NCBI GenBank assembly: GCA_904063045.1
Contig: CAJFCJ010000018.1
Location: forward strand, 930,001 to 994,000
Source of the DNA: Dimorphilus gyrociliatus
Lineage: Eukaryota > Animalia > Annelida
DNA: 64,000 nucleotides
Reading direction: 5' to 3'
The first letter of the stretch is position 1; each line of letters begins with the position of its first letter. The position numbers and the translations under genes are program-made. Of this stretch, positions 1-64,000 are shown piece after piece. The notes below the pieces were generated by a model. The model had not been told where the DNA came from. It saw only the letters and a list, made by a program, of their open reading frames with translations, and searched no databases.

Positions 1-729
1 AACAACATATTGCGTAGAAGTTTTCCAATGATAATGTGTTCACTTGACAATTTATCGTGATATATCAATATTGATTTCATCTTTTAGGTTGTGCCATTTT
101 TATTTCTTAGTCGAACATTTTTTCACGAAAATCCTTTCCAAGGCCTGTTAGATTTAGATATTTATTAACATATATTTGTTTATTTTTCCTTATTTTTGTA
201 TAATGCAGACAAATATTTTCTTGCATTATCTTTAATCTGTGCACAAATGGATGAGATTGAAATTTTCTACACTTTAATTTTGATGGAAGATATTTTTCAC
301 TGATTTGTTATGAGCAATATATTAAATGTTACCTGAATTAAGGATTTGCGGTGTTTTAAATGTACAATTTCACGGTTTGAAAGCCGTGATTTGACTGCTT
401 AAAAAGATGCAATGTATCACTTTGAATTTTTGCAAATTGTAGAAGTGTTTTTTTTTGTATACTTTGAAGTTTGAGATCGAAGTTAACAATGTTTTTAATA
501 AATCATGAAGAATAAGAAATTAGAGTCTCTTGTTTGTTTTGACTTCAGTTTTAGCCTGGATCGTGGTTTATATCTTTAGCTCCAGCAGGCAAAAATACGA
601 ATAATAAGAACCTGATTATTTCTGCTTCGTTTAGGTTCTTTATATTCGTATTCTGAATGGGACTTTTTAAAGTTAAATTAGGTTGGAATGTATTTTTAAA
701 ATTGTCAAAACTAGATTCGACGTTATAGA

Positions 730-1694
730 ATGAATGGTATGTAAAGTATTATATTGCAACTTATCATCTGTATGGATAAAATTTGATATCAATCATGTTT
801 TTTTAAATAAATACTTTTTACGATCATTTTGAATTTTTGTTTTTTTTAATATTTTTTAGGGGAAACTTTACAAAGAACTCCACTAAATTTTAACGATTTT
901 ACTGAAAATATATTGGAAGTATTGGAAGTAATTGTTCACAGTTTGCTCTATACAACAGGAATTTATCCCGATGGCACGTTTAGGGAAAGTAGCAAGTATC
1001 TGATACCTATTCCGGTTAGTTATTTTCTCATCTTTTTTCTCTTTAAAGGTTCATTTGTTTAATTTAAATTTGTTGTAGATTTGCAAGGAAAGGCTTGTGT
1101 TTTCGTATATTCACAATGCTGTGCTTTCTTTAAAGTCGTTATTGAAAGAGCAGTCCATTAGCACCTTTAACTTATTGATAACAGATGGAAATGCTAAAAC
1201 GGTTTGTCAATTTGTCATAGAATTCAATTTTGGGAATAATTTCATTCAAAATTTAAGGTGAGCAGTTGTCAATAGGCCTAAATTTAATACTAAAAATAAT
1301 TTAAATTATTCTTATTAGTGATAGTCAGAAAGATGACCTAGTGGGAGCATTTCGTGCCTTGCTAAGTGTAATTAAATCGTGTAGCATTTTACAAAACATA
1401 AGATCACTGGAAAAGAAATCATGGCTAATAGAAGTTATTGGGAAGAATTCTGATTTAAAAATAGTTACAAATAATTCAGATTTGATGAATTGGAAGAAGA
1501 CTAATATGAATTCGTTATCAACCGACTTTTCAATTATACCATTGAAATCAATATGGTGTGATACTTTTTCAGTAAGTATAATATGCAAATTTTTCAATAT
1601 ATGGATATATACAGTATATATATATATATATACATATTATACTATTATTCAAATAAAATAGATGCAGTGCTTTCTAAAGGAACGTAATTCTTAG
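730..1694 (+). CDS. MAD2L2: HORMA-domain protein REV7/MAD2L2; exons 730-736, 860-1014, 1079-1257, 1319-1571, 1662-1694
   Basis: Spliced translation MNGETLQRTPLNFNDFTENILEVLEVIVHSLLYTTGIYPDGTFRESSKYLIPIP...GAFRALLSVIKSC...IIPLKSIWCDTFS|MQCFLKERNS* aligns by eye to REV7 ([42 protein letters not shown]). GT-AG junctions keep frame. Confidence 0.85.
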
Positions 1695-2471
1695 CATACA
1701 ACTAAAAAAGAAACTTGTCCCCTCACTATTATCATCTTTTATTACTACTGATTACATATTCTTTGAAAATATCATTCAAACTATTTTATTCGTTTATCTA
1801 TTAATATATAAATATTTTTAATACTCATTTATGTTTTAAAAGCATTGTTTTCATATTAAAATAATATAATAAAAATACTTTAAGTAAACAAGTAATTACA
1901 AGATTAATATCTATATTATTATGCAAAATAGAAATATGATTAATTGATATTATACAAATATTAAAATGAAGGAAGTTCAATATATGAATAGATGACTCAA
2001 TCAACCGTAAAATAATCTATATTCTTTGATATAATTGATCAATAGTTTGATATATTTATATATAAATATGCAATACATGTTATAACAGTTTTATAGATTA
2101 TAAATAGACGAATAGTAGTTTTTTAAATCGATCAATTTTTAACATTCCCTTATATTAAAGGTGGAAAAACCTACGCTAATTTACCCTACAATAAGTTAAT
2201 TTGTACCTACAGTTCTATTTTTAGGTTTTACAAATGATTTAGTCGTAACCTTAGATAATCATTTGTTTGTATCAATAGGGGAAAGTAAAACTAAAACTGT
2301 CACCTGTAAACAATCTCAGGTAACCATTGTTTCGCTATAGACTAATAGTTTTTATGGGCTACTAGCGCCACCTATTTTTCGTCTGCTTGCTTACTCATGT
2401 TATCTCCCCTTTTAAATCATTTCACGAATTGAATAAGATGTTAGAATTCTGTAGAAAAGCTGTTTAGAGGA

Positions 2472-5319
2472 ATGGAAAAGAGTTTAGAGGATATACTTTA
2501 TGCTTTTAACGCGCCTTTGAGCGAAGAACAGGCCTGGGCGGTTTGCCACCAGTGTCTAATTTATCTAATTAAGGTAGACAAGAGTTACCGACGTTTTCGG
2601 GGATTAAATTCTGTTATCATTGGTCCAAATGGCAATGTTGTCAGAATTAAAGGAGACGAGGATGGTAGTGAGAAAGAGGTATAATATCCGTTTTCTCCAG
2701 TTATTCAAACTTTGAACCACTCACTATAACTGTAATAAATGCCTATATCTATTGACTTTCAAAAGGTTACGAAATGTCTTGGAGCTTTGGTCTACCAAAC
2801 AATTGATTGGGGTCTTAGCGAAGAGGAATCTAACGAAATTAGTCCAGAATTAACTTTTTTAATAGAGGAATTGATTAGGGGAGATGATAGTTTCGAAAAG
2901 GATGAAGGAATAGATACAGAAGAATCACCTTCCTATTTTTCGTTATCATCAGCATTAAAGGTAAAGTAATGTTTAGTAGCTGTTCTTAATAAACGAAATA
3001 TTTATTATATAGATTTGTAAGGAGAGACATGTAGAAGAACATTATAAAGCTGTATGTAGAGCGATCATAACAGAAGCAAACGAATTATCTGAGTTTTTAG
3101 ATAAGATCTCAAACGAATCCGTTGATGAACTCAATAGAACTGATTGGGCCAAATTATGGATTCAATTAATGAAAGAGCTAAGAATGGGAGTCAAGTTAAA
3201 AAGTATTGAGATTGAGAAACAAAGGAACTGTCATTACGAGCTTACACCATATGAAATTTTAATGGCTGATATCCGAGACAAACGATATCATCTAAACAAA
3301 ATTATGGTAAAATTTAAATATCCAACTGACAAATTTTTGTTAAATATCCCAGCACGTATTTTTCTATTGTACTCAATATTTGTAATGCTTATGTACAGGT
3401 GAACGGCGATATTCCGCAACACGCATCTAAAACCGATGCCAGGTCCGTGATTATGGATTTTATTAGATCTAGGCCTCCTTTAAAGCCAGCTGGCGAGAGA
3501 GTTCTAAAACCAAAAAAATCTCCAAAGTTACTGGTTCGAGAGGAATTAATGCAACAGATAAAAAGAGGAGTATCTCTAAAGACCACTCCATGTTGGTATT
3601 TGTAAATTATTTGTACAATTGAAACTAAATCATAATCATTTTCAGCCTCTAAGTTAGCCATTGTAGCGAAGAAGAATCTAAAGAAAATTGAACCAATTGA
3701 CTTTGTTGATTTTGAAGATTGGGAATCGGAAGATGATTTAGATGAAAATGATTTAGTCGAGGAGAGAGATTGTCAAACTCCAACTATGGATACAGATAAA
3801 TATAATATCGAAGAGGAAATTGAAAAGAAATTAACAACTTTAAGACCAAAGAGGAAATTGGATGAGGAAGAGAATTCCAGACCAAATTCCCTAAATTTGG
3901 AAGATAAAAGAATTGAAAAAGAATGTGCTGGAAAGGACTATGATGAAAAGGAAAATGTTGAAAATTGTCCTTTAGCGGATAATGAGAAGAATAACAATGA
4001 TTTCAGGGAAGAAACACCTAAAAATAACAAAATTAAATTAATAGTTAGTGATGATTTATTACAACCATTGACTCCTTTATCACCCAATGGAGGTAAGAAT
4101 GCTTAATAAATTAAGCCAATAGTATTATATAATATATTTTTAGGGAATATTTCAGAGTCTGAAAGAACTTGCCGAAAGAGAGAACTCAGGAAAAGACATT
4201 CCCTAACAGCTATAAATTTTACCCCAAAATTCAGTGTTAGTTGGTTATTAAAATTGATAAAAAGAAAGCTTTAAACAATAGTTCTATATATAAAGTATAT
4301 ACTGTATATATACAGTATATATATATTGATATATTTCTACAAATTAATATTTCGTACAAAACTAACTTCTCTACTGGCTTTGTATGAAAAAATCGTATAA
4401 ATTCGTATTTACTAAAAAGAATTTAACATATAGGCAAACATATGTAACGCTTTTATTCCTCAGGTTAATAATATTGATTGCTTATCGTTAACGCTCGATG
4501 AACTATCTCATATTCGTCATACCCTCACCAAAGCCGAGTTGGAATATTGTATTTCTAATAATAAACTCTACGATTTACTAAGAAAAGGACAAATCTGTTT
4601 TATTTGTAAGAAGACTAAATTTTCTTTCTTTGGCGATCGGTCAACAAAATGTAAAATCTGCTGTCGTTTAATATGCAACAAATGCTTAAAGCAGGTAAAT
4701 TAAATATCTAGCTTTATCTTTTTATATAAAGTAGTATAACAATCTACAAATAGGTTATGGATTAAAACGCAAAGAGCTTTACTAGAGGCATATAGCGCTT
4801 CTCTTTTAAAACTGATTTCAAATCTCATTCATAGTAGTAAGATATTAGCTTAAACTCTCAAAATTTTATAGGTTAATCTCCCGCTGGAGCACTTTAGTCG
4901 TATTCCCGCCTACACTTTGGGCCCTTCTTCCAGTCTCAGGTATCCAGTAGAGAATCAGTAAGTTTTAAAAAGTTTAACTGATGTTTTTCAATAATTAACA
5001 TCGGAATATTTTTCCTACTTATAAAAGTTATGGATCAGCTCCAAATTCACCAGAACGAGGTCGCAAATTACCTTTTGTGACAGATTTACTTAATCATATT
5101 TCCGCAAAGGTAATACATTATATGTGAAATTCTTAATTATCGATTTAATGTAATTAAAAATTTCTTTACCAGCGTTCTAAAGTACCAATTTGCATAGACT
5201 GCAAAGACTTAGTTTTTCAAATTGTAAAAGCCAGCAGAAACACTCTCTACACAATAGGAAATTCTTCATCCGTCCCTTTCGCAGACCATCATGACGGTGA
5301 CTTAATTGGAACTATCTAA
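2472..5319 (+). CDS. SPIR: Spire actin nucleator (KIND, 4 WH2, modified FYVE), multi-exon
   Basis: KIND start SLEDILYAFNAPLSEEQAWAVCHQC. Four WH2-like segments (WIQLMKELRMGVKLK, PYEILMADIRDKRYHL, ARSVIMDFIRSRPPLK, REELMQQIKRGVSLK). Zn finger ICFICKKTKFSFFG...CKICCRLICNKC. Last exon ends GDLIGTI* at 5317-5319. Confidence 0.93.
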
Positions 5320-5681
5320 AGTATCTATTTACATAGAATGTTTTTACTCTATTTTTTTAAAAAAAGTATTTTACTATGAAAGCAAGTGTTTTTTAACGGA
5401 TTTAGATCATTTAAGTATTATTGCTCAATTTTGTGAGATTCATGGCAAAGATATGTAATTACTTTGATTTAGAATTATCATAATAATTTGATATTACTTT
5501 AATATTGGGACATAATAAAATAATATACAAAGTATATTTCCTTCAAATTATTGTATGTTTTGTTAACAATTATTGAAAATATCTAGTCTATTATTAAATC
5601 AACGTCATAAAAATGGCGCTATGTCACCACGGCGATTCCCTAACCTGAGTAAATAGACTTTAGGCAATTTATGACTTAACC

Positions 5682-6551
5682 ATGACAGAGAATGAAGACG
5701 AATATACGAGTCGTTTAGTAAAGTTGGTTTTAATAGGAGACGGAACCTCTGGAAAGGTTTTGAGAGTTATCTAGTTATTTCCTGCAGTTTGCTAATTCAA
5801 AAATTTCGCGTAGACTTCTTTAGCTTATCGGTACGTTAACGATACATTCAGCAAACCTTACTCGCAAACACTAGGAATTGATTGTTTATTAAAGAGAACA
5901 ATTTTATCAAGTAATGTTCACGTTACTGCACAAATATGGCATATTGGAGGCCAAAGTATTGGAGGAGGGATGCTTGATAAATACCTTTACAACGCCGATG
6001 GTGTAATTTTAGTATATGACGTTACCAATTTGGAAAGTTTTGAAAATTTAATGGATTGGAAAGAGCAAGTTCTTCAACTTATAAGATTACGTAGCGATGC
6101 AAAATTTCCTCACTTTGTTCTTGTGGGTAACAAAAGTAAGGATTTGATATTCCATAAGAAGTTTATTAAGCTAAGTTTTAACTATTTTTAATTTAGTCGA
6201 TCTCGAACATTTAAGGGTTGTTCGAGGGCAGCGACAAGAAGCGTTTGCAAAGAAACAAGGCATGAGTTCATATTTTGTTTCGGCTAAAACAGGAGAGGGC
6301 GTAAGTTGGTATTTTACCGCGAATGATCTGTCTATAAAATATTTTATTGTTTAAAGGTTACGATGTGTTTTAAGAAAGTTATTGCTGATATTTTAGGCAT
6401 TAAATTGACGGTAAAAGATCATGATTATCAATATACTATAGTTAAAGCAGAAATTGTCAAAGAAAAGAAAAAATGCACAGAAAATTCAACAGTTCAATCA
6501 GTTGCAAGACCAAAATCTCCAGAGAAAAGCTCGTTTTGTGTTGTTCAATAA
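5682..6551 (+). CDS. RAB28: Rab28 small GTPase, 4 exons
   Basis: MTENEDEYTSRLVKLVLIGDGTSGKT, IGGQSIGGGMLDKYLYNADG, VGNKIDLEHLR, VSAKTG, and C-terminal CaaX CVVQ, all typical of Rab28. Confidence 0.93.
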
Positions 6552-7029
6552 GTTGTTTTATCCTATATTAGAAAGGGTAGACTTAACCTTGCTAGACTAC
6601 ACTTCAGGCAGATTATAGACTTATTTCTCCAATGATTTTATATATTCCTTATATTGAATAAAGTTAAGTTTTAGTAATCGTTTTATTACTCTATTTTACA
6701 AATATTTATTGAGTCTTCAATAAACTTACAAGAGATATTTGTTATAAATAAATATAAACACTCTTTTCCCGCCTTCTAAATCTTTCAAAGAGATGGAACC
6801 GTATTCCAGTGCGAATTTTATCTAAATTTTTAAGATCAGAATATTTGCAGCAAATCATTGTTGCAAAGAACGCAGAAATTTTCGCAGGGTTTCTATGACG
6901 GATCCATTTTGCTGAATGCTTATTGAAATAAACCGGTGACAGCAAGTGATTGAATATTATGTAAGTTTCCTGTAAGATTTTAACACCTTACAAATCGCTG
7001 GAATATTCAATTTGAAATATTTAGGCAAA

Positions 7030-10000
7030 ATGTCTTCGCCTGCCAAATCTCATTATCAGCCGGCACACGATGGACAATTTTCGTTTAAAGATTTATGTGA
7101 TAGAATGTTAAGAATGAAAGTTGATCAAAATGTTTCTACCTATCATTTACATGAGATATTTAACGAAATACTATCTATGAATTATAAAAGTTTTACATTT
7201 CAACGTGTAAATGTAAGTGGATTTTTATTAATACTTTGTTTTGCTATTTCTTTATATCTATATATCACCTTAAATACGGCTATCAGGTTAGATATATGAA
7301 ATGACTATTTGTTAACAAACAAGTAATTTATTTTCAGACCTTAACAAGTTTCATTAACAATGGCATAAAACTAGTGAAACTTAATGAACATCACTTAGTT
7401 AATAAGTTTTGCGAAGCTATTTATAAAGTAGGATGGGATTTGGACGAGGTAACACTTTCTGTCAATATTTTTGGAATAAAAGAATACTCAATTTTTTCCT
7501 CTAATTGCTATTTATAGGTGAAACTTGTAGATTTACAAATTGACCAAGTTATTAATTGGTTTCTAAATGCTATTGAACAATCTCCAAGATGGGTTACAGG
7601 AAAAATATTATTTAGTTTTTCTGTAATCCTAAATAAACAATGTTACGACGCCTCACCAAAAATTTGTGCTGCTTTAATCTCTGAATATGGCTTCCTCACA
7701 ACTTTTTTGTCGATGACCAAAGATATTGAAATGGCAACCGGTGTGGCTGCGTGTCTGAAATCTTTCTTTAGATTTGATGCAGATATGCAGGAAGATATGA
7801 ATATTGACTGCAGAACTATACGTTATGTATTTGCTAAACTTTTACATTGTTTAGCTATTGAGATACCTCGGATGACTTCAGATCAACTAAAGCATCTCCG
7901 AATGGTCACATATACTTTACATCTACTTCAAAGTTTGTACAAATTGGGATACTTTTGGCATAAAGAAGAAGTTTGTCAAATACTTAGAGTGAGAATATAT
8001 TTATTTATATTTGAAGCTTATAGTAATTTTATATTATTGTAGAGATTTTGCGTCCTTAACCCATCTGTGGACTTTAAATATATAGATATCCGAGCCACTA
8101 TAGACAAATTATATTCTTTGAACGATGAAAATTACGTAAAATTACAATCAGTGAGGGCTAAGCGTAGCAAATCTGGTAAAAAGAAGAAAAAACCCGAAAC
8201 AACTCAATTAAAAGCATATAACGTCCAATCAAAAATTAACTGGAATAAATTTTCATACGAGTTTAAGTGAGTTTTATATGAAATTGCATCATTTTTCAAG
8301 TATAATATATATATATATATACTGTATATGTCTTTGTTTTTTAATTACAAAAGATTTCTTTCAAACGAAGAGGAACAAGTGATAAGTGAAGATGCCATGA
8401 GAATCATAAATATACCTATTCCGTCGAAATGTGAATCTGTACACGATGAAGTTAGAATCCTAGCATTGAAAACTTTACCAGTTGCTCTCTCCTATTTGGA
8501 CTTGTCTGAATCTTTTGATTTGGCAGTTTCAATGCTTAGTTTAAATCAAAAGTTTAAGCAGCAAAAAAGTATCCTTGTCTTCTGTTTTGAAGCAACTGAT
8601 TTACATAGCAGAGTTAGAACGGAAGCAATTGAATTTATAACGGCCGTTATTAGGAAATGTAAAGATATATTATCCAATATACACGATAATGTACTGAAAC
8701 CCCTTACAATAACCTGTTCTTCAATGGCACCTAAGGCTTTTGAATTGTTCATAAATATTCATCAGCTTTTAACATACATCATAGCAACAGAAACCAACTG
8801 CAATGTTGTAACAGAAGCGTTAAAAAGTTTTGAAACTCTATTAGAGATTGTACCATATTCAAGAGTTCGTCCAAAGTTATTTTATGATATAATCCAAATG
8901 GCTATGCATTGCCTGAATTGTAATGATATCACTCTAAGAATCGGTGCTTATAAAGTAATAGCAGCTTGTCTAAGCGTTGGCCGAGACAGTAATGGAATAA
9001 ATAAGCATGTTGCTTTCGTTCTCCTGTCGAAAGCTTCTATGCTGTTCAAAGGATCTGTTAAGCCACTTTGTATTGTTGAGCCTACTGTTAACAAAGGTGG
9101 AGCATTATTGATGGTTGATGTTCACGATAGTAGAGAGGATGTAGAAGAGGATGTATTTCATCATGGAAAACTTTATGACTTTTTGATGCAAGGAGAAAGT
9201 GTAATTAATCAAAATGTTCTATACGAGAAAGTCAAACTTGGAAATTGCTGGTTGTTATCTTTAGTATTTCGTATTCTATCTGCAAAATTGTTCGATCTTC
9301 AAGATGTTGCATATACTACGGTTGAGGGTTTCCATGGTTTAGTCGAAAATGAAGAATGGGTGTACAAAGGAAAAAGATTAGTTTCAGTTGTTGAAGTTAT
9401 AGAAGTAATAAGCATATTAAGATGCTTGTTCCGCCATGCATTTGTAGTTCTTGTTCCATACATTGGAGCAATTCACAAATATACTCTTCGACTTTGTTCT
9501 CATCAGGTCATCAGAAGTCTATACAAATGTTCAATTGATAGTTATACTTTTTTGTTTTACAGGACGATTCTTTACGATGTCATGGTCTAAAACTTTGGAC
9601 GGAGTTTGTAACTGCTGAAAGTGTTTTAAACGCGGAAGAAAGCTTATTACCAAAATCTCTAGTCTACATAATGTGGTCTGAAATGATCGAAAAATGCCTT
9701 CTGACATGTATAGCAGCTCAACAATCTTCCGTTGTGACAGCCTCAGCCAATGCTCTTTCCCAAATATCTCAATCTGTGTTTGATCTATTTCGATCGGAAA
9801 AAGGTCCAATTCTTTATTCCATTGTTACATCTGCTGCAAATTCCATTCTGACGTCGAAATCAATTGATGACAATTGCACAGCGGCAGTTTTCAAAACAGC
9901 AGGAACTTTTGCAAAATTTCAATGTACAAGACAAGAATATGGTTTTATAGATGATGTTGTTCGCTTAGTTGCGAATATTGTGGGTCGTCATTCGAAGAAG

Positions 10001-11129
10001 AACGACGAATTAAAAATGGTTATGCAGCGTTGCGCATGGTTATTATCAAATGTTCTTGGTCAAATATCTTCAACGCCATATAAAGATGTAGCTGTTGAAT
10101 TTGAATCATCTTTCTTTTCTCGTGTATTGAGTATCGTTATTGTAATGTGTTCATCAGTTGACGAAAAGGTTTGCTCGAATGCTGCTAGAAGTCTGTCTTA
10201 TTTTATTAAGTTAATACCGCAAAATTGGCACAACGAAAAAGTAGGAAACAGATATTTATATATTAATATTTGTTGTTAAATGAATAATTGTATTTTCTCT
10301 TTATTGATAGAAAGTGGACGAAGTGAATGATCTCTTTGGCAAAGGGATGGAAAAAGTTAATAGGGAAGAGAATCTACGCCAAGCGGTAAACTATCTCATA
10401 AGTTTCTCGAAGAAGAAGGCTTTAAAGATTGTTTGGAATGCTACGTTGGCTCTCGGATTAGTTTTAAAATATTCTCCTTTACCGTTAGGTGCTCTAAAAA
10501 ATGAGATAATCGTACAACTAGTGAAGTTAGTTGCGTGTCATACAAACTATAAGGTTCGAATGCATGCTTGCTCAGCCTTAAGGTATATACCATCAATAGA
10601 ATATATGGAGGAGATTTTCAACGAAGTCGTCCTCAAGGCTTTTGAGGGAGTGGAGATTTTAGCTGCTGAAGCGCCGTATGAAAAGTATTCGGATCACTTG
10701 AAAACAGAATTGACTCGTACCATTTTACATTTCCTTGCTTTATGCTCCATGAAAGAATTAGTGTCTCTATTTGATAAATTAGATGAGAATAGATTAGAGT
10801 TAATGAGAAACTTTCTTGCTCCTCGATGGGCTGAGTTTAGAAAAGATTTAGTAATCTTTAAAATTAGAACGGGATCAAAAGCTATCGAAACCGAAGCTGA
10901 AGTAAAACATTATCAAAATGCTATTAAAGTCCCCGAAGCTACTGAAGAATGGCAAACTACCGAAGGTAAAATAGAATTAAGAGTCGAAGACACTTTGGCT
11001 GACCTACACGGAGCCGGCATGGAAAAATTAAGTAATGAGCCACCTACTACAAGAATTTTATATGAACTGTTCTATCATTCTGTTTTGAAAAAAGTTGTAA
11101 CCAGTCAATTCATGCCAATTTATGATTAA
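7030..11129 (+). CDS. HEATR6: HEAT repeat-containing protein 6-like, multi-exon
   Basis: Long helical-repeat exons (ORFs 7518, 8328, 9671, 10314). Motifs KVCSNAARSL, KIVWNATLALG and HTNYKVRMHACSAL match the HEATR6 C-terminal repeats. Confidence 0.8.
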
Positions 11130-11502
11130 TGGGCTACAATGACTATGTATTTTGTATCTTTCTATCATTAAATTAGTCAGATATCTATTAAAAGAAACAA
11201 AAAATATAACAACTAGATCATTAAAGCGGTAGTGGTCATATCTATAAAAGGTTTATTATCTCACTTAAAGATAGACTTAGTTTCCAAAATTAACTTTTTG
11301 TTGTTAACGCCATCTGTCTATCTCCATAAACCGGATATCGTTTGACCCCATCTTCCGGCTTACCGGTGAAGCGCACGTAAGAAAGTCAGAATGTCGTCAG
11401 TTTAAGTTGGTTGAAGCGTGAAATAACTCTGAGAAAAAATTATTATTATTAGCTAATCAGGCCATTCGAGGATAGTAACTCAGACGACAAGCTGATAAAA
11501 AG

Positions 11503-13683
11503 ATGTCTGTTCTTATTCTAGGCGGTATGAAGATTTCTTAATATTTATATATTTTACTGACATAATATGTTGGCTATGGTATTTTTACATATATATTTCT
11601 GTGAATACATGAATAGGAACAGGATTCATTGGAAGGAATTTGGTTCAATATCTCGTTGAGAATAATCTAGCTCATGAGGTAAGAAATAGTTTAAAGAAGA
11701 AAATTGACTATGAGTTTTTAAATTATGATCACGTGATCAAGAATTTAATTACCCTTTTATAATGTATATATAAAAAAGGCGACTATTAACAAGAGAGTAC
11801 TATAAATTTTTGTTAAATGCTTTAAATTAGTCGGTCAAAATCAGTTCTGCAGTGTCAGTGAACACCTGAGCAAATTTAATTTAAGAAGCGTTTTTTAAAA
11901 GAAGGCTTATAGGCTTAAAATCGTAAACAATTTCCTTGTGTTAGTTTACACTAGGCAGTTGTCACAGTTTATGGACTTTAAATACATAAATTACATTGTT
12001 AATTAGCAATATATATTGTATATATTAGTATATATATATATATATATATATTAAATCAATTGATAAATGAAGGAGAAATCATAAAAAAGAAACTTTTTCT
12101 ATTGGATATTAAGTTATTAGATTTGTCATAATACTTACTATTTTAAATGACTGCTAAAGATCATTATTAAAAAGTCATAAAAATATCAATTAGATTAAAC
12201 TAAAAAGAGGAAATAGATTTTAGTGATAAAACATTTTTTTTTTATTTATTTTTGAAAAAATTAGGCAATTAATTAATATAAATAAAAAAACTCGATAACA
12301 TAGATTGGAGTCGTTGATAAAACCCCACCGCAAATGGCTTATCTATGCAAAAGATCAGCAGAAGCTTTTCGAGATGATCGTGTACATTTTAGCCACGCTA
12401 ATTTAATTAATCCAGGTAAAATAATCAGATTATTTTATTAAATTGTTTATTATTAAAAACAATTCAATATTAAACGTTTATTCGTTTTTAATTCATTTTT
12501 ACTCTGGCTTTAGCGTCCGTTCAAAAAGCTTTCGATACCTGTCGAAAAGGAAATTACGAATATGTTGTTAATTGTGCGGCTGAAACCAAACACGGACATA
12601 ATGATGCTGTATGACTTTCTTTCTTTATTTTTAATTAATTATGTTAATTAACACTGTTCATATCTAAATATTACTTTTAGGTGTATAAAGAAGGAATATA
12701 TAAATTAAGCTTAAACTGTTCAAAAGAATCTGCTAAAAGAAATGTTAAAAAATATATCGAATTATCAACTTGCAGAATATTTGATAGTGAGGTACGTATA
12801 AGAATTTCTCTCTCTCTTCCTCTCATTCTCATTGAGTTTTACAGATAAGAAATTCTATAACTATCTTTTATTGATAATGATTACTTAAAAAAAATTCTTT
12901 TTTTTTTTTGTACTACTATCTTGCTTACTTAGATATTTTATCAATGAAAAACAATATAGTTTATTTCTATAAATAAACCCTGCATATATTAATTATCTAG
13001 AGCAGTTTATTAACAACAATATTATATTTACGATATATCGTATTTAAATTGCACTAATTATTAATCCTTGTTTTGTTTTATTTTTCCTTATAGAAACCTT
13101 GCAACGAAACCCACAAAGCAGATTTTCCTTGGACTGAGCGTGACAAACAAGTAATTTAAATAATTTAATTTAAAATAAAAGGAAGAGAAATTTCTATTAA
13201 ATTTATAAGCTTTAATTGTATTCATATAGAATTTATGTATATATCTAATATATAGGTTTATGTTTACTATTTATTTCTTTAGAAACTACTGGCTGAAAGT
13301 AAAATAAAAGAAACGCCAGAATTAAATTGGATTATACTACGTTTGGTAAATGTCTACGGTCCAGGAGATATTTGTAGCTTTTGTAAGAATAAATAGAAAT
13401 ATATTTTGTTCTTTTATTTAAGGTTTATATTTACATATACAAATATAATACGTGTTTTTATTTTAGTACCGAAAATACTTGCTGGTGCAGTATATAAGTA
13501 CTTAGAAAGAAAAATGCAGGTATAATTATATGTATTAAAATTTATATACTAATACAAATATTATCGGCCTTGGGTGAATTCAGGTAATAAAAATACATGT
13601 AACGCCTAGTTAAAATGGCTCTTACCCTGGATTAGGTGTAATTTTTAATTTCCTAGGCAGAATACCTAAGTTCTTTGTTTATA

Positions 13684-13722
<39 letters not shown>

Positions 13723-15024
13723 TTGTGTATATTAACATATTGGCAGCTACTATTAGACTTTTCCCAATTTCCTTTCTTTGTTCAACCCTTATTAGATTAT
13801 TTAATGGAATAGTTGTAGCATTATTTTTTAAACGTTAATAATTGTAATTTATATAAAAAATATAAAATATTCATAGTTAATAAGTTATTATACAGATGCA
13901 GCGAGTATAGGCTTTTATATTTATTTTTCAATGCTATTCTCAATAAATATGAATATCTGTCAATATTATCTAAGAATTAGTTTAACTTTACTTGTTAATT
14001 TCAAATATTGACTGGAAAAGTGTAATCATCACCGCCAAAAGGTGCCTATTACCTGGGTTTTGTATGTAATCACGTTATTGCCTGAAGGAGCCTGTTGCTG
14101 GTACCAAATTTATAGTATATACTGTCAACTATATACTGTATATAGTATATATAATTTTCTTAAGAAAATCAATATTGTGCAGGTTATGTCATTCTTTTAA
14201 CTAACTTCCTATTTTCAAATAGATTTTATGGACGGGACATTTAAAAACTAATACTGTACATGTTAAAGATGCTTGTAAAGCTATTTGGCATTTATGTGAA
14301 CGAGTACCCCCAAGAAATGTCTTTCATTTAGCCGATAAAGGTTCTACAAGTAAGTTTAAATAGTTATTTTGATTAAAGAATAAAAATATATCCTCGTATA
14401 CGCTCTCGCTCTTGTTCCCTTCCAATTTAGATCAAGCAGTTTTGGCTTCAATAGTTTCAGAGATATTCGATATTGAATGCGAATTTGTTGGATCACTCTT
14501 ATCCAAGGTCGCCAAGGTAAATTATTACATAGAATTTTTTTTATTCAATAATAACTACGCTTCCGTATTTATATATATTCTCTATAGAGTAATTTAAGCG
14601 ATTTAATTAGAGAAATGAATGAGAGTCATTTAGGAGCTTGGATAAATATTTGTGAACCAGAAAAAATTACAACACCTTTATCGCCTTTCTTGGCCGAGGT
14701 ATTGACTAATCAATTAATAAATTATTGCTTTATTGCCATTGATTATTTCGTTTTCTATTGATTTTTTTATTATTACGCAGGAAGAAGTTTATGATAGAAA
14801 TTTGAGTGTTGATGGTTCAAAAATTGAAGGTACAGGTTTTCAATATGACTATCCAAAAATCTCTACAAGTTTGATTAGAGAGGTAAATTTTAAGACATAT
14901 AACTAAACTTTATTCATTATTTACCTCTGGTATTATATTAACGCAAATATTAATAATAATTACACAGGTAATCGAAGAATACATTGACGAGAAACGTTTT
15001 CCAAAATCGATTATATTAAGATAA
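11503..15024 (+). CDS. NAD(P)-dependent epimerase/dehydratase-like (extended SDR) protein, about 13 small exons, largely missed by the ORF track
   Basis: Stitched exons: MSVLILG|GTGFIGRNLVQYLVEN (GxxGxxG), VVNCAAETK, KKYIELST, IILRLVNVYGPGD, NTVHVKDACKAIWHL, SVDGSKIEGTGFQYDYP, VIEEYIDEKRFPKSIILR*. Confidence 0.85.
11726..11739. promoter_or_regulatory. Perfect 14-bp palindrome TGATCACGTGATCA (E-box core) in an intron of the epimerase gene
   Basis: Read directly from the sequence; function is inferred. Confidence 0.3.
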
Positions 15025-15059
15025 AACAAATGACGAGTCTGTCAAATTACCAAGATTTT

Positions 15060-15140
15060 CCTCCGTCTGTCTATCTCCCTCTCTCTTTCTCTTTGTCTAC
15101 TTGGCTCTCTTTCTCTCTCTCTCTCTCGCTCTCGTCTTAT
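15060..15140. repeat. CT-rich imperfect microsatellite
   Basis: Runs of ctctct in the 3' region of the epimerase gene; explains spurious ORF 15030-15281. Confidence 0.7.
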
Positions 15141-15659
15141 ATCTTTTTATTTTTTAATATTTTCATTTTATTCTTTATTGAAAATTTTATTTGGATGTGG
15201 TCGAAAAGAAATATGAAGAAAAAACACGAAATTTTACAATTTAAACTGTCTCAGAAATTTCAAAAAAATACAATTTTCTAATTTTTTATTCTTACTTTTA
15301 AACATATAAACAGATAATAAAGATTAGGAAAAGTAAGCTATATTTCATATATTTTCCATCCAAATGAAATACATTAGCAATATATGGAAGAGATAATCAA
15401 TAAGTGGGAACTTATTTTTCGAAAGCAAGTACTTGTGTTAGATTTGCATTATCTCTTACCTTAATCAGGTCAATTATCATCTATTTACAATAATGACATT
15501 ATTAAGTTACAAATAACTAATGATCAGCAGTTCTGGTAAGATTTAGATTTATTATTAGAACAACAACAAAATTTTATCATTCTTCCTAATATTTTTAGAG
15601 ATTTACACGCAAGTTGAAAACAATTTACATAACAATTAAGAGAAAATATTTTACACTAG

Positions 15660-17428
15660 TCACAAAGATGGTTTAGTCGCGGTTTTCTTGATTGTCCATT
15701 CATCCTTTCTTAATTGCTGCAACTCTCTAACGGTTTTGGCCTTCCAACCTAGCCAAATAAATCCGATAATAAAACAGACAAATGACTCAATATAGTAACC
15801 ATCGATACGAGTAACGCACGATCCTCCGTCTGCTTGACAAGTTTTCATTGTTAAAGGTTCCACCATCCAGAGGGCAACAGTGCCTGGCCAATTACCGCCG
15901 AAATTCGAAATTGTATTCAGCAAGGTCATATATGTTCCCCCTATTGCAGGATCGCTGATGGTTGCACTAAAACTCATTCCAGCTACGTACATACTATAGA
16001 TCGTAACTTGATGAAGGGCATACGATATTAAAAGAACGATATAGAAGTATCCGGCAATTGTACCCTTATCATCAGCCGTTTTAGGTGCCCACCATACTAA
16101 TACGGCTAACCAAGCTCCACCTAAAAGTCTAAATGGAATGGCTTTGAGGAAAACATTCATGGGATTTGGACCAGTAGTATATTTGCTAATAAATATTGGC
16201 AGAATAATTTGAACTGGTATCATTGGTATGGAAAAAAGAGCTAATTTTTCTCTCGGTACACCTCCTTCAATAAGCTTTAAGGCAGTAACAGCATCACAAG
16301 CTGCAAAGCCAATCTGAAAAAAAAATTGATTATTTTTTTTGTCCAGGATTTTTTCTTCAATAGAGAAAGGAAACTCAAGTAAAAAATTATAATTACCTTG
16401 CACGTTAGTAAAACGACAACTAACTTTCCAATTGACTTTAATTTAAATATACATAGAAGTAATTTATAAGTTTCGATTAAACCAAATTCTTCATCATTAT
16501 TTTCGGCAGCTGCATTTCTTTCCTTTTTGAAAACTGACACTAGAGTCGTTGTAATTAGAAAAACAATCCCACACCCTTTCAAAAAAGCTAATAGGATAAA
16601 GAAAAAGTGTTATTAGCGATGTTTTTTTCAAAAAGAAAATGAGGGAAAATTTGCTAATTAAATACTCACTACTCAATGTAACAATTCCAGTAGGATATGG
16701 TGTGCTTCGAAGAAAATTATTACAGAAATCTGGCGATTCTAAAGCCAAGAATACTACATTGCCTATAAAGTAACCTGCTGTTTGACCAACAGTGTTACAA
16801 GTCGATGCCCAGGCTACATTTTGTCTAATATAAATAAGAAATAGAAATTACTATGATTAATAGGCTATACAGAAATATTACGGTTTAACGATTACCTAGA
16901 AAGCATTGTCAAAGCCCATCCGTCAACAGCAATATCCTGGGTAGCAGCCAAGAAATTCAAGAGGAAAAAGATAGCAGTCAGTAAATATATGTTCAAATTG
17001 CCTTCGTCCATTATTTGGGAAATAAATAGGGATAAAGCCAACATGAAAATCCCAATAAGATACTGAACGGGAACTAGCCACGATTTTCTTCTTCCAAACG
17101 AGGTAATATATAAAGAATCCACAATAGGAGCCCACAATAACTTCACTGAGAATGGCCAATATACAAAACTAAACAGGGCTTGATCATTATATGATACTTT
17201 CCTAGTTGATAATAGATAGGGTATAGCCCCTGCAAGACCTAATGGAATGCCTTGTAGAACATACAAAAACATTAAAAGTGCTATGTTTTTTCTGTCTCCT
17301 TCGATCTGAGTACACATCTGCTGACAGTCTTTGTTCGATTTATTTTCATAATTATCTGAATTTGCCATATTGTTCAACTCTGAATTTTCAGGGGCAGTTG
17401 CTTTCCTTCGTTTGGCTTCGTTTTGCAT
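15660..17428 (-). CDS. SLC33A1: Acetyl-CoA transporter 1 (MFS), 3 exons
   Basis: LLMFLYVLQGIPLGL, VYWPFSVKLLWAPIVD, ATQDIAVDGWALTML, IGGTYMTLLNTISNFGGNWP. Confidence 0.96.
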
Positions 17429-17653
17429 TACTGTCTAAAAGCGAAAAATATGTACTGCACGAATTTATGGATTGTAACAGATGAGCAAATAAGTCAACGT
17501 AATTTAACGATGAATCATCAACCTAGTTTTTTACATTAGTGAAATCAAAGAAGATTATCTCTTAACACTAACTTTGACTGTCTCAATCGATATATCTTCG
17601 ATCCTCTTATATCTCACTTGTTACACGTACTCGTAGCAGACTAATATTCTGAT

Positions 17654-17680
17654 GTCACGTGACGTTAACTTCCTCTTTTA
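17654..17680 (+). promoter_or_regulatory. Bidirectional SLC33A1/RPL29 promoter: GTCACGTGAC palindrome followed by a polypyrimidine TCT/5'TOP-like initiator (CTTCCTCTTTT)
   Basis: GTCACGTGAC at 17654-17663 and a pyrimidine tract at about 17669-17679, followed by a probable 5'UTR intron (GTTAGT at about 17697 to TACAG at about 17815) before the RPL29 ATG. Confidence 0.6.
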
Positions 17681-17830
17681 ATATCGCTCGCTATAGGTTA
17701 GTGCCTCTCCGTAAAATCCTTAAATATCTTCGTTAATTTCATCCAAAAATTCACAACTCGTGGATCTATTACCATAATAATATTAAGCCAACTATATATC
17801 TCATTTTCGTTACAGTAATTCATCTATAAA

Positions 17831-18256
17831 ATGGCGAAGTCGAAGAATCATACAAATCATAACCAAAGTACGTATTTTAACGAGTTAAACTCGTCTGGAA
17901 ATCATTTTTCTTTACAAAATACTTGTATTTCAGACCGTAAACAACATAGAAACGGAATTAAGCGTCCAAAGAAGCAAAGGTTTCCGTCATTGAAGGGAGT
18001 AAGTAGTTTGGGTTAAAAAATGCGTGTATTTATCAAGGCGAACCTATACAAGCCTGTTTCATTATTACTATTTAAGTTCAAAAATTATATATATCTCTTT
18101 CAAAATAATTTATAGCAGATTATTTTACATGAAATGCTGTAATTTTATTCCCCAAAACTTAATTTGATTGTTTTGCTACAGGTTGACCCTAAATTCTTGA
18201 GAAACATGCGTTACGCCAAGAAGCACAACAAGCCCGCTGTCAATACGCAAAAATAA
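17831..18256 (+). CDS. RPL29: 60S ribosomal protein L29 (eL29), 3 coding exons
   Basis: [12 protein letters not shown]|[22 protein letters not shown]|[24 protein letters not shown]. Confidence 0.97.
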
Positions 18257-18579
18257 CTTTGCTTCGTTAATGCATTTTATCACATTCTGTGAATAAAATT
18301 GCTAATAAATGATCTAATAAGTCGAATTCAATATTTATTAAAAATTATAAGATAATATTTCAAATCAAAAAATATCCTTAGTATTTGTTAGTATTGAACA
18401 GAGAAATTAGCATTTCATTCAGAAAAAAATTTATTAATGAACGCTAGGACAGAAAATATATCCGATAAATGTATTTCTCTGATAATGTAAAGATTAATTT
18501 GAACTATATATTTTTAATCTGACCATTGAAAATATAAATTGAAAAATACCCTCTTCTCTTTAACTAATCTTTCATATAT

Positions 18580-21500
18580 CTACTTTGCATTTATCCTAGC
18601 TAGCTCTTCCTCTGCAATTTTTTTCTTTATAGCAAAAATTCTAGCTTCATCCTTATCACCTGTCCTAGCAATCCTTAGACATTCGCATTTATACTTCTCA
18701 ATTGAGATCTCAATATCAATCTTATATTGCTTCAAATTAATTTGATCTTTTAGTTTTTTACGAATTTCCTGTTCGATCTGTTCGTATAATTTGTATTCTT
18801 TAGAAAACCGAGCGCTTGATGCGGAATCAATATTCGGACGACTGCTGAGTTCTCGGAGTCTCTCTTTTTCAAATTTAATCACGTCCAAGGATAACATTCC
18901 ACTTCCCGACTTCTGAGGAGGAGAATTCCTGAAAGATTTATATTTTCCAATAATAAGAAATTTTGCAAGAAATATAGTACATTTATTTAAAATGTTAAAC
19001 CTCTTTAAACAAGATACAGCAGGTAAAAAGCCAATTGAAATTGACAAATCAATGAAATTATTGTAAATTTTGCTTTCAAGAAATAATACTGTGATCTTTT
19101 TTAAATAAACAAGACTTGCAGTTAACAATTATTAGAGTTCAGATGAAAATGTTCCTTCGCGTCTGCACTGGGACCGAGAGGTGTCGGCTTCGATGGGGAA
19201 GTCACAAGATGGCGCAAGCCTTCGATTTAACATTCCTGCCGCCAAGAATTTATATACATGCAATGTGACTTAAATAGTTTTACACTATTACGGAAAAAGT
19301 ACGAGTAGGTTAATACTATATTATGATTTCATATTTAAGATGATAAAATAAGAAACTATTAGAGCGAGCCTGATGGTCTCCATCATTAGATTACTCTATT
19401 TCCACGTTATAAAACCGATACTCAAATGAACAATGGCAGGCTCTAAATTATTTTCCCTCTAAAAGACTAACAATGCACATAAAACTCGTATCATCTCCAT
19501 TCAGCTATGGTAGTAGCAAAACGGAAAGAGAAGAGAATAAAGAAAAATTAATCAAAGAAACTTACTTTTGTCCCTGAGCGTAATTTGATGTGTTCATTGC
19601 TATAGAATGAGCTTGAGCAAAGGTATCGAGAACAAGCCATCTTTGATTGACATGTTCAATTTGACTTTTTCCACTAAGAGGCGTCCGAATTCGAACTTTC
19701 ACTTCTAATTTTCCACCGACTGCCTTTCTTCCTTCATACAAATCGTGCATTCCATGTAACTCGCAATGACTTTCCAGATCGATCAGCTTAATTGAAACAC
19801 TGCCCAGTAGTTTGTCGCTTTTCATGAAACCTGAAGAAAACAAATGTAATTATATTTACTTGTAGATCAATTATTGCGAATATTGTATATATAGGAAAAT
19901 AGAACGTTACCTCTTTTGTAATAGACATCAACTTTCAGATTTTTATGTTTAATTTGTCTCTGGAAAGCAGATGATTTTCTTTGTATATTTAACTTGGTAG
20001 AAAAATCATATTCAGGATTATTTGTTCCTTTTACTGTTGAGCCTAATTCTCCAGTTTGAGGTTCATCCTAGAATTATAAGAAGAGTATATACATTTTTTG
20101 TTTTGCAATAGATTTTTGGTGAATACCTTCGGAATAGGGAATTCATATTTCAAGTAGGTATTTAATTGATGAGGAGAATAGCCATCTGGAAGAGATAAAT
20201 TTATTCCTTTTACAACATGCAATTCCATATCATTATCTCCCAAATCTGCGCATGATCTAGATATAAGAAAGACAAAAATTTATGATAAGTAGTAAATTTC
20301 ATAAATTTTAATATCATCAATTTACATTACTATCGAGAAATTCTTTGTTTCGTAATGAAACCTTGGAGGTGGATCGTTGTGTTGAAATGCATTTTTCAAC
20401 GCCCCCAGATCCTTTCGAGCACATTTTGCCCATTCATCCAATTTATTTGACATATTAATATCTCCAAGTTTCAGGAAATGTTCGTGGTTCGTTTCGCACA
20501 TTCTAATTTGATCGATAAGATCTTGCTCTAATTTTTTGTAAACTTCTTCTCTATCACCTTCCGGTTCGTCTATAAAGCATTGTGGTTCACTTTGCTTTAA
20601 AGGTGGAGGAGGCAAATTACTCATATCGACTGGCAAGCCTTTTTCACTCGCTTCAACCATATTCTTCAGCCCTAAATATACTCTCAATGAATCTTTTGCT
20701 GATTCGAGGTCACCTTTTTTCTTTGCCTCTGCTGCAGCATACTTATACTCCATCTGTCGTCTTTGAAGAATTTGACGTTGTTGGGCTGCTCGTGAGAGGT
20801 TTGTTCCAGATTTTGGAGGTAATGGAGCCTATTGTTTGGAGAGAGAGGTAAAATGTAATCGTTTCTCAAAATTATGAATAAAAATTTACCGCTTTTTTAA
20901 CAACTTTTTGCTCAACTGGTTTTGGTGTTGGCAGTGGGAGGGGAGATAATGGCTTTACATTTGACACCACCGGTTGCACAGGCTCATTTGTTTGCATAGG
21001 TATAGCAGGAAAGCCGGGTGGGCATGGAAGTTCTTCGAAATCAACTTGTCTTCCAGTCTTATGTGCCTTAATTGCCTCCTCATATTGTTTAACAATTCGT
21101 TTAAAGCGTCGACTTTTGCTGTTGTTCTTTGCTTCTTCAGCCTTAGCTAATTCAGACGCATACTTTTCTTTACGCTGCTGTAAAGCTTGTAAAATATTAC
21201 GGGGTGCCTCTGGAACTCCTAATAACTTTTTTGCTTCCTCTTCTGCTTGCGGATCAAGATCAATTTGAGGCTCTTGTTGATCAGATGATGTTGTGGGTGG
21301 AGGGGGAGGCATTTTGCTTAAATCTACAGCTTCACCTTTCATCATAGCCTCTAGGACAGTATCAAATTGCTGCAACAAATAGAAATGGAAAACATTAACA
21401 AAGGTAAAGACAAATGAGAACATATTTAATGTATAAAAAACTTTACTTACTTTGGAAGTACTTAAATACTTTCTAGCAGTCTCTAAATCACCTCTTTCTT

Positions 21501-22482
21501 TGGCCTTAAGTGCCGCTTGTTTATATAATAAACCTCTTTCTTTAACAACTCTTGCAGAATCATTTTGTTGCACTGGTAAGGACGGCGGTGCTACAGCAAC
21601 GGGTTTGGGCTCTGTTTGCCGTGGACCTTTGTTTTTTTTTATGAATGAGAATTAGACAAAATCTATAAAAGAAAAAAAGCCTATATATTAAAAACTACCA
21701 ACTTTCGCGCTCTTCATTGTAAATTTTCACTGGTTCAGGCTTAGGTTGAGCTTGAGATTGTGATTGTGCAGAAGCAGCTAAATTATGATTTGAAGTGCTA
21801 ACAGTAACAGCCGGAGGTATATCTTCGTTACTAATCATATTTCCTATTAGTTTGTTTATTATCATTTTGAAGGAAAAATAGATAAATAAAGTATATTAGT
21901 TTATGAAAATATATAATATGGCAGATCAAACCTGATTTAGCTCGTTTCAGTTGTTCTTGTAAGGTCTTTATTCCTCTATCCATTCTGCGAGCCTGTAAAG
22001 AGTTAAAAAAAATTAAAGATTTACTTAAAATAGATACGCCTTTGAAAACCAATAGCTATTTATTTGAGGTTTCCATTAAAAATTTCTGTGTTATATTTGA
22101 AACTGAGTAAGAACAGTCTAATTATCTTTTCATCAATCATTATTAACATTTTAATTAGAGAATTAGCTCCATCCATCATTTTTATTTTCGATTTTACGAC
22201 TTATATTATCCAATAGAAACAAATTTGTTATTGTTTTAATAAATTAATTCTAATAAAGAATTCAACTAACTTTACTCTGATCATGAGCTGTTCTAGCATT
22301 TTGCTGAGCTGTTCTATACATTACGAGCCTTTCTTCAATAACTTGAACAATTGTAGGTCCACTATTTAAAGGATTCATTGTCGCATCGGGGATTTTTTCA
22401 GGAGATCTTTTCGGAGACGACGGACCACTAGCTTCCATTGCAAGCATCTCTAACTCATCCTATACATAAAGCATACAGTATG

Positions 22483-22529
<47 letters not shown>

Positions 22530-23962
22530 CAGCAGCTGATTTACTTATATGAAAATCGGGTTAAATAAAAAGGATAAAGACTGCGTAGTATTAATTGCTT
22601 AAAAGCGCACTTGGATTTCTATTTTATGCAAAGATATAAAGCTTACTTCAATTTTCAAGGAAGATAGAATCTTTTTTGTCAATTTTCGTATAAAGAATAG
22701 TTAACAATATATAAATAATTATCGATTCCTTTTATATTTATATATATAGCTATTATTTAACATATCAATATACGAATGAAAATTTGAAACAAATACTGTC
22801 ATATGAATAGATCTTTCCCCTCTCTTTCTCCAATCTATCATTGACAATGGTGACAAACTATATAATTTAGTAAATATTTAAAAAAATTATCCACCTACTA
22901 TATACAGTTCTTATTACTACATGTATGTTTTTATTTTTTAATGAGTAAACCTTACTTTCAGCTAAGTTTGTATACAATTGTGTTATTTTATTTAAAATAC
23001 CAAACAAAACTCTATGGAATACTGTTTTTTATCATTATTAAAAAAAAATTCAACTACAGAATATTTGTATTCCATTTACAACAGTTATGTTACTCGTTTA
23101 ATGTCAACAGGTATAGCTGGGGAAGTCTATAAACCGTTAATGTTAATAGTTTCCCTTTGAGAGAAGATTAACGATTTATTGAGGAAACAGACTTAAGTAA
23201 TAAATATTACTTGCATAAGAAATAAAATGTATACTTTAATCGCAGTATACATTTTTGACATATTTATCTATTTTGTTTAAAAATAGTATTTTGTATAACA
23301 AAAAATGACATTATGTAATTTTAAAATGGTTTATGCAAGAATGGAAAGGCAAACCTCTATTTCAGGATCATCTGAATCAGACACTTCGAGATCGATTGGT
23401 TCGTCAACGTTGGAAATAATCTTTTGTAACTCTTTTTCACTTATACTCTTCGGAACGGAACGTTTGGCTTTTTTTTGAGATTTGCTCTCTTTCACCTGCT
23501 CTCCAGCTAATGCTGCCAATTCAGCTTCCAAGTCTTCGTCATCATTCTCGTTAAAATTGTTCGAAGGTGTCGCCGTAAGATCACCACTGTCCGGGATCGC
23601 TAGTCCCATCTGATGGGTATATTTGTGTTAACATTACGTTAGACATAAATATTGATTAATACAATTATATTGTTCTAATTTACAGTAGAATATATATGCT
23701 AATATAAATAAAATATGACAACACTAACAGAAGGTTTCTATTCATTCCGTGCTTAATTATTATCTTATTTAAATGTAAATTAGCATGACCTTAATAAAAA
23801 GAGATTTTCAGATCGTAATTTTACATTAAACATCTTAACAGATTAAATGACAATATCAGTATGATCCATAAATGAGAGAACATAACTAACTTGCTGCATC
23901 AAAGCTTGGCCTCTGCCAGCTGAAGATTGTCGTTTCTCTGTAGTTTTCTTTTTTCCAAACAT
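18580..23962 (-). CDS. CC2D1: CC2D1/Lgd: 4 DM14 repeats, C2 domain and a CC2D1A-type C-terminal helical exon (18928-18580)
   Basis: Start MFGKKKTTEK. DM14 repeats, e.g. ERGLLYKQAALKAKERGDLETAR and QMEYKYAAAEAKKKGDLESAK. C2 end GRKAVGGKLEVKVRIRTPL...RWLVLD. A phase-2 intron (19565-18929) joins to SLDVIKFEKERL...RIARTGDKDEARIFAIKKKIAEEELARI, similar to the CC2D1A tail. Confidence 0.92.
22485..22527. repeat. (TA)n microsatellite in a CC2D1 intron
   Basis: About 20 TA units, preceded by TACAGTA. Similar TA tracts occur at about 12030 and 13690. Confidence 0.9.
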
Positions 23963-24438
23963 TCTTTATTATTATTCCATACTAATCTTTACTGATTAGA
24001 GTATAATTTAACCAAGGTATTTGATAACTTTCAACTGGTGAAAATGAATCATAAATAAAACTACAATTCAGGGGGTATTCCGTAAAAGCTGGACAGAATG
24101 TTATTCCAATATTAAATATCCGGATTATAGTGGGAATTAGATAATTTACTTCCTTTTTAAATAAACTTTTAAAAATTTATTCTTGTCAGAGATCACTTGA
24201 CAGATAACTCAATTTATTATTTGAATTTTAACCTGTTTGTATTAGGATTTTTTTAGTAAAAATTTGAAATTTACTGCCATCTGCTGGAATATATAAAACT
24301 AATTAATTTACTTATTTCCCGTCAAGATAGCGAAATTTAATTGTTAGGAAAAAATTGAAATGGATGTCCCACTTAAAATAAGTGTCAGACATTTCGGAAA
24401 CAAAAAAGATTGGCATGCTCAAGGTCAAGGTAGTCAAA

Positions 24439-27400
24439 ATGGCCGAAAACGGCGGGAAGGAATGTATGATTATCTTTTTTTACTAATAATCACAACTTAT
24501 TTATATAGAACAAAATAATCATCATCATTTAACAAGTCATTGCAAATTTTTCTAAGAATTCTTAATTTTTTAGCCTCGTCGGACTTAAAAATTCAGGCTT
24601 TAGAAAAGAAAATTCAAGAGCTTCAAAACGAAATAAAAGAAAAAGACAAAAAAATAGCCTTTTTAACGAAACAGAACAAAGCTAATGTTATAAAGAACGA
24701 TAAATTAAACGATGAGAAATCTAACGGATTAAAAAACTTAACTAAAGCAGCCGACGAGAATTCATCGACATCTGATGGTTTAAAAAAGTTAACTGAAGCA
24801 GCCATCAAGAATTCACCAAAATCCAATAAACAATCTAGCATTGCTTCAAAGTCAAAAAATAATAATTTTAAAAAATCTTTTACAAATGAAACTTCTTTAA
24901 ATATTAAAGAGTCAAATAGTAGTGATAGTGATAGCGATTGGGGAGAATTAGATGGAACGAAAGATAACAATTTAACAGATCAGGGAAAAGAAATTAAAAG
25001 AATTTTACAAGAAAATGAAATGGAAAAATTAACAAAAACTTTATCGAAAACAAAGAAAATTTTAAAAACTACAACTCGTAAGTATAAAGTTTATAAAATT
25101 ATTCCAATTCTTCTATCTAACTCTATTATTCATACCTAAATCTGACAAAAGAAGCTAATTATAGACAGACAATAAGCTCTCTTTTTGGACAATTTAATAG
25201 TTTATATACGTAGATAAATACTTAGAGAATCTACAGTATATCTATATTTTGAAATAATTCCCTTTTTTATGACATACATTTAGCTCACAGTTCATCAACC
25301 TCTAATAAACCCACAAATGGAATGAATATTTATAGAGAAGAATATTCTGGAATAAGAATAATGTTAGTAGAGATTTGTATCTTTTGATTTATACTATATA
25401 TATATATTTTTTTTTTATATAAAAATATAAACTGAGTGATATAAAATCCAAAGGAACTTCAACAATTATTCTTCAGGTGAAAAAATATCCTAATTAATAA
25501 TTGCACGCCTCTTTTCCATAGAAATCCAAAAGTTTCCTATGATGAAATGAGAAGGATGATGGAAGGGAAAGATTATGTGAAATTATTAAATATCCAATCA
25601 TCCTTGAAAGATTCGCCCAACGACTGGGTAACAATGGGAGTGATAGTGAATAAAATGAATGGTCTAACATCGAGAAATGTGCGTTTCTAATCTTTCCAAT
25701 TGTAAGTCTCATAATGAGGATATTTGTTTTTAGGGAAACAAATATGGAAAATGGTTCATGTCTGATCTGTCGAACTGTCAGAAATTTGTTTCCTTTATGC
25801 TCTTTAGCAAAACGCTGGAAGAGCATTGGAAAATATCGCAAGGGTCCGTTATTGCTTTATTGAATCCGAAGATAATGGAATCGTCCGAAAAGGTAAATAT
25901 TAATTGATCTTGAAAGATTATTGAGTTCTACTATTAATTTCACTTTTATTTAATATCTTATAGTTTAAAGGCGACGGAACAACCTTAACTATTGACAATC
26001 CAAAGAACCTACTTTTAATGGGTAGTTCAAAAGATTTTGGCATTTGTAAATCAACAACCGCAAAAGGAGCTAAGTGCAGTAATGTTGTAAATAAGTAAGA
26101 AGTTAATTATAAGATTAATCAGCTTTAAATAAAAAATATGTCTTTACCCTATTTCCCATAGACTTGTTTGTGAAGTTTGTGAATTTCATTTGAATAAAGC
26201 TCATAAACAATCGTTACAAAAACGGCCAGATTTAAATACCAGGTAATTATTTAAATAAGTTTATTTATGATATTTAAATCAATATCATTATTTTAGTTAT
26301 AGCGGTGTTGGAGTGCCAAAGAAGTTTAACATGTACAAGGATGCAAAAATGGTGTTCTATGGAGGAGAATCATATACGCCAAACAGATCTGCCAAAAAGT
26401 ATTCAATTATTAAAATTATATAATAAGATAAATGTTATCTATGAGTATTGTGTTGTGGTTTGTTAAATGTCTCATATGTTTTTATAGGCGTAAAATAACG
26501 CTGGAAAGCGTTATCGAGCATAAAAGAAAGGTGGGTTCAGAAGTTCCACTCTTTGCAAAAAACGACCCTGTACCTGAGAAAAAGATTGATAAAATGTCTC
26601 CGGCTTCCGATTGTGTGGAAAAGGGAAAATTGTTTGTTTCATTCTATAATACTTTCTTTTGTATTAAAATGCGTAAACAGACTAGACAGTCGTTGATTAA
26701 TGAATATTTTTTCTTCATGAAAATACTAATATAGAAAAGATTTATTACTCATTCCTTCACCTGGAGCAAGAAATCTCTTGGCGCAATTAAAAAAGGAAAG
26801 CGGTTACGAAGAGAAGGAAGAAGAATCTTTAAACTCTAAAGCGGCTTCCCCGGTAAAGAATATGAAAGCTTCCGAAATTTTAAATCTCGTTCACCAGAAT
26901 AAAACAAGGTTGTTAATTATTTATCATTCTTACTTTATTCTTTCTTTTCCCCTAATTTATTTAACGTTTACACATTTAATATTGTTTTTTAATAGAAAAT
27001 TTACATATTCACCAATAAAGTCATCACCTCAGAAAACTCGAGTATTTCCTACTCAAAAATCTGGTGATGGACCACAATTGGGTCGGGGTTTGGGTCAGTG
27101 GGACGAGGTAAACCTTGACCTTTCGCCTGAAGCTGATAATAGTACTAAGCAGAACAAAAAGGCTATTGGGAAAATCAGATTGTTCGGTGGAATTGAAAAG
27201 GAAGATCCAAATTGTATTCGTCCAAAAATAACAGACGAAAAGAAGAAATTAATAAGGGAAAAGGTTAATAAGGATATGGGAATCGATGATGTTGGAAAGG
27301 ACGATAAAAATACTCCTAAACGAAAGTTAATTGGTGGCTTGGACCTAAATGACCCAAAAGTTAGAGCATTAATAGATAAACAATCGGCGTACTCTGGTGC

Positions 27401-28041
27401 CCTAGCGGAAGAAGATGCCGATAAAATGAATAGCTATTTCGGTCAACTTGAAAAAAGGGATGAAATTGAAAATAAAATGGCCTCCACATTCTCAGTCGAA
27501 TGTAAAGTAGTCTCCTGTAGTCAGTGTGGCTATTCTAGGGTTAGTAAACCCGGTAAAATATGTAAAGATGAGCGTCACGATCTAAAATGGTCAAAGGCGG
27601 AACGAAGATTTTTCAAATGCAAAGAGTGTGGAAATAGGACTACTAGCGTCGAAAGGATCCCTACTAAGCAATGCGATAAATGTGGTAGTTTAAATTTTGA
27701 AAGAACGTCTATGCTAATTGTAAGTTCTTTGATTATCTTCCTTTTTCCCACCTGTTTTTTCTTTTCACAGTGTTTTCTCTCCATTTTAATCTAGAGTCAT
27801 TTAATAGACCTTTAAAAATAGTTCTACCTTCATAAGTGTATAACCTTTAAAAAATCAAAGTGCAAAACCCTAGTTATATATAAAACTACTAGAAAATCCT
27901 ATTATTAGAATTAAAGAAATGAAATTAAAAAAAAAAAGAATTGATTAGAAATTAACATCTTTTTCCTTTATACAGGAAAGAAAACTTCCGCAACTTCCAT
28001 CCGAAGAATTGCATCTGACGACAGAGAAAGAAGGATTTTGA
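24439..28041 (+). CDS. MCM10: DNA replication factor MCM10 (OB fold, zinc finger, C-terminal zinc domain), head-to-head with CC2D1
   Basis: RNPKVSYDEMRRMM, DWVTMGVIV, LTIDNPKNLLLMGSSKDFGICK, CEVCEFH, KVVSCSQCGY, RRFFKCKECGNRT, CDKCGSLNFERTSML. The start at 24439 (MAENGGKE) was chosen by splice phase. Confidence 0.92.
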
Positions 28042-28309
28042 TTGTTTACAAAATAAAAAATATCGGATGCATATCTTAATCAGTATAATAAATATTTTAG
28101 AGGATATTACATTGATTATATACTCGATTTCTTGACAAGACAGTACGGATAACAGGGAAGGGGTTAAGGATAAAATGTTTTTTCTTTTGAGGTATTTCAT
28201 AAACATCACGTGACCTAATTGATTCGAAAGAACATTTCGAAAATTAGAAATTTTCTTTGAACAAAGAGTCGCATTGAGTTTTCCAAAATACCATATCTTT
28301 AAAGGATTA

Positions 28310-28963
28310 TTATTTTATATAATTCGAGCAAGATTCCCATTGATCCGAAACGTAATCGCTTCCAAGAAATTTACATATTTCTTCCATGTTTTTATCGGTT
28401 AGAGGTTTAACAATGACCCAACTACCAATATCTTTGATTAGTACTCCAACTAATGAATCGTTAGCATAGTAACCAACGCCCATCCTGTTTAACGGAGAAT
28501 TGCACTGTCCAATATAATATTCTTCCGATTTCATTCTATAAATGTTGCAAGGATTTCCGATGTTCATTCGCTTGACGAATAATTCCTCAGAATGAATCGG
28601 TGCCAAATGTGCAAACTCACTATTATCCTTTTCCGATTCATAAATGACCAAATCTTTGTCGATAATTTTACCATTTTGTGATGATGGACAATATCTTGAT
28701 GTCAAAACGTGTTTTCTACTAATCGGAGTCCTTGCACAAAAGTTCAACTTCTTGCTTCTTTTATCAATGTTAAAACCTTCCATTTTTATAATATCTCTAT
28801 AAATCGCAACTCGGCATGCTATGTCGACGGAACCGTCATCGTTTTTACATAAAGCGTCCACTATTTGAACGAAAATGTTATAGCCATGATCTATAGGATA
28901 GTTATAAAACGATCCTAAACTTAGCAGGGAAAAGAGCGTCAAAATCGTCGCGACATTTGCCAT
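28310..28963 (-). CDS. Intronless secreted protein, probable catalytically dead trypsin-fold serine protease homologue (217 aa)
   Basis: First ATG at 28963 gives a signal-peptide-like MANVATILTLFSLLSLGS. FCARTPISRKHVLTSRYC resembles FCGGSLIxxxWVLTAAHC. RMGVGYYANDSLVGVL resembles DSGGPLVCNGQLVGIV. Confidence 0.6.
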   Translation of the reverse strand: MANVATILTLFSLLSLGSFYNYPIDHGYNIFVQIVDALCKNDDGSVDIACRVAIYRDIIKMEGFNIDKRSKKLNFCARTPISRKHVLTSRYCPSSQNGKIIDKDLVIYESEKDNSEFAHLAPIHSEELFVKRMNIGNPCNIYRMKSEEYYIGQCNSPLNRMGVGYYANDSLVGVLIKDIGSWVIVKPLTDKNMEEICKFLGSDYVSDQWESCSNYIK

Positions 28964-29979
28964 CACGGGCTCGCGAATGACTGTAGCTTTCTCTATGCCG
29001 CTTGTAACGCCCACTTCTCTTTTTTTTTCCCTCTCCTACTCCCTTAGTGCTGTATTAATATTAATATTTGCGTCTACGCAGAAGTAGTAAGTTTCAATAA
29101 TTGGTTGATTAAGGTGTGTTCATTTAATAAATCCTCAAGAAAAAGACCGCCGGCATATATGCTATTTATTATTACAGAATAACAGATGCGTTAGTTGGTT
29201 ATTCTACCATTTGCAATTTTGACGCCTCCACATCTTTCTTTCTCTCTTTTAAACAGAAGGCAGAAAAACATAACACTTTAGACAAAACGACAAGTTGATT
29301 TTCTTTTTAAAAAGAAAACTATTTTTAATAGAATGTAATGTAAGAGTAGACACAAGCCTATTTAATGAGTAAAATTATATATTTGTTTTCAATAATTACT
29401 ATATTGTTGTTGTTTATTTGAATAGAGATCTTTTCGTAACTTTTACAAACTTCTGTTTAGATATATACTGTATACAGTATGTAATTCTATTGTAATTGTT
29501 TACACTATAGATTTAAATGGGCTATATAGTAAAAACTTTACAGAATACTTTTCCCATAATAAAGAATACACAAGTTCATCAACATAAGTTCTATAGGAAA
29601 CTCCTTAGACTTTCAAAAAATTCTACTATGTCTACAGCAGGATGTTGTATAAAGGTAAAAGTATGATTTATGATAATAAATTCTTTTCATTTTTTACATT
29701 TTCTTTATTTCTTTACATTCTATAATTTTTTTCAAGTATTCGTTCATCATCAAGACATTCAAAGAAATCCGAGCTATACCTATTTATATATCTATAACTC
29801 TCATATATTAATTAATCACATAGATGGATATATTTTAAAATAGTACCTTTCGTTATGTTTTAAATGATATTTAGGCTTAAAAATACCTCCTGCAGTTATA
29901 TTTTGTAGTCACACCTAAATCACGTGTATATCAACGACGGTAGAGAAAAATCAGAAACGATTCACATCAAAAGATACTA

Positions 29980-30346
29980 ATGGAAAGAATGAACAGAGAA
30001 CAAATTTTAGTCATTATTATTGTATTCTTCGCTCTCCTGACTGATTCTCTTTTACTCACTTTAGTAGGTAAAAAAATTTATGGCAATCATTTTTTGTCTG
30101 TTTCATTCGCTCTCTCTCTCATGCTTTCTCTTTCTTTTTTCTGTCTCGCTCTCTCTCTCATATATATATGTTTGGGTGTTTAGGGCCCAATCTATAACTG
30201 ATTGTCTTCCTTCTTTTTAAGATTAAAGAAAAAAAGATGATTATGGAGAGAAGGAAGAAACAGAAGGGGAGAGCCGGATACATATTTATATTTATATTTA
30301 TATTTAGATATATATACATTTATCTCATATGATATAATGAATGTAC

Positions 30347-30377
<31 letters not shown>

Positions 30378-33110
30378 CAGGCAGAGAGACAAATAAATGA
30401 ACAAAGGTTTAGCGCAATTTCTCTAATATTTTTTTTTTTCATATTCTTCAAAGATCCCATCTTACCAGATATGCTTGATAAAACAATCCAAGATAATTCA
30501 ACTGATAGTGTATCACTTATAAATCAAAATGGAAAATATGGTTTTCTAGTTGCTGCAAAAGGCGCCGCCCAGTTTGTGTCAAACCCTTTTGTCGGTGTAA
30601 TCGCTACAAGGTATTAATATTTTTTATATTATAAAAATTTCATGCTGGTGAGCTCTCCATCGAACGTTAGATGGCATTGTAAGAACTGATGCTATCTCTC
30701 AAATAAGCATGTTCTTAATGGAACACTTCCGTATATTTCTTTTTGAAGGTTTCACTTCAATAAATTTAAGAAAAAGAAGGCTAATAAATTTCTCAGAAAC
30801 ATGGGTTACAGCTATTATTTTTTTTAAATATTATCGAATACAACCTTGTAAATAGCTATACAAGAGATAATAAGAAAAAGCACTAAATGGGTAAACGAAA
30901 AATCAACTCTCGTATAAATGGAATATAATGACAAGAAAAAAAAAGTCATTTATGTTTTTTAAAAAAAAAAGAATAAGGAAAGTAATTGATAAAAAAAGGG
31001 AGAAAGTATGCTCGAAATGGAAATAAAGCTCATTATGTAGCACACTTAAATGTTTAGAACCAAATATCACTTAATAAGTTATAAAGTATCTAATGTAAAG
31101 TAAATTCTACTTATATGTATATATACAAGTTTATATAAATTTATTCATTTATTTTGTACATTGAATTGAAATATTTGTAAAATTATACAGATTCGGTTAC
31201 AAGAGACCTTTACTAGTTGGAAGCATTATTCTGCTGGCGTCGACCACCGCCTTTGCATTCGGTTCTAATTATGCTTTCCTGCTCGTCACTCGGTTATTAC
31301 AGGGTCTTTCCTCAGCCATCACTGCAGTTTCCGGTTTGTATAAAGAAAACAACCGCTAATATGCGACGCGTATGAAATATAATATAGACATTGTTCACCA
31401 ACAATTTCTCTCCACATTTTCTTTTTAGTAAAGATAAGAAATGAACAGTTTTCTTTTTCATAAAAAGAAATAGTTTACTTTTTTATAGATAAGCTTCCAT
31501 TTCTATTTATAAAAAAAAATTTGTTGCTTTTTATCCTTTAATTCAACACTTTACGTATCTATTTTTCCATAATCTCTTTGATTATCTCCTTTTTAGGAAA
31601 AGGGGAAAAAATTTGTCATGCCCCCGTAGAACTTATTATTATTACCTTTTTATAGTTATAATAACTAGATTAATTACGAAAATAGGTAAAAAAACTTTTA
31701 CTTATATCTACAATTTCTTCCTTGTTGAGTTTTTTTGTATCTATTTTTAACTTAATAGTATACTATTTTCTAGGTTAATCTTTGTTTTTGTTATTCAACA
31801 TCTACAATTTGCTAATGTTGACTACGAAATGAGAATTCTATATTTTATCCTCTTTCATGTTTCTCTTTTTCAAAGGAATGGGACTATTGGCTTCCAACTT
31901 TTGTCATCAAGAAGAAAGAGGTAAAGTGATGGGATTCGCGGTATCTGCTATATCCGTTGGAATTATAGCAGGGCCTATTTATGGTAGTTTGCTCTATCAG
32001 TTCTTAGGACAAGCTGCTCCTTTCCTGATCCTTTCCGGAATGATTTTCTTAGATATTATATTACAGTTGATTACCTTTTCAGTAGACAAAGGCTTGAAGG
32101 TCATAGATAAATATTAATTCAAATAAATAATTTTTAAATCAAATTTTATAAAAAATCATTCTAAATGAATCCTTATTTATCTATGAAAAAGGATCACAAG
32201 TTTACGTCTCTATGTCAGCTAATGGTAGATCCTTTGATACTTGTAGTCGCTGGAAATATGTTCCTGTTAAATTTAAATGTTTCTATGATACTCGCCTTTC
32301 TACCGCTTCGTTTGATAGAATTAAGTAATCCAGAGACATGGAAGTTAGGTGTAGTTGTTCTCCCAGCTTCAATAGGTTATCTAATCGCTGGTATTCTATT
32401 TCCGAGGATAACAAAATACGTTTCAAGGTGGATGGGAGGCTTATACGGTTTAATTTTGAGTGCAATAACACTTTTTATTCTTGCCTTTCTTAAGTCTTTC
32501 ATTGGGATGCTAATTGATACAACAGTTTTAGGAATTGGATTAGGTAAGATAAATATTATATTATATTAAAGATTAGCTGCTAATTCCCTAACCTAGGTTG
32601 GATAAGTACTTCGATGCAACCCATATTTGCTTTGATCGTCGATACACGTCATAAAAAGGTCTATGGTAATGTCTACGCTATTTCTGATATGGCAGTATGC
32701 CTGGCAATGTTTCTAGGACCTATGATTGGCGGAACAGTACTATTTGCTTTTGGTTTTGAAGTCCTAATTTGCTCAATTGCCATTATAGATGTATCGTTTT
32801 CCATGTTGTCTTTTCTTCTGAAAAATGTTGATCAAATGCAACCAATCGCCGATATCGATTCAGATTCCGAGAAAGAGGCAAATGAAAAACAGCCTCTCAT
32901 CAAGTTTTCTGACTCCACGAAAAGATGGCGAAGGACGTCATCTTCATCACAGGTACTCAAGAGGGTCTTTAATATTCTTAACGCATTTACCAAACTATTT
33001 TTAATATGTTTATAACTTCTTAGGTTGCTGAGACAATATCGTCTCATCCTGTTCCAAGATATATGGATAATTTGTCTGGTATAGAAAGATTATTTGACGA
33101 AATTGTATGA
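29980..33110 (+). CDS. SLC18A (VMAT/VAChT-like) vesicular transporter, multi-exon
   Basis: FALLTDSLLLTLVVPILPD, AKGAAQFVSNPFVG, EERGKVMGFA, GPIYGSLLYQFLG, DPLILVVAG, VDTRHKKVYGNVYAISD, GPMIGG. Last exon ends DEIV* at 33110. Confidence 0.88.
30340..30392. repeat. (TA)n/(GA)n compound microsatellite in an SLC18 intron
   Basis: Direct reading; similar GA tracts at about 44790, 46280, 46790 and 47837. Confidence 0.8.
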
Positions 33111-33449
33111 TATTCTGTTTTGAATATCATCACTTCTTCATTCTTCTGCTCTTGATAGTAGAAATTATATTAAAAAATGAATAGTTTATTTTTATCTGTA
33201 GTAATTTTAAATTTCAAATTTTTTTCAAAACACAAGCTTATTCAGTAAAGGAAAGAAAAAAATAAACATCATTCTGAGAGGGGAGGAAAGAGAGAGGGAA
33301 GGTGAATTTATTCACTAATTAAAGTAAAGAGATGTACATAATTTTTTATAATTGTGTAAATTCGAAAAACGATATAATTTAACTATTATAAGTTTGCTGA
33401 ATTCATGAAGTGTTCCACACAAACCAGACAGTCTATTTTTTTCCCAATT

Positions 33450-36400
33450 TCACAACATTCCAAAGCCTTTAGTATGAATAATAGCTTTTAATAGTCGTTC
33501 ACGAAGTTTATCCTTTCTCTTATAATCAGGTATTAGCAAAACATTGAAGCACGTATGTGCCGTCGGTAATCTGCATAATTAAAACAACAAGAGGGTTACG
33601 ACTGTTTCTATTTATATTTTCAATTGCATACCTATCTGAATCTGGTCCATTTCGAGCGATAATCAATTTTAGTTTTGACAAACCCCCAACCGGTACTCGG
33701 TCAGAACCCGTAGTAAACTGCAATAACTGCTTCTTTTGCTCTTCCGTGAATTCTTGATGAACCAATTCCCAGAAATGACGTATAGTGTCAGATTGTTGAT
33801 CATAACCTCCGTCGTATTCTGTGGTCTTCTCTAGTTCTTCAAAATTAAAATCCTAGAAAATAAGGATTTAAACGTTTATAAATAATAAATTTCAGATGTC
33901 AGCAAACTAAAAAGAGAAAGCATCCTTAGAAACGCTAGATAATAATATTAAAATTATCAATTTTCATCAAATTATCTTAATATGTTTAATAAAATAGTAT
34001 CAAGTCATAAAAACCTCGCTTCCGCAAATCAAAAGTTCAACTTCTTCTGGCCTGAATAATGTACTTAGCGGACTTTCATCCGTGACAAGTTTGAACCCTC
34101 TTCTAAACGCCGCAAATTGTCTCTCAATTCTTTTATTTAAAAGAAAGTCCGTATACAGTTCAACAAACTCCTACAATAAATACATAAAAATATACAAATA
34201 TATTTTTAATAAAAAATTAATTTTAATATTCTTTATAATATACCTCTCTATTTTCATTATTAACCAATATATTACAACCTCCCTCTTTCAAATCCACAGT
34301 TGGTCTTCCATCAAAGAGATCATCGTAAGTAATGCAGAAGGGTTGAATAAAATCATTCTCTACATCTCCTTCATAAACCAGCAATTGCTTAAGAGAGGAA
34401 GATATCACCTAAAATTAAATGAAAATTATTTTGATTTAATCCATCAGTCTTAACCTTTTCTTTCTCAAATTCTAATGTTTCTTACCGGGTAAACCCCACT
34501 TAAATCCGATAGTGTACCTAACTTTCCCATCAATTTTCGATAGACAACAGGTGGGAATCGAATATCTAATATTATGTTGTTATAAATTGCAAGCCCTAAT
34601 ACTATTCCTATTAATGTGAACTGGGCGTCATTTTCGAACGACGATGGGTTAAAGAAATAAGTTCGTGTTTCCTCAGAATAAATAAACATTCCTGAAAGTA
34701 ATTAAGATTAATTTATCGATTATCAATAAGTATTTTGAGATATTAGTCAATATACCGTAGTCAGGATTGAACAATTGAGCGCAAATAAGTTGAAAAAATT
34801 CTTTGCTTAAGCCTCCTTCATCAATACCTTGTTCACCTTCAAATTCCACATATAACTGCTTTCTTAATTCTGATGGATCTTCTGTTGCTGAAGCTTCTAA
34901 CTGTAAAAAAAAATTTCTTAAATGCCATCATGAAAAGAAAAGATAATTCATTTAAACAGACAGCAACTAGGGCATCGTCCACAATGTGCTCTCTTCGAAC
35001 ATGTAATTTTAAATAGGGCATCACTGGGACACTCTGAAAGAGAGTGTTGATTAAGGCTTGCCTCCTTTCGTTCAACATAGTCCATTTGTTTTCATAAAAC
35101 ATTTGCGTTACTTTAGCAGTCGTTGTTAATATAAAAGAATGAGCATAAAAAGAAAATTTGTCCTGCTTGTACTCAAGATAGTCATTGTCCAATTGTAACG
35201 CATCGCTTAAAGGTTCATTAATAAAGCAATCATAGTTTATCAATGGTTTTTTACAGTTTATAGGTTTGACTTTTAAAGCAGACGACAAAGGGTCATCTTT
35301 TACTGAAGATTGTTTATTGGTCTTAGGTGCAAAACCTGAAGAATTAGATTCATTCTCTAAAGCAGATGTTTCGGCTATTAGCAATTTTGGATCGTCGCAT
35401 TCTCCCCCTAAAATTGAAGCATAATAAAAGCATTTCATTACTACAGTTGCTCCCTGGACGCTTAAGTCACTTGCAACGTTTCTTTCATTGCTGAGAACTT
35501 TTAGTGTTATATATTGTAGAAGTGTTTGTATTAAGGATTCCAAACGTTTTGACGGCTCTGAGAGAGCGTAAAATCTTGCGAGCCGTTCTTGAACTGGAAG
35601 AGGTAGATTGGCGGCGACTTTGCATATACTTTTTAAGCCATCTTCCAAACAATCATGCACCTGCATGAATGGTAATTCTAATATAACGACGAAAGCATGA
35701 GCTATTTTTGAAGAGAGCTTCGAGGGCATTTTACTCGTCTTAAAAGTTATTGGAAGAGAAGTACTTAATTGCTCCAGACCGTGTATAATAGATGGCATAT
35801 AGTTACTTGCATCAAGTTTTAACAAGTCGTCATAGCTTCGTCTAAGGCTTGCAACATCTATACGAAAGCCAATTTCTTTATCAATCTCTTCTTCTTCTTC
35901 ATCAATTTCCATTCTTTTATAATCAGCCTCATTGATTTCTTCGCTTGGTAGAAAGCTATTACAAAGATTATCCAGAGTTGAAAATGCATTATACAATATA
36001 TCCTTCAATTTACTATAAGTTGTTTTCTCTTTGTTTTCTAGAATTTTAAGTATCAATTTTTCGCCGAGGAAATCTGAATACATAAAATTAAACTTAATAA
36101 ATTAAATTGAAAATAAATTTTATAACAACCATAATTGGACGTATTAGTGCAGGGTGATAGTTTGGCAACTTTGCTTGCAAGTGGTTCGCTTTCAAATACA
36201 TCGGACTTTCCAACAATATCTTCTGGTTGTGATATTGACGTAGTACTCAAAGAGTCATCACTTGCCTTTGCTGTAATGTAAGAGCATCTATCAGCTTTGT
36301 TCTTTACTAATTCTATAGCTTTTAAAGCCGCTTCGGATGGTTCCAAACGCAAACTGAAATTTAAGGTATTTTTTTACGATTGTGTAATCGCTTGAAATAA

Positions 36401-36598
36401 TCACATCTTACTTAAAGTTCTTATTGGAAGCACACATAGGTGTAGTGCAAGTCTCCCTCCCACAGCCAGTTGTTAATTGCTGATAGAACTGCTCTATTAA
36501 TTTTGCGACGATGCTTTTTTTTAAACTATCGAAAAAACGATCTTTGAAAACATAGAATAGAAAAATAATAAAATGTCTTACTCTGCTTCGGCTTCCAT
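33450..36598 (-). CDS. UBE3A: HECT E3 ligase UBE3A/E6AP with N-terminal AZUL domain
   Basis: AZUL: [30 protein letters not shown]: [50 protein letters not shown]...[12 protein letters not shown]. Confidence 0.96.
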
Positions 36599-37270
36599 AA
36601 TGTGAGTTTCTTTAATTCTGAAAAATTAAATTGAATAAAATGCTATTATTCAGTAAATTGTAAAATGCGGAAAAAGGAACCAGTCAAAAATAAGAAGAGA
36701 ACGCTTTGGGGAAAGTTGGCTTATAGTTTACTAGATTACGAACCTTGATCAAATACAAACTAGTGATAAATCAAATATTTGAAAAAAATGTTATAAATGT
36801 AACCACTTCATTATTCGATAATATTAGATTATAGAGAAAATTCCTTATGTTCTTAGAAAACGAGATCTCGCTTTTTCACATAAGAATCTTGTCCATTTGA
36901 TATACAACTTACAGAGTAAAAAAATATAATTTTTTAAATGCTCAAACTCCAAAAATCATATCTAATGATATAAATTTTCAAATTCTTTATCAAGGATATT
37001 TTATTACTTCCGGCTTCAGAGAATAAATTGTAAGAATATTCTGGTATAGATCGAATATTTCGCCCAGCATATTTGTTACTACGTAAACAACAGGGAATTT
37101 GTGAAAAATCTGTACCTCAAATTTGTCATCTACTGTTAAAATCTACTACACAAAACAGGTGAATTATATAATTAACTGATAACTTTCATACTTTATATAT
37201 ATAATTTTGTTTTTTAAGTGAGCAGTTTACTTGGAAATAAATTTAATTCGTCAAAATTTGAAAAATTATA

Positions 37271-37669
37271 ATGGCCGATGAAGCACTTGCAAAGGCCGGT
37301 CTGCACTTTGATGATCTAAATGCTATCAGAGTCTTGGAACCTCAAATATCTCAGGAAACTCTTGAGTTGAAAGAAGAATGTCACGATTTCATTGAAAAAA
37401 TGACCGAATTTAAAAGGATAGTTGCGGTATTCGTCGATGTTATCAATAAAGTTTCTGAAGCGGTTGAAAAGGAAAAGCTGAAAGCTATTGGATCCAGAAA
37501 TTTGTTAAAGAGTATGGAAAAACAACGCGAGGCTCAACAACAACAGTTATTAGCTTTGTTGAGTGAAAAAAAAATGCAATTAGAGAGGTTGAGAGTTCAA
37601 CATGAGGCACTGCAGAAGCAAGAAGCCGAACAGAATGATTTCATTGAACAGTTTATATTAAACAAATAG
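37271..37669 (+). CDS. IFT20: Intraflagellar transport protein 20, single coding exon, head-to-head with UBE3A
   Basis: [24 protein letters not shown]...[11 protein letters not shown]...[16 protein letters not shown]. Confidence 0.97.
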
Positions 37670-37977
37670 GTAACAGAAAATTATTTATGTTATATTATAA
37701 TAATATATTCACTCACCTTGATTTCAATTTATTTATTTCTGTATCCTTGAGAAAGTGTAAATTAAATAAATTTCTCCTTTTCAAAAAGTATGCTCAGAAG
37801 TGAAGTACAGTTTTTCAAGTTTGTCAAAGCTTGCTGACAATACACTAATACTGCAACTGTAGATGTACTTTATACTATAAATTTATAATACGAATTTATG
37901 GCCTACGCGTACCAATACGTATAAAATCTTAGGATTAACATAAAACAAACTATTGCGGAAAAGCTAATTGATCAGAG

Positions 37978-38088
37978 ATGTGGACGTTTTTGATGCGTTG
38001 TTGCTGTCTGATCCCGCAAGAAGATGATCAAATGATGTTGGAGGAAGTAAGAGAAGATAACCCCTGTTATTACAGTTATAACATATGA
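37978..38088 (+). CDS. Putative small ORF (36 aa) MWTFLMRCCCLIPQEDDQMMLEEVREDNPCYYSYNI
   Basis: GC-enriched ORF in an AT-rich intergenic stretch, with an upstream acceptor-like TCTTAG (about 37932) and a downstream AATAAA (about 38159). No homology recognised. Confidence 0.3.
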   Translation: MWTFLMRCCCLIPQEDDQMMLEEVREDNPCYYSYNI

Positions 38089-38737
38089 ACAATTTTATAG
38101 AACTAAAACGTAATTGTTACAAAAGAATTGATAATATTAAGAGCCTCGTATGAGAACAATAAACAGCTGCATCCTTTGCCATAAAATCGCTTAACTTCAT
38201 TTATTTCTTTTCAAGAATTTTTACAGTTCATATTTTATTGTAAGTCAAAAAATAAAGAAATATAAAACTTTGAAACAGACCTTCAAATTGCTTCTTTTTT
38301 TCAAATATTATAAAAATTAGGTGACGTGTGCATTTTGACAGATGAACAGTTTGTCGTAGCCATTATTCGAGGTTTTTTAATGAGATAGTTGAATGCTTTT
38401 CAAAGATTTACACTATATAGTGAAATAATATTTTCTATATTAGAGAGTAAAATTCAAATGTTGCCTATTCATTACAAATAATTAGATCTTTTTCAAGTCA
38501 ATACTAAATCTCAGACAATACTTTCTTATACATAAGCATAGTCAAGTTCTTTTGGTGCAAATTTTGCGCTCTGATTCAAGTAAAACACTTAGTCTTGCCA
38601 AATAAACTGTTACGAAACTACTATCACCTGTTCCTCGCCCAAATCGCTCCACACATTTTAGGCAACGAACGGAAAACATTCGATTTAGGAAGTGAACAAA
38701 AATTTTCATAATATTAAGGAGAATATTAAATATAAAT

Positions 38738-39608
38738 ATGGGAAATTCGATCAAACCGCAAATAGAAAATGCACAGAAAACGGGAACATGTAATCTATCA
38801 AACAAAAAATTAACAGAGGTACATATTTTCATATTTTTTAGGAATGAATTACATTTTCGAACGGTTCTAAAATACGACTATTGCATTTTGCTTTATCTTT
38901 TTCTTCTAGTTTCCAGATCCATTAAATACTCTATCCAATCATCTACGAACACTCGATATATCAGATAACTCTATTGCAATTTTGCCAACAAGTATTGGAA
39001 GATTTGTTATACTAAAATCATTATCCCTAGCAAACAACAGGCTTAATCAACTGCCAAATGAACTTGGTAATTTAAAAAAAATGGAATCTTTGAATTTAAG
39101 CTTCAACAGACTAACAATGGTACCTCGAACGTTCAGCAATCTTAACTCTTTAAAGAAGTTACAAATAAACAACAATCATCTGACATCTTTTCCAGTAGAA
39201 ATTTGTAGTCTAAAGCATTTAGATTCAGTTGACTTAAGCTTTAATAAAATCTCTGCATTACCGGACGAATTAGGTAGTCTGAGTGCTCTTGAATTAAACA
39301 TGAATAGTAATCGACTAGCAAAATTGAGTAATAGTCTAGCCCAATGTCAAAGGTTAAAAGTACTTCGCTTGGAAGAGAATTGTCTATCGTTGGAAGCATT
39401 CAGCCCATCAGTGCTAAAGGAATCTAAAATATCATTGCTTCAGATAGAAGGCAATACATTTACTGAAAAACAATTTCGAGAATTGGATGGTTATGAACAA
39501 GTAAGAATTAAAATGAATAGCATCCCTTCTCCTACTTAAACGTTGCTCATGTTCTTTTTTTTTCAGTATATGGAACGATTTACGGCTACAAAAAAGAAAA
39601 TTTCCTAA
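38738..39608 (+). CDS. LRRC57: Leucine-rich repeat protein 57; exons 38738-38818, about 38910-39499, 39567-39608
   Basis: MGNSIKPQIENAQKTGTCNLS, LRR array, VLRLEENCL, GYEQ|YMERFTATKKKIS*. Confidence 0.94.
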
Positions 39609-39960
39609 AAATGCTTAAGATGCCTATTATCCTATTTTAACTATAACCATAATAATGACAAATATATATTGTATATTTCTATTTATTAATTAATATTGAA
39701 ATATATTTTAATAGTTGTCAGTATTTTTAATAAACTAAAAAATATACATAATAAAAATTGATAGATAGTATACATAAACAGTATATTATCTATTATGAAT
39801 TATTAAAAAGACGCTTTATTTTGCTTAAAATCTCGAGGTCTTAGTGTTCTGAATATTTTATATTGAGTAATTTCAAATTTTATTGTAAATAGATAACTTA
39901 TATTTTTACAAAGGTAAACTTTGGTATGCGCGTTAAGTTAAAGCACATTCTATCCTTATC

Positions 39961-42581
39961 ATGGCGCCCTCTACAGAGAAAAAAGCCGATGAAGGTAAAA
40001 TATCATAGAATAAAAGTTATACTAAGTTTGATTATCCTACCAATACTTTTAATTTATTTTACTATAATAAGAGTACATTTTTTTCAAATAAATTCAGGTG
40101 TTTATAATATTAGATTGTGTATTTAAGTTAATTTTTCGTGCGGTTCTTTTTTCAGACGATTCTAAGAAAGAAACTAAATCTGAAGATTTAAGAGGTGAGC
40201 TATTTACATAACGTTATTACGGCTAAATAACATAAAGAATAAATTATAAGATCCAGAAGAAGTTCGTCGTACTGCTCTTGCTGCTATTGGTATAGGTTTC
40301 GTCTGCATTATTATTGGCTTACCACTATGGTGGAAATTAACCGAAGTTTATCGAGCTTCACTACCCTATGGTGATATCACAAAGTTACACTCGTCTGAGG
40401 TAAAGTTCATATCTTTTAAAGACCTTCAAAAGAATTTTATTAAATTATTATGATACTCTTTCCACCATAATCAGTCTACTAGCATTTCAATTAGAGCTAG
40501 AATAACCGTAGAAAATATTGCAGATATCCGCAAGAGTTAACATCAAAATAATTGATTTTGGCATAAGCGATAATAAAGAATTGGAGGATGACTTTAATAA
40601 AGCTTTTAAATCATTTAATAATGAATATTTAAAAATTTCATATTATGTTACACTATCAAAAGCAACTGACAAGCTCAAATCGAACTATAAAGCTTCAAAA
40701 GATTTACAAAGTAAGAACAAATTTGGAATATTATTTGTAATTAATTAATTAGTCTTGTCTGTCATCAATAATAGAAGTCTAACACTCTTTTATATTTAGA
40801 TTTTGAAGCACAAATAGATGACGACATCAAAGAAGATATACAAATTTACCTATTACCAGAAAATTCTCATCTGTTTGATAATTCTAAATTGGTTGTTGGT
40901 CTGAAGAATTTCATGTTTCACTTTGGCTCAGTAAATGATTTATCAAATATTGTTTATCTAGTTAAGGATGTATTCGTTGAAGAAGACAGAATTTTTGCTG
41001 GTTTAGTAAGGAATAAAGGGGAGGTTTCGCATAAAGTAATAATTTTTTATTAATAATATAATATTATAATATTATTTAAACAAAATTTTCTTTATCTTTT
41101 CATAATAGCACAAAAAAGAAACAGTAATGAGTTTACAATCGGTTCCCTCCTACGAAGTGACATTTACATTGTTAAATCCTCAACCGGATGAATTTGATGT
41201 TTCTTGGGATATACCAGACGCAATTAAAAGTAACTCTTTCCAAATTTAGCTAACCTTTATAAATCAATTGACATTTTGTGTTAACTTTTAGATTATTTGC
41301 AAGATTTTCTCACAGTATTCGAAAAGTATAATATCCCATTTGATGTAAAATCACAGGTAAAATTCTCTTTATGTCTTTCCCTTCATACACCAAATCGTAA
41401 CAGGACGTTAGTATAATTGTAATTATTATCTTTTTAGTATATGTATCATACTTCATTAAACATTAACCCAAAACGAAATAACGATGGTTACTCTTTGTCT
41501 TACTCTGATATTCAACTGCTAATTAATCCAATAGATACGAAATTAAGTGAGTAATTTTTTACTTATATTTTCTTAGAATTGTAAATCCTACTATTTTCTA
41601 CTCATTTTCAGGTTCACATTTGTCAAAATGGCCAAATTTGAATTTGGTCTTGTACGTTACACCTAAACGACATATTCCGTTATCAATTCAAAGAGAAGAT
41701 GAGACAGAAGCTGAATCATTTATTAACGCTCGATGGGGAGGAGTTACTATTTTTAATTCTAACTTTTCAAAGGATGCAAAATTACCAATCAAAGTGGAAG
41801 TTGATGCTCCACAAACAATGTTAACTTTTATTAAACATCTGAGAATCCTACTAGACTTTGAAGATGCTGAACAGAAATATATCGATGGAATTAAATTTTT
41901 ACAAAATGATGGATTGAGCATGACAAAATGGGTATAAGAACTTTCATTGGCCTAATTTTTTTTTCTATATATTTTCATTTTAATATAGGAAATAAATAGA
42001 TGGATAAGGCGTAAAACAATTGAAAATATTGGCAACGTCGGTGCAACTTTAAACTCCCTAACTGAGCTGGTAAATAAAATTCGTAATATGATTATTAACG
42101 ATGATATTGGTAAAGAAGTCGAGAAAGCTTTGCAATATGCACAAGAAGCAAAAAGAGCCTTGGAAAAGGATGATATCAAAACAGCCTTTCCGTTTTCTAG
42201 AAAAGCTTTTCTTGCGGCTGGTTAGTAAATCTTTTACTGTATAGAGAGAATAGCATTTGTTTTTGTAACTCTCATTTTTTCTTTATAATTCTCTACTTTA
42301 AATTTAAAATTGTTTATCTTTCAGATACTGCTTTTTTCGATCAATCTTTATTAGAATTACTTTACTTTCCTGAAGATCAGAAGTAAGTTAATCTAATAAT
42401 ATTTTTTCTTATACCTATGTTTTTTATGTTATACTTTTATATAAGGTTCGCTATTTATATTCCACTATTCTTACCTATTGGATTTCCTGTTATAATGGCA
42501 AGTTTTCAAGCTTTAAAATACTTTAAAGAAAAATTGAAAGAAAGCAAGGAAACTAATAAGAAGAAGGTGAAGAGCGAATGA
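39961..42581 (+). CDS. PIGS: GPI transamidase component PIG-S
   Basis: IGLPLWWKLTEVYRASLPY, FINARWGGVTIFN, TAFFDQSLLELLYFPEDQK|FAIYIPLFLPIGFP. Confidence 0.95.
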
Positions 42582-42899
42582 AAGAATTTTTTTAAAACAC
42601 CTATTTAACTTATTGTTTTTGTTACTTTACTTGTAAAGATAGTAATGATAATAGTAATAATAAAAGAGATCACAAAGTCTTTCAAGTATTAACAAAGTTA
42701 TATTAATATAATAATAAATATATCTGTTTTATGTACAATGTATGTATGTAAATATCTATCAATATATATATATATATATTTTTGTATGTATAAGCAACTG
42801 ATATAACAATTAAATAAGATACTATTCTTCATGAAACAAAAATGCAAAGAATTTCATTATATATGGACTGAGCATTCCATTTATAGCTGATTTTTCTTC

Positions 42900-45520
42900 T
42901 ATATTAGCAATTTCCTTTTAATTTAACATCAAACCTATTTTTAGATGGAGATTAAGAATTAATATCCTGACATAATCTTAAGGGAATTAATTGATTTCAC
43001 TTACTCAAGGATTTCTTTCGGAACAAAGATATAATCCGTTGAAATATTTTCTTTTAAGTTCTTTAAATTCCTAATATATTTCACCTTGTTTCGGAAATTC
43101 GAACTGTATCCATAAATATTGTATTATTATCTATTATTTAAGGAAATAAGAGCAAAAAGTATACCTACCTATAAAATGGTTTTGCCATAATAAACAAAGT
43201 TTTCAGCCACATCGTTGGATGAACAATTAGTAATCGTTTTAAATTCTTTTTTAGCTTCTTATCAATCATATCACAACATTTTTTTAGCCAGATAAGAGAA
43301 GGCAATTTATTTTTTGGTGATGCTCCATGAAAGAAAACGATTACATAATCGTCCATAACCAAAAGTTCTAGTGTAGATATCACGTACAAGAATAAGTTAT
43401 CCATAATATAGTCATAATCCTTAAGCTTTTTATCTGGTAGATAACAAGTACAAAATACAATAATCGCTTTAAAACCTTCTTCATAATATCCTGTATTAAA
43501 ATTATTGATTATTGAGCTATATTTAAAATTATTAGCAATGTTGATCATTACCCCCATGAGAGATTACTTTCTTATAAGGTTCAATGACTCTGACATCGAT
43601 CTCGTACTCTTGTTCTGCTATGCAAACAATTTGCCAATTGTTGTTCGTAAATTTTTCATCTAGCTCATCAATCGTAGATGTTGTTTCAATGGTATTATCG
43701 TCATCGAAATCGAAGGAAAATTCAAAATCTGGTAAGATCTTTCTCTTAGGTAGATCACTATTCGTTTGGGAGTTGATATCTTTAAGGGAAATCATAGTTA
43801 GATATTATGTATGACAATATTGATATCTAAATAAGAATTTTTTTCACCACTTACTTGGGGAGTTAGACGCAAGATCTCCATTTTCATTCGTCTTGTTCTA
43901 CAAAGGAATTTTTTAATACTGTCAATAGGCAATGTTTTCTCTACATGATAGACGTATTTATGGTTATACAGGCTTATTTAGGACAAATAATATGTCTTGT
44001 TTCATTAAAAAAGAAAATAGAAATAATATTAAAAGAAGAGAAAATGACCAGAGAAGAAGGTAAATAATTAACCTGATTAACAGATATAACATTTTTATAT
44101 AACGTATCAAAATTCTCATCATCTTCCAATTCATCTGAGCTATTTATATCAAAATCTGATAGATTTAAACTTTCAGTTCTAGACAATTTCTCATTCTTAT
44201 GTTTTTCAGCGGCTATACTATCTATGCCACTATCAGCTGAGCAAGTTTCCTTTATAATATCCATAGCTAATCTCTAAACTTTTAATATCGTATAAACGCT
44301 ATAAATAAAAATTGTATTTATAGTATCTTCAATCTCATCTCAAAAGAGCTAAGAGGTAAATGAAGGTAGATTGAAACACAGAAACGTGACAAATCTTCCT
44401 TCAATTCGTGATAATACTGGTAGTGAGTAAGAATTTATACAATGTGAAATATTTCATTTCAGCAACTCGAAGCAGGGGAGAACGTAAGGGGGGCCAAAAT
44501 GTGTTAAATTTATAATAAAAGGGGGGAGGTGAGCCAGGCTTATGACAGGTAGCGGGTGGGGGCGAGACAAGGTTTTTGGTGGGAAACTAGGTATAAGATT
44601 TAGCTGAATTTGTTGTTTAAGTTGTAACGCAAATAAGGCCTATAAACAGATTTTACATAGACGGAAATCCGGAAGTTTTTTTCACATATTTTATTTAAAA
44701 AAATAATAATTCAAGAAAAGAATATACTAATTGTAATATCTTATCTTAATCTCGTGTCAAAATTCGACAAGATAGATAGATAGATAGAGAGTGAGAGATA
44801 GAGAGAGAGAGAATAAGATGATGAAAATATAATATATGATTACTTGACAGCTTCTTAAGTAAATAAATATAAAATATATATAAGATATATATTTGTGCAT
44901 ATAATATGTTAAAGGAATTAGGGTTGTTTTGTATAGCTTACCAAATTCTTTTTAAATTGAATTGGTCCGTCTAAAGCTTTTGTGAAACTAGTACTCTCAA
45001 CATCCATGTCATTTAAGCTTGAAGTAACAATATCCATATTACCACCTAGAATGTCGAAGTTAGGTAAATATTGTATTTCAACTGGGCATTCTGTTTCATC
45101 ATAGAATATTTCGTTCAGTAATTCATCTGTCAAAGGTGGTTCATAACTGATGAGAGCCTCGTTAATTATCTGTTTAGCCAAACAATAATCTACAGCCTCA
45201 TGAGGAATTTTGTAATCAAAAGAAGTTGAGTGAGATCTGATAACGTTTGCTAGTGTAAAATTCTGAATATCGTGTAAATGGGAATCACTTTTCCTCCCAC
45301 GAAGATTTGACGCTTCGACTATATTAGAATTTTCTAAAATAGTCATATTTTCTCTCATAAATGACTTTATCTTAGGAACATTTTCAAAACTATCTTTTCT
45401 CCTTCCTTGAAAATTTGACAAACAATTGGCAGTTTGATTACTTCCGTTGCCTTGATAATTGTCAAAAGTATTAGCTTCCCTTAAACTTATGTTATCCGAA
45501 CTCTTAATTTCCGTATCCAT
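42900..45520 (-). CDS. BNIP2/caytaxin-family protein: acidic low-complexity N-terminus plus BCH (CRAL-TRIO) domain; last exon uncertain
   Basis: IDVRVIEPYKKVISHGG, AIIVFCTCYLP, YIMDNLFLYVISTLELLV, KKLKKNLKRLLIVHPTMW, SSNFRNKVKYI. Exon 45520-44939 joins in phase 0 to RLAMDIIKET. Confidence 0.88.
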
Positions 45521-45667
45521 TAAAATTAATCAAATAAATATATATATTTTTTTTCCTTTCTGTAATTTATAACAATAAATAATATATCTGAAGAGAGGAA
45601 TAAAAAAAACATTGATTAAAAATGTATAAACAATAACTGAAAATAGACCTACTTACCTGTGAAAAAC

Positions 45668-48600
45668 TTAATCTTGAAAAAAAGACAAGCTTTTAAGGAA
45701 AAGTGGTAGAATAACCTTTCTAGACGCCTTCACATTACGCTGTATGAAAGCAGAGGTAAAACGTTGTGACGCTGCAGGCAAGTCAAGTCTATCTAAGTCC
45801 AAAGACGGTTCTCGACAATTCGTTAATATTTTCACTGCCTGGAAGTGAAAAAATGAATAACTTTTAACATATGAAAACTACAAAACATTCTCTTCGTTTC
45901 TCTAAATATCAACGAGCAAAAATCAATATTTGTGTAACGTTATACTTTTATTTCTAGATAGTGAACTTTTAAAAGGAAACAATAAAAAGAAATAATAAGA
46001 GATACTAGAGACAAGGGGGAGGAAACGTGTAGCCCAGCAGGTATTGCATTAACGGTTGTCACGAAACCTTGAAGCCGGACATGTGTTGTATTGTCATTAA
46101 AATAATCTAATTCTCTGAAGTTTCTGCATTCAATGACAAACAGAGTAAAAATAATTCGTCGAGAGACAATACAAATAGAATCATCAAAGCACATTGTTAA
46201 AAAGGTAGGAGAAGATAAAATAAAATAAATGAACAAGAGCCAGAGAGGGAGTAAAAGAATTGGAGATGTGGCGAAGGGGAGAGAGAGGAGAGAGAGAGAG
46301 AAAATATGCACTATTTATTAAACTAACTTCAAAAGCAAATTCCCCTTTTACACAACACTATATCACGACTACTCCCCCTCTCTCTTTCATGTTTTTATCA
46401 TTTTCTCTGACGTTTTTGTCATTTATTTTATTTGAGCACAATAGGCCTAGCTAAAACTAGACTACATAAATTCATTACGGTTCATCTTTAAATAAATAAT
46501 TTATATCACATTTCCTTCCTGATTTATGAATTAGCAAGGAGGAGGAGAGAGCGTAAAGAATATTATGGTTAAATACCCTATACTTATCAAAGTTTAATCT
46601 TTGTTCTTCCTATTTACTTTAAAGGACGCATCTATTTTTATATAAATATATAATAAATGTATATTATATTGTAAATTGCCGTAGAAATGGCTTACAAAAT
46701 ACAAAAAATTTATTTGGCTTTATTAGTCAATGTAGCGAATAAAATTCTCTTTTAGGTCGATTGAGTAATTTGAACTAAATACAGAGACAGAGAGAGAGAG
46801 AGAAAGAAACAAAAAAACAAGTGAATAATTAACAAAATAGAGTAGAAAGTTAAGGTTTTTTCTAAAAGTTCTTGTATAAACGATAAATACTACGCTGTAG
46901 GCATTTTCCACTTGTTATCACAAGAATAATTATAGAATATGAAGAAATACGACTATTAAAAAAATCAATACATATATATAATATAGTTGTATATAACAAA
47001 TCGAATCTTTCTTTAGACCAGTCGTTTGAAAATAGTAGTCAGTTTATCAAACTAACAAATAAATAGAACAGAATTTCTTTACAATTAAAGCGTAATAATT
47101 GACTATTTTCATAGAAAAAAAGGAGATAGGGGTTGCAAAATAATAGTACAGTCTACTGTAATTGACTAATTTAGTCATGTTATTCCTAATATATAAGTTG
47201 TTCTATATAATAGAGAATATTTTAGAGATTATAATAGATATTATTAAATACTTTTTTATATGAATTGCGTTAAAGTCAAATAGTATTGAATATAATGAAC
47301 GTCACTTACAAATTATGAATTTATGTCCATAAATCAGATTGGAGAAAATGTAAAGAACTTTTCATGTTAATTGCACGAAGTTTACTAAACACTACAGTTC
47401 TTCGAATCTTAATAATACCCTCGTGAATAAACTCGAACAATAGGTGGCGCTATATTTCTATTACGAACCTCCTCTTTTATCTTGTTATTTTCTGAATAAA
47501 CTGCAATTTCACGTTTTGTGGTATTATCCTCAGTAACGAACAATACCATAATAACGACAAGGTTTAACGAAAATAGCTTAGAAAATTCTCTCAATTCTCC
47601 AAAGACGTTGTCCTTATTAAAGAATGTCTAAAAACAGAGACAGAACATAAATTAAGCATAACATAATTATTCTATTTATTAATTAGTACAACAATTGTTA
47701 TTAAAACATCTATATAATGGGAATAAATTAACTTACAAGTAGCGGAAGCGGTATTGAACTAATTCCAATTTTAATATTTGCATCGTTGATAATCTTCACA
47801 TCTTTCCTTAAGATTTCCACAAGTGTAAGACCTTGAAGAGAGAGAGAGAGAGAGAGAATATAACAAAGATTTATTATAATTAATTAATTAATTAATTTTT
47901 ACTTGAAACATCAGTTTTCGCTTTAAAGTACTCATTAAAAATTTCAGTATGGTCTATGTTTGGTAGATATTTTCTTTCCAATTGATTTAATATGATTTTA
48001 TCTTTTTCTGTTACTATATCAGCTTCTTTGGATAGATTTATAGTATCCAGAATGATTGTAGCTACGTAAACATTCAAGATGTAAAAATCGATTAATTTCA
48101 TTTTTAAATAATTAATTTACTGTATAGCATTTCGGCCAAATGTTTGTCAATTGTAATACTTGAGTTTAAAATTAGCTCAGCTATCAAAGTACTACAAGAG
48201 CCAACTTTTTCTATTTTAGTTTTAACTCTGTAAATGAAAGTATAATTACTATAAATTAAAGACAAAAGTGTAATTAACCTTTCATCATCAACCCATTGCT
48301 TTCGATGATGATCAACAATGTAGGTAATGCACGGTTTGAGAGGTATTTCGTCTTCGGATAATGTATTTCTATCAACAAGGACAACCTCAAGCTTTCCTTT
48401 TTCTTTATAATCAATTAAATTAATATCATCTTTGAAATGGAGGAAAGATGAACTTATTCCGTATTTATCAAAGAGGTGTTTAACTTCCGTTTTCAAAGGA
48501 TAGTCCTCTTTATTGATATTCAATACTGGTATTGTTTTTGCATTATCTGTCTCACTTGTCTGAATTAAAAGTATCTCTTATGAAAAGATGATTATTTCTA

Positions 48601-48849
48601 AAAAAAAAAACACTTGAAACTAAAAGAAACCTTATGCAAATAGTATCCAAAAGAGACAGCGGAAGCAGCTGAATCTAAGTCACAGGCACTGTTTCCTATA
48701 ACTGCTCTCAAGATATTGTTTCCTCTTATGTTCGCCTGTAAACAAGAAAAATTTGCAATATTTTATAAGCTTTGTGTTTACTTTTAGCATTCGTATTTAC
48801 TGACAATAGCTGTTTTACACCATTCTAAATATTTTGCTATTTCTCCCAT
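45668..48849 (-). CDS. PRUNE: Prune exopolyphosphatase (DHH + DHHA2)
   Basis: VIGNSACDLDSAASA, IVDHH, VGSCSTLIAE, KREIAVYS. The last exon AVKILTNC...QRNVKASRKVILPLFLKSLSFFQD* matches the PRUNE1 end QGNTQVSRKKLLPLL. Confidence 0.92.
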
Positions 48850-49585
48850 AATGTTTCTTCTATTCAATGGTGATTGGAGTTAATTAAAAGGTGTTGAAAT
48901 GTCACAGGCTGATAGTGTGATATAGGAGACCAGCGAATTAGAAGAAGAGGATATTATGTGCTCTGTAAATTTTTACACTTTCTATAATAACGAAAACCCT
49001 TCGTCTCTCAGATTAAACTAAATGCTTTATCGCTTTTTAAAGCAGACGACACCGCCATATTATAAAGAGAAATTCCAACTCTAAATCCTAGTTGTCTGTC
49101 GTCGGGAAACTAATTAAAAAGTGACATTTGAAGTAGAAAGAATAGTTAATATATTGTGTCATTTTAATATAAGAAACACATGTTTAAAGTACTAGTTAGT
49201 AGCAAACTATTACTTTAAACTAAAAAAGAAATTATGAATATATAAATGATGTTATTTATACTTTCAGGTTTTATTTTATGACTTTATATCCAAAAATATT
49301 AATTAATATACTAATTTTATCAGATATATTTTTTATATTTATATTTTCTTTGGTACTTCACATCTTATTCAATAATATCAACTGTAAAAATGATCTTTTT
49401 CGAAACTTAGGCCTATGCGGCAATAATATCAATATTATTTTATTATTAAGATAAAATATTTAATTTATTTTAATTTTTCCGTGTGATTATTTATTAAAAA
49501 AAGCAAAAGTTTTATGTGTTTTTACGAGAATCCAGCGGGAAAAATAACGCCACCTACAGTTAGTTAAATTTCAAAGTGTGGCAAT

Positions 49586-50291
49586 ATGAGCGGGCAAGAA
49601 AGATGTTATCCATTGAGTAAACATGTAATTTAATTTAACATTTTTATGCTTGCCTTTCAATAGCTATTAATATGTTTTTATAATTGATTACTATGCTATT
49701 GTATATCACGTTAAAATCAGTTAAAATTTTTGTTAAAAAATGAACGATAATACAGATCTTGGTTGAAATTACTAATGGTACAGTCGATATTTCATGGATT
49801 GAATTTGATGACAGAATTCTCATAAACATAACTCAATTTGGTAAATTTGGAACATTAGTGAGTATCTTTTACTATGGCTTACTCAGCACAAAAAATTATT
49901 ATTCCATATGAAATCGTTATCTACTATTAGTACTATCCAAATATTTATAAATAATACTAATCAATTCATTTATGTGTCTTAAAGATCCATTCTTGCAAGG
50001 ACGTTAATCCTGAAGCCTCAAGATATAGTCTTCAAACAAGTGATCCTGTTAGCTTCACTAACAAGGTCCTTTTTGGTATCGAAAAGGTAATATTATAAAA
50101 CACAAACATCAATCAATTATTATATTCAAATTTACTTATAGCCTGAAATGTTGATGCTGACGAGATCTTTAACGGCGAAATTAGACAGAAATAAACCATT
50201 GTTATATTCCTTGTCTCTTAAAGACTTTTCCATAGAAACTTTAAAAATTATAGAGAACTCTATTGTAGATTTAGGTTCCAATTTAGCTTAA
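49586..50291 (+). CDS. PSMG3: Proteasome assembly chaperone 3 (PAC3), 4 exons, absent from the ORF track; head-to-head with Prune
   Basis: MSGQERCYPLSKH|ILVEITNGTVDISWIEFDDRILINITQFGKFGTL|IHSC...FTNKVLFGIEK|PEMLMLTRSL...LLYSLSLKDFSIETLKII matches PAC3 (HILVVVTQFGKMGTL; TTKVLLGQDEP). Confidence 0.9.
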
Positions 50292-50350
50292 GGTTAAAAT
50301 GTTAATATTAAAAATAAAATTTAAAACTGCTGATTAAATTTTACTTAGAG

Positions 50351-50632
50351 TTATATCTCAGTTTTGCACTGATAAAGATAACTCAACTCCTGTAGGAGTG
50401 TAAGTTATCTGGTAAATCAGAAAGTTTCGAGAGTAAATCCACTATTAAATACCAATCCAAACTGTATAGTGGTGTATATGTCATTGATGATAAACATAAG
50501 ATTCGGAAAACTTAACGAAGATTCTTCCAAAAACCATTCTAAAAGTAGAAGAATCTTTTGGTAGAATAAGTCCGAAAGATTATAATTTAAAAGTTCCAGC
50601 TGAATCAACTTTAATGTTTCCTTAAAAACTTC
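50351..50632 (-). other. Unresolved coding-like segment between PSMG3 and IMP4
   Basis: An open helical-looking frame (NDAVLEVFKETLKLIQLELL...TIQFGL) can be joined through a 63-nt GT-AG intron to ELSYLYQCKTEI*, but I found no in-frame start exon. Confidence 0.25.
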
Positions 50633-50918
50633 AAGAACAGCGTCGTTCTAGAACGGAACATTTCAGAATAATTTTTCCTTTGAGTTTGCACGCACTTTTC
50701 ATGCTGATAGTAAAGAAATTATATGTTATATATAGTTTACAATTTCTCTCGCTACATTTTTAAATCTATTTTATCTTTTTTTCATTGCGGAGTATATAAT
50801 TTATAAAACACGGTATTTAGCGTTACTCGTCTCTGGAAACTGGTGAACTTTTGAATGTTTTACAATTAAACAACGTGCTTTTTCGGTGTCGATTTGTTAA
50901 GCTTGGATCCTTATAATT

Positions 50919-51861
50919 ATGGTATTTATTTATTATTCAATAGCACTGATTAAAATATAATAATTTATCCTTAAAACAGCTACGCAGACAAACCCGCCTC
51001 CGACGGGAGTTTATATATAGAAAGTCTATAGAAGACAGGGAGAGAACTATTCGAGACAAAAAGCAAAAGCTAAAGTCAGCTGTTGACAACAATAAGATGA
51101 TAGATGGTACACTAAGGAAACAGGCAATTGAACTAGATAATGCTACAGCATGGGATGATGAAGGAGGTGAAGGAACAACCTCGACTCAGGATGACGAATA
51201 TAGATGGGCGGGAGTTTCTGATCCCAAACTAGTTCTGACGACAGCTAGAGATCCTTCTGTCAGATTAAAACAATTTGCTAAGGAAATGCGATTGATATTC
51301 CCTAATTGCAAGAGGATAAATAGAGGAAATTATGATTTAAAGCAATTAATACATGCCTGCCGAGCAAATGAAGTTTCAGATTTAGTCATCTTATCTGAAC
51401 ATCGTGGAGTTCCTGACGGAATAATTATAAGCCATTTACCTTATGGTCCAACCGCTTATTTCACTCTCCTACATACAGTTATGAGGCATGATGTTCCAGA
51501 AGCTCAAAATTCTAAAGTATCAGAAGCTTTCCCTCATCTCATATTTCAAAATTTAACGTCAAATCTCGGTAAACGTGTTACCAATATATTAAAATATCTG
51601 TTCCCTGTTCCAAAATCTGACTCAAGGAGAATAATAACTTTTTACAATAATGACGACACTATATCCTTCCGCCATCATACTTATAAAAAAGAGGGTCCGA
51701 GTAATGAACTAACAGAGGTTGGGCCTAGATTTGAAATGAAATTATTCAAAATTATCCAAGGTACATTAGAAAATGCTGACAGTGCTGACGTCGAATGGGC
51801 TCACAGACCGTTTATGAGAACGGCAAGAAAGAGAAAATTTCTATCAGAAGAGGATGATTAG
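50919..51861 (+). CDS. IMP4: U3 snoRNP protein IMP4 (Brix domain); exon 1 is the ATG only (50919-50921), exon 2 is 50980-51861
   Basis: M|LRRQTRLRREFIYRK, DDEYRWAGVSDPK, SEHRGVPDG, LTEVGPRFEMK. Confidence 0.97.
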
Positions 51862-52175
51862 ATAGACTTCCGTTCAACATTTGAACTATAGTGCATCTAT
51901 ACATAGTTAAAAAGATATTTTAGATAATACTTGAACTTTAAAAATACAAATAACAAAGTATTTATAAAAGAATATGCAAAATGTTTACTTGTTAATATGT
52001 TCGAAAGTAAATTAGACCATTTTTAATAATCATCAAAGGTTTAGAATTAAAGTTATATTAAAGACTTGTTTTTAGTTTAATTCTTTTCCGATTTGGGTCA
52101 TGAAGAGCAAAGAATATCGTATCAGAAATAGTTAACGCCTACTACTTTAGTTTGAACTCATTAGTTGTTAATGAG

Positions 52176-53810
52176 ATGTCTCTTAAAACATGGTTTAAAG
52201 CGAATTGGCGACTTGTGATTCTTATTTTGATACCCCTTCTGTTTATGCCAATACCAATAGTACTGAAGACTAGCGAGGCAAAATGCGCTTATGTTCTTAT
52301 TATTGTTGCGTCGTACTGGATGTCGGATGTATTACCATTGGCCGTTACATCATTGCTACCAGTTGTATTGTTACCTCTCTTTGGTATTTTAAGAGCTAAG
52401 GATGCCAGTAAGACTTACTTTAAAGATTCTACTATGATGTTTATGGGAGCTATCATGGTTGCTTTAGCAGTTGAAAAGTGCAATCTTCACCGCCGTATAG
52501 CTCTGAAAATTTTGTTAATTGTTGGCGAAAGGAAACCTAATTTAATATTTGGCTTTATGCTGGCTACTTGGTTACTTAGTATGTGGATTTCAAATACTGC
52601 AACGACGGCTATGATGCTTCCTGTAGCTGAAGCCGTACTTTCTCAATTAAGTGGATTCGCTGACGAAGATTACAGTAATTTCGGTAAATCTTTAGCTATA
52701 TGCATAGCTTACGCGGCAAACTGCGGTGGAACCGCAACGTTGACCGGAACAGGCTCAAATATGGTAATGAAAGGATTCGTCGATGATCTATATGAAAAGC
52801 ACAACGTCACAACTGCACTAACTTACACGAACTATCTTGGCTGGGGTTTGCCAATAGCTTCTATGATCCTTATATTAACTTGGTTATGGCTATCGATACT
52901 TTTTCTTGGCTTTAGGGAATTTTTTTCATGCTGTCGAAGAAAAAAAACAGATTTGGAACGAAGGGATCATGGAATTCAAGATATGATAAAAGAGGAGTAT
53001 ACAAAACTCGGAAATATGAAATATCAAGAAATTGTTGTCATTGTTATATTTACTACTTTGGTTCTCCTATGGTTTTTTAGAGAACCTCAATTTATGACAG
53101 GTTGGTCGGCAGCATTTAGGCCAGGGTTTGTTTTTTAACTTATAATTATTGACATAATTGACAAATAAGAGTGTTTTTCGTATCATAGGTACGTTACGGG
53201 AGCCGTTCCGTCAATACTTTTATCTACTCTCATGTTTATTATACCGACAACACGTCCATTCAGCAAAAGTGCAGACGATAGAGATTATATTCTTACGTGG
53301 CCTTTTGTCCAAAATCGCATGCCTTGGGGGATTGTACTACTCTTTGGGGGTGGTTTTACAATGGCTGAAGCTTGTTCAAAATCTGGTTTATCATCATTGA
53401 TTGGTGAAAAGTTGGCAACTTTTGACAGATTACCAAGTGCGGTAATGGTTGGTCTAATATGTCTGCTTGTAGCTATGCTCACTGAGGTTACATCAAATTC
53501 TGCAACAACAACACTACTTATGCCAATAATGGCTAGTATGGCAGAGAATATGAAAAAAAATCCTCTATATCTCATGTTACCTGTCACAACATCAACTTCT
53601 TTTGCTTATATGCTTCCAGTAGCAACGCCGCCAAATGCTATTGTCTTTTCAACAGGGCGTTTAAAAGTTGTAGATATGATAAAAGCCGGATGGATTTTGA
53701 ATATATTTGGAGTTTTAATAGTAACACTGGGCACTCATACATGGGGGATGGCTATATTTAAATTTAATCAATTACCATGGCAGATTAACAACTCTACTAG
53801 AACCCTATAA
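52176..53810 (+). CDS. SLC13 Na+/di-tricarboxylate cotransporter (INDY-like), single intron at about 53125-53189
   Basis: LPLAVTSLLP, KCNLHRRIAL, SMWISNTATTAMMLP, GGTATLTGTGSN, MPWGIVLLFGGGF, TEVTSNSATT, LPVATPPNAIVF. Confidence 0.95.
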
Positions 53811-54480
53811 GCTTCTATTTATGTTTCAATCATTATTTAATTATATACTGAAATAAAACACACACATTCTTCTCACCCTATTACTCCTTTTAGAAGGTCA
53901 ATGCTATAAGCCTAATGCATATATTTTTATAACTTTTGTAGGCCTACTTTGCTTAAATTTTCACCATTCTGTCAATAGTTAAACATTAATGTTTATTAAA
54001 ATACTCTTCACCTTTGATTATATTGTTATTTCAATGAATGTTGATAAAGAAACAACGATTATATATCTCTTTGAATTTATATATATACAATACAGTGTTA
54101 CATAAAGTTCCTTTATTGTTTCTCTTTCGCTTTTTGTCTTGCTACTCTTTTAGTTCAGCCATAAAAAGAATGGGTTATAATTATTTATTCGTGTGGTATA
54201 GGCCTATTAATAAGTGTTAGTGAAATGTTAGAAAATAACAAAACTTGCGTGCTAAGAAACATCTTTCCTAGATAAACTATAGGCCTATTAAAACGCATCA
54301 ATAATTTATAGGCGCAATCAATCGACAACATGTTCAAACTTGATCAGCGCCACACCTGAAATCGTTCATATCTATTTCTGCAGTCTTCTCGAATGAAATT
54401 TGTTTCATTCGTCCATAAAAATAAGATACTAGTTCAAGAACTAAAGGAATAAATAAGTTACAGGAACTTTTTAAAGGAAA

Positions 54481-55783
54481 ATGGACGAATTGAACACTTG
54501 GAGGAGGAGCGGAGAACTATCTGATTTAACTATTCAGATAGATGATTCGGAATTCAACTTGCATAAATTTCCAATGTTTATTAAGAGCGATTACCTAAAG
54601 AAGAAAATATCGGAATGCAATGATAACAAAGCCGTATTGAAACTTTCAAATTTTCCTGGTGGAAAGGAAATTTTTGAGATTGTTTCCGAATTTTGTTACG
54701 GTGAACGTTCCTCCTTAAGCCAGGAAAATGTCGTTCAAACAAGATGCGCCGCCCATTTACTCGAAATGGAAACCACTGGTAATTTGGCGTCATTTTGCGA
54801 CAGAGTAATCGATGATCTTTTAAGGAATGCCAAAAATTCGAGATCAACTTCCGTTTCGATTGAAATGTTAGCTGTTTGTGAACAACTGGGAGATATTAGT
54901 GACAAAGCTGGAATTGTCGATAGATGTGTATCTGCATTAATTGATGTCCTAAGCATCAGTGGACGTCAACAGGTAAAATTCTCTAACATTTGCCCTTTAT
55001 TCTTGAATATTTTGCGGTTATTTTAGTATTATATTTTCTTTCATTAAAATATTAGGTAACTGAAACTTTAACCGGTTTAAGTTCAAACTGGTTCGAAAAA
55101 CTACTTGGGGCTGCAAGAAAGAAGAATATGAGGCCTCATATTATTGGTGAAATGCTCATTTCCTATCTGCAGATTTCATTTATTTATGAAAAAGATGAGA
55201 CTGAAGAAGAAACCGACAAGAAGAAACATGTTGAATTAGCTGATGAAGAAAGACAGCATCTCCTCGACGATGTCCTATTGAAAGTATTTAGGGATGAAAA
55301 TAAAGTTGGCGAAAAGCATGCTCTTCAAGAAAGGCTTAATCCGGAATTAGCTGTCAAATTGCTATCGGAAGCTGAGAGATTAAAGTGTGACGTAAAAGAC
55401 GATTTAAGAAGACTTTGTGCCAAGTTAGTTCCGAGGTTAAAAGCCCCCGACCTCGCTCAACTTCCTCCAGAAGTTGTTGTTGAGATGGTACAAGTGGGAG
55501 AAACAGATTCGGCGAATAAAGAGGCTGCCTGCAAGACTGCCGATATTTATCTCAAAGCGTTGGCCGATAACAAGGTAGGACAAAATTACATTTAAAAAGG
55601 TTAACAAATACCTGCATAAATATAGAGCATTGATCATTTTCTCATTATAATCTGACAAAAATCTATATTTAGCGATTAGACGCTGAAACGTTTGCGGCCG
55701 TTTTGAACGCCGCACCAAACGATGCAAGAACAAACCACGACAACCTTTTTGAAGTTTTGCACACACTCTTACAGTCAGGTTAG
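54481..55783 (+). CDS. BTB + NPH3-domain protein (NRL-like); exons 54481-54972, 55056-55574, 55673-55778 (stop at 55783 if unspliced; may continue)
   Basis: BTB: SDLTIQIDDSEFNLHKFPM...FPGGKEIFEIVSEFCYG...ENVVQTRCAAHLLEM. NPH3-like: MRPHIIGEMLISY, KTADIYLKALAD, TFAAVLNAAPNDARTNHDNLFEVL. Introns are in phase 0. Confidence 0.8.
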
Positions 55784-58289
55784 TGGATTAATGTAAAGTT
55801 TCGTCCCCTCTTTCTATTTGTAATCCTTTTATGATTTTCTGTTTTCTTATTTAATGAGTTTTTAAAAGGGATCAATAACAACTCTTCCCTTTTTCTGACC
55901 TTCTTATTTTTTTCTTCTCTTGGACTTTTAATGGTTTCAAATTGAACGTAAGTTCATTCAATATTTTCATTTTTGTTTGAATTGTTTGGGAAGGTAAAAA
56001 GTAAAAAAGTTGTGAAAAATAGCAATTTTTCATACAGCCAATTTCCTGAGTATAAATAACGTTTATTGGCCTAAAATCGATAATTTTTTATTTCCGTTTA
56101 ATGTGGCAAGATTAATGCATTTTATTAAAAAAAAATTGAACATTAGCAATTTATTAATAGCAATTCTAATCGCAAATTTCATTGATTTATTGCTTAGTTC
56201 AAGAATAGGTTCTGTTGTGATTATTCTTAAGTAAACCCAGCCAATATTGTTATCTAGAACAATACCCGAATCTTTACAATTGAATACAAAACTCCCCAGA
56301 CTAATAAATGACGTCTTTGGTTTACAAGCAAAAAACCCTTTGGGCTTAAATTTATCTGTTTTTTAGTATGGGTAGTTCATATGCTTTTTACTTTTCTAAG
56401 AAATAGTCATTCCCTTCCGTCCTTTGACCTTCCATCAGTTTGACAAACTAACCACCATTGATTTTGTTGAAAAACTTCCAAAATGCCAGAAATAGTACGA
56501 AGATCATTAGAATTTTCATAGAGAAGATCATAGAGAATAGACATTTCGACAGAGAAACATCATTTTCACTTTCATTCGTGCAAACTCTATAAGATTTTTG
56601 AAAAATTCTTGCATAAACATAACTCTTTTCTATAGTTTGAGAGTAGAAATCTAAATGTAATAATCTTCCATTATTTCCTTAATTTAACATAAATATATAA
56701 TCTCTCTTTTGCTGGTTTTACACGTTTGATTGTTCAAAAACTACAATATTAGATTTCGAGTAGAATATCTTCTCCCTTTGTCTATTATTACAAAAAATAA
56801 TTCAATTAGGCCTAGATTCATCAGTTTTTTCCCCAGTTTAATTTCACTTAATTTATAATAGAATCGCAAGAAATAAAGACAATTATAGCTAGTATTTCAT
56901 CTATTAAATTATGAACTTTGTTACCATATTGTAGGGTGACCCTGATCTATAGTTTTTCTAATAGAAAAAATTGATAACGATATTTAGTAGGTTGTTTGTC
57001 CTGCCTGGGGATTGGGTTAGCTATGGAAAACATCCACTTAGCTGATATTTGCTAAAATGTTGTATAGTCAGTAGGTCTAAAAATTTGAATTTTGGGGAGG
57101 CCTATCAGTCAGTTTATTAACTGTATGTGGAACATCTATTGAATAAAATATTTCTCCAAAGAAAATATCTTTACAATGTACTATTCAGTTAGTGTTAGAA
57201 GAGGATTGCAGTTGCCTCAATTTCATGTGTAGAACTTTTCTCATTTGAATGATTTTGTTTTTCTAAAAATTGTGATCCTTTTAGTACAATAATTGCAGGA
57301 CATTTGTATTTTCCCATCATTTTGCTGCAGACCCATGTTGTTTGTCTAACTGATTGTTTTTTCGCTGCAAAACATCTTTCCCTCTTCTCGATCCTTCTTT
57401 AAGAATCTTAAAATTCTCTTGGTTTGATTCTTTTGTCAATTTGTTACGACTTTCTTCAAATGAGCTTTCATCAGAAACATTCACTGAAGTTGTGGAAATT
57501 TTTAGTGTATAAGTTTCATCAGATGAATCACCAATTTCCATAGAATCTTCATTTGAAAAATCAAATAATAGTTCAAGCTAGACACAAATACTAAAATTGA
57601 ACATAATGATAAATTAAATATAAATTTAACCTCTTTATTTCCAAATTGATGAAGATTCTTATGATTACCATTTGCTAAAATAGTTGAAGATTCAGACCCA
57701 AGTGACTCCATTTTAATTTTGTCAGTTTCAATACAATCTACTGCAGTTCTTTTTTCCAGTTGATTTTCTTTTTCTGTTTCAGATTCATATTCAAATTCAT
57801 GTTCATTTTCATTTTTCATTCAATTTCAGTTTTCCATAGTTAGCTTATTCCTTTCAGTCTGTTTGTCATTTTGTACTGGCAAATTGTCTGATAGCCTTTC
57901 CATGAATTACAAAAATCTTGCTCTGCATGTTATAAGTTTGGAATGATATGCATAATAATGAAAAGTATAACAAACCTTTGAGGCAAATATCATGACAAAC
58001 ATGTCTACACAACAGACATGTCTTATTTTGTTTTGAGTTTAAACTCTTTTGACAGTATTTTCATTTGGAAGACATTTTTTCAATATAAATGTGTATCTAA
58101 ATTTCCTTAAAATTATTTAGATAAAAATTCCTTGCATGGTCATTACATAAAGAGACAAAAAAGTTAATAAATACAATATTTTCAAAGCTTGTCAGCCTCC
58201 AGTCTTTAACCATAGACTTCACTGTACTGTTAGATTGAAACTCATTTACTTAACACATAATTTATTTGCAAAGCTCTGGTCTTTCCCTT

Positions 58290-58410
58290 GAAATTTGGCA
58301 TAGGGTTAGATACAGGGCGCACAAACCACTATACAAAATTTGAGCTAAATCGGCCCAACCGTTTAGGAGCTATGGCCGTTTGAAACAAACGTAGGTCACA
58401 ACCAGTTGTC
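58290..58410. repeat. Probable non-autonomous DNA-element (MITE/Helitron-like) fragment
   Basis: GC-richer island containing AAATTTGAGCTAAATCGGCCCAACCGTTTAGGAGCTA, a motif style common in invertebrate interspersed repeats. Only one copy is visible here. Confidence 0.35.
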
Positions 58411-58964
58411 ACATAGGTCCTCTTATAAAGTCTCTCCTTCTACGTTGCTATTTCTCTTTGGATGCTTAAAAAAGTATCACCTCCTCCACTCTTCCATCTA
58501 CCATTTTCTTTCCTGTTTACAAAACCCTCTCCTCTTTCTTTTTGCACCAAACAGAAGCTTCATTGTGTCATTCTGTTTCTGACTAAACATTTTTGAAAAA
58601 TTATCATCAATTAGGGAAGAATCTATACACTTTCAATTTAGTTTGCATGACTGAGCGAACTACTATTTATGTATCATCAAATATATTAATATAAGGATAC
58701 GGGACTGTAAAGATTATAATAATTTATTGCGCAATAGACTATTCATAATTTTGCTTGAAAAAATTTTTAAATAATGAATTTTATGAGTTTAATAAAATAG
58801 AAGGAAAAGATTTCGTGCATTTATGCATACATATATCCTTATATTCTGTTCAAGCAAAGTAGAATGGAAAGGAAATTCACAGCAAAAGTTGAAATATTAT
58901 TTATCATTTATTTTATTACAGCCTATAGTCTACCCTAGAATAGTTAACTCTTTTATTCTTTAAT

Positions 58965-59200
58965 AGTCTCCCATTCTTTATACATGTCTGCCATTTGGAT
59001 GGAAGTAGATCTGTCGCATTCTGATGCAAGGACGATGGTTTCTCCTCAATATTTCCTGATGTCGTTTTTTAGCTCATCCAAATTTTCGTAATCAACTCCC
59101 CTGATATCTTTTAGGTCAAATCAGGGCTGTTTTGGGGATGTGAACATATAGACCATCCCTGTACGGACTGGTATGGTGTTTTGCATTGTCATGCTGTAAA
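58965..59200 (-). mobile_element. Mariner (Tc1/mariner) transposase C-terminal remnant
   Basis: Frameshifted pieces QHDNAKHHTS (~HDNARPH), HPQNSPDLT* (~HPPYSPDLAP) and LPSKWQTCIKNG (~LPxRWxKCIxxxG), in the correct order. Confidence 0.8.
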
Positions 59201-59959
59201 ATAGTTTGTCTCTTCCTTTACCTCTTTAGGATCTCCATATATTGATAGGATTATTTTGTCAATTTCATATTAAATATTGCAGTTTTGTAGTTGTTTTTAA
59301 ACTTTAATACAGATATTATTGCAGATGTTTAAACTGACTTAAAGATATCTTAATGTAAGAAATATTTACATTTTCAATTATACCAACCATATTCTTCTTA
59401 AAGCATAAATACACCTTTGCCTTTTTTTTGTCTACAAACATTTAACAAAATGATAGACAGAAGAGTATTAAGTATATTTTATGGTCTATGGGAAATTATT
59501 TCGGCCTATGAAGAATGTACACTCGGAAAAAATCCAGATTATGGTCCATATTAAGATGATAAAAATTTTTTTGAATATTCAATAAAACCTTTAATTGAGG
59601 ATGATTTTTCGATTTATGAAAGAAAATCTATATAATTTCAAAATCGAAATATTATGTTATATTTAGCTTTTGATAATGGAACTAATCAGAGATATCAAAT
59701 ATTTTTAGAGGGAAAGAAATAATTAAACAAAGTTCAAGTTGGTTATAGTGGAAGCAATTTTTGTCTTAGCCCTCCTAAAGTGTGGCCAAATTAAACTAAT
59801 GCTAAACTTTGAAACATCATGTTACTAAAGATAAATATGAACTAGACATATCCCAACAGCAAAGTGATGATTAGATGTTGGAAACCAACCTCACTGTATA
59901 TAAATCCTCAATATTTTATCCCAATCATCAGATCTCAATCTAATCACTTGAGAGGATGA

Positions 59960-60146
59960 TTTGGAAACAACCCTTCCACTCCTCAACATTGGACATTTGG
60001 AGTTGTTGTTAAAGGGGAATATTTGGTACCTTGATGTCACATTTAAAGTAGCTAAGGAACGTTTTTTTCAAATGCTCTCCAGTCAAGAATTTAAAAAAAA
60101 TGGAAAACTTAAACAAGTTCCATTAATTATTTCTTTCCCTCCTTGA
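59960..60146 (+). mobile_element. MULE/Mutator transposase remnant
   Basis: IWYLDVTFKVAKERFFQMLSSQEFKKNGKLKQVPL resembles the MULE first-Asp motif WYxDGTFKxxPxxFxQLxTIH...QxPL. Confidence 0.65.
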
Positions 60147-61710
60147 AAAAGGCATATAGAATATTTCGGCCCTGGATATATTAGTCCATTTTTATATATT
60201 ACTTTTAGTAGAAAACAATAGATAAATACAACAATTATAATTTTTTATTTTTAAAATTTCTACCGTTTGTGCTAAAAGCTACCATTTGATGGTATGCCAA
60301 AATGGTGATTGTAGCTTTAAACTTGTAGTTGCTGGCGAATGTCATCGAATTGACTTGGTCAAGAATGGTTTTCGAAGAAACAAAGTGTTTGTTAGGGGAC
60401 TGGCTGAATATCATACTTCATTGGCGTTTCCTCCTATTTAGTAACCTTGGCGTTTCATTAATATCTTACAGACAGTATGGGAAAATGCTTATTATAAACC
60501 CTTCAGATGGTCGACGGAGGGTAAGCGATTGATTGCGTTTTTGCCCATCGCTCTTGCTAATCCCCTATTTTCCTACTTTCAGATTCCAGTAGAGGGCTTT
60601 CGAATGGAGTCGAGAAACTACTTAAATATCCACCAACTGAGTAAACGAAAATATTCCATCATATATCCTTCTGCACTTTTAATAAATAACTATAGAAATT
60701 GTCAATTTACAAGAAAAGAACAATCATATATTGCTGTTGTTTTGAATAAATGCAACTCGTTACAGAGTATTGATCTTTCCTCTGCAGAATTTATAAGGCA
60801 GGAATTTGAGAGTATTTGCATTGGGCAAAGATCTTCCTATTCCAACACTTTGGAAACTTGAATTTCATCATAGAAGCTGTTTTGTAGAAGATAATAATGC
60901 TTTTATTAAACAGTTCAACAGATCTGGTAAATCATGGTCCAGAAATGCTTTATTAAATATTTGAAAAACCATATCTTTGAAATTGTATAGGGTTATAAAT
61001 TCTACTGTAAATCCTATAATTTATATCTTTGGTGAAATTTATAATAAAACTAAAAGAACTAAAGAAGAAAGAGAGGAAAGAATGTACAATTTCTGCATAA
61101 AAACAACTCCATTTTACTGACACGATTCTTCCTTTTTCTATTCTTTGTAGAAAAAATGAAATTGATAAAAATATTGACAAAAATACTATAAAAGTTTGAT
61201 TCTTTTTCTTTTTCAATTCTTGTAAATTTCCTATCAAAATTACAGTTTTAAAATGCTTACAAAATGAAATGAGAGGAGAAAAGGAAATAGCAGGGATGAT
61301 TCAATTTCATAATTATATAGAGAAAACTGAAAATGCAACAAAACAATTTATTTTGGAGAAATCTTTTCATAAAAATTTTGAATTTTTCTTTTGCATTAAA
61401 GCTGTTTTACAAACAATTAAATGCTTGCACAATACTCGAATTTGTTTCAAACAGGTTTTTTTACAAGTTTTCAATATTTATGATATTAATATTATGTAAA
61501 TACCTTTTTTTAGGATTCAACATACGTGCTGGGATATTTTCAAAATCTTTGTTTACTAACAACCACAAAGGAAAAAGAAGATATTAAAGCTTTTGAATTG
61601 TTTGTCAGAAGAATTCTCCAATTGCATTCAATCATTAATAACTGAGAACAATTCAAAAATAGTTTTATCAATTTTATTCTTCCTTTGTCAATCTTCTATA
61701 AATACATACT

Positions 61711-63749
61711 TTTTAGCCTACAAAAACAAATTTGTATTAGCTCAACCTGTTGCATAATATCTGTATAAAGCCAATTAGCCGTCTTGCCGCCTCCACCAAA
61801 ACAGCAATTCATTATTATATTGTATAAAGTAGAATATAAGAGTATAATAGATGGAGCACTCTGAAATTGAAAATACCTCACTCCTTAGGAGAGATTGAAA
61901 AGTATTTGCAATATTAAAAAACATATAAAACTTTTCAACAAGAGAAATTAAATTGTTGTTGAACAGCTTAATTATTAAAGTGTTTAGTGTTGAATATAGA
62001 GTTTTTTTTCAAATATGAACAGCTCCATATTCTCAAATTGTAAAAAAAAATAGCAATTATGTTGTAATGATGAAATTTAATGAGTAATATCATTTCTTAA
62101 ATTATGCAAAAGAATGGAAACATTACTTGTAGTGATATCAATTTCAGATATGGTATGTTGATCTTTAGAAGTCAATTCAATATATTTTGTCACATAATTC
62201 AAATTGTTAAGACAGCATGTCTGTGAAGATGAGAAATTTGTACTAAGAAGAAATTCTTTGCCAATTAGATCAGTTTTTGATTTAAACATTTTAACAATAA
62301 ATCCGTTTGTAACATAAGTATTTAATACTGTTTTGCAAAGAGAGAAGATATAATAGAATTATAGAAAAAAAATTTAAGTTTTCAATTCTTTACCAGTTAT
62401 GCAGAATGATGCTATTTTAAATGATGGAGTTTGTATTTTAATCATTTCACTTTGATTAACTTTGATATAATTTGATTCTACAACACCAAAGTATATATTA
62501 TCAGTTAGAATTGATTTTACATTTAAACTTCTAATTTCAATGGAATTGATTAATTCTTTTACATCTGTAATTTAATGAAAACTGTTTAATAATGAATTGT
62601 TTGCTAATTGTCTGTACTTTGATGTTCGCTATTTTCAGAAATTCCATAGACAACTAATTCACTAAATTCTAATTTATATATCACAGTATCAAAAGTACTG
62701 TCATAGAGCGATATAAGAAGATATCTTCCATTCATTGGTACAGTTTTAAAAAAGCCATGAGTTTCATACTTATTCAGTGGAATTGATGTTGTGTAATTCT
62801 TCACAAGAAAGTTATTGTCTATATTAAAAATTGTTTGTGGAGAATTATTTACAGATATATAAACATTTTTAAATATCTTATTAGGCCCTCCTGAAAGAAG
62901 AGTAGAAGATGATAACTACATATGTTATACATGATCATTGGGTCATACCTCTTCTACAGGTTATAATAACCCCATATACACGAATGTTTTCCATAAAATC
63001 CAGCCTGAAGAAAACATCATTTTCTCTCTCCATTGAAAATATTGTTTCATATTTTTCATCTCTGAGTTTTGTTAGTGAAAATGTTTTGTCAAAATTTTCT
63101 GAATGGGACAAACTGATGATTTGAAAATCTAAACAAATGATCAAAAGTGAATAAGAAATGTGAAAAACAAATTATTCATCATTGTAACAAACCTCTCTTT
63201 TCAACGAGTTCGCCATAAACTTTAACATCGCACATTCCAACAAATGTGTTCAAAAATTGAGCTCGTATTTGTAGGAAAGATCCAATAGCATTAGATGAAC
63301 AATTTAAACATTCATAATCACTTAGAAAATTTACACTTTTCTTAACAGGTGTACTTCCCCAACTACCACAGAGTTTATCGTTTTCATCATCATCGAATGG
63401 ATATTGTTTCAATAAAATATCAAAATTTTTCAATAATGTATCTGAAAAGTTTGAAATAAAAATAAACACTCTACCAAAAACTTAAGAATTATGTTATTAC
63501 AAAACTGATGATCTCCTCTATTTAATAGGCATACAGAAATTATTTTGTAAATATTTTTTAAATCAACCATCCACCAATTCCTTTCATTTGTATTGCTATA
63601 TGTATAACTACACTTGTAATGACCATTAACATGTCCGTTTATAATTTCTGCGTCATTTGCAAGATATCCATAATAGTTAGTTGTACTTTGATAGGTTGGA
63701 AGGCCTCTGATTAGATTACCTTCTTCATTTGGTTGACCAATTGTAAGTT
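61711..63749 (-). CDS. Modular extracellular protein with tandem F-type lectin (fucolectin)/discoidin-like domains; 5' end not identified (possibly beyond the window), 3' part apparently disrupted
   Basis: Exons 63749-63501, 63441-63193, 63128-62949, 62890-62618, 62564-62394, 62327-62127 and 61883-61711 all join in phase 1. Motifs CSYTYSNTNERNWWMVDLKNIYKIISVCLLNRGD, GSFLQIR...GMCDVKVYG, GRYLLI...EFSELVVYG. Confidence 0.75.
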
Positions 63750-64000
63750 CTGTTTGAAAACATTAGATAGAAACCAAAAAATTGTTTCGTTTATAATTTT
63801 AACAAACTTGATAATTGGAAGATTAATATTATTTTAAGCATTGCAACAATATCAGGCAAAATACTAACAATTGCAACAAGTCGATAATTTCAAATATTTA
63901 ACATAGTTTTAAATAATAAACAACAAAGTGTTCTCTTCTCCAACTCAATATTTATTGTATAAAATTCAAAACTATAAATAATTGCTATTAGAATGAATCG

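What the first reader, a model, noticed from the sequence alone, without database searches (positions are those of the whole stretch)
45520..45840. Prune and a BCH gene linked by an intron 11 nt after the Prune stop: candidate dicistronic or shared-exon unit
Seen (minus strand): Prune ends at TAA 45670-45668. Eleven nt later is a perfect CAG|GTAAGT donor, then a 69-nt intron (45656-45588) ending in a strong pyrimidine tract + CAG. About 68 ATG-free nt follow before the ATG of the BCH protein (45520). I saw no AATAAA between the two ORFs. An in-frame TGA 12 nt upstream of that ATG blocks a simple fusion protein. The only ATG in the last Prune exon is a start-stop ATGTGA. Known: vertebrate PRUNE2/BMCC1 is a Prune-DHH + BCH fusion, and human PRUNE1 lies next to BNIPL. 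Inference: an ancient Prune-BCH transcription unit, seen here in an unfused state that may be ancestral to PRUNE2.
Basis: partly seen in the sequence, partly recalled or inferred. Interest (0 to 1): 0.75.

Follow-up and report, generated by a model that had tools for sequence, protein, structure and literature searches.

The report
Conserved intron linking Prune and BCH
In a miniature marine worm, the Prune enzyme gene is followed 11 bases after its stop by a perfect splice signal aimed at the start of the neighbouring BCH gene; a related species keeps this link, so the two genes probably overlap as transcription units, but I could obtain no RNA data to prove it.

Summary
On the minus strand Prune ends at TAA 45670-45668. 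A CAG|GTAAGT donor follows 11 nt later and is the only copy of that 9-mer in the 64-kb window. A 69-nt intron ends in a pyrimidine tract plus CAG at 45588. A 67-nt ATG-free leader then precedes the BCH ATG at 45520.

A related species (Logan genomic contigs) keeps the stop, the 11-nt gap and the donor. It also keeps a strong acceptor 59 nt before the ATG, although its intron is 206 nt and neutral DNA is only about 45% identical.

The 63 nt just before the Prune stop region form the longest exact match in 13 kb of synteny, with 21 codons lacking any synonymous change. Prune's 1630-nt last intron carries three conserved non-coding islands. No AATAAA or ATTAAA lies between the last exon and BCH intron 1.

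I read this as a real UTR intron joining two overlapping tandem transcription units, not a fusion protein. I could obtain no RNA evidence, so dicistronic versus shared-exon remains open. The PRUNE2-ancestor idea is plausible but untested. The genome is most likely Dimorphilus gyrociliatus. This scan noted the same stretch once before (s1-084108), with no follow-up.

The parts
45668..48849 (-). Prune-like DHH/DHHA2 phosphoesterase gene, coding part. It has eight or nine predicted exons (an in-frame intron inside the large DHH exon is likely). The start is ATG 48849 and the stop is TAA 45670-45668.
   Evidence: Stop-to-stop frames and GT-AG search. Pfam DHH and DHHA2 exon hits, both below the curated cut-offs. 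Weak match to yeast exopolyphosphatase. Exons were read separately and never joined.
45839..47468 (-). Last Prune intron, 1630 nt, phase 0. Other predicted introns in the two genes are mostly 56-137 nt (BCH introns 1 and 2 are also longer). It carries three conserved non-coding islands at 46945-46880, 46450-46310 and 46140-46040.
   Evidence: Splice prediction. Sliding identity against L002 is 75-90% in the islands and about 45% around them. No Rfam family and no fold signal.
45657..45838 (-). Last Prune exon, 182 nt. It encodes the final 56 residues (end of DHHA2, ASRK motif), the stop, and 11 nt of 3' UTR up to the donor.
   Evidence: 81% amino-acid identity to L002 by tblastn over the 69-residue stop-to-stop frame.
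45680..45742 (-). 63-nt block identical in both species. It lies inside the Prune coding sequence and includes the start-stop ATGTGA at 45735-45730.
   Evidence: It is the longest exact match in 13 kb of synteny; the next longest is 38 nt. It holds 21 consecutive codons with no synonymous change. P is about 5e-4 for this exon and 8e-3 over 520 codons.
45651..45659 (-). 5' splice site CAG|GTAAGT. The GT begins at 45656, 11 nt after the Prune stop.
   Evidence: Only copy of the 9-mer in the window. Identical in L002, L006, L007 and L008.
45588..45656 (-). 69-nt intron between the two genes. It ends in a pyrimidine tract plus CAG.
   Evidence: The counterpart in L002 is 206 nt (2148-2353), also ending in a pyrimidine tract plus CAG.
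45521..45587 (-). 67-nt ATG-free exon segment before the BCH start. It holds TATAAA at 45571-45566, an A-run, and the in-frame TGA at 45532-45530.
   Evidence: The idea that TATAAA serves as a variant poly(A) signal for Prune and/or a TATA box for BCH is my inference only.
44942..45520 (-). BCH gene exon 1, 193 codons of poorly conserved N-terminus. The donor is TTG|GTAAGC at 44941.
   Evidence: 69% identity to P0001 of the related species. The donor is kept in L002.
42822..44273 (-). Remaining BCH exons. BNIP2 motif exon about 43745-43552; CRAL_TRIO_2/BCH exon about 43490-43169; two short 3' exons.
   Evidence: Pfam hits, PDB 6r3v, splice prediction. Boundaries are approximate.

Best explanation
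The GT-AG pair is a real, selectively kept short intron in the untranslated spacer. It makes Prune and BCH overlapping tandem transcription units (a conjoined pair).

Inferred mechanism: polymerase transcribing Prune meets no canonical poly(A) signal before the donor or inside the 69-nt intron. Prune pre-mRNA therefore runs on and is spliced 11 nt after its stop onto an exon that begins 67 nt before the BCH start codon. At 11 nt from the stop, this junction would not mark the mRNA for nonsense-mediated decay. Prune mRNA then ends either in that short leader (variant signal TATAAA plus A-run) or further inside BCH.

BCH protein most likely comes from its own capped mRNA. The control DNA for that mRNA is embedded in the 3' end of Prune: the oversized last intron with three conserved islands, and a 63-nt invariant block in the last exon. 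Whether that mRNA starts upstream of the donor (a truly shared exon) or after the acceptor is not settled.

No fusion protein is made through this junction.
For: Shown:
- The donor is the only full-consensus 9-mer in the window.
- Donor, the 11-nt offset from the stop, and a strong acceptor are kept in a species whose neutral DNA is about 45% identical and whose intron is 206 nt rather than 69 nt.
- Of three GTAAG sites in the aligned 2.1 kb, the two predicted donors are kept and the intronic one is not.
- No AATAAA or ATTAAA occurs from 45952 to 44695.
- The 63-nt exact match just before the stop is the longest in 13 kb of synteny, and 21 codons there have no synonymous change.
- The 1630-nt last intron has three conserved islands.
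- The second BCH paralogue on contig C2 also has a predicted 5' UTR intron just before its ATG, in both species.
- Stops separate the ORFs, and the frame relation is not conserved.

From the literature: large introns in this species tend to hold open-chromatin regulatory sites (PMC7854359).
Against: - No transcript evidence of any kind: three word searches, the exhaustive representative search and three exact look-ups found no RNA-derived protein for either gene.
- Only one related species is available. Its five contigs are identical copies.
- Variant poly(A) signals are common in AT-rich DNA, so lacking AATAAA is weak evidence. BCH itself has no canonical signal near its own stop.
- The related species has an AATAAA inside its intron (L002 2319). 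That could let Prune mRNA end unspliced there.
- The genome paper found no sign of operons.
- The extra conservation of the 63-nt block could serve something unrelated to BCH.
Confidence: 0.55

Rival explanations
1. Functional dicistronic mRNA. A single promoter upstream of Prune drives one spliced mRNA carrying both ORFs. BCH is translated by reinitiation or internal entry across the 78-nt AUG-free spacer.
For: - The spliced spacer has no ATG in either species (78 nt and 70 nt), while the introns hold 1 and 5 ATGs.
- There is no canonical poly(A) signal between the ORFs.
- The junction is conserved.
- Other notes in this scan list similarly tight same-strand pairs in this genome. I did not check them.
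Against: - Reinitiation after an upstream ORF of about 376 codons is normally very inefficient (general knowledge).
- ATG depletion is not significant (about 2.4 expected, P about 0.1; computed).
- The genome paper reports canonical promoters and no operons.
- The conserved islands in the last Prune intron look like separate control DNA for BCH.
Confidence: 0.15
2. Two ordinary close neighbours. The donor and acceptor are cryptic or rarely used. Prune mRNA ends at a variant poly(A) site in the 148-nt spacer, and BCH starts just upstream of its ATG.
For: - TATAAA at 45571-45566 with an A-run and T-rich sequence after it could be a poly(A) site or a TATA box.
- The relative has an AATAAA in its intron.
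- The paper reports short intergenic regions and narrow promoters.
Against: - An unused perfect 9-mer donor would not be expected to survive unchanged where the adjoining sequence is about 45% identical.
- A transcript that contains both a consensus donor and a strong acceptor 69 nt apart should be spliced (inference; the species' median intron is 66 nt).
- The putative poly(A) motifs are not conserved between the two species.
Confidence: 0.12
3. A PRUNE2-like fusion protein made by alternative splicing. For example, the penultimate Prune exon (donor 47468, phase 0) joins BCH exon 2 (phase 0), skipping the Prune last exon and BCH exon 1.
For: The three introns involved are all predicted to be phase 0, so this skip would stay in frame.
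Against: - It would remove the last 56 residues of DHHA2, including the conserved ASRK motif.
- No sequence feature supports it, and the exon 2 acceptor is ambiguous in the relative.
- The junction in question cannot give a fusion: TAA plus TGA in this species, and a frame shift in the relative.
Confidence: 0.04

Closest known systems
Vertebrate PRUNE2 / BMCC1 (Prune DHH-DHHA2 N-terminus fused to a BNIP2/BCH C-terminus)
   Same: The same two domain families appear in the same order on one strand. [quoted passage not shown] It also yields BCH-only isoforms (PMC3765211).
   Different: Here the two ORFs are separate. Prune has its own stop, a further stop lies before the BCH ATG, and the frame relation is not kept in the related species. 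There is no giant linking exon.
Human PRUNE1 and BNIPL neighbours at 1q21.3
   Same: Prune and a BCH gene are separate genes lying side by side. Adjacency and shared orientation rest on my own knowledge. Both genes are listed in a single association interval in dog (PMC6834583).
   Different: I know of no described splice linking the human pair. I could not examine the human locus with these tools.
Conjoined genes / read-through transcripts spliced between tandem neighbours
   Same: A donor in the upstream gene's terminal exon is joined to an acceptor in the downstream gene's leader, on the same strand and a short distance apart.
   Different: Such transcripts are usually minor and poorly conserved. 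Here the donor is the best in the window, lies 11 nt after the stop, and is kept across species. Use in RNA is not shown.
Drosophila Adh-Adhr type dicistronic mRNA (my own knowledge)
   Same: The downstream gene of a tandem pair is expressed on a transcript that also carries the upstream ORF, without spliced leaders.
   Different: No evidence here that BCH lacks its own promoter. Conserved islands in the Prune last intron suggest that it has one.
Nematode or tunicate operons resolved by spliced-leader trans-splicing
   Same: Same-strand genes about 150 nt apart, with a strong acceptor shortly before the downstream ATG.
   Different: The acceptor has a matching cis donor 69 nt upstream. The species is reported to lack spliced leaders and operons (PMC7854359).

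Membership tests
Prune (DHH/DHHA2 phosphoesterase) family | DHH domain with the DxD and DHH motifs | tested here: met
   The exon frames contain GNSACDLDS and IVDHH. Pfam DHH E 7e-5 on one exon, which is below the gathering score because it is a fragment. Yeast PPX1 2qb6 E 0.004.
Prune (DHH/DHHA2 phosphoesterase) family | DHHA2 domain after the DHH domain | tested here: inconclusive
   Pfam DHHA2 E 0.0016, 24.5 bits against a cut-off of 27, on the single exon 47841-47737. An ASRK motif is present in the last exon. The spliced protein was not assembled, so the whole-domain score is untested.
BNIP2/BCH (group I BCH) family | BNIP2 motif followed by a CRAL_TRIO_2/BCH domain | tested here: met
   PF12496 at 5.9e-15 and PF13716 at 2e-18 on consecutive exons. 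ARHGAP1 BCH domain 6r3v at 1.7e-16.
PRUNE2-type fusion gene | One open reading frame running from DHH/DHHA2 into BNIP2/BCH | tested here: not met
   In this species TAA 45670-45668 and TGA 45532-45530 lie between the ORFs in the spliced frame. In the relative the spacer is 70 nt, so the frames differ.
Conjoined / overlapping tandem transcription unit | Splice donor in the upstream gene's last exon and acceptor in the downstream gene's leader | tested here: met
   Sequence. Both sites are conserved in L002.
Conjoined / overlapping tandem transcription unit | Transcripts observed that cross the junction | not testable with these tools
   No RNA-derived protein or contig was found for either gene.
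Spliced-leader operon | Spliced-leader RNA added at the downstream gene's acceptor | not tested
   Not tested here. The genome paper reports no over-represented 5' leader sequences and no operons (PMC7854359). A cis donor is present 69 nt upstream of the acceptor.
Ancient Prune-BCH microsynteny | Same tandem order in distant animal phyla | not testable with these tools
   I could show it only in two dinophilid-like genomes. Human adjacency rests on my own knowledge. No other animal genome is reachable here.

The most novel reading that the evidence does not exclude
Prune and BCH form an obligate, evolutionarily old bicistronic unit held together by an intergenic intron. Both proteins would come from one spliced mRNA in annelids. 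Vertebrate PRUNE2 would then have arisen simply by losing the stops on either side of that intron, and PRUNE1-BNIPL would keep the unfused state.
Probability: 0.1. Interest if true: 0.75.

Novelty: new member of a known kind. Interest (0 to 1): 0.45.

Why it matters
If RNA data confirm the junction, this would be a conserved splice linking two neighbouring genes in a genome published as free of operons.

It would also give a concrete intermediate for how a two-domain gene such as PRUNE2 can arise from neighbours, or break into them. The intron and splice sites are already in place, and only stop codons separate the frames.

It would further show gene-control DNA of one gene (BCH) sitting inside the coding end of another (Prune). 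That is one way compact genomes lock gene order.

Tried and rejected
1. RNA evidence.
- Word searches with BCH exon 1, its first 70 residues and the Prune last exon.
- The exhaustive representative search with BCH exon 1.
- Exact look-ups of three window ORFs.
- Result: only genomic contigs of one related species. L009 (948 nt) proved to be plain genomic sequence.

2. Possible duplication relic. I asked whether the small 5' UTR exon of the C2 paralogue is a relic of the Prune last exon. The alignment shows no homology, and a shared 10-mer is within chance. Rejected.

3. Structured RNA in the conserved islands or the 63-nt block.
- No Rfam match.
- No fold z-score in both species.
- A pairing between UUUACCU and the donor exists only in this species.

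4. First exon in an island. I looked for an island that splices into the Prune last exon. No conserved donor lies at the island edges.

5. Other searches.
- Metagenome scan for the invariant block: nothing.
- ESM Atlas with the BCH exon: only generic CRAL-TRIO and PRUNE2-fragment clusters, nothing on invertebrate fusions.
- Literature on Prune-BCH synteny or the origin of PRUNE2: nothing relevant.
- The paper's held supplements do not mention either gene.

6. Spliced models. This kept full-length relatives out of reach of the length-limited word search.

No contig looked human.
Full report
WHAT IS THERE

On the minus strand the window carries a Prune-like DHH/DHHA2 gene (coding part 48849-45668). 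A BNIP2/BCH gene follows directly (ATG 45520, last coding exon near 42825).

- The Prune side is named from the DxD and DHH motifs in the exon frames.
- It also has a DHH Pfam hit, a DHHA2 exon hit and a weak match to yeast exopolyphosphatase. The Pfam hits are below the curated cut-offs because single exons were scored.
- The BCH side has clear BNIP2 and CRAL_TRIO_2 hits and matches the BCH domain of ARHGAP1.

I searched exons one at a time by reference. That step is left out. It is the reason full-length relatives could not be reached with the length-limited word search.

THE OBSERVATION

- TAA lies at 45670-45668.
- 11 nt follow, then CAG|GTAAGT with GT at 45656.
- The intron is 69 nt and ends ttcctctcttcag at 45588.
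- 67 ATG-free nt precede ATG 45520.
- TGA lies in frame 12 nt before that ATG.
- The last Prune exon (45838-45657) has one ATG, the start-stop ATGTGA.
- No AATAAA or ATTAAA occurs on this strand from 45952 to 44695, which is inside BCH intron 1.
- The 9-mer CAGGTAAGT occurs exactly once in the 64-kb window on both strands, at this site; 0.23 copies are expected by chance.
- The intron length is close to the species median of 66 nt (PMC7854359).

WHICH GENOME

- Earlier notes of this scan name the genome Dimorphilus gyrociliatus.
- I could check this only indirectly. The assembly has 349 contigs and 77.9 Mb. The paper reports about 350 scaffolds and a 73.8-Mb genome, with very short introns.
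- That paper states that spliced leaders and operons are absent.

THE RELATED SPECIES

- BCH exon 1 found one relative at 69% identity (P0001). It sits on a 13.8-kb Logan genomic contig (L002). Four further contigs from other runs are identical over the region.
- Gene order is the same: Prune last exon, BCH, then PIG-S, an LRR gene and IFT20.
- Neutral DNA between the two species is about 45% identical, which amounts to unaligned.
- 34-49% of codons with an unchanged amino acid differ synonymously.

Against that background the relative keeps four things:
- the Prune stop;
- an 11-nt gap;
- ACAG|GTAAGTA exactly;
- a pyrimidine tract plus CAG 59 nt before the BCH ATG.

Its intron is 206 nt instead of 69 nt. 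Of the three GTAAG sites in the aligned 2.1 kb, the two predicted donors are kept and the one inside an intron is not. I take this as good evidence that both splice sites are used.

EXTRA CONSTRAINT AT THE END OF PRUNE

- The 63 nt at 45742-45680, inside the Prune coding sequence, are identical in the two species.
- This is the longest exact match in the 13-kb comparison; the next is 38 nt.
- It covers 21 consecutive codons with no synonymous change. The first half of the same exon changes at the normal rate.
- The chance of such a run is about 5e-4 for this exon and 8e-3 over all 520 codons compared.
- So this stretch carries a second function at the nucleotide level.
- Neither Rfam nor folding in both species supports an RNA structure.

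THE LAST PRUNE INTRON

- The intron is 1630 nt. Most other predicted introns in the two genes are 56-137 nt; the exceptions are BCH introns 1 and 2.
- It holds three non-coding islands at 75-90% identity.
- The genome paper reports that long introns in this species tend to hold open chromatin.
- My inference is that BCH control DNA lies inside the 3' part of Prune.

THE PARALOGUE

- The genome has one Prune gene and two BCH genes.
- The second BCH gene, on contig C2, has no Prune next to it.
- In both species it has a predicted small non-coding exon, bounded by an acceptor and a GTAAGT donor, and an intron ending just before its ATG.
- A 5' UTR intron therefore looks like a trait of this gene family. 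That favours the view that the 69-nt intron also serves BCH mRNA.
- I found no homology between that small exon and the Prune last exon.

NO FUSION THROUGH THIS JUNCTION

- In this species the spliced spacer is 78 nt. The two ORFs share a frame, but TAA and TGA lie between them.
- In the relative the spacer is 70 nt, so the frames differ.
- A skip from the penultimate Prune exon to BCH exon 2 would stay in frame, because all the introns involved are phase 0.
- That skip would delete the end of DHHA2, and nothing supports it.

HOW IT MOST LIKELY WORKS

Shown: the sites, their conservation, the lack of a canonical poly(A) signal, the extra constraint, and the conserved islands.

Inferred:
- Prune pre-mRNA must contain the donor and, with no signal before the acceptor, the acceptor too. 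It is therefore spliced there.
- At 11 nt from the stop, this junction should be invisible to nonsense-mediated decay.
- The Prune unit thus ends on or beyond the BCH leader.
- TATAAA at 45571-45566, followed by an A-run, could be a variant poly(A) signal, a TATA box for BCH, or both. It is not kept in the relative, so I give it little weight.
- BCH probably has its own start site. I cannot say whether it lies upstream of the donor or after the acceptor.

Confidence:
- Overlapping tandem units: 0.55
- Truly dicistronic mRNA: 0.15
- Unused sites between ordinary neighbours: 0.12
- Fusion isoform: 0.04

COMPARISON WITH WHAT IS KNOWN

- The layout is that of a conjoined gene pair. The donor is unusually strong and conserved.
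- It mirrors vertebrate PRUNE2, which was first annotated as two genes and still makes BCH-only isoforms (PMC3765211).
- It also mirrors the human PRUNE1-BNIPL neighbours. That adjacency is my own knowledge; the two genes are co-listed in one interval in PMC6834583.
[quoted passage not shown] It says nothing about gene order (PMC3313917).
- I found no paper on Prune-BCH synteny.
- The same tandem order in an annelid and in humans would be very unlikely by chance.

VERDICT

The decisive data (RNA-seq junction reads, CAGE, 3' ends) exist publicly for this species but were out of reach here.

This scan noted the same stretch once before (s1-084108, no follow-up). It also holds notes on other tight same-strand pairs in this genome (s1-081679, s1-082900, s1-083761). 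I did not check those.

Noticed in passing
window 46310-46450 (minus strand): A 140-nt non-coding island in the last Prune intron is kept at 80-87% identity in the related species. It ends in a conserved AATAAA at 46319. No Rfam match and no fold signal. It could be an enhancer, an alternative Prune 3' end or an unknown RNA.
   Followed up: partly
window 46040-46140 and 46880-46945 (minus strand): Two further conserved non-coding islands (up to 90% identity) lie in the same 1630-nt intron. The first is about 200 nt upstream of the last Prune exon. Both are candidate BCH control elements.
   Followed up: partly
window 44404-44444 and about 44264 (minus strand): BCH intron 1 is about 690 nt and holds a 41-nt block at 85% identity. 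BCH exon 2 opens with an ATG kept in both species. This may indicate an internal promoter and a short BCH isoform lacking exon 1, as in human PRUNE2/BNIPXL.
   Followed up: no
G000:C2:2324037-2330030 (L013, L011): A second BCH paralogue has a homologous long first exon (82% identity to P0002 of the related species). No Prune gene lies nearby; a RhoGAP gene and a CAP-Gly/ankyrin gene lie upstream. It has a predicted multi-exon 5' UTR conserved in L003.
   Followed up: partly
L002 2326-2412: In the related species an ATG inside the intergenic intron is in frame with the BCH ATG, so an unspliced transcript would add 29 residues. The gene caller used either start (228 or 257 residues). The extension is not conserved in this window.
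   Followed up: yes
window 45754-45760 and 45651-45657 (minus strand): UUUACCU in the last exon can pair with the donor AGGUAAG (fold z -2.8). The related species lacks the complementary stretch, so this is probably chance.
   Followed up: yes

Follow-up and report, generated by a model that had tools for sequence, protein, structure and literature searches.

A truncated BTB–NPH3 gene in the annelid Dimorphilus gyrociliatus and its relatives in six animal phyla

The annelid Dimorphilus gyrociliatus carries a real gene for a true member of the BTB–NPH3 family, the family of the plant NRL proteins. This gene is very probably an orthologue of a BTB–NPH3 family distributed across the animals, which has been transmitted vertically since at least the common ancestor of cnidarians and bilaterians; the D. 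gyrociliatus copy is truncated and probably still used. In the plant literature, NPH3 and BTB–NPH3 proteins have been called plant-specific or said to have arisen at the origin of plants. For example, one description is "specific to terrestrial plants" (PMC6700132), and a 2024 paper presented the NPH3 domain as a kind of GTPase that metazoans lack. The sequence-only reading of this locus, in which NRL proteins were said to be generally regarded as plant proteins, agrees with these published descriptions. No paper on animal NPH3 proteins was found in the literature on NPH3 in combination with invertebrates, metazoans, horizontal gene transfer, or BACK. Vertically inherited BTB–NPH3 genes in six animal phyla correct the stated plant-only distribution and reopen the question of where the family originated. 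Because the proteins are already public, and some of them are automatically named after plant NRLs, what is new here is the recognition of the family and its phylogeny, not the sequences.

Gene structure and genomic context

The window analyzed is a stretch of 64,000 nucleotides from contig CAJFCJ010000018.1 of the D. gyrociliatus assembly GCA_904063045.1. Splicing of three exons between positions 54481 and 55783 of its forward strand yields a product of 373 amino acids, including the glycine that precedes the TAG codon at 55781–55783, and this product is identical, residue for residue, to the NCBI protein DgyrCDS11254 of Dimorphilus gyrociliatus (P0006, 373 amino acids). The three in-phase exons of about 373 amino acids that had been read from the letters alone are thus borne out, with GT–AG introns between them, and all of the motifs quoted in that reading were found in the translation. 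For the splicing and the 3′ end of the gene, the public annotation is the basis; the look-up gave no assembled transcript that codes for exactly the 373-amino-acid protein, and the genome was the sole exact record in it. A 13-kb Logan contig from run SRR23372228, derived from a close relative of D. gyrociliatus and referred to below as L001, was used for comparison. The features of the locus are as follows:

54481–54972, + strand: exon 1 (amino acids 1–164), with the start codon, the BTB domain, and a helical linker; read from the ORF and its splice donor
54490–54774, + strand: BTB domain within exon 1 (amino acids 4–98; Pfam BTB, 40.2 bits)
54973–55055, + strand: intron 1, 83 nt, GT..AG, phase 0; its excision reproduces the NCBI protein exactly
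55056–55574, + strand: exon 2 (amino acids 165–337), the N-terminal and central part of the NPH3 domain (Pfam NPH3)
55575–55672, + strand: intron 2, 98 nt, GT..AG, phase 0
55673–55783, + strand: exon 3 (amino acids 338–373), with the conserved P..R..HD..F helix and the TAG stop codon at 55781–55783
55779–55784, + strand: GTTAGT, the former donor of the conserved phase-1 intron of the family; the TAG within it is the present stop codon
55785–55852, + strand: the final 68 nt that can be aligned with intron 3 of L001 (blastn of L001 against the window)

The gene lies on a 1-Mb animal contig, and the genes upstream of it encode a Prune-type DHH phosphoesterase, PAC3, a Brix-domain protein, and an SLC13-type Na/sulfate symporter. 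L001 was collinear with positions 47468–55852 of the window at 70–79% nucleotide identity (blastn), and the collinear block holds the Brix-domain, SLC13-type symporter, and BTB–NPH3 genes. This block ends 69 nt past the stop codon of the BTB–NPH3 gene, indicating that the gene is located at a rearrangement or deletion breakpoint. The sequence-only reading had placed debris of transposable elements beside the gene, for which no support was found: the downstream 8 kb contained no repeats found elsewhere in the window and no sizeable family-matching ORF. Two annotated genes encoding 149 and 170 amino acids were located downstream in AT-rich DNA, at 57317–57819 and 62935–63570 (both on the − strand), and neither product had a Pfam match.

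Domain composition and conserved residues

When the whole protein was compared with Pfam, both domains were detected above threshold: BTB (PF00651) with 40.2 bits (E = 4.2e-10, residues 4–98) and, C-terminal to it, NPH3 (PF03000) with 47.0 bits (E = 3.5e-12, residues 166–371), the gathering score for NPH3 being 27 bits. Exons 2 and 3 also matched NPH3 individually (E = 1.2e-5 at profile positions 5–78 and E = 0.02 at positions 199–231, respectively) and did so in the right profile order. The NPH3 match covered positions 4–231 of 258, and the last ~27 positions of the profile are absent from the D. gyrociliatus protein. Among the animal relatives, all 21 NPH3 regions searched matched PF03000 (best E = 8e-20), whereas no BACK domain (PF07707) was matched by P0006 or by the 21 animal relatives at E values up to 10.

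These results bear directly on the reading in which the gene encodes an ordinary animal BTB–BACK protein and the NPH3 match is spurious. In its favor, the part of the model that follows the BTB domain can be superposed on BACK domains (see below), and one BTB–BACK protein, P0004, matched exon 2 at E = 9.1e-5. However, the NPH3 score exceeds its cut-off and spans 206 residues, the protein aligns collinearly with plant proteins across the two domains, and the worm protein and its relatives match NPH3 and not BACK, so that this reading fails and must be considered highly improbable.

An alignment of 67 family members, in which a column was defined as conserved when the same residue occurred in at least 80% of the sequences in animals and in plants, contained 39 columns conserved across both kingdoms. 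These columns, common to the plant NRLs and the animal members, include the motifs LHKFP, FPGG, RCAA..L.M, D.YL, and P...R..HD. The D. gyrociliatus protein retained 32 of the 39, differed at six, and lacked one that falls in its missing exon (described below); residues P352, R356, and D360, all encoded by exon 3, are conserved in both kingdoms. The plant NRLs, including Arabidopsis NPH3, RPT2, NPY/MAB4, and DOT3, have the same BTB–NPH3 order and align collinearly through both domains. The D. gyrociliatus protein was ~23–27% identical to the plant members and differed from them in having an NPH3 domain without its final part and no C-terminal region.

Orthologues in other animals

Profile searches, each of which scored 8000 word-sharing candidates, identified BTB+NPH3 orthologues in six phyla:

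Annelida: Capitella (CAPTEDRAFT_221817)
Mollusca: Patella (SNE40_017839), Lottia, Babylonia, Saccostrea, Sinanodonta, Ruditapes, Mactra, Mytilus, and Mya
Nemertea: Lineus and Tubulanus
Rotifera: Rotaria and Brachionus
Hemichordata: Ptychodera
Cnidaria (octocorals): Xenia and Dendronephthya

Seven bivalves were among the mollusc orthologues. Some of the animal proteins carry automatic, plant-derived database names, such as "root phototropism protein 2-like" in Xenia and "DOT3-like protein" in Mya, and another has been named "putative BTB/POZ domain-containing protein At3g08660". Contamination is unlikely, given that many of the orthologues are located on chromosome-scale contigs. One cluster of the oyster type comprised 373 member sequences in run assemblies, including several full ORFs of 596 amino acids on contigs of 2–3 kb; because the mollusc genes carry introns here, these ORFs are most simply explained as spliced transcripts. 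A word-indexed search with a profile of the animal NPH3 domain alone returned only four proteins, all of which were already known. The exhaustive HMMER search was performed with exon 2 alone, and its five matching proteins served as an entry point rather than as a measure of distribution, their small number being attributable to the divergence of exon 2. The only protein outside the family that matched exon 2, P0004 (563 amino acids), contained a BACK segment of ~45 residues in at least five tandem copies, which may be an artifact of assembly or gene calling.

The animal orthologues belong to the same family as the D. gyrociliatus protein, share the conserved position of the phase-1 intron, and were 30–37% identical to it. 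They differed in size and completeness: the orthologues are 530–800 amino acids long, and in them an entire NPH3 domain is followed by a long C-terminal helix and a tail that varies, whereas the worm protein stops at residue 373.

Phylogeny and intron positions

A maximum-likelihood tree, which had been proposed as a check when the gene was first read, was constructed with IQ-TREE (LG+C20+F+G4 by PMSF; 54 sequences, 558 columns, unrooted) from 33 animal and 21 plant sequences, all of the latter from flowering plants. The animal sequences grouped by phylum and apart from the plants. Specifically, all 33 animal sequences were split from all 21 flowering-plant sequences at 100/100 (ultrafast bootstrap/SH-aLRT), with a branch of ~2.2 changes per site between the two sets, and clades were recovered for Mollusca (100/99), Nemertea (100/100), Rotifera (99/96), and the octocorals (100/100), with Ptychodera placed beside the octocorals (100/98). 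D. gyrociliatus and its close relative L001 formed a pair (100/100) in a group that contained Capitella (91/86), next to the nemerteans. The D. gyrociliatus sequence falls outside the sampled diversity of plant NRLs, on the animal side of the 100/100 split. The grouping of the orthologues by phylum, and of the worm with Capitella, is what would be expected of vertical descent accompanied by losses rather than of a transfer into the Dimorphilus lineage. The stem branch of Dimorphilus was 1.54 changes per site, and the D. gyrociliatus gene differs from the other animal orthologues in this long branch and in having two extra introns. Truncated and evolving fast, it does not represent the family as well as other members do.

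The exon–intron structures of animal and plant genes were mapped exactly from their genomic loci. A phase-1 intron directly after the LLxS/T end of the HD..LF helix was found in L001, Capitella, Patella, and Ptychodera; as it is common to annelid, mollusc, and hemichordate genes, it dates back to at least the protostome–deuterostome ancestor. The Xenia gene is intronless. Introns 1 and 2 of the D. gyrociliatus gene were seen only in Dimorphilus and in L001, where the introns at the matching places are 81 and 92 nt long, respectively, and no intron was found at the position of intron 1 in Capitella, Patella, or Ptychodera.

In plants, three intron positions were common to Amborella, Morus NPY2, and the Bidens RPT2-like gene (L006, L010, and L011), which represent different NRL subfamilies: a phase-2 intron near the N-terminus, a phase-0 intron inside LHK|FPL, and a phase-0 intron after YLK. 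The last of these aligned 4 nt upstream of the animal phase-1 intron, an offset that we regard as suggestive only because the phases differ. None of the four animal genes that were mapped had either of the other two conserved plant introns. One phase-0 intron specific to Bidens and intron 1 of the worm both lie in the variable linker that precedes the NPH3 domain, but the two introns are not alignable. This comparison of intron positions with the plant NRLs had also been proposed in the sequence-only reading.

The reading in which the Dimorphilus lineage recently acquired the gene horizontally, with a plant or alga as donor, and introns were gained subsequently can be assessed in light of these data. 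It draws on the premise that the family is plant-specific, and on nothing else; against this, orthologues grouped by phylum are present in six animal phyla, the Dimorphilus sequences are placed with annelid-type sequences on the animal side of the fully supported split, an intron of the gene family is common to other animals, and the locus is syntenic in the relative. We consider such a transfer barely conceivable, and the earlier suggestion that the gene was "horizontally acquired and intronised" in this lineage is not supported in view of the six-phylum distribution, the grouping with Capitella, the synteny, and the shared phase-1 intron. The alternative offered with it, that of an overlooked lineage kept in some invertebrates, is supported back to at least the cnidarian–bilaterian ancestor; that the lineage may be anciently eukaryotic, as the proposal also had it, is one of the two histories considered below.

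Loss of the last exon and constraint on the remaining gene

The orthologue on L001, whose protein was 85% identical to that of D. gyrociliatus, shows what the D. gyrociliatus gene lacks. Exon 3 of L001 ends at a GTCAGT donor, and a fourth exon follows ~860 nt onward (L001: 12151–12408). The 86 residues that this exon encodes complete the NPH3 domain and add a long helix, bringing the spliced protein to 456 amino acids; a C-terminal HMM derived from other animals and from plants matched the exon at 67 bits. Capitella, Patella, and further relatives likewise possess the part encoded by exon 4. The ~860-nt intron 3 of L001 looks long beside the 81–98-nt introns of this gene. In D. gyrociliatus, the donor reads GTTAGT, which places an in-frame TAG directly after the Gly codon.

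No fourth exon was detected in the rest of the window (8.2 kb, to position 64000) or in the 1.8 kb that follow it on the contig (L004) when these were searched by tblastn with 12 relatives, with the C-terminal HMM on six frames of the window and L004, and by tblastn and blastn with the exon-4 peptide of L001 and the 3′ region of L001 from position 11301. The D. gyrociliatus protein ends at residue 373, right after the HD..F helix, and has no C-terminal extension past NPH3. In the predicted structure of the NPH3 region of Lineus, by comparison, two further short helices and a 38-residue terminal helix would follow, which are absent in the worm protein. The NPH3 domain is thus cut short after the R..HD..F helix because the last exon is missing and the old donor supplies the stop codon. 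The missing part makes the word "complete", which had been applied to this BTB + NPH3 architecture, inaccurate for D. gyrociliatus: both domains are present and in order, but the NPH3 domain is missing its final part and the C-terminal helix is gone. Exon 4 could be located more than 10 kb away, or could have been lost through an assembly error.

The retained part shows strong constraint. Over exons 1–3, the comparison of D. gyrociliatus with L001 gave dN = 0.081 and dS = 1.39, with similar values per exon, and a dN/dS of 0.058. With dS saturated, this ratio is an average over two lineages and would not reveal it if the D. gyrociliatus gene had become non-functional recently. In terms of sites, 63% of the synonymous sites differed compared with 7.6% of the non-synonymous sites. 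Introns 1 and 2 were 46% and 68% identical, respectively, over their aligned columns. The reading frame and all splice sites of exons 1–3 were intact, with no frameshifts. The strong purifying selection on the retained part suggests that the gene is probably still used.

The opposite interpretation is that the D. gyrociliatus copy is decaying, the loss of the last exon having disabled the gene and left the open frame as a remnant. The missing fourth exon with a TAG in the former donor, the lack of an assembled transcript with the exact product in the look-up, and the fast-evolving branch are all compatible with decay. On the other hand, three exons and their splice sites have remained intact and free of frameshifts, the dN/dS ratio is low (with saturated dS), 32 of the 39 pan-kingdom conserved residues are kept, and the truncated chain folds confidently in prediction. 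Decay is therefore unlikely, and continued use of the truncated gene remains our preferred interpretation.

Relationship to plant NRL proteins and origin of the family

Vertical descent within animals does not by itself determine how animals and plants came to share the family. In one scenario, the family was passed only once, very long ago, between streptophytes and the stem of Eumetazoa, in either direction. This scenario competes only with the reading of the family as anciently eukaryotic and is compatible with vertical descent inside animals. Several observations are in line with it: the named matches among the 8000 word-sharing candidates scored per search came from animals and flowering plants only; no obvious NPH3 orthologue has been reported in Chlamydomonas (PMC6700132), so that the distribution would be patchy; animals and plants each form a single group in the tree; the whole two-domain architecture and many residues are common to both; and the conserved animal intron lies just 4 nt from a conserved plant intron. 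However, the searches, with 8000 candidates scored in each, returned no algal, protist, or non-flowering-plant sequences, which is not proof of absence elsewhere; the tree is unrooted, with a long inter-kingdom branch (2.2 changes per site); and the other introns are not shared between plants and animals. We therefore rate an ancient transfer as the less probable course of events, although one to be taken seriously, and descent from an early eukaryote with many losses is a possible alternative.

We lean toward the view that the NPH3 domain is not a plant invention but belongs to an old family, one that the cnidarian–bilaterian ancestor already possessed, and that its core job predates, or is independent of, phototropin and auxin signaling. 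Animals are not known to have phototropin or the PIN/AGC-kinase partners of the plant NRLs, so the biological role in animals must differ. If this view is correct, animals can be used to study the core job of NPH3, be it that of a CUL3 adaptor, a trafficking scaffold, or the reported GTPase, and the naturally truncated copy of D. gyrociliatus would show which portion is able to work by itself. The animal genes also give access to systems that lack phototropins and polar auxin transport, in which the core function of NPH3 can be examined.

Predicted structure and a proposed mechanism

The AlphaFold2 model of the D. gyrociliatus protein, based on the 67-sequence alignment, was confident (pLDDT 92.3, pTM 0.86) and predicted a BTB domain and, after it, helices in an unbroken array. 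Its BTB part superposed on solved BTB domains with Z scores of 15–16 and an rmsd of 1.5–1.8 Å. When the following helices were included, residues 1–284 of the model matched the BTB–BACK region of KBTBD2 from CUL3 complexes (Z = 15.0, rmsd 4.0 Å, 229 residues), and residues 1–206 matched the BTB–BACK region of vaccinia A55 bound to CUL3 (Z = 14.7, rmsd 3.3 Å, 185 residues). The NPH3 part was also compared separately. A Foldseek search with the NPH3-only model produced no match at E ≤ 0.001 (best E = 0.028), and a wide structural search with it returned generic helical repeats and weak BACK matches only. Its superposition on BACK domains had a Z of ~7 and an rmsd of 2.0–2.6 Å, values within the noise range of the tool for helical proteins and in a register that differs from that of the full-length alignment. 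A sequence search of the PDB found no NPH3 domain.

The model resembles the BTB–BACK adaptors of CUL3 (KBTBD2, KLHL11, vaccinia A55, and the C-terminal domain of SPOP) in that the BTB domain is directly followed by a predicted helical array. It differs from them in having no sequence-level BACK match and no Kelch or other substrate-binding domain, and its helical region is longer than BACK, with an ambiguous register of the match. A candidate for the phi-x-E CUL3-contact motif was considered at I43-S44-E45 and dropped, as it was not conserved in the other animal members.

Arabidopsis NPH3 is a substrate adaptor of CUL3. By analogy with it and with the BTB–BACK adaptors, the idea of a CUL3 adaptor is plausible from the predicted fold, and we tentatively propose, as the likeliest mechanism, that the D. 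gyrociliatus protein might act as a dimeric adaptor or scaffold of the CUL3 type, with a partner bound by its helical NPH3 part. In such a mechanism, the N-terminal BTB domain would dimerize, the BTB part and the helical extension would bind CUL3, and the helical NPH3 solenoid would then hold a substrate or partner. As the worm protein has no C-terminal helix, a function in partner binding or membrane tethering may be gone from it while being kept elsewhere in animals. A different activity has been reported for plant NPH3 domains, that of a trafficking-linked GTPase, for which catalytic residues were not named (PMC11313873).

The C-terminal regions of some other animal members have features of their own. 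The Rotaria sordida protein P0039 (632 amino acids) carries a TIL (trypsin-inhibitor-like cysteine-rich) domain at residues 569–628 (Pfam E = 3e-14), and this combination with BTB–NPH3 reflects either a genuine fusion or the merging of gene models. The octocoral-type members (P0038, P0055, P0024, and P0031–P0035) have a C-terminal extension, absent in bilaterian and plant members and without a Pfam match, that occupies the last ~110 residues and is conserved among them, with motifs such as FLFDPF and a terminal YWPF.
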